From Mobula birostris (Eukaryota), in NCBI RefSeq assembly GCF_030028105.1, contig NC_092395.1, positions 44,110,459-44,174,458 on the forward strand: a stretch of 64,000 bases of DNA. Reading direction: 5' to 3'. The notes under the pieces were generated by a model. The model was given only the letters and a program-made list of their open reading frames with translations. It was not told the DNA's origin and made no database searches. The first letter of the stretch is position 1. Each line of letters starts with the position of its first letter. Made by a program: the position numbers and the translations under genes. Of the stretch, positions 1-64,000 are shown piece after piece.

Positions 1-2109
1 CGAGCCTGTCCAACTAAATCGAGAGTGAGGAGTAATCGATGGAAAGGTTGGGTACAGATTGGAATGTGGCAGCAGAGCCCAGGCCCAGAAGGAGTTGACG
101 TGACAGGGCTTGGGTCCGAGAGTGAGGAATGCCCCGATGTCTGGATGATTTCATCGTCAAACTGAAGGTATGGGTGGGGTCTGTTCTGATTGCTGCTCCG
201 AGGCTGAGGCTGTGGGCCTGCTACAACTGGTCCAGCCTTCGTGTCTGAGGGACCCACAACGTTTTACTTTGGCAGGTGATGAACTAGGCCTGCAGCTGTG
301 GGCTTTGTGTCTATGGACTCACTTTCCTTCTTAATGCTGTTTACTTGTTTTAATTGTTTGCACAATTTACTTCTATTTCTTTCTCTGAATATTGAGTGTC
401 TGTTCCATTTTCTCACTGGGTCCTTTTGGGTTTCTTGCTTTGTGGCTGTCTCTAAAGATACACATCTCAAAGTTGTATAATATATACATACTTCAAGCAT
501 AAATATACTTTGAAATTTTTATATGTTTTTAATTGCCTGCTATTGATTTTTAAAAGCTTCTAAATCTATTAATTTCCGAGTAACTATTGCAATCTCAGTT
601 GCCCTCTCTTTTGCTTTTAAGGCTGTACTGTGCTGTCATGTTCTATTCCGAATGTTCTATGTAAAAATATGTACAATGTTTGCAAGTCAGACTGTCAATA
701 TCTTACTTTTATGGTATAAACTTAGTAAAGAAATTAAAAAGTGATTCAGTATCTGTTCAAAAAAAATTTAAGTAGGCTTGCTGATTCTTTAAAATTAATT
801 TCTGGGACCTGGGCATCGCTGGCAGGCACAGTATCATTTACTCATCGTTTCAGAGAGGGATGGTGAACTGTGGTCTTGTACTGCTGCTGTCCTTCTGGGG
901 AAGGTGCTCCAACAGTGATATCAGGGAGGATGTTCCTGAACTTAGGTGAAGGATCAGCGATATATTTTCAGATCTCAATGTTGTCACAGTTAGAGGGGAA
1001 CCTGCAGGTGGTAGTGTTCCTCTGAATCTTATACACTTGCCCAGCCTTTTTTACAGAATGCCAAGGACCCCTACCATTAACCGAGATGTCCATGGACCCC
1101 AGGTTTGGAACCCCTGCTTTAGTGGTCGAGATGGTGGTTTGGGAGGTGAGTACATAAATGAACTGCGTCTTGAAGATATTCCACACTGCAGTTGTAGTGA
1201 GTTGGTTGTGGAGGGAATAATAGAGGAATAATTCTAGATTGTAGTAATCAAGAGGATTGTTGTGTCAAAGGTGATGTTAAACTCCTTGAGAGTTGTCAAA
1301 ACTGAAGTGGAGAGTATTCAGTAATTGGAGAGATTCAGGTAAGTGGAGAGAATTCTTATGTAAGTACATTTTTACTAATTTGCTAAATTACATTGAACTG
1401 AAGTCCCACTCTACATCTCATCTTAATTTTCTGTTCCTATCATTTCAATGGAAAGGAAACCAAGCTTTGGCGATGTTACTGAGTGGGAGGGGGTTCAATT
1501 CACTGTCACCCAGTTAAACCATCAGACTTATTTAACATTTCCTTCTCTCAGTATTCAGTGAAAATTCTATGGGGTGAGGTGACTCAGAAAACTAAACATC
1601 GCACAATTTGTGAGACAATTTGTGTTTTGGCTGCCACAGCAGAAGAAAACAAGATAATGTCCCTATAAGCAGTAGAGTGTCTGACAGAATTTTAAAGTAA
1701 AATCAGGTAGAGCAGAAACTATGATATTTGGGTAGTGTGGTATAAAAAGCAGGTGTAATCATCTTGTCTCAGCTCTGGGCCATCTCTCTCCTTAAAATAA
1801 CACTTCATTTCCTCCTGGGGCAGCAGATGTTTGTTATTTTCTCACATAAATGGCTGAAGATCTGAGCTGCACCAAAGCTACATTTTTTTAAATGATGAGG
1901 CAATTTTTATATTTAAAATTATATTATAAAAATGGTTTCTTTCCACCATGGTACCATGGCTTATAATGGCCAATTCATTTGCACTGTATTAGATAACTCT
2001 CCCCTTCCATTCATAGCTTAGTCATAGCTAATTTATAATACTGTAACCTGATTGGTGCAGGACCAACTCACTGCATCCTTTTCTCAAACAATAATCTTTC
2101 TGCATTAAA

Positions 2110-2430
2110 AGGAATACAGTTGTGTTTCAGTGCAATTTGGCTATCACCGCAATAGGTCTGTGGCTGGTGCAAATTCAAAGACTGCGTGCAGCCTCAGATC
2201 GGCTGGACAATACAAACACCCAAGTCAGGATGTTGTTCATTGACTATCGCCCAGTGTTTAACACAATCATTCCGACTGTCCTCATCGAAAAGCTACAGAA
2301 ACTGGTACTACGTACCTCTCTCTGCAATTGGATCCTTGACTTTCCAACTGGAATCTGTGCAGTTTGATAATAACGTCTCTTCCTCATTGACAATCAGCTC
2401 AGGTACATGTCAAAGATATATGAAACCATA
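2110..2430 (+). mobile_element. Rex1/Babar-type LINE RT fragment (5' part, split by a CR1 insertion)
   Basis: ORF 2122-2367 contains [35 protein letters not shown], typical of Rex/Babar RT; the reading continues at about 4166. Confidence 0.8.
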
Positions 2431-4165
2431 GAAAACCATAGAAAAACTACAGCACAGAAACAGGCCTTTTGGCCCTTCTTGGCTATGCTGAACCATTTTC
2501 TGCCAAGTCCCACTGACCTGCACAAGGACCATATCCCTCCATACACCTCCCATCCATGTATCTGTCCAATTTATTCTTAAATGTTAAAAAAAACCCTCAT
2601 TTACCACCTCGTCTGGCAGCTCATTCCATACTCCCACCACTCTCTGTGTGAAGAAGCCCCCCTAATGTTCCCTTTAAACTTTCCTCCCTCACCCTTAACC
2701 CATGTCCTCTGGTTTTTATTTCCCCTTGCCTCACTGGAAAAAGCCTGCTTGCATTCATTCTATCTATACCCATCATAACTTTATATACCTCTATCAAATC
2801 TCCCCTCATTCTTCTACGCTCCAGGGAATAAAGTCCTAACCTATTCAACCTTTCTCTGTAACTGAGTTTCTCAAGTCCCGGCAACATCCTTGTAAGCCTT
2901 CTCTGCACTCTTTCAACCTTATTTATATCCTTCCTGTAATTTGGTGACCAAACTGAACACAATACTCCAGATTCGACCTCACCAATGCCTTATGCAACCT
3001 CATCATAACATTCCAGCTCTTATACTCAATACTTTGATTAATAAAGGCCAATGTACCAAAAGCTCTCTTTACAACCCTATCGACCTGTGACGCCACTTTT
3101 AGGGAATTTTGTATCTGTATTCCCAGATTCCTCTGCTCTACTGCACTCCTCAGTGCCTTACCATTAACCCTGTATGTTCTACCTTGGTTTGTCCTTCCAA
3201 CGTGCAATACCTCACACTTGTCTGTATTAAACTCCATCTGCCATTTTTCAGCCCATTTTTCCAGCTTGTCCAAGTCCCCCTGCAGGCTCTGAAAACCTTC
3301 CTCACTGTCTACTACACCTCCAATCTTTGTATCATCAGCAAATTTGCTAATCCAATTTACCACATTATCATCCAGATCATTAATATAGATGACAAATAAC
3401 AATGGACCCAGCACTGATCCCTGTGGCACACCACTAGTCACAGGCCTCCACTCAGAGAAGCAATTCTCTACCACCACTCTTTGGCTTCTACCATTGAGCC
3501 AACGTCTAATTCAATTTACCACCTCTCCATGTATACCTAGCGACTGAATTTTCCTAACTAACCTCCCATGCGGAACCTTGTCAAAGGTCTTACTAAAGTC
3601 GACGTAGACAATATCCACTGCCTTCCCTTCAACCACTTTCCTGGTAAACTTGTCGAAAAACTCCAATAGATTGGTCAAACATGACCTACCACGCACAAAG
3701 CCATGTTGCCTCTCCCTAATAAGTCCCTGTCTATCCAAATGCTTGTAGATTCTGTCTCTTAGTACTCCCTCCAATAACTTACCTACTACCAACGTTAAAC
3801 TTACCAGCCTAAAATTTCCCGGGTTACTTCTCGATCCTTTTTTAAACAACCGAACAACATGAATCACTCTACAATCCTCCGGCACCTCACCTGTAGACAG
3901 CGACATTTTAAATATTTCTGCCAGGGCCCCTGTAATTTCAACACTAGTCTCCTTCAAGGTCCGAGGGAACACCCTGTCAGGTCCCGGGGATTTATCCACT
4001 TTAATTTTCCTCAAGACAGCAAGCATCTCCTCCTTTTCAGTCTGTACAGTTTCCATGATCTCACTACTTGTTTTCCTTAACTCCATAGACTTCATGCCAG
4101 TTTCCTTAGTAAATACAGACGCAAAAAACCTATTTAAGATCTCCCCCATTTCCTTTGGTTCCACT
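2431..4165 (-). mobile_element. CR1 LINE, 5'-truncated, RT broken by stops/frameshifts
   Basis: ORFs 3511-4164, 2923-3477 and 2621-2962 ([51 protein letters not shown]); short tandem (CATAGAAAAC) tail near 2430. Confidence 0.95.
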
Positions 4166-4870
4166 TAACCTACTGCTCTGTTCTCTTTAGACTCACAGAC
4201 TGTGTGGCTGGGCATAGCTCAACTGCCATCTGTACATTTGCTGATGATACAACCATTGTTGGCAGAATCTCACATGGAGACGAGAGGGTGTACAAAAATG
4301 AGATATACCAGCTAGATGAGTGATGTCGCCACAACCACCTTGCACTCAACGTTTGTAAGATGATAAAGCTAATTGTAGACTTCGGGAAGGGTAAAATAAG
4401 GGATCACAAAGAAATCCTCAGAGAGGGATGTGAAGTGGAGAGAGTAAGCAATTTCAAGCTCCTGGGTATCAAGGTTTCTTATTATTTAACCTGGTCCCAA
4501 CCTATCAATTCAGCTATAAAGAATGCAAGACAGTGGTAATAATTTATTAGGAGTTTGTGGAGATTTGGTTTGTCACCTAAGACACTTGAAAACTTCTACA
4601 ACTGTCCTGTCGAGAGCACTCCGAAAGGCAACATCACTGTCTGGTTTGGGGGTGGGAGGGTTCGACTGCACAGGATCGAAAGAAGCTACAGAAAGTTGTG
4701 AAATTGGTCACCTTCATAATGGGGTCTAGCCTTCGTAGTATACAAAACACCTTCAAGGAGCGATGCGTCTGAACGGCGGCGTCCGTTGTTAAGGATCCAC
4801 ATCACCCAGTACATGCCCCCTTTTCATTCTTACCATCAGAAAGGAGGTACAGCAGCCTGAAGGAGCGCGA
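4166..4870 (+). mobile_element. Rex1/Babar-type LINE RT fragment (3' part)
   Basis: Translates to PLLFSL..HSSTAICTFADDTTIVGRIS..; directly continues the 2110-2430 piece. Confidence 0.8.
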
Positions 4871-4875
4871 GCTCA

Positions 4876-4882
<7 letters not shown>

Positions 4883-4939
<57 letters not shown>
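4883..4939. repeat. (CA)n microsatellite
   Basis: Direct reading of the sequence. Confidence 0.99.
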
Positions 4940-4941
<2 letters not shown>

Positions 4942-5249
4942 TTCTTGAACACCTTCTTCCCCTCTGAATTCCGAAATTCTAAATGAACATTGAGCCCATG
5001 ACTTGACTTCTTAATTATTTCTGTTTTTGCACTATTTTTAATTTAATTATTTAATATACTTATGTACACCGATTGTAATATCTATTAATTATTTTTTCCA
5101 AAATTTATTATGCATTGCATTGTACTGTTTCCACGTAGCTAACAACTTTCAAGACAGTAAACCTGGTTCTGATTCTGAAAACTTTTTCCTGTCCATCCAG
5201 TGATGTCAATAATGAATGCCATGCGCTCTCAACTCTGACTTTTTCTTCC

Positions 5250-5720
5250 ATCATATCTTCCCATCACTACAAGATGCTTGAGCATCTCTTTCCTCACTAA
5301 ATGTCCCAGAAATTACAGCTGCCATTTCCTGAATTGATGATATCAGCTCTGTTCTTATTCCTGCTTTACCCAACACTAATTTGCTGCACTGTGCTTTCAT
5401 GATATTTAAATTCATTCTTCTGAAAAACCACATTTCTGCAGCTCCTGAAAATGAGTCATATTGTCCAACACTTGATCTGTATGTTAGTGTGGAATGAACG
5501 CAGCACCAGAACACTACCCAGTGTAGCAGTTTGATTCACAGATAAAATACTGGAAACAAACACACAACAGTGTTGCCTTAACAATAACTGACGTGTTCCA
5601 TTATATTTTAGATCAAGTCTCCATGTAAGATGTTTTTCAAAGAGGACTCTGCTGCAAGCAGAATATCTCAGTTTCTTTCTCTGGGGAACAGCTGCCAATA
5701 AAAGGATTTTTCTTGAACAG
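5250..5720 (-). mobile_element. RTE-clade LINE fragment, degraded
   Basis: ORF 5251-5514 AAEMWFFRRMNLNI..LGKAGIRTELISSI resembles the RTE C-terminal region. Confidence 0.65.
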
Positions 5721-5744
5721 CATAAAATTATGGAGGAACTCAGC

Positions 5745-6220
5745 AAGTCATTCTATATGTATGGGGAGGAATAAGTGGTCCAGGTTTTGAGCCAAGGCCA
5801 TTCATTAGGATTGGAAAGGAAGTTAGTAGAGGCTAAAATAAGAAAATGGGTTTTGGGATGAAATATAAACTGGCAGGTGGGATGAAATATGAAACCAGGT
5901 GAGGCAAACAGTGGGCGAGTTGGGGAGGGGAATGAAGTAAGAATCTGGGACATGATGGGTGGAATGCCGAAACGAGGAGGAACCTGATAGAAGAGAACAG
6001 TGCACCATGGGAAGGATGGAGGGGAAATAGAGGAAGCTGAGTAGAAGGTAAGGAGAAGGGAAAGGGTGATTGGGAAAACAGAAAGGGGAATGGAAAAAGA
6101 GGGAAAAGTGAGGGGAATTAAGTTACTGGAAGTTATAGAAATTGATGATTCTCAAACATCATGTTGGAGGCTACCGAGACAGAATAAGAAGTGTTGCTCC
6201 TTCAACCTGAGTGTGTCACA
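5745..6220 (-). mobile_element. Penelope-like element 3' fragment
   Basis: Purine-rich pLTR-type sequence; the GIY-YIG end (caacctgag...gaagttatagaaattgatg) matches the better copy at 16.9-17.2 kb. Confidence 0.7.
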
Positions 6221-7344
6221 TTTGCCATTTACTTTCATTTCCTGGAATCTGGTTGTAGAACCTCCTCCAATAAGAATAGTCTCTGCCTTTAGACTCTGTC
6301 TGCATGCTTAATGATTTTTTTAAGAAATCTACTAACAGGTCACATTGAAACCTTCTCAGCTTCCCCGTCTGTGCAGAAAAACAGAGTGCCTTGCATTTTC
6401 ATTGGATATTAAAGGCTCGGTCAAGCATTTATTGAATCAACTGCTCTTGAGAAGGTGGTGATGAGCTGCCTTCTTGAAACTCTGCAATTTCTCTGAGAAA
6501 CTATTCCCACAGTAATAGTGAATGGGAAGATCCAGGAATTAGATTTAATTAAGATCCATAAATTTATGTCCTGCCAGTTGTGTAATTTCAAAGTGAACCT
6601 ACTGATGGTGGTACTCTGTGCTACATTCTAACCTGATCATATTGGTAGTAAAACTCACAGATTTAGGAGGTGTAGTTGGAGTAGCCTGAAGAAGTAACAG
6701 CAGGATATTTTATAAATGGATCACACTGCATCCATTGTACACCAGTGTTGAGGAAATGAAATTTCATGACTGTGGATGGGTGCCAATCGGCTGGGCTTCC
6801 ATTTCCCGATGGTATTAAGCTTTTAGAATATTGTTGTGGCTGGACTTATCTCTACAAATAGAGAGGTCCATGCTGTTCATGGGACTCAAAGCAGCAGAAA
6901 TGCAGTGTGATGGTTACTTACTTAATCCCATCACATCTACGGGGGCATAGACCACCGACAGCAGCTTGTCAGGGTCCTCTGTCCTGTGCCAGGACTTTAA
7001 GTTTTCCCCATGTCTAACCCACCTTCGAAGATCCTGTCTCTCCCAGGGATGAAAACCCTGGAGTTTCTGCTGGAGTTTCTGTACCTCTGGGTTTTCACAG
7101 GATGACGTTGCTAGCCCCATGCCCAATCCTACTCCAATCACAGCTGGGCTTAGGATCATCCATTGCAGAGTTTTTGTGATCGTGATGGCACGAAGTGCAA
7201 AGGTTCATAGTTCAAAACATTCTTCATGGACATGCACGATATTTTTGTCATCTGAACATTACTTGAAATTTACCAGCCCATACCTGAATGTGATGGTGAT
7301 GTAAAACCGGGAAATCAAATCAGCTCCTGCATATGTCTTCCCTT

Positions 7345-7560
7345 GTCAACACACACAAACTGCTGGAGGAACTCAGCAGGCCAGGCAGCATCTATGGAAA
7401 GGAGTACAATCGATGTTTCAGGCTCAGACCCTTCACCAGGACTGGAGAAAATGATGAGGAGTCAGAGTAAGACGGTTGGGGTGGTGGTGGGAGTTGATGA
7501 AGAAACACAAGCTGATGGGTGAAACCAGGGAGGGGTGAAGTAAAGAGCTGGAAGGTTGAT
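7345..7560 (-). mobile_element. Penelope-like pLTR with degenerate hammerhead motif
   Basis: Minus strand 7445-7407 reads CAGTC-CTGGTGA-agggtctgagcct-GAAAC-ATC-GATTG. Confidence 0.75.
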
Positions 7561-8212
7561 CAGTGAAAAAGATCGTTGGACCTGTACTCACTGAATGAAA
7601 TGAATTTGTGGGGTAGGGGTGTGGTGATCTCAGTGAAACCTACAGAATGTTGAAAGGACGAGATAAGGTGGATGTGCAGGAGATGTTTCCAACAGTGAGG
7701 GTGTCCAGAATTAGAGGACACGGCATCAGAATTGAAGGGTGACCCTTTAGGACAGAGGTAAGGAGGATTTTTTTTTGCCAGACAGTAGTAAATCTGTGGA
7801 ATTCTTGGCCACAGACTGCGGTGGAGGCCAAGGCTGTGGGCATATATTTAAAGTGTAAGTTGTCAGTTTTCTAATTGGTCAGGGTACAAAGGTTATGGCA
7901 AGAAGGCAGGTGTTTTGGTTTGAGTGGGATCCAGGATCAGCCATGATGGAATGGCAGAACAGACTTGATGGGCTGAATGGCCTAATTCTGCTCTTATGTC
8001 TTATAGTCTTATGGTCTTATACAGGGCTGGAGAAGGGGGAATCTGCTGGGAGAGGACAGAAAGCTTGAAAGAAAGAAAAGGGGGAGGAGCACCAGAGGGA
8101 GCTAATGAGTAGGTAAGGAGATAAAGTGAGAGAGGAAAATGGGAATGGGAAAGGTGAAGGAGGGCATTACTGGAAGTTGGATACCGGAAGTCTTCTCTTG
8201 ATCCCATTCCAG

Positions 8213-8561
8213 ATTCCGAGCCCTTCAATAAAACTTCCTGAGCTGTGAGTTGAGGAAATCTCTGCTAAAGCAGTGGGCACTTTAGTTTGCCTGGTCAGTA
8301 ACTGTCAGTGTCCTTCCATCTCGTCAGCTGGACAGTGGTCGGGTGTCCAACAAGCAGTGAGGAGCAAACCAGCGCGGCGAAGCGGAGCTCAACAGCTTCA
8401 GTTTCAGCAGCTACCTGACAGTGCCCGGTATAGAGTGGAGCATTTGGAGGGAGTGCACCTTCCCACTGCTCCAGTCTGTGCCGGGCAACATGAGGTAGAT
8501 GCTGAGCTCAACAAGCAGCAGCCCCGACAGCATCTGCATAGTGAGACAATCCAGCTGTTAA
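8213..8561 (+). pseudogene. Ig light-chain constant exon pseudogene (orphan)
   Basis: Acceptor cccattccAG at 8211-8212. Reads PSPSIKLPEL*VEEISAKAVGTLVCLVS..VSWTV..SFSFSSYLTVPGIEW..QSSC* (TAA 8559-8561). Clearly paralogous to the C exons at 37.0-37.4 and 44.7-45.0 kb. In-frame TGA at 8246-8248, frameshifts, and the second-Cys region is replaced. Confidence 0.93.
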
Positions 8562-8879
8562 ACAGAGCGTGGCTTCAGCTCGTTCACTTCCTCCATCACT
8601 CTGTGCTCGCTTTCTCTTCACTGTACATTGCATTTCTGTTCCGCTCTGTGGCTTCCACTATTGTCTGGAATATTTGTAGCCAAGGGTGATTTTGTTCTGT
8701 TTCTCCCACCGAGAGGCTACACAGGGTTTAAGTTCGCTAATTACTTGACTTCATTGGAAATTTCAACTAATGAATGGTTTTCTCTGGCTTTGGGGTGGAT
8801 ATAATTAAAATAATTAATATGTGTTTTTATGAGTCATCATCAGTGTTGCATTGACAGCCGGTAACGGCGAATGACTAAC

Positions 8880-8885
8880 AATAAA
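8880..8885 (+). terminator. polyA signal of the orphan C exon
   Basis: AATAAA in the context ctaacAATAAAggtgatcattgca, homologous to the polyA contexts at 36682-36687 and 44338-44343. Confidence 0.8.
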
Positions 8886-8959
8886 GGTGATCATTGCATG
8901 TATGATTCCAATGTGTGGGATTCCTCATTTCAGCTGTTCTTCCCATTTTGACATCGAGG

Positions 8960-9330
8960 AGCAGGTGGCAGGAGGGATGGGGGTGAGGAATGATAGGTGA
9001 GAGACAATGGGTGAGGGTTAAGGGATGATGGGTGAGGGATGAGGGATGAGGGTTCTGTGATGTGGGATGAGAGATGATGGATGAGAGATGTTGGATGATG
9101 TGTGAGGGATGAGGGATCCAGAATTTGGATGAGGGGTGAGGGATGAGGATTGGGTGAGGGATGAGGGGTGAGGGGTGTGGGATGGTGGGTGAGAGAAGAT
9201 GGGTGAGGGATGAGGGATCCAGAACAGGGATGGGGGTGAGGGAAGATGGGTGAGGAACCAGGGATAAGGGGTGTCGGAGACAGGATGTGGAATGTGGGAT
9301 AAGGAAACTGTGATAGGGATAAGGGATGAG
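8960..9330 (+). repeat. G-rich degenerate (GGGATGA)n-like low-complexity tract
   Basis: Repeated gatgagggatgaggg / gatgggtgaggga units. Confidence 0.9.
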
Positions 9331-9599
9331 GAATGAGACTCAGCTCTCTGCATCGGTGCGCTCCTGATTCCTGTGAAGTGAGAGAAAATTGCTTCACTGT
9401 GCCAGCTTTTGACACTGAATAGCAGGAAAGAAGGACGGGAAGTCCGATTGCAGTAATGAGAACTTCAGCGATAAGCATTTTGCTGAGTTGCTCACAATGA
9501 ACGATATGGCAGTAGGAAACTGGGAAACAAAAAGAGAGATACAGAATTAGGTGGACAATGCAGGGACCCGTGTGGCCACTCAATCAGTAACACACATAC

Positions 9600-11150
9600 C
9601 TCCTTGAGTAATATTCGGGCTGTGACCTTTCAGTGGGTTACAGCAGCAGTTACTGGCACTGTAACCAGCTGACACGATCAGGGAAAGAGGGTGCGGTCAA
9701 TTTGAGCGACTGTGATCGGAGAATTGTTAGTTTGGGGCAGACAGTGGCTTTGGTAACTGCAAAGGAGACAACAAGATGGTGTGTTACCCTTTAGGTGTTA
9801 GCATCTAACAGCAGTCGCAGAACCTTCACTTGGAGGACAGTAAAAGGCCAGAGTCATTGGGCAGATTGGTACAAACACGATGGACACAAAATGGAATGAG
9901 GTCCTTCACGGTAAGTATTGGGAGTTGGGAAATAATTTAAAAAGAAAGCCCTCCTGGGTAGTAATCCTGAATTACACCTAATGCACTTACTACTGACAGC
10001 AGGGACTCAGCAATAGGGACAAACATGCATGGCTAAGGAACTGGCGAAGGGCACGGTGATTCAGGTTCTTGGATCATTGGGATCTTTTCTGGGACAAAAT
10101 TGACCTGTAGAAGATCGATCGGATGTACCTGACCTGGAAGGTGAACAATATTCTGTCAGAGAGCTTCGTTGGTGCTACTCGATTTCAACTAGATCAACAG
10201 GGGAGTGTGACACCTGAGCAGCAAAGAAGCGGATGAGAATTTAGAGAAAATACTGTTGCTCCTGAGAGAGATGTCAGTGGTCAGGATCGCTAGGGAAACA
10301 ATAAAGGCAAAAGGAAGGACCGTAGTATGGAACTGTGTTTCAGTCAATGCGAGAGACTGAACAGGGAAGGTGGATGGGTGGATTTGCTCTGAGGAGTGGA
10401 TGTTATTGCCTAGCAGAAAGATGACTGAGGGAAGGGCAGGTCTGGTGACTTGATGCTACAGGACACAGATGCTACAGGCATGATAGAGGTGCAGGTATGA
10501 GAGGAGTGGGAGTTGTCATTCTGATGGGAGAGGACATAATAACGGTGGTTAAAGAAGATAATCCTAGGTGATCATCAAATGAGGTCATTGCGGTGGAACC
10601 TAGAAACATGAATTCGATGGTTACTATAATGAGATGTTTTTTCTTACATGTCCTGTTAATCAGTGCTAATTAAGGGTACTGATGTGTATAGAGCTGGCAG
10701 ATAGTTGTAAGAGAAATAGGACAGAATTAATAGGAGTTTTTAATTTCCACACATAGTGCAAAGGACTTGGGAAAGATGGAGCTTGTCAAATGTATCCAAT
10801 AAGGTTCCCTTAGTCATTATCAAGAAGCCCCTAATAGAGAGAGCACAAAACTGATCCTATTCTGATGGAATAAGGTCAGGCACATCAAGTGTCAATTGGT
10901 GAGCACTTTGTGTCTAGTAACCTTAATTGTGCTAGTTTGTTTATATTGTGAAGTGAAAATATGATTAGTCCTGAACTTAGACAGGGCAGGTTTTGGAGGG
11001 AGAAGGCTAAGTCTTACCAAGGTCGATTGGGCGAGGCAGCTTGCTGGAGATGGGACAAATGTAACATGGGAAGATTTTAAAAGTGTTTCATCAAGTGTCC
11101 CCAGATGGTATGTTCCTCTTGGAATGCAAGGCATGGCTGACAAGTGTTGG
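9600..11150 (+). mobile_element. Old, degraded CR1 (ORF1 esterase remnant and endonuclease remnant)
   Basis: Similarity by eye to the ORF1/endonuclease parts of the better CR1 copies in this window; no long ORF. Confidence 0.55.
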
Positions 11151-11389
11151 TAATTTCAGCTGACAAACAGTATTAGACTCTTATTAGGGAAAGAGAGGCA
11201 TACATTTGGTCTATCAACAACAAGTGAGGCCTTCGAATTAGAACTAGAATTAGAATTGTATTTCTTACATCCATTTCACAACATGAGGGGTTGAGAAAAA
11301 CCTTTATGTTGCATCCCTGTCACTATGTGAAAGGAATACGGAAGGAAAAAGTAGGACAATATGTACAGTCAGATATGTCATCAGATCAA

Positions 11390-12420
11390 TGTGTATTGAT
11401 CAACCTAATGGCCTGTTGAAGGAAGCTGCCCTGGATCCTATTAGTCCTGGTCTGAATGCTGCCGTACGTTTTGCCAGATGAAAGCAGCTGAAACAGTTTG
11501 TGGTCAGGGTGGCTCCATCCCCTGATGATCTTCCAGACCCTTTTCATGCACCTGCTACAGTCAGTGTACTGAATAGAGGAAAGTTCACATCCACAGATGC
11601 ACTGGGCTGTCTATACCACAGAGACACAAACAGTCAAGATGCTCTCAATGGTGCCCCTGTAGAAAGTCCTGAGGGTTTGAGGACACATGCCTACCTTCTT
11701 CAGCAGACTGATGTGAAAGAGGCGCTGTTTGGAAATATTCACCCTCTCAACTACCGTCCCACTGATATCAGTAAGGCCTAGGTTGTCTCCATTCCTGCTG
11801 TAATCCATGATCAGCTTCTTTGTTTTTTTCAACACTGAGGGAGAGGCTGTTTTCTTGGCACCACTGTGTCAGGGCATTGACTTCTCCTCTATAGGCTGAC
11901 CCATCATTGTTGGAAATAAGGCCTATCAATGTTGTGTCATCTGCACATTTGATCAGCAGACTGGAGCTGTGCAAGGGAACACAGTTATGGCAGGGCAGTA
12001 TAGTGCATAGTGGAAGGGGCTCAGGACACAGCACTGGGGAGCCCCTGTGTTGAGGGTCAAAGGGGCAGAGGTGAGGGAGCTCATCCTTACCACCTGCCGA
12101 TGATCCAACAGCAATACCAGGATACAGCTGCAATAGGCAGGGTGCAGGCTGAGGTCTCTGAGCTTCTTCTCAAGGCTGGGGGGAGTTATGGTGTTGAGTG
12201 ATGAACTGTAGTCTAAGGAAGCATTCTAACATTAACATCTGTCTTCTCCAGGCGAGTGAGGACCGTTTGTTGTACTGTGGCTTTGGCATCATCTGTTGAT
12301 CGGTTGTGTCAGGAGGCAAATTGTAGGGGGTCCAGTGTGGATGGTAGTATGCTGCAGATGTAGTCCTTCACCAGCCTCTCAAAGCATCTGCTTATGATTG
12401 AGGTGAGTGCGTCAGGAGAC
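11390..12420 (-). mobile_element. Rex1/Babar-type LINE RT fragment
   Basis: ORF 11768-12133 LLIKCADDTTLIGLISNNDGSAYRGEVNALTQWCQENSLSLSV; ORF 11611-11835 TFYRGTIESILT. Confidence 0.85.
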
Positions 12421-13491
12421 CAATCGTTCAGACATGCTACCTTTGATTTTCTTTGATACAGGGACAATGATGGATGTTTTGAATCAAGAGGGCACTACAC
12501 ACTGGAAGAGGGAAAGTTAAAAATGTCTGTGAATACACCAGGCAGCTGTGCCAGGCACTCTCTGAGTACTCGTCCTGGGATGATGCCCAGCTAGCGGCTG
12601 TTGACGCAATGGAATGGCTGAAGTACCTCAGCCTCGGAGATGAACAAGGAGCAGGTTGCGCTGATGGCTCTTCACGGGGGTTCAGTGTTGACCACCTCGA
12701 GCCAAGCATAAACAAGATTTAGCTTGTCCGGGAAAGGGGCTACTATGTTGCTGAATCGCTGTGTTTCTCTTTGAAGTCTGAAATAGTGTGCAGACCTGTG
12801 TGTGTCGTTGGTGCTGAGTTGTGTCTGGATTTTGTCTCTGTAGTGATGTTGTGCTGTCTTGATGGCTGTTGGTAAGTCATAGCGACATTTCTTGAGCTCC
12901 TGATGGTTTCCGGAGCCAAAGGCTTTGTCTCACATGATAGTGCAGCACCCACGGAACTATCAATCCAAGGTTTCCGGTTTGGGTAGGCCTATAAAGATAT
13001 TTGGGGAAGAACGTCCACAATGCACTGCCGGATGAAACCTGTGACCACTTCTGTCTACTCGGAGACGTCCTCAACTTGGAACACATCCCGATCAACGTCA
13101 TTAAAGCAATCCAGTAACATGCAGTCTGATTGGTCAGACCAGGAGTACATGGTTTTCACTGTGACTAAGGATTGGCAAATGTCTTTCAACTCTAGTAAGT
13201 GTGAAGTGTTGAATTTCGGGTTGTCAAACCAGGTAGGACTTGTACAGTAAATGGTCAGACTCTTCAGAGCTATGAAAGAGGACCTGGGCGTATATGTACA
13301 TAGATTAATAGAACTGACATTACAGGTGAATAAGGTGGTGTTAGAAAGCATTTGGCATGCTGGCCTTAATTAGTCACGACACTTTTCAGGAGTTGGAACA
13401 TAAGGCTGAAGTGGTGCAGGATGTTTTAGGAACTGCATTTGGAGCGTTGTGTACCATTTTGTTCATTGTTATAGAAGAGACAGCATTAGCA

Positions 13492-16103
13492 GGGGTGGAC
13501 TTCCGGGTCATAAAGGGAATGGTGGCGTAAGGAAAAGGTCTCTCAACAAAAAAGAAGGTAAACTGCCTCAAAATCGAAATTAAACAAATACTTAATATTG
13601 TATAACTATATTAATAAAAGGGTCAAGGATGATGTCTATGAACAAGATTAAAAAGTCAGCTCAGAAGGCTGATAAACACAAAGAAACACAGCAAGGCGAC
13701 GGGCCTAGCTCCCCCATGGCAAGACAGGACGGAGATAATGAGGAGCAATCAGTGAATCTGTCTTTTATTCTCAGAGAGATTCGTGAGTTCTGACGAAATA
13801 ACAACAAACAGCTGGAAGATATTAAAGGAGAAATAGTAAAAACTAACTCGCGGATAGATGAAGCCGAAGCGAGGATTGTAGGAATTGAGGAGAAGCTACT
13901 AAACGCAAAGGATGTGATAGCAGAATGCTAAAGCTACAACAGCAGCTCCAGTGGAAGCTAATAGACCAAGAAGGCTGCTCAAGAAGGGAAAATGTGAGGA
14001 TCTACGGAGTTCCCGAAGGAGCTGAAGGTAAACCCGGATTGATGATTCACTTCGTGGAGAAGCTGCTTAGAGAGAACCTTGATATACCGGACGCAAAAGA
14101 CCTACAGATAGAAAGAGCCCACCGCGCGTTGGCACCACAGCCTCCCGCAGGAGCCCAGCACAGATCGATTCTAGTCAGATTTCTCAGTTACAGAACGAAG
14201 GAAGAGGTGCTTAAACGGGCAAGGCAAAAGAAAGGTTTCATGTGGAGCAACTGTAAAATCAGTTTAGACCACAATTGTGCACCGGGGATCCTTGCCAGAT
14301 GGGAGGAATATGCGGAAACACGGAGGGTCCTGAAGGGTTGTACTTCCAACCCCGGGCCTCCAATGAGCCCTATATAGACACTTTATTGAATTCTTTAGAT
14401 CTACCCAAGCTTACGGATTTACAAAATGAATGGCTATTAGAACCAGTAACTGTCAAAGAACTGAATGTGGCCATCTCTAGATTAAAGGCTGGAAAGTCTC
14501 CAGGTTCTGATGGGTTTACCTCAGAGTGGTACAAATCGCTGAAGTCACAGTTAGCCCCATTACTACTTAACACCTTTAATTGGATCTTGCAGAGAGGAGA
14601 AACCCCACCTTCCTGGTGAGAAGCGATTATTTCAGTTATTCCCAAAGAGGGTAAAGATAAACTAGAATGTGGTAATTATCGGCCAATTAGTGTTCTTAAT
14701 TTAGATTACAAATTATTTACATCTATATTAGCGCGCAGATTGGAAAAACTTTTACCTGACCTAATCCACTTAGACCAGACTGGATTTATTCAACAAAAAC
14801 AGACACAGGACAACATAAGGAGAACAGTATAATTAGTAGAATTAGAATTTTTCAAGATTCTGAATTCGGCTTACAGTTCAATACCAAGTAAATCAGTTTC
14901 TCAATTATATAATGCACTCTCCCATGCTAAAAATGTAAACACATTGTATATTAAAGAGAAGTGGGAGAAAGAAGTGGGGTTGGTACTTTCAGAGGAGGCT
15001 TGGGGGAAAATATGTAGCTTTCAGTGGTCTTCGACTAATTCTTTGACATGGAGAGAACATTGTTGGAAAAATATTATAAGATACTTCAAGACCCCATATC
15101 AGGAAAAATATAAAGATACAAACGTGACGTGTTGGAGAAGGTGTGGCTCAAAGGAGGCAAATCATTTCCATATTTTCTGGGATTGCCCTAAATTAAGTTT
15201 ATGTTGGAAAGGTACTCATAGAACATTAGTTAAGGTACTTAAGACCCAGATACCTCTGAACTTTGAGACACTCTATTTGGGGCATGTATTGTTTCTTGAA
15301 CAGAAGAAAGATATAAAGTTGCTGCAGGCCCTTTTAGCGGCAAGTAAGAAATCAATCACTAGAAAGTGGCTAAATCCAATACCACCTACATTAGAAGATT
15401 GGTATGAAATTATCTTGGAAATATTTAAAATGGAAAAGATGACTTACTCCCTGAGAATTCAAAAAGAAAAATTTTATCATATCTGGAATAAATGGATTGA
15501 ATATATAACCCCAAAGCGAGCAGACTTTAGATGACTCTCCTAATGATTTATACCGCTCTTCTCATCAACACAGTAATATTGCTAACATAAGCACCCCTGG
15601 TCTAAATGTATACTGTTTTTGTTTCTTTTGGGAAATGGAGAGTTAACAAAAGTAAAGGAAAAGATTTGGGAAAGGGATAAAAAATGATAAAATTAAGTAA
15701 ATAAGTACATAGGGATTGGATAATCATGTTCCGGGGTAGGAGCAAACATGAACAAGTTAGAATATAAACACCTACAATGATTGTTACATTGGTTTACATA
15801 CAACATTTTGGACCAGAAAAAAATGGTCCAGAAGAGATATATGGAAATTATTATTAATCCACTATTATTACTATTTTTCTTAACAACTAATATCATTACT
15901 TAGCCTAATAGAGTAGAATTTCAACTGCACATAATTATCTATTTAAGTGTCTAATTTCTTTTTTATATCATCTTAATGTGTACTTAGGAATGTATAAATA
16001 ATTATAGTTTTATACATATATAAAAAAAAGAAAAGGTTATACATGTGAAAAATGTTCATGATACTTGTGAATTACTTATCCAAATAATTTTTTTTTAAAA
16101 AAA
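13492..16103 (+). mobile_element. L1-clade LINE with 5' end, ORF1, two internal deletions in ORF2, 3' UTR and A-rich end
   Basis: ORF1 from about 13629 (TGA at 13791, frameshift near 13925) with RRENVRIYGVPEG, IERAHR, ILVRFLSY. ORF2 pieces [25 protein letters not shown] and the C-terminal CWRRCG..HIFWDCPKL (14944-15534). Confidence 0.93.
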
Positions 16104-16104
16104 G

Positions 16105-16500
16105 ACGGGGGGAAGGGGAGGAGGGGTGGCATTACTTGTCGGGGATATTATTACAGCTACAGAAAGGGTGGGTAATGTAGCAGGATCCTCTTTTGAGTCA
16201 GTATGGGTGGAAGTCAGGAACAGGAAGGGAGCAGTTACTCTATTGGGAGTATTCTATAGGCCCCCTCGTAGCAGCAGAGATACCGAGAAGCAGATTGGGA
16301 GGCAGATTTTGGAAAGGTGTAAAAATGACAGGGTTGTTATCATGGGTGACTTTAACTTCCCTAATATTGATTGGCACCTAATTAGTTCCAAGAGTTTAGA
16401 CAGGGCAGAGTTTGTTAATTGTCTCCAGGACGGATTCCTGTCACAGTATATTGACAGGCCGACTGGGGGAATGCCATACCAGATCTAGTATTAGGTAACA
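16105..16500 (+). mobile_element. CR1 endonuclease fragment
   Basis: ORF 16126-16488 ESVWVEVRNRKG..GVFYRPP..VIMGDFNFPNIDW. Confidence 0.9.
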
Positions 16501-16509
16501 AACTGGAAA

Positions 16510-17480
16510 CACAAAACACTGTGCAGATGTTTGGGTCAGAGCAACGCTCACAACACGCTAGAGGAACTCAACAGGTTGGGCAGCATCCGTGGAAAAGATC
16601 GGTCGATGTTTTGGGCCCGAACCCTTCGTCAGGACTGTAGAGGGAAGGAGCAGAGGCCCTATAAAGAAGGTGGGGGGAGGGTGGGAAGGAGAAGGCTGGT
16701 AGGTTCCAGGTGAAAAACCAGTAAGGGGAAAGATAAAGAGGTGGGGGAGGGGAGGCAGGGAGGTGATAGGCAGGAAAGGTGAGGAAAGAATAGGGGAAAA
16801 CACAGTGGGTAGCAGAAGGAGGCAGAACCATGAGGGAGGTGATAAGCAGCTGGGGGAGGAGTAAGAGTGACATAGGGATAGGGGAAGGGAGGGGGAGGGA
16901 ATTACCGGAAGTTGGAGAATTCTATGTTCATACCAAGGGGCTGGAGACTACCTAGACGGTATATGAGGTGTTGCTCCTCCAACCTGAGTTTAGCCTCATC
17001 ATGGCAGTAGAGGAGACCATGTATGGACACATCTGAATGGGAGTGGGAAGCAGAATAGAAGTTGGTGGCTACTGGGAGATCCTGTCTGATTTGGCGGACG
17101 GAGCAGAGGTGGTCGACGAAGCGGTCCCCCAATCTGCGTCGGGTTTCACCGCTGTAGAGAAGTCCGCACCGGGAGCACCAGATGCAATAGATGACCCCAA
17201 CAGACTCACAGACTCACGTATCCCTGTTAGCGCAAGTGCTACACCTGCCCCTACACCTCCGCTCTTGCCACCATTCATGGCCCCAAACAGTCCTTCCAAG
17301 TGAGGCAACACTTCACTTGTGAGTCTCACTTTCAAATCTCTTACTATCTCTTCTTTCAGTTACTCCTGACGAAAGCTCTCGGCTCGAAACGTCGACTGTA
17401 CCTCTTCCTATAAATGCTGCCTGGCTTGCTGCGTTCGCCGGCAATTTTTAAGTGTGTTGCACGAAATTCCAGCATCTGCA
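16510..17480 (-). mobile_element. Penelope-like element(s): GIY-YIG 3' end, a 5'-inverted segment and hammerhead-bearing pLTRs
   Basis: ORF 16902-17132 GDRFVDHLCSV..LEEQHLIYRLGSLQPLGMNIEFSNFR, preceded by VIYCIWCSRCGLLY. The plus-strand piece 17221-17326 encodes KCYTCPYT..GPKQSFQVRQHFTCES. Confidence 0.9.
17361..17398 (+). ncRNA. Minimal type I hammerhead ribozyme motif in a Penelope pLTR
   Basis: tactc-CTGACGA-a-AGC-tctcg-GCT-c-GAAAC-GTC-GACTG: intact catalytic core, 3-bp stem II, imperfect stem I. Confidence 0.7.
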
Positions 17481-17489
17481 GATTTCCTC

Positions 17490-20373
17490 CTGTTTGCGTA
17501 TTAATAGGTTTTACATGGCCTGGTGAGGCAAGCTGTCCTATTCCACTATGCCTCATCTGTGGCAAACAACTTACAAATTCAGCAGTGGCTCCAGTAAAAT
17601 TGGAAAGACACAACTACAAATCACAGCCGTATAACACGTAAAAGTGCTGGTTGATTTAAACGACTATTGGAATCTCAAAACAAAAGCAGTAAAGATTTTG
17701 TTAATAAATTCACAGTCATTAAAAGGGCTCAGGAAGCAAGTTATTTATTTGCAGAACATATTATCCAGAAAACGAAAAGCCACACTGTTGATGAAAACCT
17801 CATAATGCCAGCATATAAAATTATCGTGTGTCTAATGCTAGGACAATATGCAGTACGAAAAATTGAAAAGGTTTCACGCTCGATGATGATGATGGCTATT
17901 TCTACAATTGTGAAGATCAGGAGGGAAGAATACTCCTCAGGAGCGACGGCACGATCGTTGTTGACTGTAGAATTCTGGATCTGCAGACTGGAGCAGTTGG
18001 GGCACGAGAGCAGCGGGGATGCGGACGCTTGGGTAGTCGGATCCCTCCTGCGTCTCCTCTTCTCTTCAGTAGCCACTCTTCTGGATTCCGCAATATTCTT
18101 GTCTGCCCCGTGGACCAGCGGTCTCTGTCACAAGACAGCTGCTGTCACTCTTTGACATCGATATTTGCCGGAGGGAGCTGCTGCTTAAATTGTTCTTTGT
18201 ACCTCTTGCTCGGGACACCACGATCTCTCTTGTCCACTGTGGTCTCCACAGAGTACTGCTTCCGATAACCTGGAGTTCTCTATGCGACACATGTGGTCTG
18301 GCCACCGCAGCTGCCTGAGCAGCAAAGTGACTTCAATAATAAGACGTTCAGCCTTCTCCAAGTCTTCGTTGTTGGAGACAGGATCTTGCCAGCTGATACT
18401 TATGATGGAGCGTAGGCAGCGCTGATGAACGCGCTCGAGCAACCGGATCTGCTTACGGTACGAGACCCAGGCTTGGAAGCCGTATAGCAGTGCTGTGACG
18501 ACCGCAGCCCTGTACAGATGGATTTTTGTGCATAGCCGTAGCTAGTGGTTCTTTCACGCACTTTCCTAGAGGCGCCCGAAGGCACTGGTAGCTCTGGCGA
18601 TTCGATTGTTTTCGTCTCTTCCCGCCGTAGCGTCCTTAGAAATGACGCTGCCCAGGTAGGTGAACTGCTCAACGGTGGTGAGAGGATGGTCGTCAGTGTT
18701 GATCCCAGGTGTGTTGTGAATGCCACGAGGGGGCTTCTGATGGAGGATCATTGTTTGCTTCAGACTGACCGTTCACCCGAAAGCCCGTGCAGCTTGAGCT
18801 AACTGAGTGACTGCAGTCTGTAGCGCGTCCTCTGTGTGCTTGAGAATAGCACAGTCGTCCGCATATAGTAGCTTGAGACAGGGTTCTTGCATGGTTTTAT
18901 GTTCGGGCGACAATGCGGCCACTCTCAAACAGTACGAGAGTTCGGCGTATTGATTGCATGTCACATGATGCTGTAGAGGTTATGTGTGAGAAACTGAAAA
19001 ACAACAGCTTCTCTATACAGGTTGATGGGCCAACATATTTCACTAATAAATATTATGTTGTAGCATTTGTAAGATTTGCAAATGATGGTGAAATTAAAGA
19101 AAAAAAATCCTGTTCCTAAGAACTACCCGGACCAAGCAAAGACCAAGATATGTTTAAAGTTTCGGCTTCATATCTGGAAACAAATGTCCTGTCTTGGAGG
19201 AACAGTGCTGGTATCAGTACTGATGTTGCCCCATCAATGGCTCCCGCCTTGAGAGGTTTCATTTCTCTTGTCCAAGAAAAAAATGCACTGATTTCGTCAC
19301 AAAGAGGTACTGATGTCAAAAAGTCATGGAGATGAAATGAAGAAAGTTCTGGATGATGTTACAAAAATGGTTACTTTTATTCAAGAAAAATGGTTAGCTT
19401 TATTAAACGACTACCAGTTCACTCGAAAATGTTTAATATACTGTGTGAAAACCAGGACAAAGAGCAGACCAATCTTATGCTACATCTGGAAATCCGGTGG
19501 CTTAGAGTTATCAACAGGATGTTTGAGCTGAAAGGTGAATGGCAGCTGTACTTTTAAGAAAAATAGTCGGCCAGATTTTGCTGAGGGTCTTGAAGATTAA
19601 GAATAGCCACAGAAACTAGCCTAATTAACAGTCGTTTGTCGTCAAATAAACCAGTTGAACAAGTCTCTGCACTGTCCTGTTTAAAATGTTTTGACATCAA
19701 AAGACAAGATTCTTGAATTTAAAAATAAACTGAATCTTGAGAAAAATCATGTTGCAAAAGGAAATCTTGAAATGTTTCCACTGTTGCTTGGGCTTGAGAG
19801 TAAGGAAGGATCAGAAAGTCTCGAGTCTTATTGAAAACCACCTGGAAGAAATGCAGAGCAAAATTGACCAGTACTTTCTCTCTCTTTCATCACAAGTGTA
19901 TGACTGGGTGAGGGACCCTTTCTCCAAATCATCTGCTCAGCCTGAAAACTTGACGTTGAGAGAAGAGGAACATTGCGAGAGGCAGTCTGTTTGTTCAGTC
20001 GAGAAAACCCACCACTGAACAAGTTCTGGATTTCAGTGAAAGAAGTGTATCCCGCAGTCATAGGGAAACAATGAACACTTTGCTGCAGTTTTTAACTTCT
20101 AGCATGCATGAACAATCTTTTTCTTGTTTGTTAAGCATCAAGAACAAAGATGGAGATCATCTCATTTCCGTTCAAGGTGAATTCCGTGTGTGCTTATCTC
20201 AAAATCGATACAGAATTACGTACATGTGCGCAAAAACATGAGGACAGATTTCATATGCTTGGCCTGTATTTTAGCCTGATAATGTGAATAAAACTGTCTT
20301 AGGCTAGATTTTCATTCATATTGTTTTGTCTTATGGTTTTTAGTAACTTCACTATTTAACATGTTGTAAGCAG
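17490..20373 (+). mobile_element. hAT (Buster/Charlie-like) transposase fossil
   Basis: BED-finger-like PLCLICGKQLTNSAVAPVKLERH; AQEASYLFAEHI..KSHTVDENLIMPA; PLSNSTRVRRIDCMS..FSIQVDG..AFVRF; interrupted by an RTE and an LTR. Confidence 0.9.
17882..18918 (-). mobile_element. RTE-clade LINE 3' fragment inserted in the hAT
   Basis: LLYADDCAI, FTYLGSVIS, HQRCLRSI..SWQD..QLRW; (ATC)n 3' tail at about 17882; possible decayed TSD tcacgctc (17874-17881) / ccactctc (18919-18926). Confidence 0.9.
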
Positions 20374-21429
20374 TGTGACAACAGACCAAGTTATCAGAAG
20401 ACTGATGCCGATAAGAGAGATAAGAGAAAGAGAATGGGGAAACATTCAAAATGCTAATAAATGAGAGACGAGAGAGATTAACGAAAAGAGACACAGTTCC
20501 GAGTATTGTCAGAGACCGGTTGCTTTGAACCTGAACTGTTTGAAATTTGATGGACAGGCGATACCCCAGCAGGGGGATAAAAGGAACAGGTTCGCTAAGG
20601 CAAGGGACACACCACGACACCATGAGATAACGAGACCCTGGAAGTGCGTTGTACCCCCCCCGCCCCGCCAACAAGTTGGTGGAAGTTTTGGAGGTCTGGT
20701 CTGGGACCGCCCATAGACGCACAGGGTGAAAAGGTATGTAGCCCCCTGGCCACCCTCAGGGTCGCTCGGCTCGCTGTCGTCTAGGGAAACAGCCTCGGCC
20801 CCGCCAAACTGGGTAATTCGTTTGTGTGGATGCTGTGTGAGGTACCCCACCCCGCCCAAATAACAGACATTACACCAGATGCAATTAAATGATTTACAGT
20901 TTATAGATATTACTGGAACTATATAATTAAAAGAGAATAAAATATAAAAGGAAAATAAAAGGCGCCACACTTATCAAAGTTCAATCTCTTCGTGCACAAA
21001 AACCGTTGGAGCTCAAGGACCTTCTTCTTCACCCTGCAACCCCTCGGACCACCTCGACCGGCCGCCTGGGACCAACAACGGTGGTCGACCAGACGCTCCA
21101 CACGAGTCCGTCTCCGTCTCCTCGTCGAACGTCCCGCTCGGGGTCCGACCCCGTTAGCGGACTCACAGCACCTCGTCCATCCTCTGTCTCGCTCTCCCGC
21201 CTTCTCCCCCAAAACCCCGCGCATACAGTATCTTCAAATACACCAAAACCATAACAACTATCCCAATTGGTTAATAGCACCCTCTTATCACCCTCTAAAC
21301 CACAATAAGCTGCTAGCGCAAACTTTCTCAACGTTAAAGCACAACAAAGCCGCATTCCCCAGATTAACATAACAAAAACGCCATTTTAATTAGCCTCCGC
21401 AGTAACATAAAAATCGAAACCCCCTTACA

Positions 21430-21439
21430 CTCTCCCCCC
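21430..21439 (-). promoter_or_regulatory. Polypurine tract of the Gypsy element
   Basis: GGGGGGAGAG immediately before the TGTAAG start of the 3' LTR. Confidence 0.9.
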
Positions 21440-24107
21440 ACCAAATAAAGTCATGTCCTCATGACTTCTAAATAACTCGCCACCCAGTCCTACAGACACA
21501 CAACACACACATACACAGATACACACAGTGACAGTGCTCCCCAAACAGTGGACCTTACTCCCGTCCCACGGGCGCTAAATAGGCCAACCTATCTGGGAGC
21601 TTCTTAACCCTCTGAGACCTCCGTACCCCCTCACCTAAACCCACAAGGCTCAGACACTACTAGGGATACCTCGGGCCTGCTTGCCAACTCCTCTCTCACT
21701 CAGGCCACCACTACAGCTCGGAGCCCCCTGTCCCGTGGCCGAGGCCCCGCCTCTCCTCCTTCCTGATCCTGCCGTAACTCAGACTGCCCACAGCTAGCCC
21801 TCCCCACTACACCTGACTCAGTGAGAGAAGGGCCAAAAGTCTCTTCCTCAATCACGGGGAAGTTAGCGAAAGACAGCATATACCACATGTGCAGCACATC
21901 ATCCTTCGAATCCGTATTCTTCCTCATTCCTTCGATCGGTAGCTGCTGTTTGAGTTTCTCCAAACTGAAACATTTAGCTGGGGCTACCCCTTCAGCCTCC
22001 TGCAGTCGAGACGTCAGCTTCTTCGGGGACTCCTTCAACTCTCGCCACAGCCTCAGCAGTTCTGACTCAGGGTTCCTGGCCATCTCAATCTGGGACGCAG
22101 TTACCCCACCAGCTTCTTCCACCCTGACCTGAAAAGCAGCAGTTGAAGGATGTTCAGCCTCCGGTTGTTTCTTCCTGAGGGCGTCTTCCAGGTCAACTTT
22201 CAGTTTTTCCACTTCATTTAAACTCGCGATAGTCATCTTCAGGTTCCTTTCAAGCGTCCGCCTCCCTTTTCCGAGATCTGTCCTCCATTTCTTTACCTCC
22301 TCGGGAGTGTAGTCAAACTCCCCTCCCTGGGCTCTCGGTTTTCTGTTGACCTTAGTCAGAACACTTCCTTGATCTTCCCCAACTTGTAAAGCTTCCAATC
22401 TGTTCTGAATGGACGTCTTGAGTTTTTGCTGATCCCTTCGAAGGTGGGTCATTGTTACTTCTCGCTGGATTAATTCGTCAGTATATGACCGCAGTGCGGT
22501 GCAAATCCCCTCTCTTCCCTGTGTCTCATTCATATTGACGACCTGGGTTTCCATCCCCCGGTCCACCACCGTCTGTCCCAACACCAGGAAGTTCAACTGG
22601 TATGTCGGGTCATTTTCCTCACGTTGCACCAAACTCCTCCGGCCAAAAACTCCTCCATTTTGACACTTCGCTTCGGTCGCCCGGGCTCAGCCACTCGCCT
22701 CGCCTCATAGTCCCCCCAGGCGAATCCAAGCTCTAGACAGTCATCCACATACGTCAAAACTCCACACACCTTCACTTCCCCCATGGTTTTCCTCATGCCC
22801 CGCGGGAAGGATGCAGGGGCTCCAGATATGCCCTTGGACATCTTTTCGGATCGGAGGAATCCTAGGGAACTAGTAAAGGCCACCTTCGGCTCAACAGCCG
22901 CACTCCTCAGGGTCTGGCAACATCCACCCCTCAGATGCAGCACATTAAACCACGTCGCATCATCCACACACACGCTGCCTTCATCTTCCACGCCGCCAGG
23001 GTCCAGTTGCCGCGACCTCTCTCTCACTGAGGTGTCTTCAGCGGTCAACTCCCCTCCCTCGTGGGGTTCGGAGCATCTACTAAGAGGGTCTCACCCTCAG
23101 CTACTTTCCCCAAGCCGTACCACGGCTGGGTCTCGTTTAAATTCGGTACCGGCTCAAGGCTGCTACACACGTCCTCAGAAGCAACTCGACACGCTGGGTG
23201 CCCAGAAAATGCCTCCATGAACTCCAGGGTCATTAACCAATCATCGTCTTCTGGATAATTACCGGCACTGGTACCCAAAGTCTCCGGTGCCCTTGTGGTT
23301 GTCAAGGATAAATGCTTCAGACACCGGTTGTAAAACGAACTGTACAACAACTTGATCTGTGCGCCGGGGTCGAGGATAGGTTTAGCATCGCTTCCCTCTA
23401 TCCATAACGACACCCTGGGGCGTGGCCCCTCTAAGCCTTCAGGAATAGGGTCTTTTCCTTGCGGAAGTTCAGTGGTACATTGCTAGGAACGTGCTTCCCC
23501 AGAGACCGCAGGCCGTACCCCCACTGGGCCTCCACTAAGTTTCCCGACACCTCTCTGATCAGCTGAACAACTGATCCCCTGAAATGATCCCCCTGGCACT
23601 ACAAGCAATTTAGCCGCCCTCCTCGCCAGAGAAGACACACTGAAAACTTTCCCCCCTCTTTCAAATAACTGACAGCTGTCACTCCGGTGTAAGTGAACCT
23701 GACAGCTCTCACACCGTCACCAGCCCGCCTACTCAAACTTTCAACCAATCCCTGTCGCTCTCCCTCAACCAAGCACTGCCACTCATCTAACAACTGAGAG
23801 ATCCTCTCCGCCCACGTCTCACACGTCTCCGCCCCTCCTGGGGTGGACACTATCCCCAGTGCCAGGCGGAGCCTGCCAGAGCTAGAACATTTATTCGCAG
23901 ACTCTACCTCCAAATCAGACCACACTTTCCTCTCTCTCCCAACTGCATGGACAGCCCCGAGTGCCACCTCTAACTCGTCAATGCTAGTCTGAACTCGAAC
24001 GAAGACCGCACCCACAACGCATACAGCAATCAACAGCAAATAACCCACAGAGACACACATTACAGATTTAAACAGGGCACCCACACAGCATACCAACAGA
24101 CTCAAGC

Positions 24108-24125
24108 ATCCCGGACGAGCCCCCA
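24108..24125 (-). promoter_or_regulatory. Primer-binding site complementary to tRNA-Pro
   Basis: Minus strand reads TGGGGGCTCGTCCGGGAT, 3 nt inside the 5' LTR; the same 18-mer as the MLV tRNA-Pro PBS. Confidence 0.93.
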
Positions 24126-25479
24126 CAATGTAGCCTCCCTGGCCACCCTCAGGGTCGCTCGGCTCGCTGTCGTCTAGGGAAACAGCCTCGGCCCCGCCAA
24201 ACTGGGTAATTTGTTTGTGTGGATGCTGTGTGAGGTACCCCACCCCGCCCAAATAACAGACATTACACCAGATGCAATTAAATGATTTACAGTTTATAGA
24301 TATTACTGGAACTATATAATTAAAAGAGAATAAAATATAAAAGGAAAATAAAAGGCGCCACACTTATCAAAGTTCAATCTCTTCGTGCACAAAAACCGTT
24401 GGAGCTCAAGGACCTTCTTCTTCACCCTGCGACCCCTCGGACCACCTCGACCGGCCGCCTGGGACCAACAACGGTGGTCGACCAGACGCTCCACACGAGT
24501 CCGTCTCCGTCTCCTCGCCGAACGTCCCGCTCGGGGTCCGACCCCGTTAGCGGACTCACAGCACCTCGTCCATCCTCTGTCTCGCTCTCCCGCCTTCTCC
24601 CCCAAAACCCCGCGCATACAGTATCTTCAAATACACCAAAACCATAACAACTATCCCAATTGGTTAATAGCACCCTCTTATCACCCTCTAAACCACAATA
24701 AGCTGCTAGCGCAAACTTTCTCAGCGTTAAAGCACAACAAAGCCGCATTCCCCAGATTAACATAACAAAAACGCCATTTTAATTAGCCTCCGCAGTAACA
24801 TAAAAATCGAAACCCCCTTACAGGTATGATCGGCGGGAACCTGATGTGTGTGTCCGCTCTTGCCTGGGTGCCGGGTTCACCACAGAAGAACGATGGTATC
24901 CGGAACGGAGGGGTCACAGTCGGTGACCTCAGAAGACATTACAAAGGGCTCGCCCGAAAGCTAACTGCGATGAATATCAGTTTGAATCCGATTTGAATAT
25001 CGTCAATCGCTCTCTTCCACCCCCCCCCCCCACCCGCCGACGGCACAACAGCGATTACTGCGAACTGAACTAAACTGAACTGAACTCTGCGTCACTTGAG
25101 ACTGATCACTTTACCCCTGGACTGCGATAGAGCTTGATTGATCCTATTATCCTAGTTCTGTGTACATGTGTGTTTTATCATTGCTAACCTGTTGCATTTA
25201 TCCTTACTATTAGAGTACTGTGTTACTTAATTCTTTAATAAAACTTTCTTAGTTCCAGAATTCCAGACTCCAACTAAGTGGTCCATTTCTGCTGGTTTGG
25301 CAACCCAGTTACGGGGTACGTAACAGCAGTATTAACTTTATAACCTTTCAATTAATTAAACAATTTACAAAATTAAAGCAGTTAAAGAAAAGAGACCACC
25401 TGGACTACCGGGAATTCAGTCTCTTGGCCTCCTGAATTTGTCAGTTTTTTTTTTAATCTGTTAGTACTATAAGGGTTCT

Positions 25480-26230
25480 TGGCCCCTTCAAGTCGGTGTC
25501 ACCATTTCTCCAGAGCCAACTTGACCTCAATCAGCTCTCTATTTCTAAAGTTGTGGTTAACCTTTGCTGGGATAGCCGCCTGTAAAGAACACACATGGTT
25601 GCAGTTTATTGCCCGAAGGTGTCCTTTGAGACAACATGCACCCAATCCAACGTCAGAGGCGGAATAAATGGAACACGCTCCTCATGTCGTCTATGAATTC
25701 CTCCGAATCGGAGCTAATCTCCGGCCATCACACCCAGTGCACGGTGGCCGATGTCAGGGCTCTCCTGGTCAGGAGGGAGAGATCATGAAGACCACCTTTC
25801 CGCGCTCTTCATGGAACCAGGCCGGCAGGAATTCGAACACCAACAAATATTGCGCAATGAAGCCGTGGCAAGTTCCCGGGGCATCGCGCAATATTCTCTG
25901 GCGTAGGAAGATGTACTGGCTACACAGAGCAACGACATCCTCACCCGAGCGACTCTGGCTTCGTCCCTGCGAGAGTTGGCACACGGTGACCTGCAGGTCG
26001 TGTATCTCCAGGCGCGATCTTGAAATTTTCTCGCTGTTGCTGGCCACAGCTGACGAATGACTCTGATACCCCTCTGGGTCCATGTTGCCTCAATCGTACT
26101 GTGATGAGAGACCTTGAAGAGGAAGGAGGATTATCCCAGTCTTTGATCGAGACACGATACGAGACTGAAACGAGAACTGAGAACAAAACAAGACATTTGC
26201 CGTTAATCTATGTCAGCTGAAGTTTAAGCA
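25480..26230 (-). mobile_element. Sushi-like Gypsy gag 5' fragment with LTR end
   Basis: ORF 25769-26083 MDP..DAPGTCHGFIAQYLLVFEFLPAWFHEERGKVVFMIS resembles sushi/RTL gag; LTR-like end ...CATCACA at about 26100. Confidence 0.75.
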
Positions 26231-26246
26231 CTGAACCTCAGTTTAC

Positions 26247-26526
26247 GTGCTGTTTATATATTAATTCCTGGTGCCAAAACATGTCCGGTAATTTGTGGGG
26301 CGTCCTGAATCTTTAACGGGGCCGCGTCTGCTGTCCATATTCCATAGAGTTAGCGCGCCTAAACCGTAGATATTTGCGCGATTCTGCGTGTGTCATAACA
26401 AATATAACAGATTGACCAGCGGGGTTCGAGAGTCTTTGGTTCAAGAGTGCAGTTTCGTTGGTTGATGAGATTCCGGTTTGCTCTGGGGATCATCTCCACT
26501 CCGTCAGGAACGTCGTTGGGAGAGAG
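26247..26526 (-). pseudogene. Probable heavily decayed germline-joined Ig VJ exon
   Basis: Collinear on the minus strand: pyrimidine tract, LSQ..FLTE, SPEQTGIS, NPRW, CTACGG..TTTAG, LTLWNMD.ADAA, then V-L-A-P-G-I-N-I (each codon within 1 nt of VFGPGTKL) followed by GTAAAC. Confidence 0.5.
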
Positions 26527-26959
26527 ATGCAACAGAGAAACGAGACCGATTGAGAAAAATAAGATTGCAACTTTGTTGAACCCCAGATGATTTTGTTGTC
26601 AAATTTTTCTGGAGCAACTGTGAGTTAGAGCTTAATTTCATTGCAAACCAAATCTGAGGAGATGGTTCAATAGACTCTCTGGTGGATGGAATCAAAAGAA
26701 CTTCTGTACAATGAAGATCATGTGCCATATGTCTATGAATGTTTGGGGAGCATTTGGGGCCACAATTGAAGGTGGCTGATCAGGACGCTACGTTAACTAT
26801 CCCTGAGGTGGAGAGCCCAGAGACCCCTCTCTAATTAGCAGAGTCAAACGTGTTTTTGTGATAATCTGTGTCCATGAATAGATCAATGAAAATATTGTAC
26901 TGCTGGTGAGGATGTCCTTGGACAATGCAGAACCGAATGTCGTTGGATATATTAAGAAT

Positions 26960-27550
26960 TCCAAGGGGATCTAGAGCAGCGAGATACGTGGGTGGAAGAG
27001 AGGCAAGTGGCATTCAGTCTGCGTAAGTGCAAGGGATTGAAGTTTGGGAAGGCAAAGCAGTGTAATACGATCAGAGCAAATGTTAAATCCCTGGGGAATT
27101 TTCTAGAAGAAAGGGATGTAGGAGTGCCAATATATTGTTCTCTGAAAGTGCTGTCACAGATGAAAAGAATGGTAACAAAGTCATTCAGCACAGCATCCTT
27201 TATCAGTCAGCATATCAGTATAGATGTCAAAACATTATACTGCAGTTGTATGAGATAAAAGTGAAGCTACACCTGAGGCAATTTTACAGTTTTCATCCCT
27301 CTGTTGAAGGAATAAGTTCATTAAGCTCGAAAGGGAGCATGAAAAATTATTTTTCAGAATATTGCTGTGACTGAAAGTCTGTGTTATAGGAGATGTTGGA
27401 CATGTGAGACCTTTTTCTTGAATAGCAGGAGAGTGATATAAGATTGTAGAGGGGCGTAGACTGGGTGAACAAACAGTTGTTTACCAAGATAAAGTGAATT
27501 CAAAGCTTGAGGGCGTAGGTTTAAGGTGAGAGAAAGAATCAGAAGAGACC
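26960..27550 (+). mobile_element. Degraded CR1 3' fragment
   Basis: Nucleotide similarity by eye to the RT 3' ends of other CR1 copies in the window. Confidence 0.65.
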
Positions 27551-27552
27551 TG

Positions 27553-29900
27553 TGTCAGGTTCATTTGCAACCTCAGGAATTCCAGAAAGATCGGCAGTTC
27601 AAACCAGACAAAAATAATACAAACTTAAGCAGGAAAAACTCAGACAAAGTACACAAAACCTTGAAGTTCTGCGTAACTCATGATATCTAGAATACCTGAT
27701 GGATGGATGTAAAATTATGAGGGGAGTAGATAAGACAACTACAATGCAACACATTGAAAATCCAATGGAAATCAAATCACTGCAAATTGAGCAAAAGTGA
27801 TAAATACAAAGAGGGTTTAACAATCCCCGTAATAGATACCAACTGGGACATAACATCACAAAACGAAAGCCCAGAACTAGTCCAAAAACAAACAAAGTAG
27901 AAATGTGAGGTAAACAATCCAAGGATTATTGCATACTCATGAGGTTACACTGTGAACATACAATCCACATCCTCTGTGAAAAGAAAAATATATTTTTTTA
28001 AATAACTCTTGGTGTGACAAAACTCCCCTTCGAAATTCGTCTTCTAGCAGTTTAGGGCGATTGGGGTGAAGCCAATGAAAATCAGCAATCAGAATAGGAT
28101 GTAAAATACCCCAGACTGTAACCCAGCTCCTCGCTTGCAGGTCACAACCCTCCCAATCAACTAAACACTGAAAGTGCCCCTTAACTTGCCAGGATTCAAG
28201 CGATCTCTGGTCGGTGTAAACAGGTGCTCCATCTATGATTCTGTGAGGAGGGAGAGGCTTAGGTATAGGGACCAAAGTTCTGCAGAATCATAGTTTGAGT
28301 TTAGAGATGTGAAAGGTGGGATGGATTCGGCGATACTTGGGAAGCTGTAATCTCTATATTACAGGATTGATTCTCTTAACAACCCTTTCAACAGGGCCCA
28401 ATGAAGCCAAAGCTAGCTTCCAGGATTCTATTTTAAGGTGAACAGCTTGGGTAGACCCACACAAAGGTAGGATCCACTCATTTCCCTTGTTGCCATGGAA
28501 TTGCTGACTTATCGAAGTGTGCAAAAGTCCTCTTGGCTTTTACGTCGCTGTTTACAGCACTCGTGAAACTGTTTAGAAAATGGAACACTACGCTGACATT
28601 CACTTCCTGCTCAGGAAAGAGAGGACACTTAATCCTAAACCTACTTTCGAAAGGACACATGTTAGGCGAGGGATGATGAAATGTGTAAAGAGCTGTCTCT
28701 ACCCAAGTTAAATGGTCACCTCTGGAGGATTGATCTCCTGAAGGAAGGCAACAAAAGGTGAAATCCAAATCTTGATTAGTCCTCTCAGTCTGACCATTCG
28801 TCTATGGATGAAAACTGGAAGAAAGGCTAGAGGTAGCTTAAATAAGTTTACAAAATGTTCTAAACCTTGAACACCTCTGTCTCCCTTATTACGGAGAGAG
28901 AGCGCCTGTGGAACGTCAAATTTCCCGTTGAAGCAGTGGTCTTTGGGGTACTGCAGGTCTGTGTCTTTAGTCTTTCTTGCTGCGTGCCCGAGTGCTCGCT
29001 GTAGGGCGCTGATCACTTAATGCTGGTGGGGTGATGTGGGGGTCGTTGCCTTGCTGCTGCATGTGCTGGAGGTTTTGGTGTTTTAACGATTTTACTGTCA
29101 TTTAATCTTTGGGACACTCCTCTATTTTCGTGGATGTTTGCGAAGAAAAAGAATTTCAGTATGTATATTGTATACATTTCCCTAACATTAAATGTAGCCA
29201 TTGAACCTATTGAAGTAAATTGTGAACTCCTGCGAGAGACAATATCAGAAGGAAATCCATGTACCCTGAACACGCCCTGTAATAAAAGTCCGCAAATTCT
29301 CGGGCTGTTGCCAATGCAGTGAGGAAAAAAATTACAAGCCTTGCAAAACCGATCAACAAGAACTAAAATAACGGTAGAGGAGCATGAAAGGGGAAATCCT
29401 GAGATAAATGGGAACGGGGCTACAGGGGATGGAGAGGGAACGGAGAAGACCCTGGGAGAGGAGAATTGGAATATCTGTGATGGGCACAAATGTCAAAGGG
29501 TTGGACGAATAACCTGACCTCCCGATTAATAACAGACCACTAATAATGTCTTTTTCATGAACTCTAGGGTACCTGAAATTCCAGAGTGGGCTATTATCTT
29601 GGATGCATGACACATCCGCCCGAAGTTCGGGTGGCACAAAAAGCGACTAGGGGGAACATAGCAGGAAACTAGATTTTTGCTCTCGAGTGCGTTTCTATTT
29701 GGGAATCAATATAAATGAGACAGGAGACAAACGTTTATTTTCTAAAAGTATCGACTCCAGCATATCTATTGAATCGTGGCTTGAGAGGTTGCGGGGATCA
29801 GATTGCCTAGATAAGGCTTCAAGCTTGAGGTTCTTGGAACCCGGACGATAAGTAACGACTCTACTAAATCGGCTAAAAGCAATGCATTCTGGACATAAGC
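27553..29900 (-). mobile_element. Chromoviral (sushi-like) Gypsy fragment: RNase H end, integrase, chromodomain, PPT and 3' LTR (27553-28019)
   Basis: TYRPGSKN..ALSRQ; VILVLVDRFCKAC..VFRVHGFPSDIVS..SQFTS; chromodomain RIIDGAPVYT..LVDWEG..RSWV..ILHPILIADFH; GAAGGGGAG then TGTCACA; end ...CCTGACA. Confidence 0.9.
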
Positions 29901-30519
29901 TCAATTCCTCTGAGCCGTACGTACAACAAACGGATGTTCAGTTCCTTCAAACCAGTGCTGCCACTCTTCTAAGGTTAATTTCACAGTCAACAACTCACGG
30001 CTCTCTGTATCATAATTGGATTCGGCAGGTGATAAAAGTTCCCGAAAGTAAGCGCAGGGATACAATTTTTATTACTGGTGGAAAGTTCGAGAAAGTGGAA
30101 GCCTCGTGATGTCTATCTCCATGGATACGGTAATAAAATAAAGAGAGAGTAACTAGATATGCTACTGATCAGACTAGATGGAAGAGTGAGTGACTACCCA
30201 GGTATCTGTATGATGTCGGTCCTTCATCTATATTAATGACTTGCATTTGGGTTCAGAGGGAACATCTTTCAGATTCACAGCTGGCACAATAAATTTAGAG
30301 GATGATGATAATAGACTTTAAGGAGACCCAGGCAGGTTTGGAGTCCCTTCACTGCAAGTTGTCTATCTACTGAGTGACAAATCTGACACACTGAAACAAC
30401 AGCAGATAGATTGTGAACGTACATGGATGTAGGCATCCGAGAATCCAGGACAAACGCAGTACCTTTGTCTACATGGTAATGTTCAGGTTTGTTCTGTTCA
30501 CCAAAATCAGACAAATCCT

Positions 30520-31520
30520 ATAAACAATCCATATTACAGGTTGCGAGCCTTCATCAGAAGCTGCCAGGATTAGAAAAAATTGGTGGGAGTGATTACCGGA
30601 AGGACAAGTCAACAGCTGATAAGTGAGACCAGGCAAGGTGGTAAATTGGGGGAGGGGTGGGTGATAGGTGGATTGGCCAAAGGGTTAATGAGGTAGAAAA
30701 CTTACAGAGGGTAACAGTAGACCAAAGATCAAAGGGCATGGGGTCCCAGAGGCAGATAATGGTCATGAAGCGGAGGAGGAGAAGAGAAAGGATGAAAAGG
30801 TAACCTGAAACGGAAAGGTAAAAAGAGAAGGGGAGAAGAATAGGAGGGGTTAGAAAATACTGAAAATTAGAGAAATTTTTGTTCATACCTTGAGGTTCGA
30901 GGCTAACCAAACGGAATATGAGGTGCTGCACTTTCAAACTGAGTTTGGCCTCGTCATGGCTGCAGAGCAGTTGAATTGAAATCGTGGCAACAGAGAGATC
31001 CTGGCTTTCTCGGAGAGCAGAGAGAAGATGCTTGATGAAGCGGTATCACCAGTATAGAGAATTCGGCACCGAGAGCACGGATACAATAGATGACCCGGAC
31101 GGATTCGCAGCTGAATCTTTTCCTCAACTTGAAGGACTGGTTGGGGACCTGAATGATGAGGATAATGGAGTAGCACTTGTGACAGGGGCAGGGATAAGTG
31201 CCAGGAGGAGGATTAGTGGTGGAAGATGGGTGGACAAGAGAAAAATGTAGGAACGATATCTAAGGCCATCACCGAGATGTGTCTGGTGATGGGATATCGA
31301 ACGAGATGGCAGATTTGTGAAAAATTATACGCTGGAAGTAGAGTCCAGAGAGAAAGGATGACCTATACTTGTTATAATGGGGATAGGATGGACCATGGGC
31401 AGATGAGTGTAAAATGGAGGAGATGTGGGTGAGGGCAGCATCAATTATAAAGGAAATCGCCCTTTTTATAAATTAATGAGGACATCTAATCACCTCCCAT
31501 GTTCTAGAATAGAAAGTCTA
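30520..31520 (-). mobile_element. Penelope-like GIY-YIG fragment
   Basis: ORF 30934-31176 SGPQPV..CSRCRILYTG; the 3' end matches the copy at 16.9 kb. Confidence 0.8.
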
Positions 31521-31539
31521 AGAACAGATGCGGCATGAA

Positions 31540-34030
31540 TGTAAGAACATGAAAACGTACTTCTGCATGTATAAGAATTAAAATAGGAGCTATGTTGTTG
31601 TGACCATTACAGAGACCTGGATGGTGTAGGGGCTGGAATGGCTACTTCGATTACTAGGCTTTAGATGTTTCAGAAAGGACAGGGAGGGAGAGAAAAGAAG
31701 TGGATGCTTGGCATTGTTGATCAGAGAGAGTGTCACGGCTGCAGAAAAGGAGGAAGTCATGGAGGTGTTGCCTACCGAGTCTCTATGGTGGAAGTTAGGA
31801 ATAGGAAGGGGTCAATAACTCTACTGGGTGTTTTTATAGACCACCCAATAGTAACGGGGACATCGAGGAGAAGATAGGGAGATAGATTCTACAAAGGTGT
31901 AGTGATAACAGGTTTGTGGTGGGAGATCTCAATTTCCCAATTATCGATTGACATCTCCCTAAAGTGTTGTGTTTAGTTGTGCTGGCGTTTGTTAGGTGTG
32001 TTCAGGAAGGTTTCTTGACAAAATATGTAGATAAGCCAACAAGAGGAGAGGCTGTCCTTGATCTAGTATTGGGAAATGAACCTGGTCATGTCTCAGGTCT
32101 CTTAGTGGGAGAATATTTTGGAGATAGTAATCACAATTCTATCTCCTTTACCATAGCATTGCAGAGAGATAGGAACAGACAAGTTAGGGAAACGTTTAAT
32201 TGGAGCAAGGGGAAATATGAGGCTATCAGGCAGGATCTTGGAAGCATAAACTGGAAACAGATTGTCTCAGGGAAACGTGCGGAAGAATTGTGGCAAATGT
32301 TCAGGGGATATTTGTGTGCAGTTCTGCATAGTTACTTTCCAATGAGATGGAAAGGATGGCAAGGTACAGGAACTGTGGTGTACAAAGGCTGTTGGAAATC
32401 TAGTCAAGAAGAAAAGAACTAACGAAAGGTTCTAAAAACGGGGTAATGATGAAGATCTAGAAGATTATATGGCTAGCAGGAAGGAGCTTAAGAATAAAAT
32501 TAGGAGAGCCAGAAGGTGCAATGAGAGGGCCTTGGTGGACAGGATGAAGGAAAACCCCAAGGCATTCTACAATTATGCGAAGAGCAGGAGGATAAGATGT
32601 GGGAGAATAGGACCAATCAAGTGTGACAGTAGAAAAGTGTTTGTGGAACCGGAGGAGAAGCAGAGCTACTTAATGAATACTTTATTTCAGTATTCACGAA
32701 GGAAAAGGATCTTGGCGATTGTAGGGAAGACTTGCAACGTCTGACAAGCTTGAGCATGCAGATATTAAGGAAGAGGATGTGTTGGAGCTTTTGCAAAGTA
32801 CCATGTTTGGATAAGTCACCGGGAGTGGACGGCATGTACCACAGGCTACTGTGGAAAGCGAGGATGGAGACTGCTGAGTCTCTGGCGAAGATCATTGCAT
32901 CATCAGTGGGGACGGGAGAGGTTCCAGAGGATTGGAGGGTTGCGTATGGCTTTGTGAAAGTCAGGTCGTACCTTACTAGCCTGATTGAATTCTTGAGGAT
33001 GTGACCAAACATATCGATGAAATTAGAGCCGTAGATGTAGGGTATCTGGGTTTCAGCAAGGCATTTGATAAGGTACCCCATGCAAGTCTTATTTAGAAAG
33101 TAAAGAGGCATGGGATCGAAGGGTACATTGCCTTGTGGATGCAGAACTGCTTTGCCCACAGAAAGGAAAGTATGGTTGAAGACGAGTCATTTTCTGCATG
33201 GAGGTCGGTTACCAGTGGTGTGCCTTAGGGATCTGTTCTACCCTTCGTGATTTTTATAAATGTCTTGGATGAGTAAGTGGAGGGATGGGTAAATTTACTG
33301 ATGACACAAAGGTTGGGAGTGTTATGGATAGTGTGGAGGGCATTAATGGCGGGGTACTCTTGGCAGTGTGGGAGATCAAAGGGTTCATGGTGTCCGAGTC
33401 CACAGGACACTCAAAGCTGCTACGGAGGTTGACCCTGTGGTTAAGAAGGCATACGGTGCATTGGCCTTCATCAATTTTGGGATTGAGTTGAAGAGCCGAG
33501 AGGTAATGTTGCAGCTATATAGGAACCTGGTTAGACCCCACTTGGAGTACTGTGCTCAATTCTGGTCGCCTCACTGCAGGAAGTACGTGAACACTATAAA
33601 AAGGGTGCAGAGAAGGTTTAAAAGGATGTTGCCTGGATTGGGGAGCATGCCTTATGAGAATTGGTTGAGTGAACTTGGCCTTTTCCACTTGTACCGACAG
33701 AAGATGAGAGATGACCTGATAGAGGTGTTTAAGATAATGAGAGGCATTGGTCGTATGGATATCAAGGCGTTTTCCCAAGGCTGAAATGCCTAGGGCGAGA
33801 GGGCATAGTTTTAGGGTGCTTGGAGGTAGGTACAGAGGAGATGTCAGGGGAAAGCTTTTTACGCGGAGAATGGTGAGTGCGTGGAAATGGGCTGCTGGCG
33901 GCGGTGGTGGCGGCGGAAATGATCGGGTCTTTTAAGAGACTCCTGAATGGTTAAATGGAGCTTGGAAAAATAGAGGACTATGGATCGTTCTAAGGTAAGA
34001 ACATTTTGGGCACAGCATTCTATGTTTCTA
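31540..34030 (+). mobile_element. CR1 LINE (endonuclease and RT), degraded
   Basis: ORFs 31964-32422 (KPTRGEAVLDLVLGNEPG), 32469-32744 (KENPKAFY), 33368-33784 (LVRPHLEYCAQFWSPH). Confidence 0.93.
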
Positions 34031-34039
34031 TGTTTCTAA

Positions 34040-34205
34040 CATGGGACACACCTGTCCTTCTCCTCCCTCCCCACCACATTTATTCCATTCCCGTCCGAGT
34101 GAAGGGTGTCGCCCCGAAACATCGACTGCTTATTCGTTTTCATATTCATGCCGTCTGGCCTGCTGGACGTCCTCTAGCTTTTGTGTGTATTCACTGAATA
34201 AACAT
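34040..34205 (+). mobile_element. Penelope pLTR remnant, paralogous to 43190-43355
   Basis: Both copies share gaaacatcgactg..ttttcatattcatgc..ggcctgctgga..aataaaca; degenerate hammerhead at about 34093-34127. Confidence 0.75.
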
Positions 34206-34239
34206 AATCCTGCGTTAGCTGTTGCCGTGCTGAACATAT

Positions 34240-35980
34240 TGACTTTAGGGAACACCGAAATTACCTGGGTATGGCCAGATTAAGAAAAACCACACCTAGT
34301 TTACGTATGTGTCCATCCCTGTACACCCCGGGAAAGCCGATTTACAGGTGTGGAAATTTAATAGAGCCCTGCTGAGGCGAAGGCCACTGACAGAGTCCTT
34401 TATCCCGGGCCAGTCTTTCAAGTAGTAGCGCATCTTGGAAAATCCTTACTCTCCCCGGGGATAGGGTCTTTGGAGCTTCCGTAGGCGTTTCTACAGCTCT
34501 GTTTTTTTCTTCCGGAAAGTGGTTGTATCTCCATGTCCAATCTTCCTTCTTTCCCAGCCCTGTTTGGGACCTTCCACGGCGGAATTCCCAGAGTTGAATG
34601 TTGGTGCATTTCACTCAGCTGCAGGAACATCTTTACAGGAACCGCTCAAAAGGCAAAGCCTTCCGGAGAAACCAGCTGTCCATATTAGGAAGGAGAATGG
34701 CCTGTCCATATATGGCAGATTGATTCCAGCAGGACCACTCCACGGCAGCTACTCTTTGAATATTTGCACAGTATGGTTGTCGCCTATTTTAGTATTATAA
34801 TGGCAATTCCATGTATATTGGCGGAACAGATCTCACTCTGAATGGATTACAGAAGTTAATCATTTGTTATGGGAACCCGCAAGAAATACAATCGTTCAAT
34901 TGGTCTCATTTTTCAGGGCAAGCACTGGAAGACTGGTCTGCCAGCAATGGCATTCATTGCGTGTTTCACACATCCTATTACTCCCAGGCATTAAAAGAAT
35001 GAATGGACTCTTCGCCAATTAACGTGAACCCATTCCTTGCTGATAACACTATTCCAAGCCTTCTACAACCTGAACAACGGGTCCTTACCCCAAGATCACA
35101 AATATACTTCAGAACAGGAGGAAGATGCGGGCGCCAAAGGGCCTAATACAGAGGGGAGGGAAAGTGGAAACATGATAAAAATCGGACCGATACTGTTTTT
35201 TCAGCATTGAGAGAGAAGGAGCGAGATGCCTGAATTAAGGGGTGGGGGTGGGGGAGGGAAAGGAGTCTAGCTAGAAAGTGATAGCTGAAACAAGGCGGAT
35301 GGGAAAGGTCAAGGAATAGGGAAAAAAGAATCTGACAGGAGAGAAGAGCGGACAATGTGAGAAAGGTACGGAGGGTGGGACCCAGGACCCTGTATGGAGG
35401 TGACGGAGCAGATGTGCGGGAGGGAAAGTATGTGAGCATATTCCAACTTAATGACTTTGCAAGGGGGAGATGGTGGGAAACGGAAATGATCATTCCTACG
35501 AGTGCAAGAGAAAGAATACCTGATGTGTTTAAACAGGAGGAATAAAAAGTGGAATAATTTTAAAACTCTGAAAACCTGATAATAACGGTGCATTGTTCTG
35601 CTTCAGGTAGACTGAAAGTGCTAGAACTATTGCCATCAGCAATACAGTATAGGTCTTCCTATAATCGAGATATAGACAGTACCGTCTGGGTGATTGGAAA
35701 GGACACGCGGGGGAAGACATTCTCTAATGTGATAACACCCCTTGCCCTGACACGCTCGTGGAAGCTAAGGAACAAACTTTCAAATGCAATTTTGGCTTAG
35801 CCTCCCATCATAAGTTGCTATAGTCGCACTATTTGTTGTGCATGTTCTGCAGCTAATTTAGCCGACTGCCCTTATGAAGTCTATTGTGATAATTCTACTG
35901 CTTAAACGATTATATTATAAGTACTACCTGTATTTGGCCTGTATTTTGCTCTTGTATAATCTACCAAAGAGGAATCAACG
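34240..35980 (+). mobile_element. Class III (ERV-L-like) endogenous retrovirus pol fossil (RNase H remnant, integrase), interrupted by a Penelope fragment at about 35130-35580
   Basis: HT*FTYVS (WFTDGS-like); GEWPVHIWQID; GPL; IMAIPC; NGLQKLIICYGNPQEIQS..SHFSGQALEDWSASNGIHCVFHTSYYSQA; RMNGL; QAFYNLNN; C-terminal TVWVIG. Confidence 0.85.
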
Positions 35981-35987
35981 GGTGGGG

Positions 35988-36350
35988 TGTAAGGAAAATG
36001 TTAAAATTGATTCCTTGTTAGTCTACACTTAATGTGTAACACACAGTGGGGGTTTGTAAGATGTTACTCTGGAATGTGGGAATAATTTGAGAAAGGATAA
36101 AGGGGCTTGTCCACAACAATATTTGGAGAAATGAGTGTGAGTAATATTCTACATCCCCAAGAGTAGATAATGGTGGAATCGCCCTTTGGCTGTGAAGACA
36201 AAATGATTCAGCAGCCTGGTACTGTCCCACGAGAAATGATTCGGGCAAGGAGACTTGAAGGGTATTAAACAAGGGAATATTTTGTACGTTGGGATCTTTT
36301 CTTATGCTGGGTCACGGCTAACGCTGGAGTTGGAAATAGATACAAGGACA
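35988..36350 (+). mobile_element. Putative 3' LTR of the ERV fossil
   Basis: PPT-like GGGTGGGG (35980-35987) directly followed by TGTAAGG; the 3' boundary is uncertain. Confidence 0.5.
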
Positions 36351-36681
36351 TCGGGGGAGAGCCAATCCTCCCCACTCCGACCTCCTACCCTGTTCGCTTA
36401 CAAGTCTCTTTTTCTCACCTCAACAATTCCGTCCACCCCCGGGGCTGTCTGTTTTTCTGTCGGTGTCTCTCACTCTCTTCCTCTCTCCACTGCCCCCTTA
36501 TTCCCTTCTCCGCCAACGGCAAGACTGTAGGATTACTCACCTTATTTGAACTCACGGACGACATTGTTCGGTGCCGTTCAACCCGCGCGAGTCTCCTCCC
36601 TCCTCCCACACAAATGAGAATGGGAACCGCATAAAAGAGAAAAAAAACTGATACATGGAAATCATTCCTGCACTGAACACC

Positions 36682-36687
36682 TTTATT
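36682..36687 (-). terminator. polyA signal, IgL cluster 1
   Basis: AATAAA on the minus strand, about 350 nt after the ancestral stop; conserved in three paralogs. Confidence 0.85.
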
Positions 36688-37034
36688 AGTAGTTTATGGC
36701 GGTTGCCATCTGTCAGTCTGATACTGCTGAGAAATCATCAATAGACTCATTAAGAACTTCAGTTAGATCCATCCCTGGAAACAGAGAAAACAATTCACTC
36801 GTTCATATTTCTAATGCTGACAAGTAACAGACCACTTTTACCCCACGTAGCTTCCCGGTGGGTGAAACGAAACAAAATCAGCCTCGGGTGCAAATATTCT
36901 CACAACACAATGGTAACCACAGAGAGCTGATCAGAGTTTGGTGTGCAGTGAAGAGAGTGGTAGAGGGTGAAAAATGCAAGAAAAACAGTTGACTCCTGCA
37001 GTTCGGAGCAAACAAATACGAAACCGCGCTCTGT

Positions 37035-37356
37035 TTAACAGTCGGATTGTCCGTCTGTGCGGATGTTGCCGAGGCTGCTCCTAGTTCAACCACGCAGGAG
37101 TATATTTTGCTACTGCTCCAGTCTGTGCCGGGAAACGTCAGGTAGCTGCTGAGACTGAAAGTGCTGTCTGTGTCCCGCCTCACTGCGCTGGTTCTCACCT
37201 CACGGCTGATCGGACTCCCATCCACTGTCCAGCTGACGACAGGGAAGCCCACCGACAGTTTACTAACCAGGCAAACTAAGGTGCCGGTTCCCTTAGCGGA
37301 GATCTCCTCGGCAGACGACTCAAGCAGCTTTATTAAAAAGTCCGGGAGCTGCTGAT
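37035..37356 (-). pseudogene. Ig light-chain C exon, cluster 1 (1-nt deletion near the end)
   Basis: Acceptor ccgatccAG (37358-37357). DQQLPDFLIKLL..TLVCLV..VSWTVDG..YSCVV keeps both Cys and the Trp. A GCA-ACA to GCA-CA deletion removes the terminal Cys and the stop (ancestral TAA 37035-37037); read-through runs to 36878. Confidence 0.95.
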
Positions 37357-38545
37357 CTGGATCGGGAACACGAGGAGACATGTTTCTGATCAAGGATGAT
37401 TTATCGACATTTTACAACTGGATGGAAGCACGAATGAAAGGTTTCGTCTTCCCATAGTGGGGCCCAGGGTTTCACTAAGGAACAGGACAGTGCTCACGGA
37501 GAGCAGTGCATTTTAGTCAACACTGAAAGACTGGACCTTTGCGGTCAATCCGTGTTTGAGGACTTTCCTGTTGAGACGCAGGATTACAGCATCGCCCGCA
37601 AGTGACCACCGCAGCTCCCGGGATCTACTCGGACCTGTGTTACCAGTGACACATACCCATCCACTCATCACTAATGAGCCCCTTCCTACCTGTGACACCC
37701 ACAGCTGTAGCGAGAAAATATCTCATAGCCTGCGTTTACCGAATGCGTACGGCGAAACCTGCGCGGTCCTGAGTTTCAAAGAGCTGGTTTAGGAAAGTCA
37801 CCCTGTGATCTGTGACGATGTAGAAGGAAGGTGGATTTCTCCACACACCCGAAACTCCGGACTTAGTTGGTGCACCGACCGAAATCACTGAGGGTCCGTA
37901 CCCCAAAACGAGCAGCGCTCGTGAAAACATGGCAGGAGAGAGGAGGCGAGGACTAGATAATTGGTTGGGTGTGTCCAAGAGTGTTTCAACAGACGCTGAG
38001 AAATGGAAGTTCAGTGAAAATACGACGGAGGTTTCACTGGAGCATCCTTATACAACAACATGAAACTTGTCGTTCTGTTGTCTTGACAACGCTGGACTAC
38101 ATCAAGTCCACAGTGATACCTCGGCTACAACATGACAAAGTGATACCTGGACCGCATTTTGGGAAGCTGGAACTCCTCACGCAGGCTTCTGACAAACCAG
38201 AGCAAAATCGGCCAGACTACTGCGACTGCAACCGCGCAGAGAGTTGGGCGGTCAATTTCAGAAACGAAATATTAAAGTGCAGATGCCTGGGACACAACAT
38301 ACGGCACCAGAGAGAAAACACAAGCGAAAAGAGTTGTTTTTGTTTAAAGACGATAATAGTTCACAACACAACTCTATCCTCACTGAACACATCTCTGTAT
38401 ACATTCGATACGGACCACGGATTGGATGGTAAATTTGTGTTTTCATTTTAAATTAGCCAAGAAATAGTAATGTAAATATCGTCAAATGTCAGGTGACCGT
38501 ATTCAGGCAGCTACTAATTACAGGAGGGATTTCCCTGTCACTTAC

Positions 38546-38810
38546 CTGTAACAAAGAGTTTGGTCCATGCACCGAACAAGTAATAATTGTCCGATGAATC
38601 CCGCTTTCCGTAGTAATAGATGGCAGCGTCATTCATCTCCACGTTTTTTTATGATTAACTGGTAAACGGTGCCGCCGCTGTTGGATGTCGACGTGAAACG
38701 GTCGCTGCTAAACCCAGACGGTAGGCCGACGCGCTGTACGAGTGATCGTAGTACAGGATCCATTGTGGGGTTGTTCCCAGTGTTTGCTTGCACCAGTTAA
38801 CAACATAGCT
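38546..38810 (-). pseudogene. Germline-joined VJ exon, cluster 1; 5'-truncated and inactivated
   Basis: SYVVNWCKQTLGTTPQWILYYDHSY..DRFTSTSNSGGTVYQLII..DAAIYYYGKRDSSDNYYLFGAWTKLFVT then GTAAGT donor. -1 and +1 frameshifts, Cys104 to Tyr; FR1, leader and promoter are absent. Confidence 0.95.
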
Positions 38811-39759
38811 TAGAGATTGGGACCCCCACCTGTCGCGCTGAACCTAAATCTGACAAGTCACCCGCTGAACCGAGTCAACAAATACACGCATGTGAAACTC
38901 CTTTTGATTGTATATCAGACAAGTGGGTAACTGCAACACGGAGGAAATACTTATGGGAGAAGCCCCAGGGAAGAGTCATCACTGGTCAATGGAGCTGATG
39001 GTGCTGAACTCCTCAGGGAATGAGGAAAAGTTGGACCACGCAAAGAATAAAACTGCATGGTTTAACTCTGGACAGATGTGTAAAGTGAGAAATATTAAGT
39101 TATTCCATACAGTGATATATAACAGAGTTTAGCTGTTATTGGAAGCTGTTTTCTGTATCATTTAATTAGCGCTAAAGGTTAAATCGGAGCTTTTCCCTTG
39201 AACAACTGTCATGAAGCCAGATTTTGGGTCAGACATCACGGTGTGTCGAAACCACAGTGTAGCCGTGTCCTGGGGTCAATTGTTGGATCTAAACAAGGTG
39301 CTGAATGGAACGGCAGCAAAACTTGCTGTTGCTAACCCGAAAGATAAATTTCTTTCATGTACAGATTTTGGTGCAATTCCATTTGAACTTCCAGGAAGTA
39401 GTGTCGAGAGAGTGTGCGATTTCCAGTTTTATATGTTGTGTTGTTCTGTATACTCAGCTGTCAGATGTTTACCTCGTGTTTTACAGGTCCATCTGAGAGG
39501 GAAACGACTGAATAAATGACGCATATTTTATGCTTCCTGTGATCATACACAAAATAATTAGTACACTTCTTTTTCAAAAGAAGTCTTATTTAAATAAACT
39601 CACACTTCATGTCTTTATGAACCTCCGGGTTCACATTTTTTTTTAGCTACTGTGAACTGGTCTATTGATATTCCGTCATCCTGGCATACAAGCAAACAAA
39701 GATGCTGTCCTGACTCAAGCGGTATGTACACAGGGAAATAAACTGTTAGTGTTACTGGC

Positions 39760-40760
39760 CGCTTATTCTAGCAGCCAGAATAAGAAAATTGGGGTGGGCA
39801 GGTTGTGGGGAGTACAGGCCGGCAGGTGATAAGTGAGACCAGGTGAGGTGGTTAGTCGGATGGGTAGATGATACAAGAAGCTACCAGTTGATAGGTGGAA
39901 TAGGCAAATGGCTGAAAAATAGAAATATAATAGGAGACGACAGAGAACCAAGGAACAAAGAGCGGGATGGGGTGGGGGGATCACAGAAGGAGATGGTGGT
40001 CATGAGGCGGAGAAGGTGAAGATAAAAAAAAAAGTGAGAATGTAATCTGAGCAGGAACGGCAAAAAGAGAAGGGGAGGGAAAAGGAAGGGTTGGAAACTA
40101 CTGGAAGTTAGCGAAATTGATATTCATGCTATCATGTTGGAGGCTTTCCAGACGGAATATGAAGCGTTGCTCCTCCACTTGATAGCAAGAATCATCATGG
40201 CAGCAGAGAAACTGGTTTCGAATAGATGGCTACAGAGAGATCCTGGCTTTTCAAGAGAGTAGAGTGAAGATGACTGACGAAGCAGACCGCAGCGTATTTC
40301 TCGCCAATATAGAGAAGGCCGCATCGAGAGCACCAATACAGTGGATGATCCATGCAGACTTGTAGGTGAAGCAGTCCCTCACTTTGAAGGACTGCTTGAG
40401 GCCCTGAATGGTGATGATGGAGGGGTAGCACGTGACAGTGGTAGGGATAAGTGCGAAGTGGAAGACCAGTGGGGAGCGATGACTGGACAAGAGAATAATG
40501 TAGGAGCAATCTTTATGGAAATGAGTGAGATGAATCTGGTGATGGGATCTCGAACGAGATGCCAGATTTGTGAAGAATTATATGCTGGATATTGAGGCCA
40601 ATGTATTGGTAGGGAATGATCTATCCCTGTTACAATGGCTGTAAGATGGGAAAAGGGCAGATGTGTGGGAAATGGAGGAGATGTGGGTGAGGGCAGCATC
40701 AATGATGAAAGAGAACCCTTGTTTTTATATAAATAAAAGAAGACATCTCACGTGTTCTAG
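39760..40760 (-). mobile_element. Penelope-like GIY-YIG fragment
   Basis: ORF 40195-40509 WCSRCGLLYIGE; ORF 40251-40490 IQGLKQSFKVRDCFT. Confidence 0.85.
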
Positions 40761-41509
40761 AATAGAACATACATGGCATGGATATAGGAACAGAGAAAAT
40801 GAAATAGCAATTTTGCATGTATAAGGATAAGAAAACTTCTGTTCAAGGTAACTGAAACTTGGTGGGCATTTAAAAATGTCAATAAATGTCTCTGGAGGTG
40901 TGGTGTTATGTGAGTTGTTCAATATTTCCAGCAGCTGCTGCTTCTGCTGTGTCACTGAATGTGCTAGTGGGTAGTTTATCAGCTTTTACCCTAACATATT
41001 GCCACCAAGATTTGTGTGAATTGTAAAGTGGTCAGTACAGACGAGGTGGAGTGTGAACAGTAAAATTCTGGTGTAATGTGGATTATACTCAAATGGTGAA
41101 TTCCCACTGAATGGCCGGTACTGACAGCACTTCTCTCGTTGCTAAATATAAAGAGCTCTGGTAAAGTGGGATTGTTTCCTGGAGCTCTGTCTCCTAGGAA
41201 ATGCACCATGACCCAGAGGTGACCAACATCACAGTTCCCATTTATCTTCATGGACGGGAGCTCACCACTCAACTGGCAACATTGTGCTTACATCGACGGA
41301 CTGGAGCCACAACATATGTGACCAAAGGGTGCCACTGGTGCCAGGTCTTTTCTCACTATTCAGTTGTTGCTATATTATCGTGTTGCTGGGGGAAAACTAG
41401 CATTTTTCCAGCGTGTGTGTATATATATTGATATATGTTGGAAACGTTTCGTGAAATCCACGCAAATATTAAAGAAAACCTACATTTAAGATTCCAGTAT
41501 GAAACATAG

Positions 41510-42905
41510 AACATAGTAAAACATAGAATAGTACGGCACAGTACAGGCCCTTTGGCCCACAATGTTGTTCTGACACTCAAATCCTGCCACCCATATAATC
41601 CCCCAATTTAAATTCCTTCATATACCTCTCTAGCAGTCTCTTAAACTTCACTAGTGTATCTGCCTTCACCACTGACTCAGGCAGTGCATTCCACGCACCA
41701 ACCACTCTCTGAGTAAAAAAATCTTCCTCTAATATCCCTCTTGAACTTCCCACCCCTTACCTTAAAGCCATGTCCTCTTGTATTGAGCAGTGGTGCCCTG
41801 GGGAAGAGGCGCTGGCTATCCACTCTGTCTATTCCTCTTAATACCTTGTATACCTCTATCACGTCTCCTCTCATCCTCCTTCTCTCCAAAGAGTAAGGCC
41901 CTAGATCCCTTACTCTCTGATCATAATACATACTCTCTAAACCAGGCAGCATCCTGATAAATCTCCTCTGTACCCTTTCCAATGCTTCCACATCCTTCCT
42001 ACAGTGAGGCGACCAGAACTGGACACAGTACTCCAAGTGTGGCCTAACCAGAGATTTATAGAGCTGCATCATTACCTCGCGACTCCTAAACTCTATCCCT
42101 CGACTGATGAAAGCTAACACCCCATAAGCATTTTTAACTACACTATCTACCTGTTAGGCCACTTTCAGGGATCTGTGGACATAAGACCGAAAGACCGAAA
42201 GACCGAAAGACAAAGGAGCAGAAGTCGGCCATTCGGCCCATCAAGTCTGCTCCGCCATTTTATCATGAGCTGATCCATTCTTCCATTTAGTCCCACTGCC
42301 CCGCCTGCTCACCATAACCTTTGATGCCCTGGCTACTCAGATACCTATCAATCTCTGCCTTAAATACACCCAATGACTTGGCCTCCACTGCTGCCCGTGG
42401 CAACAAATTCCATAGATTCACCACCCTCTGACTAAAAAACTTTCTTCGCATTTCTGTTCTGAATGTACCTCCAGATCCCTCTGCTCCTCCACACTACCAA
42501 GTATCCTGCCATTTACTTTGTAATCTGCCTTGGAGTTTGTCCTTCCAAAGTGTACCACCTCACACTTCTCCGGGTTGAAATCCATCTGCCTCTTCTCAGC
42601 CCACTTCTGCATCCTATCAATGTCTCTCTGCAATCTTCGACAATCATCTACACTATCTACAACACCACCAACCTTTGTGCCATCTGCAAACTTGCCAACC
42701 CTCATTTCCACCCCCAACCCCCCCCTCCCCCACCATCCAAGTCGTTAATAAAAATCACGAAAAGTAGAGGTCCCAGAACAGATCCTTGTGGGACACCACT
42801 AGTCACAACCCTCCAATCCGAATGTACCCCCTACACCACGACCCTCTGCCTTCTTCAGGCAAGACAACTCTGAATCCACCTGGCCAAACTTCCCTGGATC
42901 CGTTG
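41510..42905 (-). mobile_element. CR1 3' fragment with a second CR1 3' end nested at about 42182-42455
   Basis: ORFs 41677-42120 and 42418-42717; nested tail (AAGACCGA)n at about 42182. Confidence 0.92.
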
Positions 42906-43241
42906 ACTTCGTGGTGGAAGCAAGGAACCTGGATATTTTAAAAGAGCAGATAATATAGGAGCAGGGGGGGACAGATGCTGACAAGATCTGGGTTACATTT
43001 CCTCCTGAGGGACGCAGTTTCAGAGTAATTAGTAATGTCGGAGCTGGGGAAGGTTTTTCATTCTCAGGGGCTGAATCATTGGTATTCTCCACCCTATATG
43101 GAGACTACCGCACTGAGTACATTCGGCTGAGATAGATTGACGTTGGTCTCTCTCAGTGGAGTCGTGTATGCACGGGATAACACTTTTCTTTACCCTCAAT
43201 CCCCACCATCTTTATGTACTGATGTTTTCCCCCTTCCTTTC

Positions 43242-43278
43242 CAGTTCTGATGAAGTGTCCGGCCGGAAACATCGACTG
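43242..43278 (+). ncRNA. Minimal hammerhead motif, partly decayed, in a Penelope pLTR
   Basis: CAGTT-CTGATGA-agtgtccggccg-GAAAC-ATC-GACTG; stem I intact, stem II weak. Confidence 0.5.
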
Positions 43279-43359
43279 ATAATTCTTTTTCATATTCATG
43301 CTGTCTGGCCTGCTGGAGTTCCTCCCACCTTTGTGCATATGGATCAAATAAACACATTC

Positions 43360-44045
43360 CTCTGTTATCGAGGGCGTTATGAGACCCGACCTCCAGATGA
43401 TGACGTGGGTGCTCACCAAGGTCTCCGCTAACAAAGCGTCGAGGGAAAGGCAAATCTCAATTATAAAGCGGAAGTGGTACATTGTAGAAACAATAAGTGA
43501 GGACTTGGAGGGTGTCAACATGTAGCATGCCCGTGGGTGGATGTACGGAAACTATCGAACCTCCCGTCCCAGTGACACCCTCCCTCCCCGACCTCACACC
43601 ACCGATTATATATGGGGATTGCCGTATTAGGAAACACGATATCTGGTTTACGGAAGTTTCCAACCCTGTACGCCCCGGAAAGCCGGCCTACTTAAGTGGA
43701 AACTTACTGGGGCATAGGCCGCTGACAGCAATTGGCACCATGTCCAATCCTCCTTTCCCTGACCTGTCTGGGAGCGTCCATGGAGGCGTTACAGGAGTGG
43801 AAAGTCGGTGCATTTCGCTCAGCCACAGGAACATCTTTTCAGCACAGGGTCAAAAGGAGAGCTTTCAGGTGAAACTAGCTGCCCATATTAGGAAGAAACC
43901 GGCCTGCTCAGACACGGCAGATTGATTCCATCAAAACCCCGCCACGGCAGCAACGATTTAAACATTTGCACAGTGTGCTTGACGCATATTGGAGTCGTAT
44001 AATAACTATTCCCTGTATATAGGCGGTTCAAGATCATACTCCAAC
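43360..44045 (+). mobile_element. Class III (ERV-L-like) pol fossil, paralog of 34240-34850
   Basis: 43379-43525 reads MRPDLQMMTWVLTKVSANKASRERQISIIKRKWYIVETISEDLEGVNM*; then DIWFTEVS; RQIDSIKTPPRQQRFKHLHSVLDAYWSRIITIPC. Confidence 0.88.
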
Positions 44046-44337
44046 CGCATGCACTTCTTCGCTTATGGGTATCTTTTTCTCACCTCATCAATTCTGTCCA
44101 CCCCAGGTCTGTCTGTTTGTCTGTCTCTCTGCCTCTTCCTCTCTCCACCGCCCCACTTTCCCTCCGCCACCAACTGCAAGACTGCAGGATTTTTCACCTT
44201 ATTTGAACTCCCGGGCGACATTGGTCGGCGCCGTCTCGCCCGCGCGAGTTACCTCCCTCCTCCCACCCGAATGAGAATGGGAAGTGCATACAAGAGAACA
44301 AGACTCACACACGGAAATCATTCCTGCACTGAACAGA

Positions 44338-44343
44338 TTTATT
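44338..44343 (-). terminator. polyA signal, IgL cluster 2
   Basis: AATAAA on the minus strand, about 345 nt after the stop. Confidence 0.85.
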
Positions 44344-44688
44344 AGCAGTTTGTGGCAGTTACCAGCTGTCAGTCTGATACTGATGAGAAATCATTAGCAC
44401 ATAGATTAATAACTTTAATTAGATCCATCCCAGGTCACAGATAAAAACAATTCACCAGCTGATATTTCTAATGATGACAAGAAACAGGACATTTTTACCC
44501 TACGTAACTTCTCGGCGAATGAAACAGAACAAAATCAGTCTCGGGTGCAAATATTCTAACAACACAATGGAAACCACAGAGCTCTGATCAGAGTTCGGAG
44601 TACAGTGAAGGGAGTGATAGAGGGGGTGAAAATGCAAAAAAAAAATCTCCTGTTGTTCGGAGCAAACAAGTACGAAACCGCGTTCTGT

Positions 44689-45012
44689 TTAGCAGCTGGA
44701 CTGTGTGACTGTTGCGGATGTTGACGAAGCTGCTCCTTGGTTAACCACGCAGGAGTACCTCTTCCCACTGCTCCAGTCTGTGCCGGGCACCGTCAGGTAG
44801 CTGCTGAGACTGAAAGTGCTGTCCGTGTCCCGCCTCACCGCGCTGGTTTTCACCTCACGGCTGGTCAGACTCCCGTCCACTGTCCAGCTGACGATAGGAA
44901 AGCCCACCGACAGCTTACTGACCAGGCAAACTAAGGTGCCGGTTCCTTTAGCGGAGATCTCCTCGGAAGGCGGCCCAAGCAGTTTTACTGAAGGGTCGGG
45001 GGAGCTGCTGAT
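44689..45012 (-). CDS. Ig light-chain constant exon, cluster 2 (one extra C near the 5' end as given)
   Basis: Acceptor ccgatccAG (45014-45013). PDPSVKLLGPPSEEISAKGTGTLVCLVSKLSVGFPIVSWTVDG..SYLTVPGTDWSSGKRYSCVVNQG..TQSSC* has all C1 hallmarks and the terminal Cys. The C5 run puts it out of frame with J. Confidence 0.95.
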   Translation of the reverse strand: MSSSPDPSVKLLGPPSEEISAKGTGTLVCLVSKLSVGFPIVSWTVDGSLTSREVKTSAVRRDTDSTFSLSSYLTVPGTDWSSGKRYSCVVNQGAASSTSATVTQSSC

Positions 45013-46044
45013 CTGGATCGGGAACAAGAGGAGACAAGTTTCAGGTCACTGAATATCTCGCGATATTTCACAGTTGGCTGGAAGCGCGAATGTGAAGTTC
45101 CAGCTTTCAAGAATGGGGCCCAGGGTTTCGCTGGGGTGCGCGTCAGTGCCGATGGAGGGCAGTGCATTTTAGTCAATACTGAAGAACTGGACATTTGCGG
45201 TCAAATCGCCATTTGAGGATTTTCCTGTAGAGTAGCTGGATTACAGCATCACCAGCTCGGTGACATCACCTCCAGCTCTTGGGACCTACCTTAGCCTGTG
45301 CCAACAATGCACGTTCCTTCCCTTTGCTCCATCCACTCAACACCAACGCGCCGCCTCCCACCCGTGTCACCCAGAGCTGTAATGGGAGTAAACCCATTTC
45401 TGCGCTTACCCAGAGTGCAGGGCAACATGTGCGTGGTCCGGAGTTTCACAGAGCTGGTTTAGGGAAGTCACACTGTGACGATGCGGAAGCATTTACTGTG
45501 GGTGAAGGAAGGTGGGATTCTCCCCAGACCCGAAGCTCTGGCCTTAGTCTGTGTAGCGACCGGAATCACTGAGCGGACACGCACCAAAAGGAGCAGTGCT
45601 CAAGTGAAAAGGTTGAAGGAGAGAGGAGGCAATTGGAGGGTGTCTGTAGGACTGTTCTACCCGGACCCGGAAAAATGGAAGTTCAGTGAAAGTACGAGGG
45701 AGGTTTCGCTAGAGCATCCTCATACAATAACTTTCAACTTTTAGTTCTGTTGCCTTGATAACCGTGGGCTACATCATGTCCCTGGTGATACCTCGGGCCG
45801 CATTCCGAGAAGCTGGAACTCCTCATGCTGGCTTCCAACAAACCAAAGCAAAAGCGGCCAAACTGATAGGATTGGACTCGCGCAAATATTGAGTTGGGCG
45901 TTCAATTTCAGAAACGATACGTGGCACGACTGGATGGTAAATCGGCGTTTTCATTATCAAATTCGCCAAGAAATAATAATGTATAAATTATTAATTACCA
46001 GGTGACCATATTCATGCAGCTAGAGGGTTTTCCCAGACACTTAC

Positions 46045-46401
46045 CTGTAACAAAGAGCTTGGTCGCTGGGCCGAACAAGTAATAGCTGCCCGTTGTATCC
46101 CACTTTCCGCAGTAATAGACGGCTGCGTCGTTCAGCTCCACTTTTTTTATGATTAACTGGTAAACGGTACCGGCGCTGTTGACTGTCGACGTGAAACGGT
46201 CGCTGCTAAACCCAGGCCCGTAGGTCGGGGAGCTGTCCGAGTGATAATAGTACAGGATCCATTGTGGAACTGTTCCCGGTGTCTGCTTGTGCCAGCTAAC
46301 AGGATAGCTAGCCTTTGTTCCGATGTTACATTCCAACGTGGCCGTGCCTCCTGGACTCAGCGACACAGTCGGAGGCTGAGTCGGAGACTGGGATTCTCCA
46401 G
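46045..46401 (-). CDS. Germline-joined VJ exon, Ig light chain, sigma/sigma-cart type (long CDR2)
   Basis: Acceptor tttttacAG (46403-46402), then an open frame GESQSPTQPPTVSLSPGGTATLEC..VSWHKQTPG..YYYHSDSSPTYGPGFSSDRFTS..DAAVYYCGKWDTTGSYYLFGPATKLFVT, donor GTAAGT at 46044. No RSS between V and J. Confidence 0.97.
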
Positions 46402-46503
46402 CTGTAAAAACAGGAATACAACTTTAACCATTGACTCTTTAACGTGACCCCTAAAGCCCACATCAACAACCGCTGACGGAGCAGCCATACCGCCTGTACT
46501 TAC

Positions 46504-46552
46504 AGCCCAGCCACATTGCCAGAGACCAGAAAAAGCACAACGTCCGTATCAT
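46504..46552 (-). CDS. Ig leader exon
   Basis: ATG at 46552, MIRTLCFFWSLAMWLG plus 1 nt, donor GTAAGT at 46503; phase 1 matches the V exon. Confidence 0.95.
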
Positions 46553-46630
46553 TGCTGTCCGTCAGCTTCCTACGTCCCTTCAGCCGATGGATCTGTGACA
46601 GACTGTGGCCGCCGTCTCCGATGTACCCAG

Positions 46631-46672
46631 TTATAGAGCCATTCATACCGGGGAGGAAACCCATGCAAATCA
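46631..46672 (-). promoter_or_regulatory. Ig light-chain promoter: octamer/decamer and TATA
   Basis: TGATTTGCAT (octamer at 46663-46670 in light-chain orientation); TATAA at 46635-46631, about 80 nt upstream of the ATG. Confidence 0.92.
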
Positions 46673-47560
46673 GGGAGACTCACACTGACCAACCAGAGCA
46701 ACACACACTAAATTCTAGAGGAACTCAGCAGGCCAGGCAACATCTAGGAAAAGAGTACCATCGCCGTTTCGGGCCGAATCCCTTTGGTAATATTTGTGCG
46801 CTTCTTTATCCTAAGCCGGATCTATGCTTTCAATCTCTATTCACTCTTTCCCAAGATGCTGCCTTTCCAGATGAGTTCCTCCAGTATTTTGTGTGTGGTG
46901 CTCGGATTTCCAGCATCTGCAGATTTTCCCTTGTTTCTGATTAACTAGAGCAAAGGATTTGAAACCTTCCTATTCACCGTCTCACACCATCAGGATGTGG
47001 TTGTGTCACTGGCGGCAAAGAGTAGATCCGTTGATAAAACAAAAGTGGACGAACAGTTTGCTCTGTGCCTGATATCTCCCAAACTTGCACAGAAGGAGCC
47101 AGATACAAGGGTCTCTGTCCTCTTTGTTCCCAGTAAATGTGTAACAGACAACCCTCTGATCTATAAGCTGCCGACACACACAGGAAGTGCTGCTGGAAGC
47201 TCAGTGGAAGACTGACGAATGCTGCCGAACGGGGAAGTCCAGCAGTACGTGCATTGTAGTCGGTGCAGCCAAACTTAAAAATACATAGGCTGATCTCCTG
47301 ATCAATGAAAGGGGAATCGCCATAGGGAGACACGTGAGTGGATACCGTGCCATATTTGCGTGTGCTTTTTAAAGTTTACCTCACTGAATATCACAATCAT
47401 AATTGTGAATGTTTGCACAGTTTCTTCCCTGGTTTTGAAATAAAAGATAATCTTTCCTCCTTATTTCCCTGATTCAGTTCTTGCCACTTACCATCCCTCA
47501 CACAACCAGGTACAACGGAGCAGACAGTACAGACTTCCTGTTTCCACACGAGTCATTCAG

Positions 47561-47757
47561 ATGTTGAGTTCAAATCCACCCTGACTGTTAGGGGGTTTGA
47601 AGTCTGTCTGAATGTGGGGATGAAATCTGCTCTGACGAACAGTAAAGTGCAGAAAGCTATTGTGTACTTTGGTACAAGCAGACAGCGGGAACAACTCCAC
47701 GATGGATCCTCCGGTATTACTACACACACACAGTGACCCGAAACACAGGCAGAGTTA
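47561..47757 (+). pseudogene. Ig V-segment fragment (FR1 to CDR2), opposite orientation, truncated next to a SINE
   Basis: WYKQTAGTTPRWILRYYY from 47670, about 80% identical by eye to FR2 of the cluster 2 V; decayed FR1 with frameshift; candidate acceptor ttcAG at 47559-47560. Confidence 0.8.
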
Positions 47758-47789
47758 TAACCCTTTGGGAGAGGGAGCCCCTCATCATA

Positions 47790-48075
47790 GGCACTATGGT
47801 AGCGTAGGGATTCGCACGACGCAATTAAAATTTGGGGCGATCTTGTGTAAAACATTTAATTCTGCCACTGGCTGAAAGGAGTTTCTACGTTCTCTTCGTG
47901 AGTGTGGACGTTTCCTTCAGGTGCTCCGGTTTCCTCCCACATTCCAAGGACACACAAAGGTTAGTAAATTAACTGGTCATTGTAAATATTCCTTTGATTA
48001 GGATAGTGTTAAATAGGTTGGTTGGGCCAGAAGGGCTTGTTCCTTTGTCTCTCGAAATGACTAAATAAATAAATC
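47790..48075 (+). mobile_element. tRNA-derived SINE (V-SINE/HE1-like)
   Basis: ggcactatggtagcgtag head, central gtttcc..ggtgctccggtttcctcccaca motif, (AAAT)n tail. Confidence 0.75.
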
Positions 48076-49239
48076 ATTACCCGTCCATGTCAGCCTCCAA
48101 TCCCACTTCATACATTCGGGTGACGGGTCCCAGTGAGTTTCCACGCGCACATGTGCTCAACAAATATCCAAGGGAATCAATAACATTCTTGAGTGGGTGG
48201 AGTTGGGGAGGTGGGGTGGATTCAGGCAACAAGTCGTTGCACAGTGATTTTGTTTTCAGTGTAGTCTTCACCTGATCCTTGAGCTAGTCTGATAAAAGGA
48301 ACAGGAGTTGTTGCCAGCTGGAGCAGCTGGGTCTCTGGAGTTTAGTGTTCGAGCAACAACAGTCCTTGCCCAAGGTTGAATGTTTTGTGTGCAGCAGGTT
48401 ACATAGAAACATAGAAAACCTACGGCACAATACATGCCCTTCGGCCCACAAAGTTGTGCTGAACATGCCCCTACCTTTGAAATTACTAGATTTGCCCATA
48501 GCCCTCTAATTTTCTAAGCATCTGGTAACTATCCAAAAGTCTCTTAAAAGATCCTATCGTAAAGAGGTTGCTGGAGGTGCTCATCCTGCAGCTAAAGTTA
48601 ATGAAAATAGTGGGAGACTGGGTGATCGCCAAACAGACAGAAGAACAGACAGATTGGCCAGGAGCCCCTGAGGACACACTGCTCCCTGACTGTATGATAT
48701 TCAGAGTACTGATTGGGAGTCTTCTCCTGGGCTGGAGGATGAACGTATTGTCCATTGTGTTCGTTGTGCAAGCTGGTCCATTGTGCAGGGGGAGAGTAGA
48801 ATGGTCTGCAGAGGAACAAGAGAGAAGATTCTCAAAGTTAGCAATAACTTGAGTTTACTGTGGCAGACATGATTCAGGGCAGGTATGTTATCTCTATGGT
48901 GTCTCAGTCACTAAACCCTGTTCAGTGATTTCTCTGGGAAGTCCTGGATGGGGAAAATGAATGGGTACCATTTTCTACACACATTTCCATGATGTTTGGC
49001 TTTCTGGTGCACTTGGCCAGTGTAAATTGGCCCAGGTTTGCAGAAGAGTGTCAGGATTTGAAGGGAATGTGAGGAGAATGAAAAGGGTTGGTGTAAATCG
49101 GAGTCTGATGGAGGGCACAGGCACAGTCCGCTGAAGAGTCTCTCTCCATGCTTTATGACTGAATGCAGTCAGAAATTAGGCCAGTGGGATGGGAACCAGA
49201 GTGCCAGAACTGTAAGTGGATAGGTTGTGGAGGCAGATA

Positions 49240-52130
49240 TTGGTAAGACCTCAGACAAAGTTTGGAATCAAAATGTTGAGCATGGTGCAACTCGTGTCCT
49301 GAGCTGCATCTATTTCAATGCCAGAGCTACCAATGGATGGACAATTAAAAGATGGATAATAGTGCTGGAGATGAGGTAACAGGTTTACAAATAGAGGGCA
49401 TGATAGGTTACGAGGGGATGTTGATGGGGCAAAATTGCCGTCAAGAGAATGAGTTGCAACAAAAAGGGCAGACAAAATCAGAAAGGGTGAATACAGGACT
49501 GAAGATGTTGTATTTGAATGCAGAATAAGATAGGTAAACTTGCAGCACAGTTGCAGATTGGCAGGGACGATGTTGCAAGCATCACTGAATTGTGGCTGAG
49601 AAAACATCACATCTGGGAGCTTAATGACCAAGGATACAGATTATATCAAAAGGGAAGGCTGGAAGGAAAAGTGGGAGGTGTTGATCTGTTGGTTAAAAAA
49701 TGAATTCAAATCATCAGAAAGAGGTGACATGGGGTGGGAAGGTATTGAATCAATGTGGATAGAGCTAAGGAACTGTAAGTGTTAAAAGACTCTGATGGGA
49801 ATTTTATCCAAAACCCCAAAGAATAGTAACAATGTGGCTTACAAACTTTAGTGGGAGATAGAAAATGCATGCAACAAAGGAAATGTAATAATAGTCATGG
49901 GGAATTTTAATATGCAGGTATATTGGGAAATTTATGTTGGTGCTTTATTCTAGGAGGATGAATTTCTAGAGTGCCTACAAGATGACATTTTAGAGCAGCT
50001 CATGGTTAAACCCGCTGGAGGATCAGTTATTCTGGATTGGGTGCTGTGCAGTGAATCAGAATTGATTCGATAGCTTCAGGTAAAACAGTCCTGAAGTCAA
50101 AGAGATCATAATATGATCAAATTCACCCGAAAGTTAGAAAAGGAGAAGCTAATATCAGTTATCTCAGTATTACCATTGAGTAAAATAAATTACAGAGGAA
50201 TGAGAGAGGAGTGGACCAGGATTCATTGAAAAAGAACACTGGCAGGGATGATGGCAGAACAGCAATGGCTGTAATTTCTGAAAGGAATTTAGGAGGTATA
50301 GGAATTATACATCCCAAAGAGGAAGATATATTCTAAATGAAAGATGAAACAAATGTGGCTAACAAGAGAGGAAACAGCTGATATAAAAGCTAAAGAGTGG
50401 GTGTAATGTAGAGCAAAAGTTAGTGGGATGTTAGAGGATTGGGAAGTTTTAAAAATCAGCAGAAGGCAACTAAAAATATCATGAAGAAGGTAAAGGTAGA
50501 ACATGAAATTAAGCTAGCCAATAATGTTAAAGAGGATATCAAATGATTCTTCAGATACATAAAGTGCAAAAGACTGTGGATATCAGACCACTGGAGACAC
50601 TGCTGGAGAGGTTGTAATGGGGGACAATGAAATGGAGGGACAATTAAATGGACTAGACAGTGTACACTCAAGTGTTCTGAAAAAGGAGGCATTAGTAATA
50701 ATCTTTCAAGAATATTTAGATTCTGGAATGGTTCTGGAAGACTGGAATATTGCTAATGTCACTCTGCTCTTCAAGGAGGGAGAGAGGCAGAAGAAGAGAA
50801 ATTATAGGCCTCGGAGGTTGGGAAGATGTTGGAGACAATTGATAAGGAAGTGGTTTTGGGGTACTTGGAGGCACATGATAAATTAGGGGAAACTCTTGCC
50901 TGACAAATCTGTTGGAATTCTTTGAGGAAATAACAAGTGGGATAGAGACTGGTAAATCAGTTGATGTTGTGTGCTTGGATTTTCAGAACGCCTTAAACAA
51001 AATGCCACACATGAGGATCTTAACAAGATATGATGTCATTTTATTACAGGAAACATGCTAACATGAATAAACCAGTGGCTGGTTGGCAGGAGGCAAAGAG
51101 TGGCATTAAAGGGAGCCTTTTCTGGCTGGTTGGAGACTAGTGGTGCTCCACAGGGGTCTCTGTTGGGACCGATTCTTTTTACGATATATGTCAGTGATTT
51201 GGATGATGGAATTGATGGTGTTGTTGTAAAGTTTGCATACAGTATGAAGATAGGAGGAGTGACATGTAGATTTGAGCAAGTACAGAAACTAAAGAAGGAC
51301 TTAGACTGATTCAGAGAATGGGTACAGAAATAGCAGTTGGAATAAAGTGTCAGGAACTATATGGCCCTGCACTTTGGTAGCAGAAATGAAACAGTTGACT
51401 ATTTTCTAAATGGAGAGAAAATACAAAGAAACTGAGCTGTAAAGCGACTTGGAGGTCATTGAGCAAGATTCCCTAAAGGTTAATTTGCAGGTTGCATCTT
51501 TGGTGAGGAAGGCAAATTAATGTTAGCACTCATTTCAAAAGGACTACAATCTAAAAGCAGGGATGCAATTTTGATATTTTATAAAGCACTAGTGAGGCCG
51601 CACAGCATATTGTGAGCAGTTTGGAGCCCCTTATCTTAGAAAGGATGTGCTGAAACTAGAGAAGGATTAAAGGGGGTTCACAAAAATGATGTCAGGACAT
51701 ATGCAGAGCATTTGATGGCTCTGCACCTGCATTCACTGGAATTCAGAAGAATGAGGAGTGACCTTATTGAAATCTATTGAATGGTGAAAGGCCTTGATAG
51801 TGTATGTGAGAGTCAAAGACCAGAGGGCACAGCCTCAGAATAGAGGGGCGTCCTTTTAGCATGGAGACTGGAAGGAATTTCTTTAGCCAGAGATTGGTGA
51901 ATCTGTAGGATTCTTTGCCACAGGCATCTGTGGAGGACAAGTTGTTATGTATATTTAAGGCATAGGTTGGTGAATTCGTAATTAGTGAGGGCATGAAGGA
52001 TACGAAGAGAAGGCAGGAGATTGGGGAGAGAGCAAAATTGGATTATCCACGATGAAATGGTGGAGTGGACTTGATGCACCAAATGGCCTAATTCTGCTTC
52101 TGTATCTTCTGTTCTTATGGTCTTATGCAA
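49240..52130 (+). mobile_element. Old CR1 (endonuclease and RT), degraded
   Basis: ORF fragments DVASITELWL, DWNIANVTLLFKEG, GAPQGSLLGPILF..KFA. Confidence 0.9.
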
Positions 52131-52189
52131 TTGAACGAATGTGCAGGAAGCATAACATCTGTGGTGCACTATTAATGTCCATAAGACCA

Positions 52190-55100
52190 AAAGACCGTAA
52201 GACAAAGAAGCAGAAGTCGGCCATTCGGCCCATCGAGTCTGCTCCACCATTTTGTCATGAGCTGATCCATTCTCCCATTTAGTCCCTCTCCCCCACCTTC
52301 TCACCATAACCTTTGATGCCCTGGCTACTCAGATACCTATCAATCTCTGCCTTAAATACACCCAATGACTTGGCCTCCACTGCCACCCGTGGCAAAAAAT
52401 TCCATAGATTCACTACCCTTTGGCTAAATATATTTCTTCGCATCTCTGTTCTGAATGGGCGCCCTTTAAACCTTAAGTCATGTCCTCTCGGACTAGACTC
52501 CCCCATCATGGGAAACAACTTTGCCACATCCACTCTGTCTATGCCTTTCAACATTCAAAATGTTTCTATGACGTCCGTTCTCATTCTTCTAAACTCCAAA
52601 CAATACAGTCCAAGAGCGGACAAACGTTCCTCATATGTTAACCCTCTCAATCCCTGAATCATTCTAGTGAATCTTCTCTGTACCCTCTCCAACGACAGCA
52701 CATCCTTTCTTAAATGAGGAGACGAAAACTGCCCACAGTACTCCAAGTGAGGTCTTACCAGCGCCTTGTAGAGCCTCAACATCACATCCCTGCTCCTATA
52801 CTCAATTCCTCTAGAAATGAATGCCAACATTGTATTTGCCTTCTTTACAACTGACTCAACCTGGAGGTTAACCTTAAGGGTATCCTGTACGAGGACTCCT
52901 AAGTCCCGTTGCATCTCAGAACTTTGAATTCTCTCCCCATTTAAAAATAGTCCGCCCATTTATTTCTTCTGCCAAAGTGCAGAACCATACAATTTCCAAC
53001 ATTGTATTTCATTTGCCACTTCTTTGCCCATTCTTCCAATCTATCCAAGTCTCTCTGCAGATTCTTCATTTCCTCAGCACTACCGGCCTCTCCACCTATC
53101 TTCGTATCATCAGCAAACTTAGCCACAAAGCCATCTATTCCATCATCCAAATCATTGATGTACAACGTAAAAAGAAGCAGCCACAACACGGACTCCTGTG
53201 GAACACCACCGGTAACCCGCAGCCAACCAGAATAGGATCCCTTTATTCCCACTCTCTGTTTCCTACCAATCAGCCAATGCTCTATCCACGTATGTAACTT
53301 TCCCGTAATTCCATGGCCTCTTATCTTGTTAAGCAGCCTCATGTGTGGTACCTTGTCAAAGGCCTTTCTGAAAATCCAAATATACAACATCCACTGCATC
53401 TCCCTTGTCTAGCCTACTTGTAATTTCCTCAAAAAATTGTAATAGGCTTGTCAGGCAGGATTTTCCTTTAAGGAAACCATGCTGAGTTCTGCCTATCTTG
53501 TCATATGCCTCCAAGTACTCTGTAACCTCGTCCTTGACCATCAACCCCAACAACTTCCCAACCACCGATGTCAAGCTAACAGGTCTATAATTTCCTTTTT
53601 GCTTCCTTGCCCCCTTCTTAAATAGCAGAGTGACATTGCAATATTCCAGTCCTCCGGAACCATGCCAGAATCTATCGACTTTTGAAAGATCATCGCTAAT
53701 GCCTCCGCAATCTCCACAGCTACTTCCTTCAGAACACAAGGGTGCATTCCACTTGGTCCAGGAGATTTATCTACCTTTAGACTATTCAGCTTCCTGAGTA
53801 CTTTCTCTGTTATAATTGCAACAGTGCACACTTCTCTTCCCTGCCACCCTTGAGTGTCCGGTATACTGTTGATGTCCTCCTCAGTGAAGACTGATCCAAA
53901 TTACTCATCCAGTTCCTCCTCCATCTCCTTATCTCCCATTACAATTTCTCCAGCATCATTTTCTATCGGTCCTATATCTACTCTCACCTGTCTTTTACTC
54001 TTTATATACTTGAAAAAGCTTTTAGTATCCGTATTGATATTATTAGCTAGCTTCCTTTCATAGTTCATCTTTTCCCTCTTAATGACCTTCTTAGTTTCCT
54101 TTAGTAAGCTTTTAAAAACTTCCCAATCCTCTGTCTTCCCACTAATTTTTGCTTCCTCTTATGGCCTCTCCTTTGCTTTAACTTTGGCTTTGACTTGTCT
54201 CGTCAGCCACGGTTGCATCCTTCTTCCATTCGAAAATTTCTTCTTTTTTGGAATATACCTGTCTTGCACCTTCCTCACTTCTCACATAAACTCCAGCCAC
54301 TGCTGCTCTGCCGTCCTTCCCGCCAGTGTCCCTTTCCAGTCAACTTTTGCCAGTTCCTCTCTCATGCCAATATAATTTCCTTTACTCCACTAAAATACCG
54401 ACACATTGGATTTCGGCTTTTCTTTTTCAAATTTCACAGTGAGCTCAATCATGTTATAATTACTGTCTCCTAAGGGTTCCTTCACCTCAATCTCTCTAAT
54501 CACCTCCAGTTCATTACACAATGCCCAATCCAGTACAGCCAATCCCCTAGTGGGCTCAACAGCAAGTTGTTCTAAAAAGCCATCTCGCAGACATTCTACA
54601 AATTCTCTGTCTTGAGATCCAGTGCCGACCTGAATTTTGCAATCCACTCGCATATTAAAATCCCCCACAATTATCATAACACTTCTCTTCTGTCAAGCCT
54701 TTTCTATTTCCTGTTGTAATTTGTAGTCCACATCACTGCAGCTGTTTGGAGGTCTATATATAACTGTCATCAGGGTCCTTTTACCCCTGTGATTTCTTAG
54801 CTCAACCCATAAAGATTCTGCACCTTCTGTTTCTACGTAACCCCTTTCTAATAATTTTATATCATTTCTTACCAATAAAGCCATGCCACCCCCTCTGCCT
54901 ACCTTCCAATCCTCCCGATACATTGTGTATCCTTAGATGTTCAGCTCCCAGAGACATGCATCCCTTAGCCACGTCTCAGTGATGATCACAATATCATACC
55001 TGCTAGTCTGTAGCTGTACGACAAGATCATCCACCTTCTTCCTTATACTGCGTGCATTTAAGTATAACACCTTAAGACCAGTATTTGGTACTTTTCGCTT

Positions 55101-55460
55101 TGATTTCACTGCAACTCATTCCAATGGCTACAAAATTTGCCCCATCACCTGCCTGTCTTTCCTGACATCTTTACTGCTCACTATCTTAGATTTATTCTGT
55201 TTTCCCCTTCCTCCACTCTACCATTCTGGTTCCCATCTCCCTGCCAAATTAGTTTAAACCCTCCCTAATAGCTCTATTAAAACTTCCCGCCAGAATATTG
55301 GTCCCCTTCGGGTTCAGGTGTAACCTGTTCATTTTGAACAGGTCATACTTCCCCCAGAAGAGAGCCCAATGATCCAAGAATTTGTAGCCCTGCCCCCTGC
55401 ACCAGTCTCTCAGCCACGCATTCATCTGCCTGATCCTACTATTCTTGCCCTCGCTTGTGT
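52190..55460 (-). mobile_element. CR1 LINE with ORF1 esterase end, endonuclease, RT and 3' tail; several stops
   Basis: ORFs 54693-54923, 54390-54677, 53356-53831, 52941-53399, 52555-52959, 52279-52554; RLHLNPKGTNILAG-type end of ORF1 near 55270-55350. Confidence 0.95.
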
Positions 55461-55518
55461 CTCTCTGAACTTATTAATGAAAATTGTTTTTACTCTAATA
55501 ACTGAAAATAAAGAAATA

Positions 55519-56340
55519 CAGTGGGTCCCAGTTAATTGGGATGCATCAGGAACATTACATACTGGCCCAATTAAACAGCTACCCCAATTACTCGATGTTT
55601 CATGGAAATAGTTAAAAAGGATTAAAAATTCAAATATGGTTTATTTGTATAACAGGTAATGTACTTAAATGAAATGCAGAACAAATTTATAGACAACCAA
55701 AACTACTTCAGCCGTATTAAACTGTGTATTAGTTTCTAATAGTTATTGATGGAGGAAATAATCCAGTGTATGCTGCCATGTTCTTTTGATTGACTATAAA
55801 TGAGCAAAATCAGCACTGACACCTCATACAGATAATGGACTGCCTTCAAACAATGCTTTAATGGTTGCATCCTCCAAATTTTCATTTTCATTGTAACATT
55901 CAAGATATCTGTTGATACCTTCACATTCTTTGTAGGTCCTAACTTGTTTAAGTAGTGACATTGTTTCTTTGTCACTCCTGGCTGTATTTGGCACCTCTAA
56001 GCTAAGTAAGCAAAACAGTAATGGATTGCTTTACTGCTTACTACTTGCCAACTATCAATACAAAAATCACTGTATTTTGAACGTAAACACAGGCAAGTGA
56101 CACTTTAAAAACTGCTCACTCTCAGCACAATTTAGTGCTTAATGGCGACAAGACATGTACGTGACTGACGCTAGTTAAAAATCGTTCAACACAGTGTACT
56201 GTCCCAATTAATTTAAATAGTGTCCCAGCTAAGCAAAGGGAATCTAGGCTATTTTTTTCATTTGGTTTATGTTCTTTAAAAGTCGTCCCAAATAAGCAGT
56301 TGCCCTAATTAACTGATGGGCTACTTAATTGGAATCCACA
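55519..56340. mobile_element. Tigger/pogo-like non-autonomous DNA transposon
   Basis: TA followed by CAGTGGGTCCCAGTTAATTGGG; imperfect inverted end TTAATTGGAATCCACA followed by TA. Confidence 0.55.
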
Positions 56341-56539
56341 TAATTTTATTTATAGCTTTAAATAGTTTTTTTAAAACGTGGATTCGGAGAGACTGAAGTC
56401 TTAACCAGCAGAGGTGTACATAATTATCAGTAGGATAGATGGATGGATATTAAAAATATTTTTCCAATTGAATGAGTGCCTAAATGAGAAGACATTAGAA
56501 TAAGGTAAGAGGTAAGATACTTAGAGGGAATCCGAGCAA

Positions 56540-57300
56540 GGATTAGATTCACTCAGAGAGTGAAAGTTCACACAGCAATCTGGCATGGGCTGATAAATGA
56601 CAAGTAATATTCACATCACAGAAGTGCTGGACTGGGATCGTGTCCAACAAATGTGTGTATGACATCCTACCCTCAGCATTTATTGCCATAAACATCTCTG
56701 AGCCAACTGCACCCACTGTCTTGGGATCACCATTGATTATCAATTCAAAAGAATCAGCTATATGAATATTGTTGTTACAAGAGCAAATCAAAGACTGATT
56801 CACCTGCTTTAACAAAGCCTTTTCATCATTTCTAAGGTCTAAGACAAGAGCAGGATGCAATATTCTCCTCTTGTGGAGATGAGTAAAGCTCCAACAACAT
56901 TCCGAAACCTCAACGCTGTACAAGATAAGGGAGACCAATTGATTGGCACTCCACTTTTCAGAAGAAACATTTATTCCCTCCTCCACTGGCGTACAATGGA
57001 TGCAGTTTGCTCGATTTACAAAATGTCCTGTTGTTACATTCCCAGGTTACTCCAACATCATTTGCCAAATTTGTGAGTCTACTACCAAGATAACAAGGGC
57101 AGAATGTGCCCAAGTATACAAGCACATGCAGGTTTACTTCCAAGTCACCCACCATCCTGACATGAAAATATATTGATGGACCTTCATTGTCACTAGGTCT
57201 CCTCATCCAACACCACCATGGGAGTACCTTCAATAGAGGCACAACAGAAGTTCAACAAGGCAACTTATCACCACTTTCCCAGGGACAGTTCAGACAATTA
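56540..57300 (-). mobile_element. Degraded non-LTR retrotransposon 3' fragment
   Basis: RT-like remnants and resemblance to other LINE 3' ends; clade not assigned. Confidence 0.45.
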
Positions 57301-59140
57301 AGGCCTGATGGAGAAATGAATGAATCACTAAACTGAATGAATCACTAAACTGGAGCTTTAGAAGTATGGATGTATAAGCAAGGCTGGTAATAAATGATAG
57401 TAGAAATTAAAATAACAGTATGACAAATAGAATAGAAGGGGAGAGATTGTTCTCATCAGAAGAGTTTCAAGAACTAGGGGATATGAAATGACAGGAAACG
57501 GCAAAAGTGACATGAAGATAATCTTCCTCACACAGTGAGTAATAAGAGAATGCACTGACAGGGGTGGCAGAAAGATTCACTTGGAAAGCTTAGAGGGGAA
57601 CAAGATAATTGTCTATATTTGGAGGGTTATGAAAGGAGGGTTATGAAAAGAGGGCAGATGGATTGGATTTGCTGGAGAGTTCTTACATCAAGCTGGTCTG
57701 AGGTCAACAGGCCAAATGGCTTCATTTCCTCAGGTAATCATTCTGTGACAGTGAATTATTTAGGTAACTCTAATGTCAACAACTGACCCTGAGAGTAAAC
57801 TCAAACCTGGCAACTCCTTTCCAAGTAAAATTCCCCTTGATTTGAAATCATTAATAAGGTAGATAATTGTCTATATTTCCGAGTACAATATTATCATTTG
57901 ATTTAGTTCTGTAGAGTCACTGGGATTAAATGGGAGCTCCCAATTTCAGTGAACAGTTCCCTTTGTTACACTACAGTGGGATCCAATACCCTAACCCTGT
58001 GACTCTGGCAATGTATCGAATCCTTTCAAACCCGAGTAGAATGACACACATGAGAAGTCCCATTAGTGACACCAGTAGAACAGCTGAAAAATACCCTTCA
58101 CATCAGAGTGCTGTCTGCGAAATATTTAAAACAGAAACATGATGCAAAAATACCAGTGAATATTTCGATTATACTTTATACAAAATTACTGTCTGTTTAT
58201 TTCCAGTATTTCAGCTGTGAATTAAGCTACTTACAGTCTTGGGAATGTCATTGTCAATGATACTGATGTATTGATGCCATTGACTATCACATTCAAACTT
58301 GTTATCAATGAACAGTAGAATACTAATATGCTCATATTCCATCTATAGACAAAATTTATCATGAGATTATTGACTACTTCAAATAAAATAAGGACATTAG
58401 AGGGAGTCAACTGCACTCATTATAGTACAGGAAAAAATTTTTAAGGCATCGCTGCAGAGAGTTGGTCCTGCACCAATCAATTGACAGAATACAAATCAAC
58501 TTAATCAATTTGGATTAAATTATGCATGGAGAAGGACAAGACATGAATCCAGTGAGAAAAAACTCCATGAGAAATTGGCCATTATTGAGCAGTGTTAAAA
58601 TAGGAGAAGCAAATAATTTAAATTTTCCAATTTAAAAACAAAAATTGAAAAAGGAACTTTTGTGTTGTTCGGGTTGCGAAATTAACGAACATCTGTGGCA
58701 ACAACAGGAAATGAGATGTTATTTTAAGGAGGGGGATGGCCCAGAATTGAGACAAGACATTTACACCTGTCTTTCTACTCATATATCGCAGTTTCTGTTC
58801 GAGCCAATTGTACTTTAAGACACTTGGCTGTTAAAGGGACAATATCTCTGGAGCTTTCTTTCTGTGGCAGTCAGAACAACAACTGCCTCTCAAATTGTTC
58901 CATGTCAGTTGGCTGAGTCACTTCACAGATTTATAAACTAAAACCTGGGGGAAGGAAACATTGATTGAGGCTGATTGTTTAAATGGGTAACAATGAATCC
59001 ATCCCCATTGCATTGTCTAAGTTTGTTTGCTTTCCATTGAAATCAAAGCTGATGTGTTGCTTTAAAGTTTTGCAGAAATTTGGGAAAGTTTAAGGTTAAG
59101 CTGATTGAATCAAACAAATGAAAAGTGGGAAAGTGGGGGA

Positions 59141-59209
59141 AGGGAGGGAGAGAGGGAGAGGGGGGAAGAGACAGAGAGAGAGAGAGAGGCAGAGAGAGAG
59201 AGAGGGAGA

Positions 59210-59252
<43 letters not shown>

Positions 59253-59255
59253 AGA
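59141..59255. repeat. (GA)n/(GGA)n microsatellite within a Penelope pLTR remnant
   Basis: Direct reading of the sequence. Confidence 0.97.
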
Positions 59256-59887
59256 GTTGTATAGAAGGAGGGAATGAGAGATGGATGCTGCCTGGTCTAC
59301 TGAGATCATCCACCATTTTGTATGTGTTGCTTTGATTTCCAGCATTTCCAGATTTTCTCTTGTTTGTGATTGGACTCCTGATGGGTCACCCAGTTTTAGA
59401 AAGTTATTTGATCACAACAAAAAGGATACAGGGTTGATAGGATGTCAGTGAATGGGATTCAATGCAACATGTAATATTGATTAAAGGGTGTTCTTTAATG
59501 CTTGTGTAAGCCATTCAGAGTTTGTATTCCAATGGATAGTTTAAAAGTGAATGAATTAAAAACTACAATTTTCAATGAGTATTCATAAAAATAAATTCTT
59601 TATATCAAAGTTATTCATTTTGATTTGGTGCCATTAATTCAGTTTTTGTGTCTGCATTCCGGCACTTTGCTCAATATTAGGAGGACTCTGCAAGTTGTTC
59701 AGATACTTGGAGAGAGGATTTATGAGTGTTGAAGACAGCATTTGGAGAAGCATGGTCTGATTGTGGGTAGTCTGCATGGCTTTGTGAGGATCAAGTCAAG
59801 TCTCATGAGCTTGGATGAATTGCTTGAGGATGTGACAAAACACATTGTTGAAGATAGGGTAATGGATGTGGTGTAGATGGACTTCAT

Positions 59888-61470
59888 AGAATAGAACATA
59901 GAACATAGAATAGTACAGCACAGTACAAGCCCTTTGGCCCACAATGTTGTGCCGACCCTCAAACCCTGCCTCCCATATAAGCCCCCACCTTAGATTCTTC
60001 CATTTACCTGTCTAGTAGTCTCTTAAACTTCACGAGTGTATCTGCCTCCACCACTGACTCAGGCAGTGCATTGCACACATCAACCACTCTCTAAGTAAAA
60101 AACCTTCCTCTAATATCCCCCTTGAACTTCCCACCCCTTACATTGAAGCCATGTCCTCTTGTATTGAGCAGTGGTGCCCTGGGGAAGGGGCGCTGGCTAT
60201 CCACTCTATCTATTCCTCTTATTATCTTGTACACATCTATCATGTCTCCTCTCATCATCCTTCTCTCCAAAGAGTAAAGCCCTAGCTCCCTTAATTTCTG
60301 ATCATAATGCATACTCTCTAAACCAGGCAGCATCCTGGTAAATCTCCTCCGTACCCTTTCCAATGCTTCCACATCCTTCCTATAGTGAGGTGACCAGAAC
60401 TGGACACAGTACTCCAAGTGTGGCCTAACCAGAGTTTTATAGAGCTGCATCATTACATCACGACTCTTAAACTCTATCCCTCGACTTATGAAAGCTAACA
60501 CCCCATTATCTTTCTTAACTACCCTATCCACCTGTGAGGCAACTTTCAGGGATCTGTGGACATGTAGCCCGAGATCCCTCTGCTCCTCCACACTACCAAG
60601 TATCCTGCCATTTACTTTGTACTCTGCCTTGGAGTTTGTCCTTCCAAAGTGTACCACCTCAAACTTCTCCGGGTTGAACTCCATCTGCCACTTCTCAACC
60701 CACTTCTGCATCCTATCAATGTCTCTCTGCAATCTTTGACGATCCTCTACACTATCTACAACACCACCAACCTTTGTGTCATCTGCAAACTTGCCAACCC
60801 ACCCTTCTACCCCCACATCCAGGTCATTAATAAAAATCACGAAAAGTAGAGGTCCCAGAACAGATCCTTGTGGGACACCACTAGTCACAATCCTCCAATC
60901 TGAATGTACTCCCTCCACCACCACCCTCTGACTTCTGCAGGCAAGCCAATTCTGAATCCACCTGGCCAAACTTCCCTGGATCCCATGCCTTCTAACTTTC
61001 TGAATAAGCCTACCGTGTGGAACCTTGTCAAATGCCTTACTAAAATCCATATAGATCACATCCACTGCACTATCCTCATCTATATGCCTGGTCACCTCCT
61101 CAAAGAACTCTATCAGGCTTCTTAGACATGATCTGCCCTTCACAAAGCCACGCTGACTGTCCCTGATCAGACCATGATTCTCTGAATGCCTATAGATCCT
61201 ATCTCTAAGAATCTTTTCCAACAGCTTTCCCACCACAGACATAAGGCTCACTGGTCTATAATTACCCGGACTATCCCTACTACCTTTTTTGAACAAGGGA
61301 ACAACATTCGCCTCCCTCCAGTCCTCCGGTACCATTCCCGTGGACAACGAGGACATAAAGATCCTAGCCAGAGGCTCAGCAATCTCTTCTCTCGCCTCAT
61401 GGAGCAGCCTAGGGAATATTCCGTCAGGCCCCAGGGACTTATCTGTCCTAATGTATTTTAACAACTCCAG
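59888..61470 (-). mobile_element. Young 5'-truncated CR1 with an uninterrupted 457-aa RT ORF, nested in an older plus-strand CR1
   Basis: ORF 60091-61464; (CATAGAA)n tail at about 59890; flanks 59700-59885 and 61480-61900 are consecutive parts of an older CR1. Confidence 0.95.
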
Positions 61471-62729
61471 TAAAAATGTATATGGAGTTTAGTAAAGTGT
61501 GTGTTGAGGTTCTCCATGGTAGTTTCATTTAAAATGTCAGGAGGTATGGGATCCAAGGAAACCCGGCCATGTATATATAGAATTGACTTGCCCATGGAAT
61601 GCTGAAGGTTGTTTTAGAAGGAGAGTTTTCTGCCTGAATGTAGGTGACCTTGGTGGTCCACAGAGTTCTGTTCAGGGATCCTTGTCCCTTGTGATTGTTA
61701 TAAATGACTTGGATCAGGAAGTGAAAGGGTGGGCTGGTAAGATTGTTGATGATGAAAAGATTAGTGAAGTTGGGGAGAGTGTGGAGCTTTGTCGTAGTTG
61801 GCAATTGGACGTTGACAGGATGCAGAACTGGGCTGAGGATTGACAGATGGAGTTCAACCCAGAAGATGTGAGGTGATTCACTTTGGAAGGTTAATTTAAA
61901 AGATTTGCAGAACATTGTGAGCCAAAATAAGATCATGACCATAAGACACTGAAGCAGAAGTAACCCTGCCTTGTCCCTGTAACTGTTTATGCTCGAACCA
62001 ATCAAGTATCTATCTACCTCTGTTTTAAATATACCCAATGAGTTGTCCTCCACTGCACTCTGTTCCAATGATTCCACAGGTTCATCAGCCGCTGGCTAAG
62101 CAAATTACTTTTCACCTCTGCCCTCAATGGATGTCATTCTATTCTGAGTCTATGCCATCTGGTCAATGACTCCTCCAATTTAGGAAACATCCTCTACATA
62201 TTCACACTTTCTAGTCCTTTGCATATTCGATAGATTTCAATGAGAGCACCAATCCTTGTTCAAAACTCCATCAAACACTCCTTCAATGTTAACCCTTTCA
62301 TTCCTGGAATTATTCTCATTGTCATGACTGTTTAAAAACAAACTTGGAAGTTGCTGAGAGTCTACATGAGGGAGTATCGTACCACATGACATACTTCCAA
62401 ATAATTAAATTCCAACTCAGAAAAGTATGTTTAATCCTTGATAACAAATCAACAATAAAATTATTTGACTCTCCCTTAATTTATGTAAAAAATCGAACAA
62501 GACAAGTGTCGTTATATCAAATTCAAACAAAGACAAGCAAGGTGAGCGTAATTGGAACAAATCAAAGAAAGATGAGTGGTCAACAAAAAATATGCATTAC
62601 AAACTCACCCCCTCACTCTGCTGCCACGCAGGTGAACAGATATCTCTGTTTATTTATTTCTACTGTTTCCCAAACCCACGTGTCAAAGTACCTTAACCCA
62701 GTGTCACTCTTAACCCAGAGTGAGGATGC

Positions 62730-63860
62730 GCAATACATTTACAATACATACAGTCGGTAAATAGATACATGACTCCCACAACTATGAACCTCCTCTGGAC
62801 CCTCTCCAATAACGGCACATCAATTCTTAGATAAGGGGCCCAAAACTGCTCACAATGTAATCCGACAATGCCTTGTAAACCTCAGCATTGCATACTTGTG
62901 TTGATGTCATAATCCTCTCAAAATGAATGCCAACTTTGCATTTAATTTACATACCACTGACTCAACCTGCAAATTAAACTTCAAAGAATCCTGCACGAGG
63001 ATTCCCAAGTCTCTTCGCACCTCTGATTTTTGAATAATCTTCCCATTTACAAAATAGTCTACGCCTTTACTCCTTCAATCAAAGTATATTCCTCCACTTC
63101 TTTGCCCATTCTCTTAATCTACCTACGTTCTTCTGTAGGCTTACTGCTTCTTTAACATGATCTGCCCTTCTTCTATATCACCCACAAATACATGAGGATC
63201 CGCAACACAAATGCAATAGAGACAGTTGGTAAATAGTTACATGACTCCTACACCTATTAACCTCCTCTGGACCCTCTCCAATGACAGCACATCTTTTCTT
63301 AGTTAAGGGGCACAAAACTGCTCACAATACTCCAAAGGCAATATGACCAATGCCTTGTAAATCTCAGCATTCCATACTTATATTTAGATTAGATTAGATT
63401 ATGAGGACACTCAGTCCTCGCTTATTGTCATTTAGAAATGCATGCATTAAAAAATGATACAATGTTCCTCCAGAATGATATCACAAAAAAATTATGTTCT
63501 GGTCCTCTCAAAATGAATGCCAACTTTGCATTTAAGTTGCATACCACTAGCTCAACCTGCAAGTTAAACTTTACAGAATCCTGCATTAGGACTCCCAGGT
63601 CTCTTTGGACCTCTGATTTTTGAATAGTCTCCCAATTTAGAAAATCGTCTACGCCTTTACTCCTTCAACCAAAGTGCATGAATATACACTTCCCTACACT
63701 ACATTCCATCTGCCAGTTCTTTGCCCATTCTCTTAATCTGTCCATGTTCTTCTGTAGACTTCCTGCTTCTTTAGCATAACCTGCCCTTCTACTTATCATC
63801 CACAAACTTGACCATACAACCGTCGATTGCACATCCAAATCACTGGCATATAATGTGAAA
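62730..63860 (-). repeat. Tandem duplication of a CR1 fragment plus flanking junction
   Basis: tagatacatgactcccacaactatgaacctcctctggacc (about 62762) and tagttacatgactcctacacctattaacctcctctggacc (about 63233) begin two collinear copies. Confidence 0.75.
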
Positions 63861-64000
63861 GGAAATGGTCCCGACACAAAAGAGAGGAGAGGAGAACCAC
63901 GGTAGTGATAGGGGATTCCTTACTTAGAGGATTAGACACAAGATTTTGTGCATGCAATGGAGACACCCAGATGGTATCTTGCTCCTGGGTCCCAGGGACA

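What the first reader, a model, noticed from the sequence alone, without database searches (positions are those of the whole stretch)
34240..36350. Class III (ERV-L-like) retrovirus fossil in a cartilaginous-fish-type genome, fixed behind the IgL polyA site
Combining the two paralogs gives: tether MRPDLQMMTWVL..SIIKRKWYI (recalled ERV-L: MRPELPIMNWVL..SIIKWKWYI), RNase H WFT(D)(G)S, IN GEWPVHIWQID.GPL..QQRF..LDAY.., SHFSGQALEDWSASNGIHCVFH.SYYSQA..RMNGL, QAFYNLNN (ERV-L QKAVYALNQRP), then a PPT and LTR with little room for env. These motifs point to the ERV-L/ERV-S group rather than epsilon-like or foamy-like viruses. To my knowledge non-foamy class III ERVs are poorly catalogued in chondrichthyans; I cannot verify novelty here.
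Basis: partly seen in the sequence, partly recalled or inferred. Interest (0 to 1): 0.72.

Follow-up and report, generated by a model that had tools for sequence, protein, structure and literature searches.

The report
Retrovirus fossil hitchhiking with antibody genes
A broken piece of an old retrovirus related to mammalian ERV-L/ERV-S lies just behind 10 of 26 antibody light-chain genes in this fish (likely a ray), where it was likely inserted once and then copied passively with the genes; viruses of this group were already reported from a shark.

Summary
Window 34231-36360 is a decayed + strand provirus end: start of RNase H, two foreign inserts, integrase, purine tract, and an LTR cut at about 365 of 640 nt. 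The paralog at 43360-44045 keeps the tether. The integrase falls in the ERV-L/S-like clade with mouse ERV-L (99/97); grouping with SnRV-like or epsilon-like rows is rejected (AU p 4e-10, 2e-6). Its family is dispersed genome-wide, with 5-bp target duplications, a tRNA-Ser primer site, no dUTPase and no env; sister lineages carry a gamma-type env. So it is ERV-S-like, not ERV-L proper. The remnant sits behind 10 of 26 lambda-type C exons with shared junctions; it diverges at least as fast as the flank and has lost its TATA box in 7 of 7 copies: one old insertion duplicated with the genes, without sign of use. A whale-shark element (Rh_ty_ERV3) already stands beside HERV-L/S in Xu et al. 2018. 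What looks undescribed is a ray-wide clade of such lineages (100/96). The 8 earlier scan notes returned did not concern this element.

The parts
34231..34366 (+). Decayed end of tether linker / start of RNase H of copy A (5' limit of the remnant; everything upstream is lost)
   Evidence: 72-73% DNA match to copy B 43600-43706 and to paralogs whose same stretch hits the RNase H start of P0015/P0012
34367..34590 (-). SINE-like dispersed repeat inserted where most of RNase H and the integrase zinc finger are missing; shared by the IgL-linked copies
   Evidence: 73-75% match over about 200 nt to unrelated loci L011, L015-L020; present in L073, L079, L091 and in part in B-type copies
34601..35165 (+). 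Integrase core (WQID at 34713, SHFSG at 34904, AFYNLNN at 35058), broken by stops and at least three frame changes
   Evidence: tblastn E 8e-15 with P0015; 64-69% DNA identity to dispersed family A copies; tree
35166..35418 (.). Second foreign repeat inserted in the integrase 3' part
   Evidence: Absent from dispersed copies L051, L052, L054; matches unrelated repeat copies in L069 and L055
35419..35987 (+). Integrase C-terminal domain remnant, about 450 nt without env or dUTPase similarity, and purine tract (35967-35987)
   Evidence: 59% over 995 columns with L051 from here into the LTR; env and dUTPase profiles find nothing
35988..36360 (+). 3' LTR, cut after about 365 of about 640 nt; TATA box decayed (TATTAAAC at about 36270); points towards the 3' end of the IgL gene
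   Evidence: 60-65% to family LTRs; alignment A3
36682..36687 (-). AATAAA polyA signal of the IgL gene behind which copy A lies (about 320 nt from the LTR cut)
37020..38810 (-). Lambda-type IgL gene A: C exon 37345-37058 and germline-joined VJ 38810-38547 with 2 stops (pseudogene)
   Evidence: isotype label recalled from the germline-joined layout
43360..44045 (+). Copy B: tether, RNase H start, SINE stub, first half of integrase core; 3' integrase, purine tract and LTR deleted
   Evidence: tblastn 42-49 bits with P0015/P0012; same deletion in L072 and L075
44338..46400 (-). Intact lambda-type IgL gene B: polyA signal 44338-44343, C exon 45036-44701, germline-joined VJ 46399-46046

Best explanation
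This is a decayed 3' piece of an env-less, dUTPase-less endogenous retrovirus of the ERV-L/S-like (class III) clade that likely inserted once, long ago, about 300 nt behind the polyA signal of one light-chain gene, was then cut down by deletions and later insertions, and was likely copied passively as that gene duplicated into 10 of the 26 genes of the cluster. Shown: identity of the domains, clade, family anatomy (LTR TG...CA of about 640 nt, 5-bp target duplication, tRNA-Ser primer site), shared junctions in the 10 copies, neutral-looking decay. Inferred: single insertion; spread of the family by copying inside the germ cell after loss of env; no present function.
For: Integrase tree, 52 rows: window rows inside family A+E (100/98) inside a 28-row clade with mouse ERV-L (99/97); AU rejects joining them to SnRV-like (p 4.4e-10) or epsilon-like rows (p 2.4e-6). 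RT-tether tree: ERV-L/S-like clade 100/100, ray clade 100/96. Dispersed family: 741 DNA candidates (40 scored), 935 LTR candidates (40 scored). Target duplication of 5 bp: at least 4 of 5 letters equal in 9 of 12 solo LTRs with clean ends, mean 78% against 21% for 4 or 6 bp. Primer site in family A copy L195 matches the genome's tRNA-Ser(aga) at 17 of 18. No env or dUTPase hit in 13 of 13 family A or IgL-linked 3' regions. Remnant behind 10 of 26 C exons, all at C30 43.88-44.21 Mb; same LTR junction in 6 of 7 LTR-bearing copies. Integrase distances track flank distances (r 0.84, 28 pairs; mean K2P 0.23 against 0.19 flank and 0.16 C exon); changes per site by codon position 0.37/0.45/0.49. TATAAAA of dispersed LTRs is altered in 7 of 7 linked copies.
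Against: The window integrase row has only 110 residues and the window holds no RT, so its place rests on integrase and DNA similarity. No named SnRV, HERV-S, XtERV-S or Rh_ty_ERV3 sequence was in the trees; the labels SnRV-like, gamma-like, epsilon-like, Gypsy and 'mouse ERV-L' rest on motifs, Pfam domains and cluster names. The linked copies are further from dispersed family A copies (K2P 0.38-0.52) than these are from each other (0.32), so they may be a separate subfamily. The slight rise from first to third codon position does not exclude weak early constraint. Without a root, loss of the remnant in the 16 other genes is not excluded. Every family A copy seen is internally deleted, so an env-bearing parent may have been missed.
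Confidence: 0.88

Rival explanations
1. The cut LTR was kept as a regulatory part of the light-chain genes (3' enhancer, antisense promoter or terminator).
For: It lies about 320 nt behind the polyA signal, facing the gene, and the U3 part with the TATA region is the part that survives in 7 copies.
Against: 16 of 26 C exons lack the remnant; the three copies that lost the LTR have intact V and C (window B, L072, L075), while 5 of 7 LTR-bearing genes are broken; TATA box altered in 7 of 7; the integrase piece diverges faster than the flank.
Confidence: 0.04
2. The convergent LTR harmed the genes next to it, so that LTR-bearing genes decayed and copies that deleted the LTR survived.
For: 5 of 7 LTR-bearing genes are broken, 0 of 3 LTR-deleted ones.
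Against: The copies are not independent (window A, L073 and L091 are one clade, as are the three B-type copies); several remnant-free genes are broken too (L086, L087 second exon, L089, L092); L074 keeps LTR and an intact gene.
Confidence: 0.05
3. The element is an SnRV-like, foamy-like or Gypsy element whose likeness to ERV-L comes from decay and short alignments.
For: Best PDB hits of a family A integrase piece are foamy integrases, though at E 0.28; window pieces are short.
Against: AU tests; feline foamy virus Pol and Gypsy rows lie outside the 99/97 clade; shuffle control; 5-bp target duplication and the KWKWY-type tether.
Confidence: 0.03

Closest known systems
Rh_ty_ERV3 of the whale shark (Xu et al. 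2018, PMC6001957; seen: passages, S2 Fig tip labels, first part of the protein in supplement 7)
   Same: Chondrichthyan element listed at the head of clade Huo next to No_fu_ERV1, HERV-L, murine ERV-L and HERV-S (label order only). Its Gag end resembles, by eye, the Gag remnants in family A loci L010 and L012 and in P0015.
   Different: Not compared by computation (sequence cut in the supplement, not loadable). I saw no account there of primer site, target duplication, env loss or an IgL link.
HERV-S and XtERV-S (Yedavalli et al. 2021, PMC8278194; seen: passages)
   Same: Class III gag-pol with YIDD, tether and serine primer site; gamma-type env as in sister lineages B, C, D here; ERV-S lacks dUTPase, as do the ray elements.
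   Different: The window's family has no env; XtERV-S has a dUTPase after integrase; neither sequence was in my trees.
Mammalian ERV-L (mouse Pol P0012; the name MuERV-L is recalled, the cluster is mouse and has dUTPase after integrase)
   Same: Tether and integrase motifs, 50-54% RT identity to sister lineages, no env.
   Different: No dUTPase, Ser and not Leu primer site; outside the ray clade in the RT tree.
ERV-SA.a-Ppe (Chen et al., bioRxiv 10.1101/2021.11.23.469661; seen: passages and section 8; supplements closed)
   Same: Class III Pol joined to a gamma-type env, the layout of lineages B, C, D.
   Different: The authors call their class III group SnRV-related; the host code Ppe is not spelled out in the text (a sawfish is my guess); cannot tell whether it is this clade.
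Unnamed Gag-Pol proteins annotated in other rays (Hemitrygon akajei P0015, P0196; Narcine bancroftii P0375; Hypanus sabinus P0377)
   Same: Same ray clade (100/96); Gag members named 'Fv1-like' by the source.
   Different: Other lineages than the window's family; P0015 is an uninterrupted 1520-aa frame.

Membership tests
Retroviridae (endogenous retrovirus) | Pol order RT, tether, separate RNase H, integrase; LTR with TG...CA ends | tested here: met
   Copies A and B hold tether, RNase H start, integrase, LTR in this order; L070 and L054 of the family add RT pieces; solo LTR ends
ERV-L/S-like class III clade (part of clade Huo) | Integrase and RT group with ERV-L to the exclusion of SnRV-like, foamy, gamma and epsilon rows | tested here: met
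   99/97; 100/100; family A RT pieces only in the quick tree, inside the ray clade (98)
ERV-L/S-like class III clade (part of clade Huo) | YIDD at the RT active site | tested here: inconclusive
   YIDD in sister lineages (L024, P0015), YMDD in L039; not readable in the window or in the decayed family A copies
ERV-L/S-like class III clade (part of clade Huo) | 5-bp target site duplication (convention recalled for ERV3-type elements) | tested here: met
   9 of 12 solo LTRs with clean ends (6 of 18 set aside for unclear ends)
ERV-L proper (HERV-L, MuERV-L) | dUTPase after the integrase core | tested here: not met
   No tblastn hit in 30 loci; profile hits only on the C-terminal-domain part; no PF00692 in the ray proteins
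ERV-L proper (HERV-L, MuERV-L) | tRNA-Leu primer site (recalled) | tested here: not met
   L195 matches tRNA-Ser(aga) 17 of 18, L063 tRNA-Ser(cga) 17 of 18, L062 15 of 18; the window has no 5' end
ERV-L proper (HERV-L, MuERV-L) | No env | tested here: met
   0 of 13 family A or linked 3' regions hit env profiles; the two controls that hit were in the seed
ERV-S-like (HERV-S, XtERV-S) | tRNA-Ser primer site | tested here: met
   One readable family A copy (L195) and two sister-lineage copies; decayed in L051
ERV-S-like (HERV-S, XtERV-S) | Gamma-type env (ISD, CX6CC-type TM) | tested here: not met
   Absent from the window's family; present in sister lineages (TLV_coat E 8e-8 in L025; L057, L058, L063, L148)
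ERV-S-like (HERV-S, XtERV-S) | Groups with named HERV-S or XtERV-S Pol | not testable with these tools
   No sequence carrying these names was returned
SnRV-like ERVs | Groups with SnRV-like Pol | tested here: not met
   AU p 4.4e-10; rows labelled SnRV-like by RT motifs like Ca_mi_ERV1, SnRV itself not in the set
Epsilon-like ERVs | Groups with epsilon-like Pol | tested here: not met
   AU p 2.4e-6 against 5 rows
Foamy-like ERVs and Gypsy elements | Groups with foamy or Gypsy integrase | tested here: not met
   Feline foamy virus Pol (named) and 5 Gypsy rows lie outside the 99/97 clade; no AU test run

The most novel reading that the evidence does not exclude
Rays carry their own, so far undescribed radiation of ERV-S-like retroviruses: at least five lineages with a serine primer site and no dUTPase that form one clade across electric rays and stingrays and descend from an infection of the ray (or shark-and-ray) ancestor. 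Some lineages kept a gamma-type env; the branch that holds the window's family lost it and multiplied inside the germ line into hundreds of deleted copies and solo LTRs, an independent parallel to mammalian ERV-L/MaLR. The IgL-linked copy then dates the split of a light-chain subfamily.
Probability: 0.35. Interest if true: 0.55.

Novelty: new member of a known kind. Interest (0 to 1): 0.3.

Why it matters
The fragment itself is inert. It confirms and fills in a thin part of the retroviral fossil record: ERV-L/S-like viruses in cartilaginous fish, known from about one published shark lineage, turn out to be a clade of several lineages in rays, with env kept in some and lost in others. The insertion is also a clean marker for the order of duplications in a germline-joined light-chain cluster (10 marked genes, three of them with a second shared deletion).

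Tried and rejected
Pfam on the window frames: nothing. Viral contigs with alignment A1: 37 pattern matches, none confirmed. PDB holds no ERV-L-like Pol; best RT hits are MLV 117, foamy 79, Ty3 46 bits against 401 for the mouse protein. Rfam on 33900-36400: 0 matches, so the Penelope label for the flanking repeat (34083-34217) stays untested. Sequencing runs: no RNA holder listed; four runs of one study, guessed to be RNA and holding 5-13% of the words, gave contigs on V, C and a V-C joint (45000 to 46045) and none on 35576-36832; this says nothing about expression of the remnant. Window copy B and three other tether-only rows could not be placed in the RT-tether tree (no profile hit). The first 91-row integrase tree finished only as a quick search and was replaced by a 52-row careful tree; L073 (53 residues) and L034 were left out, and 27 long or redundant rows were dropped. 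Absolute dating was not attempted: the only shark rate read (2.2e-10 per site and year, assumed in PMC4422223) would give ages beyond the age of the host lineage for LTR pairs at 75-77% identity. Paper searches found no description of an ERV behind chondrichthyan light-chain genes or of this family; the journal version of Chen et al. is not held and its preprint supplements are closed, and Repbase/Dfam could not be searched, so absence from print is not shown. Earlier scan notes concerned Penelope hammerheads and GPR139-like receptors.

Full report
Setting. The window is G000:C30:44110459-44174458 of a 4.0-Gb genome. It holds two minus-strand light-chain genes with germline-joined VJ exons (A at 37020-38810, B at 44338-46400), the layout recalled for lambda-type genes of cartilaginous fish. 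The host is likely a ray: the genome's retroviral lineages group with proteins annotated in Hemitrygon, Hypanus and Narcine, and an earlier scan note (e1-10347120, unchecked) says the same.

Observation. Pfam finds nothing in the window frames, but natural ERV-L/S-type Pol proteins score 37-61 bits on copy A and 41-49 on copy B (five of six; the mole protein misses B) against shuffle maxima of 23-32, whereas ten foamy, SnRV-like, epsilon-like, gamma-like and Gypsy proteins stay at 17-30, at or within 4 bits of the shuffle maxima. Copy A reads: RNase H start (34231-34366), a 220-nt SINE-like repeat in place of most of RNase H (34367-34590), integrase core (34601-35165), a second foreign repeat (35166-35418), integrase C-terminal remnant and about 450 nt to a purine tract, then an LTR from 35988 that is cut at about 36360. 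Copy B has lost everything after the first half of the integrase core.

The family. A DNA search with copy A gave 741 candidates (40 scored): the cluster paralogs at 70-89%, dispersed integrase copies at about 70%, and copies of the inserted repeat. A protein search with a dispersed integrase piece gave 150 scored hits of 1990 candidates. I fetched 40 loci of 10 kb. The copies closest to the window (family A: L051-L055, L065-L070) are all internally deleted; L051 is a 2.9-kb element with LTRs at 77% identity and aligns to the window from integrase to LTR. The LTR search gave 935 candidates (40 scored), mostly solo LTRs of 610-700 nt, longer where interrupted, with TG...CA ends; 9 of 12 with clean ends have a 5-bp target duplication (6 of 18 set aside). 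One family A copy has a readable primer site, 17 of 18 letters complementary to the genome's tRNA-Ser(aga). No env and no dUTPase similarity was found between integrase and LTR in 13 of 13 regions. Sister lineages B, C and D have RT, tether SIVKWKWY, RNase H WFTDGS, integrase and an env, with a gamma-type TM seen in B and D; they also lack dUTPase.

Placement. References came; names exist for some (mouse cluster P0012 with dUTPase after integrase, killifish, amphibians, lungfish, bichir, owls, three rays, feline foamy virus). Other labels rest on motifs. Each genomic copy was read on its own, with X at stops and frame breaks. In the careful integrase tree (52 rows, 169 columns) the window row groups with two cluster paralogs (100/99), inside family A plus lineage E (100/98), inside a 28-row clade with mouse ERV-L (99/97); foamy, gamma-like, epsilon-like, SnRV-like and Gypsy rows lie outside. 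AU tests reject a clade of the window rows with 8 SnRV-like rows (one of them an unclassified carp protein; p 4.4e-10) or 5 epsilon-like rows (p 2.4e-6). In the careful RT-tether tree (44 rows, 351 columns) the ERV-L/S-like clade has 100/100 and all 13 ray rows form one clade at 100/96, beside a weakly held group of mouse ERV-L and mostly dUTPase-bearing fish, amphibian and bird elements. Family A RT pieces are too decayed for that tree; in the quick tree they fall in the ray clade (98). Bichir and lizard rows branch outside both groups, so the tree does not simply follow the hosts.

Relation to the IgL genes. A search with the C exon lists 26 copies on C30 at 42.9-44.2 Mb. I read the DNA behind all 26, about 7 kb in most cases. 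The remnant is behind 10, all at 43.88-44.21 Mb; 7 keep the cut LTR, with the same junction in 6, and 3 share the deletion seen in copy B. The other 16 share flank sequence only from about 90 nt past the polyA signal inwards, and the four of them put in the flank tree form one clade. Integrase distances among 8 linked copies follow flank distances (r 0.84, 28 pairs) and are larger on average (0.23 against 0.19, C exon 0.16); changes per site by codon position are 0.37, 0.45 and 0.49. The TATAAAA box of dispersed LTRs is altered in 7 of 7 linked copies. The three genes that lost the LTR are intact; 5 of the 7 that keep it are broken, but these copies are not independent. The largest distances among linked copies (about 0.3) are like those among dispersed family A copies (0.32), so duplication likely began soon after the insertion.

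Mechanism. Shown: domain identity, clade, family anatomy, shared junctions, decay. Inferred: a member of an env-less family, primed by tRNA-Ser and copied inside germ cells, integrated about 300 nt behind one light-chain polyA signal, facing the gene; deletions removed the 3' part of the LTR with the adjoining flank, most of RNase H and the 5' half; a SINE-like repeat entered before the duplications; the unit was then copied with the gene. I put 0.88 on this, 0.04 on regulatory use, 0.05 on harm to neighbours, 0.03 on another class of element.

Comparison with print. Xu et al. 2018 (PMC6001957; passages, S2 Fig labels, parts of supplement 7) place class III ERVs in clade Huo, found in all major vertebrate groups; the tip labels at the head of that clade read Rh_ty_ERV3, No_fu_ERV1, HERVL, Murine_ERVL, Nan_par_ERV9, HERVS, while Rh_ty_ERV2 stands next to snakehead retrovirus. 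Only the label order was visible, not the branches. The visible Gag end of Rh_ty_ERV3 resembles Gag remnants of family A by eye. Yedavalli et al. 2021 (PMC8278194, passages) describe XtERV-S and note that ERV-S has env and lacks dUTPase. Chen et al. (bioRxiv 2021.11.23.469661, passages and section 8) name ERV-SA.a-Ppe, class III Pol with gamma-type env; its host and sequence are in supplements that I could not see. PMC12690878 and PMC10435555 (passages) added nothing. Eight searches found no paper on this family or on an ERV behind these genes.

Verdict. It works like an env-less ERV-L-type retroelement and belongs to the ERV-L/S-like clade; it is not ERV-L proper (no dUTPase, Ser primer) and lacks the env of ERV-S. 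New member of a known kind; interest 0.3. The boldest reading left open is an undescribed ray-wide radiation with independent env loss (probability 0.35, interest 0.55).

Noticed in passing
window 8190-8974 (+): A further, inverted and broken C exon of the remnant-free type, with an insertion; not among the 26.
   Followed up: partly
L079 (G000:C30:43938000-43947999): Tandem unit of about 4 kb holding C exon, flank and retroviral remnant without a V exon: the duplication broke inside the remnant.
   Followed up: partly
L062, L100-L120 (C17, C24, C38): Lineage C copies are younger (LTR pair 96.9% in L062) and many lie in near-identical segmental repeats on C17 and C24.
   Followed up: no
L061:6651-7454 and L056-L058: Env remnants of two different SU types (26% identical) in lineages B and C; in L061 a TM match lies inverted downstream.
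   Followed up: no
L127-L146: The genome also holds at least two SnRV-like and two epsilon-like retroviral lineages, some with open frames of 500-870 codons.
   Followed up: partly
L084, L085, L086, L089: A Gypsy-type element lies 3-7 kb behind several remnant-free C exons, a second possible marker of duplication order.
   Followed up: no
G000:C33:19.4-42.7 Mb: 44 of 47 exact matches to a tRNA-Ser(aga) 3' end are spread along one contig, a large tRNA gene array.
   Followed up: no
window 34367-34590; L011, L015-L020: Short dispersed repeat of about 230 nt whose tail looks like that of RTE-type LINEs (recalled); a further copy at window 6967-7172.
   Followed up: partly
window 20736-21429 and 24128-24822: A 695-nt direct repeat at 99% identity, 3.4 kb apart; possibly the LTRs of a young element.
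   Followed up: no
P0015 cluster: Stingray proteins of this clade include an uninterrupted Gag-Pol frame and Gag-only products named 'Friend virus susceptibility protein 1-like' by the source; whether any is a domesticated Gag was not examined.
   Followed up: no
G000:C3:96.1-97.3 Mb: A second cluster of 13 C exons at about 50% identity (another light-chain type); no remnant behind the two that were read.
   Followed up: partly
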